Part shown: positions 1-21,352 of the stretch, one piece after another | Position numbering within the stretch: position 1 is the first letter of the stretch | Layout: every line of letters starts with the position of its first letter | NCBI GenBank assembly: GCA_037481775.1 | Contig: JBBFKZ010000024.1 | Coordinates: 1-21,352 of the forward strand | DNA length: 21,352 nucleotides | Direction: 5' to 3' | DNA from: Candidatus Bathyarchaeia archaeon | GTDB taxonomy: Archaea > Thermoproteota > Bathyarchaeia > Bathyarchaeales > Bathycorpusculaceae | The notes under the pieces: generated by a model | What the model was told of the DNA's origin: nothing | What the model saw: the letters and a program-made list of their open reading frames with translations, nothing else | Databases searched by the model: none | Made by a program: the position numbers and the translations under genes

Positions 1-2007
1 AGTGGCGCCCCGCAATTCTTCTGATAAGCCGAAGGTTTCCGCGACTGGAATATAGCTTGTTATCACCGTGGAGCCGCCTTTTTGCTCGAAACAGGAGATT
101 TTTCCGCGTCGGCTGCTGATTATCCGCGAGCATTCTCCAGCCAACTCGGTTGGCACGGTTATAACTGTGCTATAAACGGGCTCAAGCAGCATAGGCCTTG
201 CGGTCAAAAAGGAGCCGAAAATCGCTTTGCCCACACCCCGCATAACCTCAGCTGGATCCCGCTGTTCCACGTTCTCGCTTAGCTGAATGCTCATTAAGTT
301 GATTTGTATGCCCCGCATTGGCTCTCCACAAAGCGGCCCAGCCTTGCAGGCAAATGTGAAACCAGAAACCACAGAATCCAAAATCTCTCTTATTTGCGCA
401 CAGTTTCCACTACAATCCACGAGCACATTTTGGTAGTCGTCAACCGCAAGCACACCACGCATACCTTTTACGCTGCTTTTATCCTGCTCAAGTTGCCTCA
501 CAAGCGCCTCCTTCAGCGGCACTGCCTGCACGGCAAACTTGTTCTGCTTGTTAGGACTCTTAGCTGTGGCAACGATGCCTTCTTCCGCGGCAGTCTCTCG
601 ATAAACAACTCTCGGAGAAGAGGTCGCTATATCGATGCCGCCAAGCCTTTGTTTTAACTGTTTCACTGCAACCTCAAGATGCAACTCGCCCATTCCGCTT
701 AGAAGGCACTCCCCTGTTTCGCTACTCACTGAAAGAGTAAGATTAGGATCTTCTATTGTGAGACCACTCAGGGCTGTAAGGAGCGCAGGCAAATCCTGTG
801 GTTTTTTAGGTTCGATGGCTACTGTGACCACGGGATCGGACACGTATTGTATATGTTCAAATGGAACAATATCTTCACGGTGCTCTACGGCAACTATGGT
901 TTCGCCGACCTTAGCCAGCGGTAAACCGGATAAAGCAGCAATGTTGCCCGCGCATACCTGGGTAACAGGCTCTCTGAAGGCACCCATGTAAATGTAAACT
1001 TGCTGGATTATACTCTCCGTTTGAGCGTTGATTAGGTAGACGCGGTTTCCGTTTTTCACTATACCAGAAAACACACGCCCAGTGGCAATTAGGCCCACAT
1101 TCGGATATTCTTGAACGTTTGTTACGCAGACAACCGCTGGGCCGTTGTCATCGCAACTTGACATTGCTTGCCCAGCTACAGAGTGCACGCTTCCTTTCCA
1201 GATTTTTTCTATGCGGTACTTCTGCGCTTCCAAGGGGCTTGGAAGATGCTGCACAGCCATGTCCAATATTGCCTTGTAAAGCGGAAGTTTTTCAGCAAGT
1301 TTTTCATACGCAGCATTCTTGTACGCGTCAATTATGGCGCGGAATTTTACGCTATTCTGATGCACCATGCTCAAGGTGAAGCCCCACTTGTGCAGAGCCG
1401 AACCGAAGGCTACATTGCCGCTGGCGGGATTAACTTTCCATTTATCCTTGAATGATGGTTCGCCGTATATTTCGATTAAATCGTTAAAGTCGCGTATTAT
1501 GTAAGAGAATTTTTTCTGAATTTGTTTCTCCGTTAATTTCAACTCGGTTATTAACCGGTCGACTTTGTTTATGAACAGCACAGGGCGCACTCTCTCTTCA
1601 AGCGCTTGGCGGAGAACCACTTCTGTCTGAGCCATAACTTCCTCTACGGCGTCAACCACCACGACGACGCCGTCTATGCTCCGCAGTGCACGGGTTACCT
1701 TGCCCGTGAAATCTACATGCCCAGGCGTGTCCACCAAATTTATTATAAAAGCGTCAGTGGCCGTTTTGTATAGTAGGGATATATTGGCGGTTTTCATGGT
1801 GATGCCCCGCCTCTGTTCCTCTTCAAGGTAGTCGAGCACCCGAGCTGAACCCGCAATCTTCGAAGACAGCAACCCCGCGCCAGCCAGCAACACATCCGTT
1901 AATGTTGTTTTTCCATGATCTATATGCGCAACTATCCCGATGTTTCGAATGAGCTCTTTCCTTGCCATCAGCCTTAGAACATCTTGAATTTGCTTGAATG
2001 TCGGCAT
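1..2007 (-). CDS. Translation elongation factor 2 paralogue (aEF-2p-like GTPase), partial; C-terminus beyond the left edge
   Basis: Manually translated; not in the ORF track. ATG at 2007 (MPTFKQIQDVLRLMARKELIRNIGIV). G1 AHIDHGKTT, G2 RGITMK, G3 DTPGHVDF, G4 NKVD, domain III GMGELHLEV, domain IV GPLCGEPMRG, domain V IPVAETFGLSEELRGAT at the edge. The diphthamide loop reads LSENVEQRDPAEV instead of LHED..HRGPAQ. Confidence 0.92.
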   Translation of the reverse strand, partial: MPTFKQIQDVLRLMARKELIRNIGIVAHIDHGKTTLTDVLLAGAGLLSSKIAGSARVLDYLEEEQRRGITMKTANISLLYKTATDAFIINLVDTPGHVDFTGKVTRALRSIDGVVVVVDAVEEVMAQTEVVLRQALEERVRPVLFINKVDRLITELKLTEKQIQKKFSYIIRDFNDLIEIYGEPSFKDKWKVNPASGNVAFGSALHKWGFTLSMVHQNSVKFRAIIDAYKNAAYEKLAEKLPLYKAILDMAVQHLPSPLEAQKYRIEKIWKGSVHSVAGQAMSSCDDNGPAVVCVTNVQEYPNVGLIATGRVFSGIVKNGNRVYLINAQTESIIQQVYIYMGAFREPVTQVCAGNIAALSGLPLAKVGETIVAVEHREDIVPFEHIQYVSDPVVTVAIEPKKPQDLPALLTALSGLTIEDPNLTLSVSSETGECLLSGMGELHLEVAVKQLKQRLGGIDIATSSPRVVYRETAAEEGIVATAKSPNKQNKFAVQAVPLKEALVRQLEQDKSSVKGMRGVLAVDDYQNVLVDCSGNCAQIREILDSVVSGFTFACKAGPLCGEPMRGIQINLMSIQLSENVEQRDPAEVMRGVGKAIFGSFLTARPMLLEPVYSTVITVPTELAGECSRIISSRRGKISCFEQKGGSTVITSYIPVAETFGLSEELRGAT

Positions 2008-2112
2008 CGACTTACCCAGCTTGAAGATAGCTTTTAGTGAATGATGTTTCCCTATTAAATTTATGAGAAGCGCACATTTTACTTTGTTGCTTTAGAAAGA
2101 AGGGAGAGAAAA

Positions 2113-2874
2113 TTGACAAATACTTCCAAGGTGCAAATCGAAAATCTCAGGGAAGAGCCATACGCCTCAATAATCTGCTATCCAAGAGTAAACGATTCAG
2201 AGCTACAGAACCGCATTGTGGAGCTACGTGAACACGGCGTTAACGAAGTGGAGTTCGCAGGAGCCGCAACAGCCTTTAATGTGCCTGTGCTGGGTAAAGG
2301 CTTCGTCGGCATAGTCGTAATCGCTTACTTGAATGGACAGAGAGCAGCGTTGAAAATTCGCAGAGTAGATACTGACCGCTCAAGTCTCTATCATGAAGCG
2401 CAGATGCTTGCCAAAGCTAACGCTGTGCAGGTTGGACCGAGAGTAATAGGCGTAAGCAAAAACTTTCTCCTGATGCAAATTATTGATGGCGCAGCGCTGT
2501 TGAACTGGCTTGTCACTCACAAAGAAAGAGCACTGGTACACAGAGTCTTAACTGACATCTTGGAACAGTGTTGGCGATTAGATAACATTGGCTTAGACCA
2601 CGGCGAACTCAGCAAAGCGCCAAAGCACCTTATCGTTGACAAGCAGGGGAAGCCGTGGATTGTTGATTTCGAAACTGCGAGCTTAACCAGAAAACCTGCG
2701 AATGTCACCTCTGTTTGTCAGTTTCTTTTTACAAGTAATAGTGCAGTGGCAAGAGCAGCTGCCGAAGTGCTAGGTGGAAAAAATCGCGATGCAATTATTG
2801 ACGCGTTAAGGCTTTACAAGAATAAGCGAACCTTGGAGAATTTTAATCGCGTAACACACGCTTGCCTCACTTGA
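2113..2874 (+). CDS. Archaeal putative Ser/Thr protein kinase (COG2112-like, RIO/Bud32-related fold)
   Basis: Gly loop LGKGFVGIV, ALKIRR lysine, helix-C Glu (HEA), HGELSKAPKH catalytic-loop region, IVDFETA. TTG start after GGGAG. Confidence 0.85.
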   Translation: MTNTSKVQIENLREEPYASIICYPRVNDSELQNRIVELREHGVNEVEFAGAATAFNVPVLGKGFVGIVVIAYLNGQRAALKIRRVDTDRSSLYHEAQMLAKANAVQVGPRVIGVSKNFLLMQIIDGAALLNWLVTHKERALVHRVLTDILEQCWRLDNIGLDHGELSKAPKHLIVDKQGKPWIVDFETASLTRKPANVTSVCQFLFTSNSAVARAAAEVLGGKNRDAIIDALRLYKNKRTLENFNRVTHACLT

Positions 2875-2875
2875 A

Positions 2876-3067
2876 TTAGATTACATAACTTGCTGCTGCT
2901 TTTTCGCCAATTTGGTTTTCTGAGATCAATATGTCTAATTCTTTTGTTAATTGATAGAGGTTCAGCCAGTTTTCGATTTTGCTCTGGCGCTCGATTTTTT
3001 TCTCCTCATATAGCAACGGGATTGTGTTCACGAATAACCAGCTGTAGGTTTCTTTCGCTGTTGCCAA
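2876..3067 (-). CDS. Small hypothetical protein (63 aa)
   Basis: Fills the gap between the kinase and purP with no overlap. TTG start preceded by GGGGAGAAGGG; TATA-like TCTATAAC at ~3124-3131 (minus). No recognisable family. Confidence 0.5.
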   Translation of the reverse strand: MATAKETYSWLFVNTIPLLYEEKKIERQSKIENWLNLYQLTKELDILISENQIGEKAAASYVI

Positions 3068-3095
3068 CCCTTCTCCCCGAACGAGAAAAAGGGTT
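3066..3095 (-). promoter_or_regulatory. 13-bp RNA hairpin covering the RBS and start codon of the 63-aa ORF (alternatively a terminator-associated hairpin of the pur cluster)
   Basis: Minus strand AACCCUUUUUCUC-GUUC-GGGGAGAAGGGUU pairs fully, including three G.U pairs. Confidence 0.45.
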
Positions 3096-3153
3096 CGTGT
3101 GCTTTTATTTTCTATGGAAAAAAGTTATAGAAGATTGTTCTATTCTTCCATTT

Positions 3154-4239
3154 TTACGCAAGGACGTCCTGCAGGCGCCCTTGCGCACGGGCTTCCTTCA
3201 ACTCCAACGCTATGCGCCGTCCCATATACATGTCCGCGCCATATCGCAAATAAGCGTAGGGTGATGTGCCTATGCCAACGTTTGTTCCAGCCACGATGCG
3301 TGCTGAAATCTCAAACGTATAAATCTTTAAGTCATCTGTCACAACCGTCTCAAGGCAGAAGGGCCCGATTATTCCTGGCGGCGCCAGTTCCTTCGCTTTC
3401 CTGTGCACGTTTTCACCCATGCGCAAAAATTCAGGCAATAATGACTCACGGAGTACTATTGGGAAGTTGCCTACTATTGTGTAAGTGGGGTTTGCTTCGA
3501 TTTCCAGCTGCTCGCTGGCGGGAATCTTGCCTATCGCGTCGACAGCTGATTCATAGCGCCTATCCACGGCTAGAAGCTCCACGTCGTCCTTGATTATCGA
3601 GCTGAAGTAGCTGGGGTAAACATTCACGCCCAAAGCATATTCCTGCAGATGAACTTTGCCTATATCCTCTTCGCGGAGGAGACCACGCTTCACCATTTCG
3701 CCGAACTTTTTGTAGAATGACTTGGGCGAGTTAGCTAAAAAGTAGCCGCGGCCGCCCTTAGCGCCAGGTAGCTTAGCGATCACCAGACGGTCGATGTCGT
3801 CAGGCGATTTGAACGTCTCAGGCAATCTGAGCCCTGCTTGACGCAGCCACTCTTCCTGCAATTTGCGGTTAGCCTCCCAGTGAAGAAGCTGGCGGTTTCC
3901 GAACATAGGCACATAAAGGCTATCGGTTAACTGTTCAGTGCTCAAGTAAGCGGTAAACGAGCCGTGCGGGATCAGCACGGTGTTTAAGTTGCGAAGCTTC
4001 TCCTGAAGCGCTGGGCTCAGTAATGCCGTGAAGTCCTTAACGAGAATTAGCTCATCTACTAGGGGAAACTTTTTGTAGAGTATTGCATCCTGCTCTTTAC
4101 AGATGCAGACGGTGCGGAAGCCCTCTTCTTTGGCGCCCTTAAAAATGTTCAGGGAAGAATGCGAACCCAAAGTGCCTATGGCCAGTTTATCCACGTCATA
4201 CTTGCTTAGTATCTCAGCTATATCTTTGTCTGTTATCAA
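3154..4239 (-). CDS. purP: Formate--phosphoribosylaminoimidazolecarboxamide ligase (FAICAR synthetase), ATP-grasp
   Basis: GTLGSHSSL, IPHGSF, P-loop PGAKGGRGYF, GNFP, IGPFCLE, FEISARIVAGTN, MGRRIA. Confidence 0.92.
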   Translation of the reverse strand: MITDKDIAEILSKYDVDKLAIGTLGSHSSLNIFKGAKEEGFRTVCICKEQDAILYKKFPLVDELILVKDFTALLSPALQEKLRNLNTVLIPHGSFTAYLSTEQLTDSLYVPMFGNRQLLHWEANRKLQEEWLRQAGLRLPETFKSPDDIDRLVIAKLPGAKGGRGYFLANSPKSFYKKFGEMVKRGLLREEDIGKVHLQEYALGVNVYPSYFSSIIKDDVELLAVDRRYESAVDAIGKIPASEQLEIEANPTYTIVGNFPIVLRESLLPEFLRMGENVHRKAKELAPPGIIGPFCLETVVTDDLKIYTFEISARIVAGTNVGIGTSPYAYLRYGADMYMGRRIALELKEARAQGRLQDVLA

Positions 4240-5333
4240 GTTACCACTTCCACAAGCCTGCCCGCTTTTATGGCCTGCTTTATCTCCATGGCCACGCGTC
4301 TACCTGGACCAACTTCAAAACCATATTTATACTTCATGTAGGGCGAAGTGGGCTCAACACAGGGGCAACCGGGCACGCGAGGGCTGACATCGAAAACGTA
4401 AAACTCCAAGTCCTTGGTTACAGCGCCCTGCAGAGCGAAAAGCCCAACCATGCCAGGCGGATACTCCTTCTTACATACGTCAACAAAGCGTTCTGCAGCG
4501 GTAAAAACCTTCTCCAGCTGGCTTTCCCGCATGGTCGCACCCATATGCCCGATCTCAATGTTCTGTGCAAGTATATTCAGCTCGAGCTGTTCGCTGGCCG
4601 GCAAATCAAGCACTCCGTCAAGGTCTGTTTGCACTCGGCGGTCAAAGCCTAAAAGATCAATCTCGTCAGTTAAGGGCGACCAGAAAAAGTTAGCGTTGAA
4701 CTTGGCGCCTATAACGTACTCCTCTATAACTGCTTGTTTTAAGGCTTCTTCGCTAATTATTCCCCTTTTTATGCGTTCCGCCGCTTTTTTCTCGTACTCT
4801 TCAGGTGATGAGGCGTAAAAGAATGCGCGTTCTATGGCGCGTGCCTTTTCTGGAACCTTGACGATTACCAAGCGGTCAATTTCGCTGGGCGACTTGAAAA
4901 TCTTAGGCGTAGTTATGCCTGCCTTCTGAAGCAGGTACTGCTGGTTCCGCGGAGTGTTGCGCTCTTCCGTTCGAAGCATGTATCTGTTGCCCATGAGGGG
5001 CACAGCGAATTTTTCTTCGATGTTCTCGTAGCCCGCGTACACTGAGAAGGAGCGGTTCGGAACGAAAATAGTGCATAAGGCAGTTAATTTTTCCACGTTA
5101 CTTTCACTGGTTATATCCGAAAACTTGTCTAAGAGGATTATGTGGTCGAAAAGGTTGCGGTAGTATTTGGTGTAGGTTTTATCTCTGCCCTTTTGGCAGA
5201 CCACAACGGTTTCTAAGCCTTCTTGCTTGGCGCCGGAAGCGATCTCAAGCGCTGAGTGCGAGCCTAAAACGCCAATCCGAATACGGTGAGGATCATAACT
5301 TCTTATTACTTCCTGTATTTTTTCAGCCATCAT
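4236..5333 (-). CDS. PurP-like ATP-grasp paralogue lacking the Gly-rich P-loop
   Basis: GVLGSHSALE, VPNRSF, ERAFF in place of GGRGYF, GLFALQ, FDVSPRVPG, GRRVAMEIK. 4-nt overlaps with both neighbours. Confidence 0.88.
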   Translation of the reverse strand: MMAEKIQEVIRSYDPHRIRIGVLGSHSALEIASGAKQEGLETVVVCQKGRDKTYTKYYRNLFDHIILLDKFSDITSESNVEKLTALCTIFVPNRSFSVYAGYENIEEKFAVPLMGNRYMLRTEERNTPRNQQYLLQKAGITTPKIFKSPSEIDRLVIVKVPEKARAIERAFFYASSPEEYEKKAAERIKRGIISEEALKQAVIEEYVIGAKFNANFFWSPLTDEIDLLGFDRRVQTDLDGVLDLPASEQLELNILAQNIEIGHMGATMRESQLEKVFTAAERFVDVCKKEYPPGMVGLFALQGAVTKDLEFYVFDVSPRVPGCPCVEPTSPYMKYKYGFEVGPGRRVAMEIKQAIKAGRLVEVVT

Positions 5334-6388
5334 TTTTCATCGCCCATGTACTCACGGTATATTTTTATTACTTCTGCAAGCCGTGGCGTGTCAAATAACT
5401 TGCGGTTAGTCATCTCGTTAGCCGCTGCCATATACATTTCGCTTATGACAGTTTTAAGTTGCGAATCAAGCCTCGGCGGCTGTGTCTTGCACAGCGACTT
5501 CCAATCTTTCACGCCTTGCTTCTCAGCGGTTCGCTTCGCTTCTTCCACATCTCGGTACCAGCTTGTTTTCTTGTAGAATTGCCGTGCAACCTCCTTGCTT
5601 ACATGCACACCGCCATAAGTGAAGCGGCACTCATCCAATGTGCCGACAACGTCAACAACCATTAAGCGTCTTTCACTGTCGAATGCCAACTCTATTTTTC
5701 CATCCTCATTCTCAAGACCAGCATGAGACGCAATTCGGCTTATCGCATCGTTCACTTTCTGTAGAAGCGTCTTCACCGCTTTGACTTCCTCGTCGGTTAA
5801 GCCTGCAATTTTCTGGGCTTCTTGCCAAGTCACGTAACGGTCAGTTTCTTCAAGTTTAGTGCTGACGTCAAAAATAGGCTTTGTTAACCGCTCGCCAGGA
5901 CGCGGGTAATGATCCAGCCCCAAGTCTGCGATTGTAACTTTTCCCTGTTCGAGGCGCTTGAACACTGAGGAGCCTTCAGGCAGCCCGTTTCTGTATATTA
6001 TTTCAAGTGGTATCAGGAAATTCTTCAGACTTGGCGTGTAAACGCTGTAGTCGTATTCGAGTTTTCCATGCACCACGTGCGCTTCTGGCTTGTAAACGTT
6101 AACCAAGTTGACCTCCATAATGTTGGTGGGCGCGTCGAGCTCTTCGAAAGTAACAAGCCGCCCATTTTTATCAACTAAACCTCTATAGTGTGTTTCAACG
6201 CCTTTGCTTTCCAGCCATTCGAAGCAGTAGGCACCCATCAAGCAGAGCGCCGCGCCCTTCCCATCTATGTGGTCAGGCATCTCGCCCCAGTCGAAAACCG
6301 AATAGCGGTCTGAAAAGTGAAATCGACCTATGCCCATTGCATCGCGTGTCGGCTTCTGAAGTACTTCTAGATCTTTCACGCTGCCCAT
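5330..6388 (-). CDS. purC: Phosphoribosylaminoimidazolesuccinocarboxamide (SAICAR) synthase, long archaeal type
   Basis: MGSVKDL, FSDRYSVFDWG, GKGAAL, IPLEIIYRN, STKLEETD, DGKIELA, VDVVGTLDECRF, SKEVARQ. Start moved to ATG 6388, which follows an SD-like GGAGGGTG (the track starts at 6427). Confidence 0.93.
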   Translation of the reverse strand: MGSVKDLEVLQKPTRDAMGIGRFHFSDRYSVFDWGEMPDHIDGKGAALCLMGAYCFEWLESKGVETHYRGLVDKNGRLVTFEELDAPTNIMEVNLVNVYKPEAHVVHGKLEYDYSVYTPSLKNFLIPLEIIYRNGLPEGSSVFKRLEQGKVTIADLGLDHYPRPGERLTKPIFDVSTKLEETDRYVTWQEAQKIAGLTDEEVKAVKTLLQKVNDAISRIASHAGLENEDGKIELAFDSERRLMVVDVVGTLDECRFTYGGVHVSKEVARQFYKKTSWYRDVEEAKRTAEKQGVKDWKSLCKTQPPRLDSQLKTVISEMYMAAANEMTNRKLFDTPRLAEVIKIYREYMGDEK

Positions 6389-6460
6389 AATATAAACACC
6401 CTCCATTTCACGCTTCAGTTCGGCCACGAGTATTATCCCTTCTCAGTTTATATTACTTTT

Positions 6461-8047
6461 TTAGCCAAGGCAGTTTCTCAGTTTAGCGGCCTCAAGAAAT
6501 GCTTTTTTCGCTTCCTCATTTTCCCGTTCCAAGTAGGAGATCAGGAAGTTATTTGTGAAGTTTTCATGCTTTCGCTGCATCAGTGTTCTCGGGCCAATTT
6601 TAATTCCTAAGGTTTCTTCGGCGGCTTGGAGGTCCTCCATAACTTTTGCCAGACCAATCTTCAATTGCTCCGGGCTCATGCCAGTTCTTTCAGCTACTTT
6701 CACATGCATATCCATCAGTAGGTTCAAGTTTTCCCAGGAAACATAGCCACCTACAAAGCTTAAGTCATGCTTGAGCATCACATAGTGCTTCTTTACTAGC
6801 TCTAATTCCTTATCGTTTAGCAAACTCAGCGTCTTCAGTCCTATGAATTCCGGTGGCAAGCCCACGCTGTAAAGCGCTGCGGAGAAGGTAATCGCTCTTG
6901 GTAGGCACACGCCCGCCACGCACCTGCTGTAGCCGAATAGACCTATATGCAGTTTCCTTGCTCTTCTCGGAGGAACATAAGCTGCAATGCTGTTCACAAA
7001 CGGCGCCAACGCCTCAATTGTATTCTCATATTGCCGCCTAAATTTCTGAAGTGCCTCACGCAGGATCTCCTCCTCATAAAACTCGATGAGCGTGGCCTCG
7101 CCGTTTGGAAGTTTTTCGTTGAGACTTTTCACGCATGCTTTAACCTGGTCAAGCGGATAATCATATCGCAAGGCAGATTGAATTGTAACTGTTGCCAAAC
7201 CGCGATATTCCTGCAGGAAATAGTCAAGGTTTTCAGGGGACAAGTGGCCGCGGAAAGGCTTGGAGCCTACGCCGATAATTGGATGAATCTTTACCTGCAG
7301 TTCTTGCTCCACCCGCCTAAGCTTTGAGAGCGCTATTTTGGCAAGTAATACTGCGCAGGCAAGCCCGTAGTTAAGCGCTGGATCTGACCGTGCAATGAAA
7401 ACTCTCAATCGGCGGGGTTTTACAGCGTGTATGTAGGGCTTAACTATGTGGTCAATTGCTATGAGACTTTCAAAGTCTTCCACGAGGGGAATCACGTTTA
7501 TGCTCTTAGGCTTAAAAGAGCCAAGCCAATCCTCAACCTTCGTGGCGCCGTCAAGCACTATTTCGCCGTCGGCGGCAATGGACTTTTTGTAGTAGTTACT
7601 AAGCATAAGAAGCTCTTTGCTGTCGGTTGTTAGGGGCAGAATTACCTCGAATATTGGCGTCACAGCTCTATTGTAGAAGGATGAGGCTACATCGTAGGCT
7701 ACAGGGATGTTTTGGAGCGTTTCAACCGCAACTTTCCGCTCTACAACTTCAAGTTTCGGGTTTGGAATTCTGTAAGTTAGGAAAAAATCTTCGCCTAAAG
7801 TGCGCTCACGGAAAAACTCCACATTCCTATTTAACAGCTTCCTTACAACGCGTGTGTCAGCATCTTTACCTTCAGAGTCCCACATCACTTCTTGGCAACC
7901 AAGCATTGCATAAGCGAAATATGCCTCGTAAATTTCCGCATCTCCATCAATTACTTCACCATCACACCATTCTGGAACACGTGCATTGTCAGGATGCTGC
8001 GTCGCCATAGTGCGCGGTATCCTTCTCGCTTCATACTCCTCGCTCAT
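6461..8047 (-). CDS. ppcA: Archaeal-type phosphoenolpyruvate carboxylase
   Basis: IPRTMATQHPDNA, EVMWDSEGK, FLTYRIPNP, IFEVILP, VIPLVED, RVFIARSDPALNYG, GSKPFRGHL, RRARKLHIGLFGYSR, LPRAITF. Start at ATG 8047 after GGAG (alternative TTG 8062). Confidence 0.95.
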   Translation of the reverse strand: MSEEYEARRIPRTMATQHPDNARVPEWCDGEVIDGDAEIYEAYFAYAMLGCQEVMWDSEGKDADTRVVRKLLNRNVEFFRERTLGEDFFLTYRIPNPKLEVVERKVAVETLQNIPVAYDVASSFYNRAVTPIFEVILPLTTDSKELLMLSNYYKKSIAADGEIVLDGATKVEDWLGSFKPKSINVIPLVEDFESLIAIDHIVKPYIHAVKPRRLRVFIARSDPALNYGLACAVLLAKIALSKLRRVEQELQVKIHPIIGVGSKPFRGHLSPENLDYFLQEYRGLATVTIQSALRYDYPLDQVKACVKSLNEKLPNGEATLIEFYEEEILREALQKFRRQYENTIEALAPFVNSIAAYVPPRRARKLHIGLFGYSRCVAGVCLPRAITFSAALYSVGLPPEFIGLKTLSLLNDKELELVKKHYVMLKHDLSFVGGYVSWENLNLLMDMHVKVAERTGMSPEQLKIGLAKVMEDLQAAEETLGIKIGPRTLMQRKHENFTNNFLISYLERENEEAKKAFLEAAKLRNCLG

Positions 8048-8102
8048 ACAATTCTTCTCCAAATGTTGAGAGTAAAAGACTCCACTGTAATTGACTTAAG
8101 GG

Positions 8103-8600
8103 TTATTTTAGGTTTCTAACTTTTTCGTCTGCCGCCTCAAGTTCCTTCTTCTTTTCTCGCTGATAACTTAATATTTGCTGCTCCAAGTCTTTGTCAGTAA
8201 GCGCCAAAATTTTTGCAGCCGCAATCGCTGCGCCTTCAGCCTCAACAGTAACAAGCGAGCCTATGCCACTTGGAACCCTAAGCGACGAGTAAATATCTGC
8301 GCCGCCGAATTTTTCCGAGTACGGCGGACACGCAATAACAGGCCTCGCGGTGTGGGCGTCCACAAAAGCGCTCAACGCATTGGAGCGGCCAGCAACGGTG
8401 ATGTAAACGATTTTCTCCTTTTCATACTCTTTAAGAATTTCCAATACTTTTTCTGGAGTCTTGTGCGCGGAGGCAACCCGGAGTTCGTACTCCACTTTTA
8501 AAATTTTCAGGAATTTGGCTATTTCGCGGCAAAACTCCAAATCCTTCTCTGAACCCATCAGTATTACGGCTTTTCCGTTCACGCGCTTACACCGAGCCAT
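8103..8600 (-). CDS. purE: PurE family AIR carboxylase / N5-CAIR mutase with class II-like signature
   Basis: ILMGSEKD, RVASAHKTP, ITVAGRSNALS, RPVIACPP, DIYSSLRVPSG. Start may be GTG 8582. Confidence 0.92.
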   Translation of the reverse strand: MARCKRVNGKAVILMGSEKDLEFCREIAKFLKILKVEYELRVASAHKTPEKVLEILKEYEKEKIVYITVAGRSNALSAFVDAHTARPVIACPPYSEKFGGADIYSSLRVPSGIGSLVTVEAEGAAIAAAKILALTDKDLEQQILSYQREKKKELEAADEKVRNLK

Positions 8601-8692
8601 GTTATGGCTTATCTCGGTAATTAATTTTTACTGTTGCATGTTTGATGAGAGGTAGGTATTGAGGTAAACGGCATAATCTTTTTGTGTAGACC

Positions 8693-8917
8693 TTAGTTTC
8701 TTTTTATTTTTGTGAGAATAATAACCGCTGTCACGTGTGAGCATCTTCCCTTTTTCATGAATCCCTCACAGCTGCAACTGAGCTTGCCAGTATAATCCTC
8801 AACCACTGTGTAGGTTCCATGGTCACCCATAACGTTGTAGATTCCTGGTCCTAAAGGTTCAACTCTTCGGCTTTCTACGAGCCGTTTAGCCTTTTCATAA
8901 AGCTTGTCAATAGGCAT
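8693..8917 (-). CDS. Small SWIM zinc-finger protein
   Basis: CSC-x8-CSH (CSCEGFMKKGRCSH) preceded by YNVMGDHGTYTV beta strands. Confidence 0.85.
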   Translation of the reverse strand: MPIDKLYEKAKRLVESRRVEPLGPGIYNVMGDHGTYTVVEDYTGKLSCSCEGFMKKGRCSHVTAVIILTKIKRN

Positions 8918-9030
8918 TCTACCACGCTGCCAAGTTCATGGAAGTGATAGCAAACACGTTCGATAAATAACTAATGCAGCAATTACCTAATTAAACAATG
9001 CATTCAGCTTTAACGAGAACAGGCAGAAAC

Positions 9031-9486
9031 TTAGGTTTTATACTTCTCGAGATATCGCTCAACAGTGGGAAAAAGTTCGCTTACGCGTTCAAAGCGTTTC
9101 TTAGCGTTAATTTTTTCTGCAAGCTTCACAACTTCCACTGGTTTACTAAAGCTTTCAGTTGCGCCGTCGTCACGTTTTCTCTCAACCTTTATGCAGTCGT
9201 CAACCATGCAGCTTAGCACGCAAGCGCCGCAGTAAACGCACAGATCATCCACAATGCCGACTTCGCCAGCCTTCCAGTACAACGCGTTAGTTGGGCACGC
9301 CTTGATGCATAGTTTGCATTCCACTCCCCAGCAGGTCCGCTTATCTATGCTTATGCTGCCTTCCGGGAAAAACTCTTTGACTCCTGAAGAAGCCAGAAGC
9401 TCGGTTCTCCGCTTCTTTTTGGCTTTTTCTCCGCTTTCGGACAAGAGAAGGAATATGTCAAAATTTGAGGAACTTTCTTCTGGCAT
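9031..9486 (-). CDS. 4Fe-4S dicluster (ferredoxin-domain) protein with N- and C-terminal extensions
   Basis: CWGVECKLCIKACP and CVYCGACVLSC. Confidence 0.88.
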   Translation of the reverse strand: MPEESSSNFDIFLLLSESGEKAKKKRRTELLASSGVKEFFPEGSISIDKRTCWGVECKLCIKACPTNALYWKAGEVGIVDDLCVYCGACVLSCMVDDCIKVERKRDDGATESFSKPVEVVKLAEKINAKKRFERVSELFPTVERYLEKYKT

Positions 9487-9640
9487 TTGAAGTCATCGTC
9501 AGGTCATTTAGCTTACACTGTATAGTGCTTTTGCATTATAATTACTTATCTAAGGGTGAAAGCGGAAAAGGAGGGGTGATTGCCATTGAAACGAAGGGCT
9601 TATAACCAAGCAGAGCGCTTTCCCTTTGTTGTGGATAATA

Positions 9641-9826
9641 ATGTGCGAATTTAACGTCATACTTAATGGGAAAACTCTTTTTAAAGATGTAGTTTACGCG
9701 AAAGCTGAAGGAACAACAGTTACTGCAAGAAGCGTGCTGGGCGAAACAAAGGAATTCAAAAACTGCAAAATCGTCGAAGTCGACGTTAACTCGACTAGGC
9801 TAGTTCTTGAAGCGCTGAAGTCTTAG
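9641..9826 (+). CDS. cooT: CooT family nickel-binding protein
   Basis: 61 aa from ATG 9641 with Met-Cys N-terminus, FKDVV, SVLGE, KIVEVD..RLVL. TATA-like CTTATAAC at ~9598. Confidence 0.85.
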   Translation: MCEFNVILNGKTLFKDVVYAKAEGTTVTARSVLGETKEFKNCKIVEVDVNSTRLVLEALKS

Positions 9827-9979
9827 TCAGAGCACAATGAGCACTCTGCAACCTTCTTCATTTAGGCAGTAAATGGCGTAAAGTACAGGTAATTCGGAAA
9901 GTAGCGAATGCGTTAAATGGGTTTGGCGTAATTATTTATCAGTTTAGGCAAACAGTCACATTGAGCTAAGTGAAACTTC

Positions 9980-10198
9980 ATGCAGAAACTCGTCAAATTA
10001 TGCATCGCCATAGGCGGTTTCCTTATAGTGACAGGCTTAATTTTGACAGGCACAGTTTTCCTCATCTTGTCAAACATAATAGATGTAACCGTTTTTACAG
10101 ATCAAATAACCATGGCTTTGTTGACGCTGATGTTCTTGGCAGTCGCCGCGGCAGACATAATTGTAGCAGCAATCCTCCTCTTAAAGAGGCGAAAATAG
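9980..10198 (+). CDS. Small two-TM membrane protein (72 aa), similar to the C-terminal tail of the downstream APC permease
   Basis: Two hydrophobic helices and a basic C-terminus; IAIGG..G..T..L..NII pattern shared with the permease tail. Confidence 0.8.
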   Translation: MQKLVKLCIAIGGFLIVTGLILTGTVFLILSNIIDVTVFTDQITMALLTLMFLAVAAADIIVAAILLLKRRK

Positions 10199-10414
10199 AT
10201 GGCTGTCAGAAAAATTTCAAAGGCAGTTGGTTTGGCACAAGCAGTTATAGGCGGATCAGCAATAGTTTTCGCTTTCCTCTTGTTCTACAACGTACTAGGG
10301 CTACAGGAGATTATAGGTGCTTCTGAAACGCGCATTGGACTTTATCTGTGGGTTCTTATAATTTTTGGCTTATTATCTACAATAAGCGGCTTGCTTCTTT
10401 TTTATGAGCAATAA
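10199..10414 (+). CDS. Small two-TM membrane protein (71 aa)
   Basis: Start abuts the previous stop (TAG-ATG); two hydrophobic helices ending GLLSTISGLLLF. Confidence 0.8.
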   Translation: MAVRKISKAVGLAQAVIGGSAIVFAFLLFYNVLGLQEIIGASETRIGLYLWVLIIFGLLSTISGLLLFYEQ

Positions 10415-10430
10415 ACTTGGGTGAAACCTT

Positions 10431-11903
10431 ATGAATGAACCGCACTTGAAAAGGAACTTGGGGCTTGTACGCACGACAATGCTGGGTGTAGGTGGCTCAC
10501 TCAGCGCAGCTAATTTTGTGATAATCGGTGAAGCCGCGGGAATGGCCGGCTACGCCATCGTCCCGATTGTCATCGTCTGCGGCATCTTAAGCCTTTTAAC
10601 AATGTTCAGTTATGCTGAGCTTGGCACGGCGATTCCGCTTGCTGGCGGCGAGTATACGTTTTCCAAAGTGGCCTACGGCGGATTCACCAGTTTCCTCACA
10701 GGCTGGTTTGAGTGGCTCAGCAACATGTTTTACACGGCGTTATCAGCCATAGGCTTCGCTTACGTTGTTTCTTACCTTTTCCCACAAATCAACATACCCT
10801 TAACCGCAGTGGTAGTGGTAGCATTTTTCGCAGTAATCAACTTGATAGGCACAAAAGAAACCGCAACAGCAGAAACCATCATAACCATCATAGTTCTCGC
10901 CATACTAGCCATATTCGTCATAGGCAGCTGGTCTTTTATTCAAGGCCCCCCCGCGGAGCAGTCAACCTCGCCGATAGGCATACTGGGCATCTTCGCTGCC
11001 ACCGCATACCTATTCGAGCTCTACCTAGGCGCAGAAGCTGTCGCGGCGGCACAAGCGGAAGTGAAAAATCCTGGAAAAAACATTCCACGCGCCATAGTGC
11101 TTTCAGCCTTGATTTTGATTGCACTGTACACAAGCGTTGTGGTTGTTGCTGTAAGCGTAGTTCCGCCAGAAGTTCTCAGTCATCAACAATCACCAATCGC
11201 GTTTGTTGCAGAACAAACCATGGGACCTGCAGGAGCAGTGCTGGTTACAATAGGCTTGGCCATTACAGGCTTAGCGGCAACCAACGAAGCAATTATGGCG
11301 CAGTCACATGTGCTTTACGCCATGAGCAGAGATGGCTACCTACCTAAAGGCCTCTGCAAAGTTCACAAGCGCTTCTGCACACCACACGTTGCGATTATTG
11401 TAGGCGCGGTTTTCACCGCAATTTTCGCCGCGACTGGCCTAGTGAATTTTGTGGTTTACGCAGTTAACCTCGGCTTTATAATAGGCTTCTCCATTGTGAA
11501 TTTGGCGGTGATTAGGCTTAGGAAACGAGCGCCGCACTTGAAAAGACCGTTCAAGACACCGCTTTATCCGCTGACGCCTATTGCGGGAATAGCGGCGTCC
11601 ATTTTTCTGATTTTCTTCATAGAACCTTCCGTTTTGATTTTGGGTTTTGAACTGGTTGTTGTCGCATTACTGATTTACTACATCAGAATGGTGGGATATC
11701 ACCGCATTCGCATAGCCTTCGGAGGAATAAGCTTGGGTTTAGGCGCTTTTGTATGCTTCACAGCGTATTTATTGGGAACAAACATTATTGTGTTGCATGG
11801 TGCTTCGCAAGAGTTGTCAACGCTCGTTTTTTCTGTACTTCTAGCAGTGGGTGCAATCCAAATTCTGGCGGGCATATTGAATCTACTTGCACCTGACCAT
11901 TAA
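10431..11903 (+). CDS. APC family amino acid permease with an extra C-terminal two-helix hairpin
   Basis: LKRNLG, SYAELGTAIPLAGGEY, EVKNPGKNIPRAI, LYAMSRDGYLP, TPHVAI, RPFKTPLYP; GGTGA SD. Confidence 0.93.
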   Translation: MNEPHLKRNLGLVRTTMLGVGGSLSAANFVIIGEAAGMAGYAIVPIVIVCGILSLLTMFSYAELGTAIPLAGGEYTFSKVAYGGFTSFLTGWFEWLSNMFYTALSAIGFAYVVSYLFPQINIPLTAVVVVAFFAVINLIGTKETATAETIITIIVLAILAIFVIGSWSFIQGPPAEQSTSPIGILGIFAATAYLFELYLGAEAVAAAQAEVKNPGKNIPRAIVLSALILIALYTSVVVVAVSVVPPEVLSHQQSPIAFVAEQTMGPAGAVLVTIGLAITGLAATNEAIMAQSHVLYAMSRDGYLPKGLCKVHKRFCTPHVAIIVGAVFTAIFAATGLVNFVVYAVNLGFIIGFSIVNLAVIRLRKRAPHLKRPFKTPLYPLTPIAGIAASIFLIFFIEPSVLILGFELVVVALLIYYIRMVGYHRIRIAFGGISLGLGAFVCFTAYLLGTNIIVLHGASQELSTLVFSVLLAVGAIQILAGILNLLAPDH

Positions 11904-12095
11904 AAAATGTCAATTCTCAGCGAACATAAACTCCTGTGTCAGCAAACCTTAATTAATGGCACCTACTGCTTTTTGGGTCGTATGCGGCGCAAACGTAAGA
12001 AATCTTATATTAACTGTGAACCTCCAACCATTGATGTAGACAACTTGGTTATTGACACTACTCGCAAAGAGCGCTTTCAAATTTTTGAAGCACTG

Positions 12096-12284
12096 GTGGC
12101 GATCCGAAAATACCTTATAGCTTTGCTCCTTTTCTCAGGTGGGTTGGCAACGATCTTTTTTATACAATTTCTAATGGACATCCAAGTATTTTCATCTCCG
12201 ACAAGCCTTGTCGCGCTGGCTGCTACGGGTGCCTTAGGCGTAGTTAACATTATTTGCGGCCTACTTTTGCTTGGTTCAGAATAG
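12096..12284 (+). CDS. Small two-TM membrane protein (62 aa), apparent paralogue of 10199..10414
   Basis: Re-started at GTG 12096 (MAIRKYL...) to match MAVRK of 10199; ends GVVNIICGLLLL. The track's 11907 start adds 63 codons over AT-rich promoter-like DNA. Confidence 0.7.
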   Translation: MAIRKYLIALLLFSGGLATIFFIQFLMDIQVFSSPTSLVALAATGALGVVNIICGLLLLGSE

Positions 12285-12370
12285 CCATCGTACTTTTCCA
12301 ACAAGCAACAAACTAGGGCGAATTTTTCTAAGAAAAGAATCTGAGGGAATGGAGCTATAAAAATTAGATC

Positions 12371-12533
12371 GCTAAGTTGAGTCTAAGCCCGAACGCATAG
12401 CATTGTCCAACCGGCTTTTAGCTAACTGCCCTATTCCTTCCATTTGATATAATCTCGTGGAAAGGACATGGACAGCCAGTTATTGCGCCAGTTATTCTTT
12501 GCTGGTGCGTTCCAGCATGCTCCCCAACTTAGC
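12371..12533 (-). ncRNA. Candidate structured non-coding RNA (~163 nt, imperfect rod)
   Basis: End-to-end nested complementarity with about eight G.U pairs on the minus strand. TATA box TTTATATG upstream (12565-12558) and U5 tract downstream (12363-12359). No convincing ORF. Confidence 0.6.
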
Positions 12534-12557
12534 AAAGATAATTTAAGTATTTTATCA

Positions 12558-12565
12558 CATATAAA
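12558..12565 (-). promoter_or_regulatory. TATA box for the candidate ncRNA
   Basis: TTTATATG lying 25-32 nt upstream of the first paired G (12533). Confidence 0.5.
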
Positions 12566-12819
12566 GTTGTTTGCACAATAGTGCAGTAAACTTAAATTAT
12601 CACCGTATAGTTTTTTGACAAAAAAGCAGAAACTGGTGCATGATGTTTTTAATTAGACGCCAAAAATGATGGAGTATATTTAAACTACAAAGTTGGAAAA
12701 AAGGCTGCAGTACTTATGGCGTTGAGTACTTTTGGGTTTATATATTGTAACGGTTAAACATATTGTCTGAATTCCAAAAGGAACAGCGCACTTTCAGCAA
12801 TGGGGTAAGGAAGTGACTG

Positions 12820-13485
12820 ATGAACAACAAGGAAAGATTTGAACAGGATTTAACTGCCTTATTGTCGCGACTCACAGCGGATGTTGAGAAAGAAGTTGCA
12901 GATAAGCTCACTTCGCTTAAGGATTGGCTGGTTAAACTTCAGATGGAAAATGTTGTTAAGATTAACCACTCTGTGATGGAGCTTGTCTGCGCCAAACATC
13001 TAATTCAGAAAGGCTATGTTGTGCAACTTGAATATCGGCTAAGCGATATCTTAACCTGCGACTTGTACTCTGTAAAGGGCTACGGCAACCTGATTGTAGA
13101 GATAGAAACTGGCTTTATTCCGCCAGAATATGCACTGTGCCCGTTAACTTACACTTCAGCACGTTTGGCCAGCAAGATAATTAGGTACAGCAGTTTCGCC
13201 GGCAAATTTGCGCTGGGCATGCCGCCGCATTACGTTTTGCCGTTTCCACGAGCATTAGCTAAGCCACCCAGAGAGAGAACTCGTGAGGAAATAGACGCCA
13301 TAAAAAGGCTCTGCGACATGTTTTATCAGAATCCTCCAGTTACAGAAGAAGAAATCTGCAATGCGCGTATACAGGAAATTTACATCATCGATGTTGATCG
13401 CGGCGAAGTTTACGAAATTGACCCGCAAGCGTATATGCGGCGTGCGGTAAGCAAGGGACTTATTTTTGATTATTCACAGCTCTAG
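12820..13485 (+). CDS. Hypothetical protein with PD-(D/E)xK-like nuclease signature
   Basis: HSVMEL..KHLIQKGYVVQLE..CDL..IVEIETG resembles the E / D / ExE arrangement of restriction-endonuclease-like folds. Confidence 0.65.
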   Translation: MNNKERFEQDLTALLSRLTADVEKEVADKLTSLKDWLVKLQMENVVKINHSVMELVCAKHLIQKGYVVQLEYRLSDILTCDLYSVKGYGNLIVEIETGFIPPEYALCPLTYTSARLASKIIRYSSFAGKFALGMPPHYVLPFPRALAKPPRERTREEIDAIKRLCDMFYQNPPVTEEEICNARIQEIYIIDVDRGEVYEIDPQAYMRRAVSKGLIFDYSQL

Positions 13486-13495
13486 CGCTCTATAG

Positions 13496-13774
13496 ATGGT
13501 GTTCCGCATGCCTTTTTATGTTTACATTCTTCTGTGTGACGACGGTAGCCTCTACACGGGACACACTAAAAACATAGACGCACGCTGGGCGCTTCATGCA
13601 AAGGGCAAGGGTGCGCGATACACGCGGATGCATAAGCCGGAACGAGTTGCTTACGTTGAACTTTTTGACAGTCGGGCGAAGGCTATGAAACGTGAAAGAG
13701 AGATAAAGAAGATGACGCGACAGCAGAAGCTGGACTTGATTAATTCAAGAAAACCAGATGAATGCCGTGTTTAG
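13496..13774 (+). CDS. GIY-YIG nuclease family protein (UPF0213/YazA-like)
   Basis: FYVYIL.C.DGSLYTG.T..R..H..GKGARYTR..AMKREREIKK. Start 13496 or 13508. Confidence 0.92.
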   Translation: MVFRMPFYVYILLCDDGSLYTGHTKNIDARWALHAKGKGARYTRMHKPERVAYVELFDSRAKAMKREREIKKMTRQQKLDLINSRKPDECRV

Positions 13775-13822
13775 TGGAAAACTTGATTACGCTGGTGTTG
13801 CTAATTAGGTTTACGTGAGATT

Positions 13823-14302
13823 TTGGCAGCAAAAAAGAAAAAGTCATGGGTAGAAAAACTGAACGATAGTAAAGGGCTTCCTAGGGTTGAAAAAATCACT
13901 GAAAAAATGAGTAAACGCTGGGGCATAGGTACGGTAGTTATTCCTGCGCCAATTGAAGTGGATGAGATGATGAGAAAGGTTCCCGCTGGAAAACTTGTAA
14001 CAATTAATGAGATTCGGGTTGCGCTTGCAAGGAAGCATGGCGCCACCATCGGTTGCCCGATGACGACGGGCATATTTGCGTGGGTTGCAGCACATGCGGC
14101 GGAAGAGCGGGCGCAAAGGGGAGAGAAAGATATTACGCCTTACTGGCGTACTTTGAAGGCTGGTGGAATTCTTAATGAAAAATATCCCGGGGGTGTTGAT
14201 GTTCAACGGCAACGTTTAGAACAGGAAGGGCATGTTGTAATCAGGAAGGGTAAAAAGTTCTTGGTTTTGAATTATGATAAATCGTTAGTTCAAATTGTCT
14301 GA
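13823..14302 (+). CDS. MGMT-family / alkyltransferase-like DNA-binding protein
   Basis: MRKVPAGKLVTI, TPYWRTL (PCHR position without the Cys), KYPGG..QRQRLEQEG. Confidence 0.8.
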   Translation: MAAKKKKSWVEKLNDSKGLPRVEKITEKMSKRWGIGTVVIPAPIEVDEMMRKVPAGKLVTINEIRVALARKHGATIGCPMTTGIFAWVAAHAAEERAQRGEKDITPYWRTLKAGGILNEKYPGGVDVQRQRLEQEGHVVIRKGKKFLVLNYDKSLVQIV

Positions 14303-14447
14303 GTAGAAAGTGGTTGACTTGCATTGTGTATTTGTGTTGTGCAAGTAAACAATAATATTTATTAAGACGTAATATTGCAGATTAATTTGGCACAGTAAAT
14401 CCCTGCAATTAAAATCATACGCAGGAGATTTTAAAAGGTGACCCAAA

Positions 14448-14609
14448 ATGGTAGAGTATGTTAGGGGGAGCCAAAGGGACAAATGGCATTGGTGTAAAAA
14501 CTGCACACAATATCCCCTATACATTTATCAGAAAACAACTAAGGAGCCGCCTTCCAACCTCTGCGAACAATGCAAAACAAAAGAGTATAACAGAGTATGC
14601 CAATGTTAG
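14448..14609 (+). CDS. 53-aa Cys-rich putative zinc-binding microprotein (not in ORF track)
   Basis: MVEYVRGSQRDKWHWCKNCTQYPLYIYQKTTKEPPSNLCEQCKTKEYNRVCQC*; AGGTGA SD just upstream; TATA-like TTTATTAA at 14358-14365. Confidence 0.8.
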   Translation: MVEYVRGSQRDKWHWCKNCTQYPLYIYQKTTKEPPSNLCEQCKTKEYNRVCQC

Positions 14610-14652
14610 AAGCCCCATTTGACCCAAAATAGGAATAGAACAGATAAATGTT

Positions 14653-15900
14653 CTAAATCAACGCCATCAGCATTAACGCCAAACTTGTACACAATGGGAT
14701 TAAAATATTATCATTCACTGGCAAGGGCAGACTCTCCACAGCCATGGTAACGATGGCGCCACCCAACGCCAGCGCTGGCGATACAAAAACAGCGCCGGCT
14801 AAAAAGGCAAAAAAGAATCCGAAAAGCGAACCCTCCAGTGACTTACCTTTATTGAACGGCAAAGCCGTTTTAAAGAGCAAACTACCAAAGAGTGAAGCCG
14901 TGCTGTCACCTAAGGCGAACATGGCAATGGCAGCGCTACTTACTTGAAGCGGAAACAACAGCAGGGTTAATAGTATACCCACAGCAAAGTATAATGGGGC
15001 TGCGGCAAACTCATGTAACTCTGCTTGTGTCACAGCGTTCCGCGTTATTATCCCGATAATAGGCAGATTTTTTCTGTTCATTCGCGAAAGCTCAGATATC
15101 AAGTAGAGCATGCTTACCGCGCAAATCAGCAACGCAACGGGAAAAATGCCGATTAAACCTGCGAGAATTGGAACAAAAAAACCGCAAGCATGAATAATCT
15201 CTCGCAGCACATCGTTTTTTGAGGGCAGAATCCGCTGTCTCGGCGCACCATCGATTATAGGCAAAATTCCAGACAAGCTGCCAGTCACAACGCTATTAGC
15301 CTTTAAACGCAGTACAAAATCAGGATGATATCCTATCTTCAAAGTTTCAGAGAGAAACAGGGACAGGTTGTTTCGGTCATCAGCCACCACGACGCAATCT
15401 TTCGGAGAAAGCTCTTCAGCAATGAGTATCTGTGATAACGCTTTGAGTTTTCCATCTGTCTCTATAACGTTACCCCAAATTTCCCCTGTCAATTTACCTT
15501 CATTAACGTCAATTTCAATGCCGAAACCGTAATCTGCGCCAAGCTTGCTGGCTAATTCCTTAACAATAAAACTGGGTAGACCTGAGCTTATTAGCGCAAT
15601 TTTACAGTTGCGCGCCTTAAGCTGAGTAAAAACATGCTCAACATGAGGTTTCAATGAGATTTCATCAAAAATTTGTTTGAGCTTTTCCACTTCTATCCCT
15701 TGTATAACGTGAAATATACGTTTCAAAGTTGATTTTAAAGAGAGGACACCTATCTCGTAGAGGAAACCGATAAAAATCAGTTTCAGCAACCGCGAAGCGC
15801 CTAGGCTTCTGGCGACATCAAATAGAAAGCGATTTTTTGGGATAAGCACGCCTTCAACATCGAAAACTACAAGGCGTCGGTTAGTATTGAGCGACTGCAA
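14653..15900 (-). CDS. Fusion of HAD-superfamily (SerB-like) domain and CTP-dependent polyprenol kinase-like (SEC59/DGK1/VTE5 family) membrane domain
   Basis: N-terminal VVFDVEGVL, ISSG, GKLKAL, VADDRNN. C-terminal REIIH, LGDSTASLFG, KGKSLEGS, NDNILIP. TTG start after AGGAG. Confidence 0.85.
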   Translation of the reverse strand: MQSLNTNRRLVVFDVEGVLIPKNRFLFDVARSLGASRLLKLIFIGFLYEIGVLSLKSTLKRIFHVIQGIEVEKLKQIFDEISLKPHVEHVFTQLKARNCKIALISSGLPSFIVKELASKLGADYGFGIEIDVNEGKLTGEIWGNVIETDGKLKALSQILIAEELSPKDCVVVADDRNNLSLFLSETLKIGYHPDFVLRLKANSVVTGSLSGILPIIDGAPRQRILPSKNDVLREIIHACGFFVPILAGLIGIFPVALLICAVSMLYLISELSRMNRKNLPIIGIITRNAVTQAELHEFAAAPLYFAVGILLTLLLFPLQVSSAAIAMFALGDSTASLFGSLLFKTALPFNKGKSLEGSLFGFFFAFLAGAVFVSPALALGGAIVTMAVESLPLPVNDNILIPLCTSLALMLMALI

Positions 15901-16177
15901 CCGTTTTTGCTCCTAATTTCGCCGTTCACTCTGCGAACTGCATAAATAACGCTTTATGCCCTAAAATGAGTTGCTATAAACGTTGCCTCAAAAATTTCTG
16001 ATAAAAAATATCCCGTCGCCCTCAATCCAGCCTTTGCTCATGCGCGACTTTTATCCAAAAAAAACGCTTTTATTTAGATACTATTGAATAGAGAAAACAA
16101 AGAGGGCGATATCCATCAACTTCTCGCTTGAAAAGCATGAGAATACTGCTTTAGCCGCACTGCTTGTCCTCGCTTTC

Positions 16178-17392
16178 ATGAGTAGAGTTGCATTTTTTTC
16201 CAATCAAGGCTACGCGGCGGTGGACACTCAGGATTTTATGGCGTGGTTTCAAACCGCAGCAGAGTATGGGCCTCGAACCTTCTACGCAAGAACATGGTGT
16301 GATTACCCGCCGCTCAACGTTTACATTTTCTGGGTGTTCGGCTTACTTGCCAAGAGCCTCTCTGTTTATGGAACACCCGCTTTCACTTACGTCATGAAGT
16401 TACCGCCTAACCTCTTTGACATGGCAACCGCATGCTTAATCTTCATTTTCGTGCGGAAGCGCCTCGGCGCGCGTATGGCGCTTTTAGCCGCGGGGCTTTA
16501 TGCGTTTAACCCCGCCGTGATATACAACGCGGCGGTTTGGGGCCAGTTCGACGCGATTTACACGTTCTTCCTCATGCTCTCGCTTATGCTGGCATTGGCT
16601 GCAAAGCCCGAGCTTTCTGCTGTTGCGTTCTTTCTTGGGGTATTAACGAAGCCGCAGAGCATAGCATTGCTGCCGCTTATCGCGTATCTTATCCTCAGGA
16701 AACATGGTTTGCAGCGCTTTTTGACGTCGCTTAACGCTGCAGCCGCAACGGTCTTCGCCGTTATACTACCGTTTGAGTGGGGCAACCCCGTGACCTTTTT
16801 GGCAGGCATTTACTTTGGAGCCTACAGCGGCTACGGCTACACTTCAGTAAACGCTTTCAACCTATGGGCCCTAGGCGGCTTATGGGTGCCTGACGAAGGC
16901 TTCTTTATTTTAGGCTGGACACTGTTCGGATGCTTTGCCGCGCTTACCCTATACGTTTTGCACATACGCTTCAATGAGTCAGGCGAGCTGCTGGCGATCT
17001 TCGCGGCTTTCATGCTCTTTTTCGGATTCTTCATGCTGCCCACAAGAATTCATGAACGCTACTTGTTCCCAGCCATGAGCACGCTTGCCTTGATGTTTCC
17101 GTTCCTTAAAAAAGCGCGGGCGCTGTACGCGGTTTTAACGGCTACGCTGCTTGCTAACACGGCTTATGTGCTTTACTGGCTGAATGCGTATGCCGCTGCA
17201 GGCTATCCGTATGGCCCAAACCTCACAGGTGACCCCGTGACAGTCTCGGTAAGCATAATTAACTTGGTAGCCTTCATTTACTCTCTGTTGCTACTGTGGG
17301 ATGAGTTGAAAGGCAAGTCGTGGCTAAAAACAAGCCCAATCGAATTGGGCGAAAACACCAAGACAAAGGTTGGGGGGAACATGCGTGGATAA
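16178..17392 (+). CDS. GT-C fold membrane glycosyltransferase (PIG-M/ALG6/GT87-like); true start probably upstream
   Basis: CDYPP, FNPA, WGQFD, KPQ, NAFNLWAL, IHERY; multiple TM helices. Confidence 0.87.
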   Translation: MSRVAFFSNQGYAAVDTQDFMAWFQTAAEYGPRTFYARTWCDYPPLNVYIFWVFGLLAKSLSVYGTPAFTYVMKLPPNLFDMATACLIFIFVRKRLGARMALLAAGLYAFNPAVIYNAAVWGQFDAIYTFFLMLSLMLALAAKPELSAVAFFLGVLTKPQSIALLPLIAYLILRKHGLQRFLTSLNAAAATVFAVILPFEWGNPVTFLAGIYFGAYSGYGYTSVNAFNLWALGGLWVPDEGFFILGWTLFGCFAALTLYVLHIRFNESGELLAIFAAFMLFFGFFMLPTRIHERYLFPAMSTLALMFPFLKKARALYAVLTATLLANTAYVLYWLNAYAAAGYPYGPNLTGDPVTVSVSIINLVAFIYSLLLLWDELKGKSWLKTSPIELGENTKTKVGGNMRG

Positions 17393-19085
17393 GCGAGAAA
17401 TGCTCGCCATAGCGGTGCTTTGTGCAGTTTTCTTTTCTGTTGCAGCATGGAACCTCGGCGAAAGTCAGGTGCCGCTTACCACTTGGCGAGTAAACGGAAG
17501 TCCAACGTTCTACATTGACCTCGGCGAGGCGCAGAGCGTCAGCGCGGTTTATTTGCTAGTGAAGAATGGCTCGGCCACGGTTCAGGTTTATACTGGTTCT
17601 CCGGGAAATTGGAACCTTAAGGGTGATTTGAACCTCAAGTATCCATTTGCCTATTATGATTGGAATAAAATTGCGGTTAACAGCGAGAGCCGCTACGTGC
17701 GCTTCAAATTTGAGCAGGCTTCTGCGGAAATAATCGAGTTAGCAGCGCTCGGACAGGACGACCAAAAGCTTGCGATCGCAGCGGTACACGGTGAAAATGT
17801 TTTCGACGAAGGCTTGCAGAAGCTTATTGATGAGCAAGCGTTGGTGCATGTCCCGCCTACGTACATGTCGGAAACGTTTTTTGACGAGGTTTACTTCGTG
17901 CGTACAGCGGAAAATTACTTGCACTTGCAGCATCCTTACGAGTGGACTCATCCGCCGCTTGGCAAACTCATTCAAGCTGCTGGCATCGCCGTTTTTGGCT
18001 ATAACCCATTCGGCTGGAGGATAATGGGCGTAATCGCGGCGACGTTAATGATACCGCTAAGCTACATGTTGGGAAAGATGCTGCTTGAGAGCTGGATAGG
18101 CGGCTTCTCCGCGGCTTTTCTGCTAACCTTTGACTTCATGCATTTCACGATGGCGCGCATGGGAACCGTTGACACCTACGTCGTGCTGTTTTCGCTTGCA
18201 TCTCAGCTTTTCTTTTTGATTTATCTTAAAAACGTGCTCAAATGCGGCTGGGGCACGCCGGTTAAGCCACTGTTTTGGGCGGTTCTGTTCTTCGCGCTTG
18301 GCTTTGCAACAAAGTGGCTTGTGCTCTATGGCTTTGCTGCTCAGCTGGCAATCCTGGCCGTGCTTAGACTAAAGGAAGTTGCGAGACTTGGTAAGGGCGT
18401 GGCTGAAAAGCTTTACGCCTTCACTGACCCGCCATTCGCCAAGCTTGTAGCGTTTCTGCTGCTGGCGATTCTAGTTTACTTCTTAACTTACATTCCAGAC
18501 GTGCTCGCCGGCCGCTCTGCAGTAAATGTTCTTGGGCTTCAAGGTGGCATGCTAAATTATCATGCAACGCTGACTGCCACGCATCCTTTCGCTTCTACAT
18601 GGTGGACGTGGCCGCTCATGCTCAGACCAGTGTGGCTTTACGTGTCATATCTCCCGCTCAACACTAAGTCCACCATCGTGCTTCTCGGGAACCCAGCGGT
18701 CTGGTGGGTTGGTTTCGTATGCATAATCGGGATAGCCATTTTTGCGCTGGGAAAGTTCATAAAAGCGGCTGAGAGGCGGGTCAGCGCGGTAGGCTTGCCG
18801 GCCCTGTTCATTTTAACGTTTTTCTTTTTCCAGTGGCTTCCCTACGTGCTGATCTCCAGATGCACCTTTCTCTATCATTTCTATGTTAACGTGCCATTTC
18901 TATGCTTGGCAGCGGCATACTTCATAAGCAACTATTGGAGCAGTAAATGGGTGAAGGTGACGACTATAGCGTACTTCGTAAGCGTCGTGGGCTTATTCAT
19001 ATTGTTTTATCCCGCCATTTCTGGAGCACCCGCGTCTTCCTCATTTATCGACAGTTTAAAGTGGCTTAACGGATGGGTATTCTAA
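17385..19085 (+). CDS. PMT-like (GT39) polyprenol-phosphate-sugar-dependent glycosyltransferase with an N-terminal extracellular beta-rich domain
   Basis: FFDEVYF, HPPLGK, PFGWR, ATKW, HPFAS.WW.WPL, LGNPAVWW, FLYHF. Likely GTG start at 17385 after GGGGGG (track: TTG 17370). Confidence 0.9.
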   Translation: MDKREMLAIAVLCAVFFSVAAWNLGESQVPLTTWRVNGSPTFYIDLGEAQSVSAVYLLVKNGSATVQVYTGSPGNWNLKGDLNLKYPFAYYDWNKIAVNSESRYVRFKFEQASAEIIELAALGQDDQKLAIAAVHGENVFDEGLQKLIDEQALVHVPPTYMSETFFDEVYFVRTAENYLHLQHPYEWTHPPLGKLIQAAGIAVFGYNPFGWRIMGVIAATLMIPLSYMLGKMLLESWIGGFSAAFLLTFDFMHFTMARMGTVDTYVVLFSLASQLFFLIYLKNVLKCGWGTPVKPLFWAVLFFALGFATKWLVLYGFAAQLAILAVLRLKEVARLGKGVAEKLYAFTDPPFAKLVAFLLLAILVYFLTYIPDVLAGRSAVNVLGLQGGMLNYHATLTATHPFASTWWTWPLMLRPVWLYVSYLPLNTKSTIVLLGNPAVWWVGFVCIIGIAIFALGKFIKAAERRVSAVGLPALFILTFFFFQWLPYVLISRCTFLYHFYVNVPFLCLAAAYFISNYWSSKWVKVTTIAYFVSVVGLFILFYPAISGAPASSSFIDSLKWLNGWVF

Positions 19086-19087
19086 AA

Positions 19088-19819
19088 ATGGACACAAAAC
19101 AAAATACCACAGAAGTTTCCGTGGTTCTTCCAGCCTACAACGAAGCCGCCACGTTAGAAGCGACAGTAGCTAAGGTCGCGAAGGCTCTAAGCGAATTCAC
19201 AAGCTTTTATGAAATCATCATTGCTGAAGACGGAAGCACAGACGGCACTGACAAGCTTGCAGCCGCGCTTGCTGAGAGGCGCCCCTATGTTAAGCATATT
19301 CACAGGGAAAAGCGGCTTGGACGGGGCAACGCGTTAAAGAACGCTTTTAAGCAAAGCAGCGGCAAGGTTCTTGTCTACATGGATCTGGATCTCGCCACGG
19401 ACTTGAAGCACTTGAAGCCTCTGGTTGGGGCTATTGTAGTTGAGGGCTACGATTTTGCCACTGGTTCGCGAATGCTTCCTGAAAGCGACGTTGAGCGGGG
19501 CATTACGCGGAACCTGGCTTCTAAAACCTACAATCTTATGGTTCGAACGCTACTTGGCTCCAAGGTCAGGGATCATCAGTGCGGCTTCAAAGCGTTCCGC
19601 AGGGAACCGCTTATGCAGTTGCTTGACGAGGTTGAAGCGGGCCACTGGTTCTGGGACACCGAAATCCTAGTAAGAGCACACTACAAAGGCTACCGGATAA
19701 AGGAGATTCCTGTGTCGTGGAGGAGCGGCCGCGAGACTAAAGTGAGGCTTCTTAAAGATTCGATGAGCATGTTTAGGCAAGCGTTAAGGCTCTGGTGGCG
19801 TTTGAAGCGGCAGCAGTAG
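19088..19819 (+). CDS. GT2 dolichol-phosphate sugar synthase (DPM1/ALG5-like)
   Basis: VVLPAYNEA, AEDGSTDGT, GRGNAL, YMDLDL, GSR, DHQCGFKAF, WFWDTEIL, EIPVSW. Start 19088 or 19073. Confidence 0.92.
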   Translation: MDTKQNTTEVSVVLPAYNEAATLEATVAKVAKALSEFTSFYEIIIAEDGSTDGTDKLAAALAERRPYVKHIHREKRLGRGNALKNAFKQSSGKVLVYMDLDLATDLKHLKPLVGAIVVEGYDFATGSRMLPESDVERGITRNLASKTYNLMVRTLLGSKVRDHQCGFKAFRREPLMQLLDEVEAGHWFWDTEILVRAHYKGYRIKEIPVSWRSGRETKVRLLKDSMSMFRQALRLWWRLKRQQ

Positions 19820-19834
19820 CTTCGGCTTACGCTG

Positions 19835-20353
19835 CTATTTCCTTCTGGGCAGAAGCACCATTCCTCTGGCAAAGAACGACAGACCCAGCATTATCAGTAA
19901 TGAAGCCCAAAACATGAACCACTGTGTTAAACTCGGCGCGGCATTAAGAAAAAGCATTATCAGATACGCGGCTCCGAACCAGAAAACAAGGTTCCCCACG
20001 GTTTCCGCGGTCTTGCTGAGCGGCGAGCGGACAGCAAGCCTGATCATGAGCAGCAGAATCTGCAGGACGCCAAGGCCTAGGCAGAATTGGAATGCTGCAG
20101 TGTACAAAACGCCGTGAACAGCTGTGTTTGATGGCGCGGGCAGATAAATGTCTGTGCCGGGAACCGAACGGACAGTGAAAGAGGAGAAAAAGTTCACTAT
20201 GCTGTCCCAGAGACTATTTGGCTGCGCAAGAACAAAAATTGTCCCAATCAAGATGAAAAAGGCGCCTACCGATATCGCGGAGATCACGCCTTCGCTTAAC
20301 TTAGATGCACGCATCTGCGCGCTTACATTCACTTTACTCCGGCCCTCCCCCAA
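19835..20353 (-). CDS. Hypothetical membrane protein (~4 TM)
   Basis: Four hydrophobic segments and a basic C-terminus; start uncertain (TTG 20353 or the downstream ATG of MRASK). Confidence 0.75.
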   Translation of the reverse strand: MGEGRSKVNVSAQMRASKLSEGVISAISVGAFFILIGTIFVLAQPNSLWDSIVNFFSSFTVRSVPGTDIYLPAPSNTAVHGVLYTAAFQFCLGLGVLQILLLMIRLAVRSPLSKTAETVGNLVFWFGAAYLIMLFLNAAPSLTQWFMFWASLLIMLGLSFFARGMVLLPRRK

Positions 20354-20465
20354 TGCTATATGGGGGACATGAGCACATAAAACTTGCCCTATCCTTTACA
20401 CTTGTCAGCTGTACATTTTAAATACTAATGCTTACTACAAGAGTAGGTTAGGGATGAGGATATAG

Positions 20466-20864
20466 TTGTATTGTCCTAAATGTGGTAAGCAAGTTGACGA
20501 ATCAATGGCTTTTTGCCCGAAGTGCGGCGCACCGTTGAAAGCAACCGCAGTGGCAGCTCAGCCAGCTCCGGCGCCTCAGAGAGTGGAAAAAGCAGAGAAG
20601 CAGGAAAAAGGTGAAAAGCAGGAGAAGCAGGAGCCTGAAAAAAGCGAGAAACACGAGAAAGGCGAATACGGTTTCGTCGGTTGGTTAATAGGTGGCGTTA
20701 TACTTATACTCATAGGATTATTTGCGCTGCTGCAAATTGCAGGTTATTTGCCTTCAAGATTAGGATGGGCGGTCCTATTCCTCGTGGCGGGAGTGATCAT
20801 CATAATCTCTGCCATTTACTTCAGCATGAGAGCACGAAAACGGTTTCCGCCGCCTCCGTCTTAG
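20466..20864 (+). CDS. Zinc-ribbon domain membrane protein with charged EKx repeat linker and two C-terminal TM helices
   Basis: YCPKCG..FCPKCG, Ala/Pro linker, EKx repeats, two TM helices; GAGG SD before TTG. Confidence 0.88.
   Translation: MYCPKCGKQVDESMAFCPKCGAPLKATAVAAQPAPAPQRVEKAEKQEKGEKQEKQEPEKSEKHEKGEYGFVGWLIGGVILILIGLFALLQIAGYLPSRLGWAVLFLVAGVIIIISAIYFSMRARKRFPPPPS
20586..20666 (+). repeat. Coding tripeptide repeat (EKx)n
   Basis: EKAEKQEKGEKQEKQEPEKSEKHEKGE; degenerate 9-nt GARAARNNN units. Confidence 0.8.
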
Positions 20865-21352
20865 AGAAGCCATCTGAAGAATAGCCGATACAAGCGATGC
20901 TCCAGAAGCGTTAAGGTATTTCTTCTTCCAAACACTCGGTAATAGTTTTTGCCAGCCGCTTCTATCATGTCACCAATGTCATAGCGTGGAAGCATATATG
21001 AGGAAATTATCAGCCTGCCCCATTCGCCGCGCTTAAGCTCATGCAGCAGCTTCACTCCTCGGCCAGTTACAACCTCAAAGAGATAAGCATCATAATTAGG
21101 CGTAACATATGGCAGATCATCGAGCTGCTGGGCGAAAACGCCTTCAGTAGCCGTGTACATCTCCACAACTGGCACCTGTCCATAGAATTTCCTCAGCAAC
21201 GGCGCATACTTGATCTGTATCTTGCGCACGCTGGTGCAGAACAACGCTTGAAAATGCCATAGATCCGCTGGTTTCTTCCCGTGTTTGCGTTTGATGTATC
21301 TGGCGAAGGCGAGAATCACCGGGGTCACACCCATTGTAGCGGTTACGTTTTT
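20861..21352 (-). CDS. GH3 family (acyl-adenylate-forming) protein, partial; N-terminus beyond the right edge
   Basis: Frame is open to the window edge (KNVTATMGVTP...). EMYTATEG, LPRYDIGD and FGR match GH3/ANL nucleotide-binding motifs. Confidence 0.78.
   Translation of the reverse strand, partial: KNVTATMGVTPVILAFARYIKRKHGKKPADLWHFQALFCTSVRKIQIKYAPLLRKFYGQVPVVEMYTATEGVFAQQLDDLPYVTPNYDAYLFEVVTGRGVKLLHELKRGEWGRLIISSYMLPRYDIGDMIEAAGKNYYRVFGRRNTLTLLEHRLYRLFFRWLL

Follow-up and report, generated by a model that had tools for sequence, protein, structure and literature searches.

Why does a permease gene in a Bathyarchaeia genome sit among three small genes for two-helix membrane proteins, and do these proteins belong to the transporter? 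The window, a 21,352-nt stretch of contig JBBFKZ010000024.1, carries according to its ORF list four genes arranged head to tail in the order A-B-permease-D, all on the + strand. Gene A (9980..10198) is an ORF encoding a two-helix membrane protein of 72 aa. Its stop codon abuts the ATG of gene B (10199..10414), an ORF encoding a second two-helix membrane protein, of 71 aa. The permease gene (10431-11903) begins 16 nt downstream of gene B, and gene D (11982..12284; 100 aa) closes the row. An earlier, sequence-only reading had described a permease with a fused hairpin tail and three free-standing hairpin relatives; its four ORFs and all the strings that it quoted were present where it had placed them. 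[quoted passage not shown] We favour, with a probability of roughly 0.55, the reading that the four genes are a cassette for a heteromeric APC amino-acid transporter, so far found only in Bathyarchaeia. In the predicted assembly, the three small two-helix proteins probably bind the permease tail as small subunits.

The first 415 residues of the permease (10431..11675) form a 12-TM core like that of GkApcT and ApcT. Pfam AA_permease_2 (PF13520) matched residues 10-409 with an E-value of 7.8e-51 and a score of 173.8 bits against a cut-off of 27, and PF00324 (AA_permease) scored 149.4 against a cut-off of 24.6. The top PDB sequence match was GkApcT (5oqt_A; E 4.1e-40, residues 6-418). An AF2 model of the permease (pLDDT 82.2, pTM 0.79) was aligned by VIA-align to 6f34_A over 408 residues (model residues 7-422) with a Z of 47.9 and an rmsd of 2.2, and the Z scores to mouse CAT1 and ApcT were 46.5 and 43.4, respectively. 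By Pfam cut-offs, PDB match and its 12-TM LeuT/APC fold, the core is a clear member of the APC superfamily of amino-acid permeases, with GkApcT, ApcT (MJ0609) and the CAT branch (SLC7-like). In NCBIfam, no curated cut-off was reached by the permease, TIGR00909 scoring 263.4 against 556.8 and BcaP 214.9 against 690.

The remainder of the permease, residues ~416-490, encoded together with the stop codon by 11676..11903, is an extra C-terminal hairpin, TM13-14. The AF2 model places its helices at 423-449 and 460-486, in blocks with pLDDT values of 75-92. No Pfam domain was found on this tail, and a search of PDB sequences with the tail profile gave chance-level matches only (best E 0.043, a membrane segment of an NMDA receptor). 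Among the 50 PDB structure alignments listed, none passed model residue 438, so that 439-490 were uncovered; among these matches, the alignments of GkApcT, ApcT and CAT end by that residue, unlike the cassette permease with its hairpin after the 12-TM core. The 14-TM CAT transporters (SLC7A1-4) have an extra pair of helices of their own. The alignments of CAT1 chains are confined to residues 8-420 of the model, and in the cassette permease the extra pair is C-terminal. In mouse CAT1 the pair is TM11-12, within the chain, and its role is given as unknown in the available part of the source (PMC13022406). We rejected an origin of the tail by duplication of a hairpin within the core, because comparison of the tail with ten core windows gave at most 1.2%.

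The relatedness of the four hairpins was assessed at two levels. In local alignments of single sequences, scored against 500 composition shuffles, A and the tail scored 60 against 28.5 ± 5.1 (z 6.2, matched by 0/500 shuffles). The pairing of B with a 62-aa protein starting at 12096, made in the sequence-only reading, was not significant (z 1.2, 70/500). B and the tail gave a z of 3.9 (1/500), and the z values of the other pairs were −0.3 (A versus B), 1.8 (A versus D) and 1.3 (tail versus D). Profile-profile comparisons with hhalign used shallow profiles of 24-39 orthologues, with a Neff of about 3-4. In these, the tail and B aligned over 70 columns with a probability of 94.5% (E 7.9e-8). B and A aligned with 92.2% over 67 columns. 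When the B profile was made more diverse, the value with A was 95.1% over 69 columns and that with the tail 75% over 60 columns. The B-D alignment (69% over 41 columns) covered helix 2 and the loop only, the tail-A alignment reached 33% over 62 columns, and tail-D and A-D gave 18.5% and 6.8%, respectively.

Three sets of controls gave lower values. Forty comparisons in which 70-aa stretches of the permease core served as controls yielded at most 4.5% over at most 23 columns, and nine with reversed profiles at most 1.6%; column shuffles (5 x 40) gave scores of at most 18.7 and probabilities of at most 8%, versus observed scores of 23.4-42.9. These profile comparisons, a check that the earlier reading had itself proposed, show that the hairpins are related. 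In them, B is the centre of the similarity, in place of the A-tail and B-D pairs of the sequence-only reading, and D is the weakest link; by the same profiles the permease tail is a fused paralogue of B and A. At distant loci a single small ORF can match several of the four HMMs; the one at L097 7873-8109 did so with E-values, which refer to a small ORF set, of 9e-10 (A), 3e-7 (tail), 1e-5 (D) and 6.5e-3 (B). Among 1.84 billion proteins, the B profile retrieved 117 representative clusters (50% identity) of 29-104 aa at E ≤ 1e-3 and no permease-length protein at this threshold; the tail-B link therefore requires profile-profile methods. Fused long forms of B were also considered and none was found, all 117 matches being at most 104 aa, and the long open frames seen in genome scans were stop read-throughs or overlaps in other frames.

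The start of gene D differed from that of the sequence-only reading, which had placed it at a GTG at 12096. That codon lies inside the gene: relatives keep the part upstream of it, and one of them (L001) aligns over 111 residues with 75% identity. The start common to the D relatives is the ATG at 11982, which opens a run of basic residues. D probably begins near this position; its frame is open from an ATG at 11907, which may also be the start. In an AF2 model of D (pLDDT 76.9), a basic unstructured N-terminus precedes a long helix (residues 19-65), whose first part is a conserved cytoplasmic segment and which continues as the first membrane helix; the second membrane helix spans residues 73-98. 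In the ESM Atlas, D retrieved unnamed Bathyarchaeota clusters only, together with one DUF3493 row at 0.80, below lead level.

Orthologues of A, B and D were present at 31, 32 and 30 of 35 Bathyarchaeia loci, respectively; three of the four misses for A, all three for B and four of the five for D were at loci ended by a contig end. The dN/dS ratio was 0.09-0.44 in 17 of 18 pairs (A, 0.19-0.44; B, 0.10-0.23; D, 0.09-0.23), the remaining pair being saturated. These data show that the cassette genes are real and under purifying selection. Searches of Pfam and NCBIfam at E ≤ 0.1 assigned A, B and D to no family except for a chance-level NepI match for B, and the B profile had no match among PDB sequences. 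Member-wise Pfam scans at E ≤ 1 returned only scattered sub-threshold matches, including Phage_holin_3_6, DUF308, CD20 and Cation_ATPase_C, which we read as generic hairpin likeness. Protein A carries basic residues at both ends, so both of its ends are probably cytoplasmic, and the distribution of basic residues suggests the same topology for all four hairpins.

We surveyed 251 genomes of the same order, calling each part at E ≤ 1e-3. The tail was detected in 101 genomes, B in 102, D in 94 and A in 90. At least one part occurred in 108 genomes, tail and B together in 97 and all four parts in 74, counts that overstate the evidence because related genomes are not independent. In the 106 genomes with tail or B, both were present in 97 and one alone in nine. 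One or more parts were missing from 34 of the 108 genomes, five of which had B and tail only, so A and D are dispensable, diverged or unassembled in some genomes. The distribution was patchy within families (31/97 genomes in family f1, 2/47 in f2 and 52-54/60 in f5), which suggests that the parts of the cassette were gained and lost together.

An APC permease adjoins B in 25/25 loci examined; its tail was detected by a local HMM in 23 of these and by whole-genome scan in the other two (G155 and G288). B is on the opposite strand at two loci (L093 and L095), and at six distant loci ~1.7 kb, including an unrelated gene, separates D and A from the permease. Only the A-B-permease-D linkage survives deep divergence, other neighbours being common to at most 13 close loci. 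A CooT-like gene and a 221-aa ORF were rejected as members of the module, as they were common to only 13 and 11 close loci, respectively. The second APC paralogue of the same genome (G000; L107 2307-3605), a protein of 432 aa with no tail, has no hairpin gene alongside. A 71-aa ORF at L107 5196-5411 encodes an unrelated two-helix membrane protein. The survey and the 25 loci thus bear out conserved co-occurrence and synteny of the hairpins with the tailed permease.

To what part of the permease might these proteins bind? We made one ESMFold2 prediction of four chains (permease, A, B and D) from our own alignments, with B as the scored partner, in three runs. The ipSAE values were 0.61, 0.67 and 0.66 (median 0.66), and the best of three controls scored 0.00; the controls were unrelated natural proteins, perhaps not membrane hairpins, so generic hydrophobic packing may also account for the difference. 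Of 80 solved complexes 58 reach the pass mark, as do 2 of 110 mismatched pairs; these counts are only a rough guide here, since we supplied our own alignments and modelled four chains. The runs agreed on at least 96% of contacts, with a partner pLDDT of at least 74 and 78-86 contacts. All named permease contacts to B fell within residues 426-487 (TM13/TM14), and residues 17-44 of A contacted B in the model. Replacing the permease while keeping A and D brought the score of B to 0.00. The contact pairs fit matching membrane depth and antiparallel neighbouring helices; the conserved residues of the interface come from the model's own alignments and are thus not independent support. The sequence-only reading had proposed a four-hairpin module docked through the tail. 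The model agrees with it in placing B on TM13/TM14 and on A (ipSAE 0.66 versus 0.00), contacts that are predicted only, but no contact of D was among those named in the four-chain model.

In the heteromeric transporter that we propose, the 12-TM core, which is closest to the GkApcT, ApcT and CAT transporters, would carry an amino acid and the TM13-14 tail would be the docking site. B, the free-standing paralogue of the tail, would pack on TM13/TM14, and A would pack on B. D is more distantly related and bears a juxtamembrane helix on the cytoplasmic side; it would probably complete a peripheral bundle of up to eight helices. By analogy with DUF485 and DUF4212 and their SSS permeases, the bundle would most likely stabilise or regulate the transporter, and the likeliest regulatory handle would be the cytoplasmic part of D. 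The position of D and any effect on transport are our inference. Nothing points to the sensing system that the sequence-only reading had offered as an option. A bolder version, which we consider unlikely, is that the four paralogous hairpins form an eight-helix second membrane domain beside the APC core, giving a 20-helix prokaryotic heteromeric amino-acid transporter or transceptor that is gated via the conserved cytoplasmic helix of D and that arose from repeated hairpin duplication and one fusion to the permease. If true, this would be a mode of building and regulating an APC transporter without counterpart among solved structures.

The proposed transporter can be compared with several known systems. 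APC transporters usually dimerise through TM11-12. In the SLC7 light chains with their SLC3 heavy chain (4F2hc or rBAT), whose structures are among the fold matches, an APC-fold chain is likewise joined by a separate membrane-anchored subunit. The heavy chain, attached by a disulfide and built of one membrane helix plus a large ectodomain, bears no relation to the hairpins of the cassette, whose proteins are without an ectodomain. TRAP transporters have a small membrane subunit of the DctQ type, separate from or fused to the large one, which acts as a peripheral scaffold. They share with the cassette the occurrence of free and fused small subunits, but differ in fold and family, and the cassette would have fused and free copies in one assembly.

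In its probable way of working, the cassette most resembles two known pairings: that of DUF485 (YjcH) with ActP-like permeases and that of DUF4212 with SSS symporters. According to the available text of the source, DUF485 and DUF4212 are small proteins of about two helices, one per permease and encoded directly upstream of a LeuT-fold permease, that are needed for permease function in mutant fitness data and were interpreted as extra subunits (bioRxiv 10.1101/072470). A similar arrangement was found here, as B adjoins the permease in 25/25 loci and tail and B occur together in 97/106 genomes with either. In contrast to the single small protein of those systems, as far as the source describes them, the cassette has three paralogues and a fused copy, and its partner belongs to the APC family proper rather than the SSS family. 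The likeness is one of working, not of membership: at E ≤ 1, PF04341 (DUF485) and PF13937 (DUF4212) were absent from the complete match lists of 24 A, 26 tail and 25 D members, and from the matches listed for 39 B members (the best 25 of 47 families).

The precedent cited in the sequence-only reading was MgtS, which does illustrate a small partner of an APC transporter at its periphery, as predicted here for B. It is a weaker parallel in other respects. In the available part of the study, the Geobacillus transporter GkApcT was expressed in E. coli and the host's own MgtS co-purified with it, an adventitious pairing; MgtS is a single helix that packs on TM5 with a sterol and has a stabilising effect (PMC5803215). 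By contrast, A, B and D have two helices and are encoded beside the permease, and B is predicted on TM13-14 (residues 426-487).

The small proteins may instead be transient helpers or regulators rather than permanent subunits, acting in the insertion or folding of the 14-TM permease or as an MgtS-like on-off switch. The co-occurrence and adjacency data apply to this idea too, the 34/108 genomes without one or more parts fit dispensable modulators, and MgtS altered the stability and total uptake of GkApcT only modestly in the text available (PMC5803215). The predicted interface is nevertheless large (78-86 contacts) and reproducible, and B and the tail are almost never apart (97 genomes with both, nine with one alone), so obligate partners fit better and we assign a low probability to such helpers. 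It is rather improbable that the small genes share the permease operon but act apart without binding the transporter, for example as a small membrane oligomer of their own that serves as a pore, holin or ion leak. Sub-threshold Phage_holin_3_6 matches occurred in 4/24 A, 8/26 tail and 1/25 D members, all at E-values of at least 0.11 and far under the cut-off, and the separation of D and A from the permease at six distant loci is in line with independent action. These holin matches are, however, consistent with generic hairpin similarity, and one of the four paralogues is covalently within the permease, which adjoins B at every locus examined; the confident placement of B in the model was also lost once the permease was replaced.

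Two further explanations concern the origin of the hairpins. Their likeness might stem from convergence of hydrophobic helices on small-residue packing motifs and not from common descent, in which case the genes may still be partners. Single-sequence comparisons were not significant for four of the six pairs, a HMMER profile of B reached neither the tail, A nor D in the large library, A-D and tail-D were weak, and Neff was low. Against this, the alignments run end to end and in register over 60-70 columns, lie far above the composition-keeping controls (core windows, reversed profiles and column shuffles) and are bridged by intermediates to which three or four HMMs respond, and all the hairpins have a common size and inferred topology. 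We regard convergence as quite improbable. It is highly improbable that the small ORFs are non-functional remnants of a broken or split larger transporter gene, as might be imagined for short, tightly packed genes related to a permease tail. The dN/dS values and the conservation contradict decay, the ORFs are separate and keep their length across about 90-100 of the 251 genomes and across 117 clusters (50% identity), and no fused long form appeared in the B profile search of 1.84 billion proteins.

If the cassette encodes a real complex, it would offer a natural prokaryotic model for peripheral helices that tune a LeuT-fold transporter and a clear case of subunit evolution through duplication and fusion. 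Three as yet unnamed families of small membrane proteins would also gain a likely role, and B alone comprises 117 clusters at 50% identity. The Bathyarchaeia, in which they occur, abound in sediments and probably use amino acids and peptides for part of their living. We found no description of the cassette in the published literature, subscription journals and supplements being outside the scope of this search. The earlier label of an undescribed system fits this result, yet in the SSS family DUF485 and DUF4212 are already known as small two-helix subunits of permeases with the LeuT fold, as described in the available part of the source (bioRxiv 10.1101/072470). In whole-genome scans, the tail profile also matched free ORFs of 74-92 aa, for example in G417 with an E-value of 3.2e-14.

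In the window, four open reading frames (ORFs) lie close-packed on the + strand: A (9980-10198, 72 aa), B (10199-10414, 71 aa), whose ATG immediately follows the stop of A, an APC permease (10431-11903, 490 aa), 16 nt 3' of B, and the D frame, open over the whole of 11907-12284. A, B and D are small two-helix membrane proteins. Pfam model AA_permease_2 spans permease residues 10-409 (E 7.8e-51). No Pfam or NCBIfam model matched residues 420-490, and neither database gave a naming match for A, B or the D-frame ORF. The best-matching loci outside the window were all from Bathyarchaeia MAGs, which assigns the window to this archaeal class. According to dN/dS values of 0.19-0.44 for A and 0.09-0.23 for D (each versus six relatives) and 0.10-0.23 for B (five of six pairs, the remaining pair being saturated), A, B and D are real genes. 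A CooT-like ORF of 66 aa (9626-9826, + strand; PF10133, E 2.7e-8, above cut-off) occurs 153 nt upstream of A and is probably outside the module, because it was common to only 13 close loci. The other neighbours in the window were common to close relatives only. By eye, an AT-rich octamer is located at 9932-9939, 41-48 nt upstream of the ATG of A, and T-runs follow the stop of D at about 12296-12330; these may represent an archaeal TATA box and a terminator.

The sequence-only reading placed the start of D at the GTG at 12096. This codon is internal: residues well upstream of it are conserved in relatives, and the D of locus L001 aligned over 111 residues with 75% identity, reaching upstream of 12096. 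The start common to relatives falls at a stretch of basic residues; its counterpart in the window is the ATG at 11982. D therefore appears to be about 100 aa long, with a putative start at ATG 11982. A further 25 open codons (11907-11981), with an ATG 4 nt past the permease stop, precede this position; as they are alignable in close relatives only, the exact start may be either 11907 or 11982. In the AF2 model of D (pLDDT 76.9), an N-terminus without structure (residues 1-18) is followed by a single long helix (residues 19-65) that starts in a conserved cytoplasmic segment and extends into membrane helix 1, and by membrane helix 2 (residues 73-98).

The closest solved relative of the permease by sequence is GkApcT (5oqt_A, E 4.1e-40, residues 6-418). 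The AF2 model of the permease (pLDDT 82.2, pTM 0.79) contained 12 core helices and two added helices, 423-449 and 460-486 (pLDDT 75-92). The latter are TM13-14 of a C-terminal hairpin, the tail. Alignment of the model using VIA-align yielded Z-scores of 47.9 (6f34_A), 46.5 (mouse CAT1) and 43.4 (ApcT). Among the 50 structure matches listed, no alignment extended past model residue 438; the tail is thus without a counterpart among these structures. In the permease search, matches to APC relatives outside Bathyarchaeia reached residue 434 at most, and these relatives therefore lack the tail. Mouse CAT1 also has an additional helix pair, for which PMC13022406 gives no known role; by that account it comprises TM11-12. 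The pair in this permease, TM13-14, is C-terminal. The permease reached no curated NCBIfam cut-off and thus gave no match that would assign its amino-acid substrate.

The four hairpins had been read as related, with A matched to the tail and B to D. In single-sequence comparisons scored against 500 shuffles, A resembled the tail (score 60 versus 28.5 ± 5.1, z 6.2, no shuffle as high) as did B (z 3.9, one shuffle as high). The match between B and D starting at 12096 was within noise (z 1.2), as were the A-B, A-D and tail-D scores. Profile-profile comparison, using shallow profiles of 24-39 orthologues each, gave high probabilities for tail-B (94.5%, E 7.9e-8, 70 columns) and B-A (92.2%, 67 columns); the corresponding values with a more diverse B profile were 75% (60 columns) and 95.1% (69 columns). 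B-D scored 69% over 41 columns of helix 2 and the loop only (29% over 24 columns with the diverse B profile), and tail-A 33% (62 columns). The tail-D (18.5%, 42 columns) and A-D (6.8%, 37 columns) pairs were weak. Three kinds of control preserved composition and hydrophobic pattern: 70-aa segments of the permease core (ten segments, 40 comparisons) gave at most 4.5% and 23 columns, reversed profiles (n = 9) at most 1.6%, and column shuffles (40 for each of five pairs) a score of at most 18.7 and a probability of at most 8%, versus observed scores of 23.4-42.9. By profile comparison, B is the centre of the hairpin similarity.

In distant loci, individual small ORFs matched several of the four hairpin HMMs simultaneously; one (L097, 7873-8109) matched those of A (9e-10), the tail (3e-7), D (1e-5) and B (6.5e-3) in a small search space. 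Free-standing ORFs of 74-92 aa were also found with the tail profile when whole genomes were scanned. Both results agree with relatedness of the hairpins. Weighing against it, the profiles are shallow, and a HMMER search of 1.84 billion representatives with the B profile alone returned no permease-length protein among 117 hits. We infer a paralogous relationship among A, B and the tail, which D probably shares via its helix 2. Sub-threshold Pfam matches were observed to Phage_holin_3_6 (4/24 members of A, 8/26 of the tail and 1/25 of D, E ≥ 0.11) and DUF308 (2/24 members of A, best E 0.032; B of the window, E 0.4). Such matches to other two-helix families may come from a resemblance common to hairpins in general or from a very distant relationship.

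The permease search retrieved 35 Bathyarchaeia loci (L001-L034, L036), of which 31 carried A, 32 carried B and 30 carried D, with the gene order of the window. All but one of the absences occurred at loci cut by contig ends; L008 was without A, and its D-like match was weak and on the opposite strand. B was found in 16 of 401 sampled genomes of the phylum, 15 of them strong hits, all from the window's order. A survey of that order (251 genomes, E ≤ 1e-3, related genomes not being independent) detected the tail in 101, B in 102, D in 94 and A in 90 genomes. At least one part was present in 108, all four in 74, and A and D without tail or B in two genomes that were 69% and 88% complete. Presence within families of the order was uneven (f1, 31/97; f2, 2/47; f4, 3/25; f5, 52-54/60), indicating that the set was gained or lost jointly. 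Tail and B were found together in 97 of the 251 genomes, and B adjoined an APC permease in all 25 loci retrieved through B, a distant subgroup included. The tail was found by local HMM in 23 of these loci, and by genome scan in the genomes of the other two. Overall, the cassette is real and conserved and has so far been found in one Bathyarchaeia order only.

A single complex prediction included the permease and all three small proteins, with one alignment per protein and B as the scored partner. B had ipSAE values of 0.61, 0.67 and 0.66 (median 0.66; best of three controls, 0.00), where the pass mark is reached by 58/80 solved complexes and 2/110 mismatched pairs, counts that apply only roughly here. 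At least 96% of contacts were common to the runs, with a partner pLDDT of at least 74. All named permease contacts fell within residues 426-487, with B helix 2 against TM13 and B helix 1 against TM14. B also contacted A residues 17-44; no contact was named for D. It is possible that the predicted B-tail contact is generic hydrophobic packing, because the docking controls may not be membrane hairpins. Replacing the permease with an unrelated protein lowered the ipSAE of B to 0.00 despite A and D being kept. The register of the contact pairs would be sensible for antiparallel adjacent helices at matching membrane depth, and, to judge by where basic residues lie, all four hairpins probably have both ends in the cytoplasm. 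The model supports the putative binding of B to the tail.

With a probability of roughly 0.55, the cassette comprises a transporter core with a docking tail, on which B, A and probably D form a stabilizing or regulating bundle. In this mechanism, the 12-TM core would carry an amino acid across the membrane, and TM13-14, as a small-subunit copy fused into the permease chain, would provide the docking face. B would dock on TM13-14 and A on B, with D probably joining them in a peripheral bundle that stabilizes or regulates the transporter; the conserved cytoplasmic helix of D would be the likeliest regulatory element. The closest functional analogues would be DUF485 (YjcH) and DUF4212, small two-helix proteins which, according to bioRxiv 10.1101/072470, SSS-family permeases require for function and whose genes lie immediately upstream of the permease genes. 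By contrast, the partner here is of the APC family, and the two Pfam models matched no members of A, the tail or D, nor B among the 25 of 47 families listed. The sequence-only description was largely correct. MgtS, the precedent it named, is a small partner of an APC transporter but, according to PMC5803215, is a single-helix E. coli protein acquired by GkApcT in heterologous expression and contacting it at TM5. We found no description of the cassette in open-access papers or preprints. Transporters with small membrane subunits are already known; what is unusual here is the presence of three proposed paralogous subunits and a fused copy.

The arrangement of the cassette varied. In L093 and L095, B was on the opposite strand, just past the permease end. 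Six distant loci had D, together with an opposite-strand A-like gene, ∼1.7 kb downstream, past an unrelated 541-aa gene (L097, 5740-7365, - strand), which is on the opposite strand in the distant subgroup. Its product appears coiled-coil-rich, and its C-terminal end resembles, by eye, an ORF fragment (L107, 1-297) located ∼2 kb from a tail-less APC paralogue. The latter (L107, 2307-3605, - strand; G000:C2; 432 aa, 29% identity) is the sole other APC permease of genome G000, and no A-, B- or D-family hairpin gene was found beside it at L107; an unrelated 71-aa two-helix ORF is located at 5196-5411 of that locus. In some genomes, the B-permease unit was present as a tandem pair. In L022 (3001-6384), two tailed permeases (3001-4452 and 4530-6044) are followed by one D gene (6082-6384), and in G564:C7 (889-4929), B genes (at 889 and 2890) alternate with tails (at 2372 and 4372).

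Follow-up and report, generated by a model that had tools for sequence, protein, structure and literature searches.

An uncatalogued structured RNA family in Bathyarchaeia, usually encoded back to back with a putative PD-(D/E)XK-fold protein

Background

Several genes for non-coding RNAs (ncRNAs) are kept beside the gene of a partner protein, e.g., those of the bacterial Y-RNA-like RNAs next to rsr (Ro60) and those of tracrRNA and omega-RNA next to nucleases. Archaeal stable RNAs flanked by bulge-helix-bulge (BHB) motifs comprise the 16S and 23S rRNA processing stems, tRNA introns and permuted SRP RNA, all of which are excised by the endonuclease EndA and circularised. Box C/D guide RNAs are recognised by their C (RUGAUGA) and D (CUGA) boxes, H/ACA RNAs by an architecture of hairpin, pocket and ACA with a kink-turn (K-turn). 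In the canonical K-turn, the bulged strand runs through C-stem, 3-nt bulge, tandem sheared G.A/A.G pairs and NC-stem. 6S RNA, finally, mimics an open promoter by means of a large central single-stranded bubble between long irregular helices. In sediments, Bathyarchaeia rank with the most abundant uncultured archaea and, to our knowledge, almost nothing is known about their ncRNAs.

The present study concerns a locus of a Candidatus Bathyarchaeia archaeon, located in a 21,352-nt stretch of DNA (contig JBBFKZ010000024.1, positions 1–21,352), which was analysed as a whole and is referred to as the window. The locus resembles the Y-RNA, tracrRNA and omega-RNA systems in that the gene of a structured RNA with paired ends and conserved internal loops adjoins a conserved protein gene, and in that this gene pair is kept across deep divergence while other neighbours change. 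It differs from these systems in its protein, which is of predicted PD-(D/E)XK fold rather than Ro60, Cas9, TnpB or IscB and often occurs without the RNA, as well as in being a single-copy chromosomal locus without transposon or CRISPR context and without a visible single-stranded variable, guide-like segment. With K-turn/L7Ae-binding RNAs (C/D, H/ACA and RNase P RNA) the transcript shares internal loops that are rich in purines and may contain tandem G.A pairs beside bulges; in contrast to them, it has neither C/D boxes nor an ACA box or pseudouridylation pocket, its bulge placement is non-canonical and it has no Rfam match. Bacterial 6S RNA (RF00013) is likewise a small, largely double-stranded, unbranched RNA of the "abundant type" and of comparable length, from which the RNA studied here departs by being sometimes multi-copy, patchily distributed and positioned beside the gene of a putative nuclease-fold protein rather than tied to polymerase.

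Results

Fold and transcript boundaries

The minus-strand sequence of positions 12359–12566 reads as given in a preliminary description of the locus, which had proposed an independently transcribed RNA rod. Folding of the minus strand of 12359–12535 (RNAfold) yielded one nested, long imperfect hairpin of -77.8 kcal/mol. In the shuffled-control folding of both strands that had been suggested as a check, the minus strand attained a z-score of -6.95 (200 dinucleotide shuffles, mean -47.3; 0/200 folded equally well) and the plus strand of the hairpin region one of -5.86. With -77.8 kcal/mol on the minus versus -61.6 kcal/mol on the plus strand, the asymmetry between strands noted earlier is real. 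The helices listed in the preliminary description were found in the minimum free energy (MFE) or consensus structure, i.e., GCUAAGUUGGG/CUCAACUUAGC (12533–12523 with 12381–12371), GAACGCA/UGCGUUC, UAACUGGC/GCCGGUUG, CUGGCUGUCC/GGGCAGUUAG, UCCUUUCCA/UGGAAGGA and the apical GAU/AUC, except for the short GAGC/GCUU plus CU/GG register, which faces competition from a more stable alternative pairing. G.U pairs are present as described, their number amounting to 10 among the 60 MFE pairs of the 177-nt transcript instead of the eight counted before.

Based on fold, shuffles, covariance model and covariation, the ncRNA gene was assigned to 12359–12535 (minus strand), corresponding to a primary transcript of ~165–177 nt. 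Both ends were placed from the positions of promoter and T-tract: the 5' end probably lies 1–3 nt before the terminal helix and the 3' end within the T-tract. Transcription and abundance of the RNA, like these ends, are predictions from the genomic sequence. No ORF of at least 40 aa overlaps positions 12305–12737. The terminal helix H1 is formed by a 5' strand (12523–12534, minus strand) pairing with a 3' strand (12370–12381, minus strand); 99% of its alignment cells are paired, double changes occur in 4 of 10 pairs and the helix covaries across families.

Upstream of the gene, an archaeal promoter-like element (12558–12571, minus strand) comprises an A-rich, BRE-like stretch and, after it, the TATA box TTTATATG (12565–12558), the latter located, as reported before, 25–32 nt upstream of the first helix base. 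The element is conserved as AACAACTTTATAT at the same distance in all 10 homologues first collected, and unlinked copies of the RNA gene elsewhere have the same box. Across 67 distinct members, an A-rich peak (-40 to -35) and a T/A box (-33 to -27, relative to the helix start) are discernible. The T-tract UUUUU (12359–12363, minus strand), correctly placed by the preliminary description 8 nt past the helix, is likely an archaeal termination signal; a run of at least four T is found within 30 nt past the helix in 55 of the 67 members. Conserved archaeal-type promoter box and T-tract argue for an independent transcript, as had been suggested.

Architecture of the RNA family

Family members are unbranched hairpins of 104–233 nt. 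Their 5' and 3' ends pair as a 10–12-bp helix that closes a near-invariant motif, together representing the universal core, and a conserved loop or bulge of the GGYUGRAC type follows further up the hairpin. In most relatives the hairpin measures ~135 nt, has asymmetric bulges and ends in a conserved apical loop of 12 nt, while some relatives are tandem two-module forms of ~230 nt.

The 5' half of the base motif, GAGC-AUG-CU (12514–12522, minus strand), conforms to the family consensus RAGY-ANG-CU. Its first four bases in 66 distinct members are GAGC (32), AAGC (21), GAGU (5), AAGU (5), GGGC (2) and GGGU (1), followed by A-N-G in 65 of them. The 3' half, GGCUU-AGA (12382–12389, minus strand), shows no variation in 20 sequences drawn from 8 families; among the 66 members, GCUU is present in all and AGA in 60, the others having UGA, AGG, AGU, CGA or CGG. 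A look-alike of the motif on contig C38 (696–886) is apparently coding, has no promoter box and was dismissed as a chance occurrence.

Mid-hairpin, a conserved internal loop has AAAGAAU on its 5' side (12494–12500, minus strand), unpaired in the consensus structure and with the consensus AAAGAAC in the family of the source genome (f1). Its 3' side, UGGACAAUG (12401–12409, minus strand), was delimited from the alignments and belongs to a GGYUGRAC motif, which reappears in every family type. The apical region, GAUNNNAUCAAA (12443–12457, minus strand), comprises the invariant 3-bp GAU/AUC stem and conserved flanks, evident as invariant alignment columns; homologues from another class have the identical apical sequence. 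A GGCU(G/U)(A)GAC-like motif is found repeatedly, at the base, within a bulge and in the apical loop.

Covariation and search for known RNA families

Compensatory changes were observed in 16 of 57 pairs among the first 10 homologues. The collection of homologues with covariation analysis, likewise suggested earlier, was extended to 40 distinct sequences, with pairing in 92.3% of cells and double changes in 29 of 57 pairs; none of 500 shuffles reached the observed value, and slid partners were only 21–43% paired. Compensatory changes also mark 24 of the 36 pairs in an alignment of 14 sequences that represent 10 families. The covariance model R1 scores the locus with 169 bits in sense versus 45 bits in antisense direction. 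Clear covariation and this difference in score thus bear out the claim that selection acts on an RNA structure of the minus strand.

Searches against Rfam 15 (4227 families), also recommended before, retrieved no match at gathering score for the window or for seven diverse relatives. At permissive E-values, the same sequences gave matches regarded as chance (RUF1, a plant miRNA and wcaG) plus one unrelated tRNA. The preliminary description had seen no resemblance to tRNA, SRP RNA or RNase P RNA, and none of them has a match in the window. ARAGORN detected no tRNA in the window, and the genome encodes its SRP RNA (G000:C12:6-321, 158 bits) and RNase P RNA (G000:C2:71484-71791, 192 bits) elsewhere. 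A box C/D or H/ACA RNA was not recognised either: Rfam snoRNA and sRNA families gave no match, the transcript contains no UGAUGA, and no conserved ACA is seen past the terminal helix. The base loop and the GAG/GAUAAAGAC loop were threaded by hand onto the canonical K-turn, the strand order proving non-canonical, and readings of the conserved loops as sarcin-ricin/loop E or hammerhead elements did not fit on manual inspection. The RNA was not found described in the literature on Bathyarchaeota ncRNA, Bathyarchaeia circular RNA and archaeal BHB circles (articles without their supplements). Overall, the structure is under selection on the minus strand, promoter and terminator are conserved, and the transcript corresponds to no known RNA; that it represents a genuine new ncRNA family is considered very probable.

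Taxonomic range and copy number

R1 detects the RNA in 40 of 151 genomes of the source family, most of which harbour a single copy; two further R1 matches downstream of the protein gene in family f21 (loci L093 and L109; 9–12 bits) belong to a different, GC-rich hairpin. R2 detects the RNA in 35 of 151 genomes of the class, distributed over 13 families, and in a phylum-level search in 12 genomes of another class (11 of 13 in family f44 and one in f65). An exact 20-mer is present in 26 public contigs, all of which are titled Bathyarchaeia, Bathyarchaeota or MCG. Up to four copies occur in one genome of another family. The uncatalogued RNA family thereby extends across Bathyarchaeia and into at least one further class within the phylum.

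Linkage to the gene of P0001

The RNA gene is divergent from and adjacent to the gene of P0001, a 221-aa protein (12820–13485, plus strand), in 36 of 40 close loci, one of the four exceptions being cut by a contig end. The same adjacency was found in families f5, f10, f11, f14, f22, f23, f25, f26 and f27, the batch of 20 upstream regions having been drawn mostly from families in which it had already been seen. It also holds for all six loci from the other class, whose version of the protein shows 48–53% identity. Outside f1, the remaining neighbours of the f1 locus are not conserved while the adjacency stays; it persists in at least 10 Bathyarchaeia families plus a second class. With respect to co-occurrence, the protein is present in 39 of 40 RNA-positive f1 genomes and in 32 of 35 RNA-positive class genomes versus 207 of 401 overall, counts which overstate the RNA-protein link since the genomes are related and not independent.

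The tie between RNA and protein is not obligatory. Copies of the RNA away from the protein gene were found in families f7, f21, f24 and f15, where they adjoin genes for an MFS transporter, an AIR-synthase-like protein, UbiA, TrmB, Lrp/AsnC and others. Conversely, ten protein-bearing f1 genomes have no RNA beside the gene, and one locus has an RNA copy missing its 5' half. Family f24 possesses the protein in 63 of 71 genomes and the RNA in only 1 of 27 plus 0 of 2. Families f20, f35 and f40 likewise carry the protein, and the searches detected no RNA in them. Across the phylum, the protein is far more widespread than the RNA (59 of 151 genomes, including 13 of 19 in f40 and 7 of 7 in f53), and no RNA was detected upstream of it in 16 such phylum-level loci.

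The neighbouring protein P0001

P0001 has no Pfam, NCBIfam or PDB sequence match, no Pfam model reaching its cut-off, and PDB sequence and profile searches as well as the ESM Atlas provided no annotation. Weak leads comprise Cas4 (E 0.085), PDDEXK_9 in one of 58 members and a PDDEXK_14 cluster of the Atlas (0.85). Wherever the source assigns a name, homologues are called hypothetical protein; many are unnamed. The P0001 family spans the phylum, including families with complete genomes.

Proteins of the PD-(D/E)XK superfamily share a core of alpha-beta-beta-beta-alpha-beta topology, and their active site contains acidic residues and a lysine. The AlphaFold model of P0001 (pLDDT 89.5) has a core of one helix, three strands, helix and strand, and residues E71, D81, E94 and K119 do not vary among 58 diverse homologues. 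The top Foldseek matches in the PDB (CdiA-CT, SfsA, XisH, AF1548, Bax1, NucS, Hjc and Can2) are all PD-(D/E)XK proteins but weak (E 1.7e-3 and above, TM 0.2–0.35). P0001 is therefore predicted, on these weak fold matches, to be a nuclease-like protein of PD-(D/E)XK fold outside the known families.

Downstream of P0001 follow genes for a GIY-YIG nuclease (13496–13774, plus strand; PF01541 at 3.7e-19) and an MGMT-DNA-binding-domain-like protein (13823–14302, plus strand; PF01035 at 7.1e-5, below its cut-off), which adjoin P0001 in f1 loci only.

Discussion

Competing explanations

The usual back-to-back arrangement of the RNA gene with that of P0001 suggests that the two may work together; such a functional tie appears to us about as easy to believe as to doubt. 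The explanation we prefer, giving its complete wording no better than an even chance, is a real RNA gene of a new family, with its own promoter and oligo-U terminator, whose product works with P0001. The conserved purine-rich loops would then be putative protein-binding sites, and the RNA would act together with the 221-aa protein of predicted PD-(D/E)XK fold encoded back to back with it, be it as cofactor or scaffold, as regulator or decoy, or as a dedicated substrate. A stand-alone ncRNA unrelated in function to P0001, serving as scaffold or sponge for another RNA-binding protein, is a less probable yet tangible alternative. Binding would in this case proceed, e.g., via tandem G.A-type loops or the repeated GGCUGRAC-like motifs, and adjacency would reflect an inherited gene order preserved by the shared divergent promoter region. 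The recurrence of the motif in base, bulge and apical loop is what repeated binding sites would predict, and the unlinked copies with their own promoter boxes beside unrelated genes, up to four per genome, together with the wide occurrence of the protein without the RNA, point in the same direction. Against this stand an adjacency that outlives all other neighbours across those families and the second class, the almost invariable presence of the protein in RNA-positive genomes (39/40 and 32/35) and the failure of the loops, in a manual reading of the alignments, to match a canonical K-turn; moreover, no candidate for an alternative partner emerged.

Two further accounts concern the nature of the element itself. 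The preliminary description had seen a loose resemblance to 6S-like DNA mimics, from which an archaeal 6S analogue could be derived, i.e., a bubbled rod acting as a mimic of open promoter DNA and sequestering RNA polymerase. Only the similar size and the unbranched, mostly double-stranded shape speak for this, and we regard it as very improbable: a large central bubble is absent, the internal loops that are conserved are small (4x3 at the base, ~5x5 mid-hairpin), and the prevailing ~135-nt relatives with asymmetric bulges and 12-nt apical loop, next to the tandem ~230-nt forms, depart from such a design. No Rfam 6S match was obtained in 12200–12750 even at E<=10, the patchy range (35/151 class genomes) is unlike that of a general regulator of the transcription machinery, and the strongest genomic link is to the gene of the putative nuclease-fold protein, none being seen to transcription genes. 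Still more remote is the notion that no RNA gene exists and that the element is a decaying DNA palindrome or MITE, a terminator working in both directions or a regulatory site at the DNA level. The position between convergent and divergent genes and the T-tract at the end would suit it. However, the promoter box keeps a fixed distance, conservation reaches over class-level distances, and G.U pairing is strand-specific; covariation and strand asymmetry, with sense far outscoring antisense, essentially refute it. Copy number likewise disagrees with a MITE, as the 1.82-Mb genome has one full copy and its remaining matches are fragments of at most 22 nt.

A possible bulge-helix-bulge at the base

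A further reading, compatible with both the partnered and the stand-alone explanation, takes the invariant base as an hBHBh' site for the archaeal splicing endonuclease, with a central GAGC/GCUU helix and AUG and AGA as bulges. The ~134-nt body would be excised and ligated to a circular rod, leaving the terminal helix as a mere processing stem. We consider this unlikely, though several observations accord with it. As in BHB-flanked stable RNAs, the flanks form a long helix around a possible 4-bp helix of tRNA-intron geometry with two 3-nt bulges on opposite strands, which fits the BHB definition of a 4-bp helix between two 3-nt bulges given in PMC4090602. All 66 distinct members can form the four central pairs and have bulges of exactly 3 nt. 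Changes are exclusively pair-preserving (R14 as A or G opposite U, Y17 as C or U opposite G), and in one divergent member the first central pair is a compensatory U-A. Within the 5' bulge, the middle base is free to vary; the competing register leaves this position unpaired in 18 of 40 sequences. Once the body is excised, the circle would be closed by the alternative pairing together with a UUAG loop, which could explain why both registers are conserved. The genome itself uses canonical BHBs in tRNA introns and the 16S processing stem, with flanking helices down to 2–3 bp, and circularisation of Bathyarchaeia rRNA has been reported from metatranscriptomes (PMC12918454).

Energetics disagree: compared with the continuous helix, the BHB register is the less stable one in 65 of 66 members (median +5.85 kcal/mol, range 0 to 12.6), unlike in BHB-flanked stable RNAs, and it always requires an additional 1-nt bulge. 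The U-to-C change at position 22 in two members suits the alternative register instead. The bare pattern is frequent by chance, with 2236 genome hits at an outer helix of at least 8, about the chance level. Genuine BHBs lack comparable sequence invariance, and the body enclosed here is not rRNA, tRNA, SRP RNA or C/D RNA. BHB formation and circularisation are thus possible but thermodynamically disfavoured. Improbable in our view is the more far-reaching proposal of an EndA-cut and ligated circular rod of ~130 nt acting as dedicated subunit or regulator of a PD-(D/E)XK nuclease in a new archaeal ribonucleoprotein (RNP); if true, a circle-plus-nuclease RNP would be common to Bathyarchaeia and the sister class.

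Conclusions

The RNA and the uncharacterised, putatively nuclease-like protein constitute a concrete, testable pair. The new family model could enter RNA databases and thereby improve the annotation of archaeal metagenome-assembled genomes. Should the RNA serve a PD-(D/E)XK nuclease as cofactor or regulator, or turn out to be a circle of BHB origin, it would add a new class to the few archaeal RNPs.

Structure and flanking signals of the RNA gene

The reading of the minus strand at 12359–12566 in the preliminary description is correct. Folded as RNA, this strand forms one nested hairpin (-77.8 kcal/mol) that exceeds the stability of its shuffles (mean -47.3, z = -6.95; equally good folds in 0 of 200), and the plus strand of the element reaches -61.6 (z = -5.86). 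The predicted transcript of 177 nt (12359–12535, minus strand) comprises 60 pairs, ten of which are G.U by our count. All helices proposed earlier are present, those at the base (GAGC with GCUU, CU with GG) being ambiguous, as a second register competes with them. The proposed TATA box (TTTATATG; 12565–12558, minus strand) and U-tract (12363–12359, minus strand) were both found, and box and T-tract are conserved among homologues. No ORF of at least 40 aa overlaps 12305–12737.

The whole window yielded no match to Rfam 15 at gathering score, and the surroundings of the element gave chance matches only (E ≤ 10); likewise, none of seven diverse relatives of the RNA matched Rfam, and no tRNA was detected by ARAGORN. 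SRP RNA and RNase P RNA are encoded elsewhere in the genome (1.82 Mb, 54 contigs, 96.7 % complete), in agreement with the earlier view that the element is none of tRNA, SRP and RNase P RNA. BLAST revealed a single full copy in this genome, other matches being fragments of at most 22 nt. The element is neither a known RNA nor a repeat. The window has archaeal content, e.g., an archaeal-type PEP carboxylase (6461–8062), and a search for one exact 20-mer within the 3' half of the RNA retrieved 26 public contigs, each labelled Bathyarchaeia, Bathyarchaeota or MCG.

Conservation and covariation

Among 60 relatives searched by BLAST, nine carry single copies, all belonging to the same family as the window (f1). 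In a MAFFT alignment, the 5' and 3' ends of the RNA, an apical GAUNNNAUCAAA, the T-tract and, at constant distance, an upstream promoter-like box (AACAACTTTATAT) are conserved, and RNAalifold predicts 57 pairs, 16 of them with compensatory double changes. A covariance model of this RNA type (R1) detected single copies in 40 of 151 f1 genomes (20 of 70 genera), scoring 169 bits in sense versus 45 bits in antisense direction in the genome of the window. Across 40 distinct sequences, standard pairs fill 92.3 % of cells and both-side changes occur in 29 of 57 pairs, in an alignment which, being fitted to the model, leans towards structure, but which agrees with the independent MAFFT/RNAalifold result. 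None of 500 column shuffles matched the alignment in any of five measures, and sliding the 3' partners by 1–3 columns lowered pairing to 21–43 %. These data establish the structure, strand, promoter and conservation of the RNA.

Relatives outside f1 were sought upstream of homologues of P0001, the 221-aa protein encoded divergently from the RNA gene (12820–13485, plus strand), initially by the invariant motif and then by a second covariance model restricted to the hairpin base (R2). They were found in nine further families (f5, f10, f11, f14, f22, f23, f25, f26 and f27), mostly as a shorter form of ~135 nt (type B). Read from base to tip, type B starts with the terminal helix and the base motif, continues through a second helix to a bulge on the 3' strand, AUGGGYYGRACAA, and a third helix bulged on its 3' side by (G)AYAAAGA, and ends in a stem whose conserved 12-nt loop is RAAACGGCKRAA. 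Compensatory changes affect 24 of 36 predicted pairs across 14 sequences from ten families. Some f11 genomes possess a tandem two-module version (~217–233 nt); at loci L136, L140, L141, L143, L135, L142 and L115 of this family, the inner module (stem, 12-nt loop GAAACRGCUGAA, GAYAAAGAC bulge and GGGCUGGACA) is doubled within one terminal helix. Under strict filters, R2 found copies in 35 of the 151 class genomes searched (13 families), and the search across the phylum added two families of another class, f44 (11 of 13 genomes) and f65 (one genome, with a minimal version of 104 nt). Family f20, which commonly has the protein, gave for the RNA a single weak R2 match (G183:C11:6576–6708, locus L169; 133 nt, 21.7 bits), which may be a divergent member.

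The upstream regions of 67 distinct members display an A-rich peak at -40 to -35 and a T/A box at -33 to -27 relative to the helix start, and 55 of them carry a run of at least four T within 30 nt downstream. Judged by the archaeal promoter-to-start spacing, this is the profile that a BRE/TATA promoter, a start 1–3 nt before the helix and an oligo-T terminator would give.

The invariant base and alternative interpretations

Twenty sequences from eight families all carry GGCUUAGA unchanged at the hairpin base; it faces RAGY-ANG-CU, which allows two pairing registers. In register (a), that of RNAalifold, A-N-G-C-U is matched with GGCUU, and RAGY/AGA remains as a 4x3 internal loop, in which by our own reading purine-purine pairs could form. 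Of 66 members, 65 are more stable in this register (by a median of 5.85 kcal/mol), and two members show a U-to-C change compatible with it; N with U, the second pair, is non-standard in 18 of 40 sequences. Register (b), that of the preliminary description, pairs RAGY with GCUU, so that ANG bulges from one strand and AGA from the other, each with 3 nt; this is exactly the geometry of the archaeal bulge-helix-bulge (BHB) splice site as defined in PMC4090602.

That the base serves as such a splice site is a minority reading, which we consider unlikely and which does not exclude other roles. In all 66 members the four central pairs are retained through pair-preserving changes only and both bulges measure 3 nt; a divergent member has a compensatory U-A. 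An excised piece of ~134 nt would fold as a closed rod ending in register (a) with a UUAG loop. Canonical BHBs exist in the same genome (introns of tRNA-Trp and tRNA-Leu, 16S processing stem), and circularised rRNA is reported for Bathyarchaeia in PMC12918454. However, register (b) carries the energy penalty, demands an additional 1-nt bulge, and the bare BHB pattern is frequent by chance (2236 matches). Non-RNA explanations of the element are essentially excluded, and the 6S-like reading suggested earlier, for which nothing specific was found, is very improbable.

The 16S rRNA gene of this genome (G000:C10, 9418–10912, minus strand), located on a different contig than the 23S gene, is flanked by a canonical hBHBh' in the processing stem (UUCUCC-CUCC-[AAA]-UCCAAC with GUUGGA-GGAG-[CAA]-GGAGAA), located 84 nt ahead of and 24 nt beyond the mature ends. 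The letters of the base motif (GAGC-AAG ... GCUU-AGA) recur, within a closing helix of 8 bp, at G000:C38:696–886 (minus strand), in coding-like sequence and without promoter box, probably by chance.

The divergently encoded protein P0001

P0001 matched nothing in Pfam, NCBIfam or PDB by sequence, and its named homologues, including those of the ESM Atlas, are all hypothetical proteins of Bathyarchaeia; 226 clusters were found among 1.84 billion representatives scanned. E71, D81, E94 and K119 do not vary among 58 diverse members, and H50, E96, R115, Y123 and F130 scarcely do. P0001 is probably a metal-dependent nuclease of a new PD-(D/E)XK-fold family, since the best PDB matches of its confident AlphaFold model (pLDDT 89.5, pTM 0.86) all have this fold (CdiA-CT, SfsA, XisH, AF1548, Bax1, NucS, Hjc, Can2 and R2 endonuclease), albeit as weak matches (best E 1.7e-3, TM 0.2–0.35). 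Downstream, in the same orientation, follow genes for a GIY-YIG nuclease (92 aa; 13496–13774, plus strand) and an MGMT-DNA-binding-like protein (159 aa; 13823–14302, plus strand; weak match below the Pfam cut-off). This order is confined to f1, the linkage ending at the family border, and hints at a DNA repair role or a possible repair operon.

Of 151 genomes sampled throughout the phylum, 59 encode the protein family, as a single copy (e.g., G501, G539, G553, G581 and G588); they include members of families with complete single-contig genomes of 1.6 Mb (f40, 13 of 19; f53, 7 of 7). With no model in Pfam or NCBIfam, this is by itself a broadly distributed, uncharacterised archaeal protein.

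Linkage of RNA and protein

In f1, the ~221-aa ORF lies divergently ~280 bp from the RNA gene at 36 of 40 close loci, one of the four exceptions being cut by a contig end. Adjacency extends to at least nine further Bathyarchaeia families and to the other class, where all six loci examined have the RNA divergent from the homologue (48–53 % identical) and ~140 bp away from it. Across families, the RNA has no other conserved neighbour. The protein is present in 39 of 40 RNA-positive f1 genomes and in 32 of 35 RNA-positive genomes of the class versus 207 of 401 overall, counts taken over related and hence not independent genomes. Outside f1, 31 of 51 examined protein loci have an adjacent RNA, a figure biased by one batch of upstream regions chosen from already RNA-positive families; at 16 loci in seven other families, no RNA was found upstream of the protein. 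The protein is far commoner than the RNA, ten f1 genomes possess it without adjacent RNA, and in f24 it occurs in 63 of 71 genomes with the RNA nearly undetected. Unlinked RNA copies with the same promoter box adjoin unrelated genes in f7, f21, f24 and f15. Taken together, a direct functional tie between RNA and P0001 has, from such genomic patterns, a roughly even chance.

One f7 contig (G052:C1) harbours four RNA copies (~275.5, 729.9, 740.2 and 1993.9 kb; L155–L158), each with its own TATA-like box, differing terminal-helix sequences and unrelated genes alongside, none adjoining the protein gene. At L086 (G412:C4, 2182–2360), beside the protein gene, the copy retains the 3' half (GGCUUAGACUCAACUUGG) and has lost the complementary 5' end; it resembles a decayed gene. 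A 125-aa ORF (11907–12284, plus strand) without family match and with a hydrophobic C-terminal half converges with the RNA gene of the window and is kept beside the RNA at 15 of 40 close loci, along with an amino-acid permease (10431–11903).

Proposed role and novelty

The RNA is most likely a stable, protein-binding small RNA, which would be recognised through its conserved purine-rich loops, at the base motif and at the loop or bulge containing GGYUGRAC. It may act together with the nuclease-fold protein encoded back-to-back with it, for which it could be a cofactor or scaffold, an inhibitor or decoy, or the enzyme's own substrate. The family is absent from Rfam, and no description of it was found in the titles and abstracts of the literature searched. 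The predicted gene belongs to an orphan family, marked by a distinctive invariant core and by a conserved protein neighbour that is just as uncharacterised.
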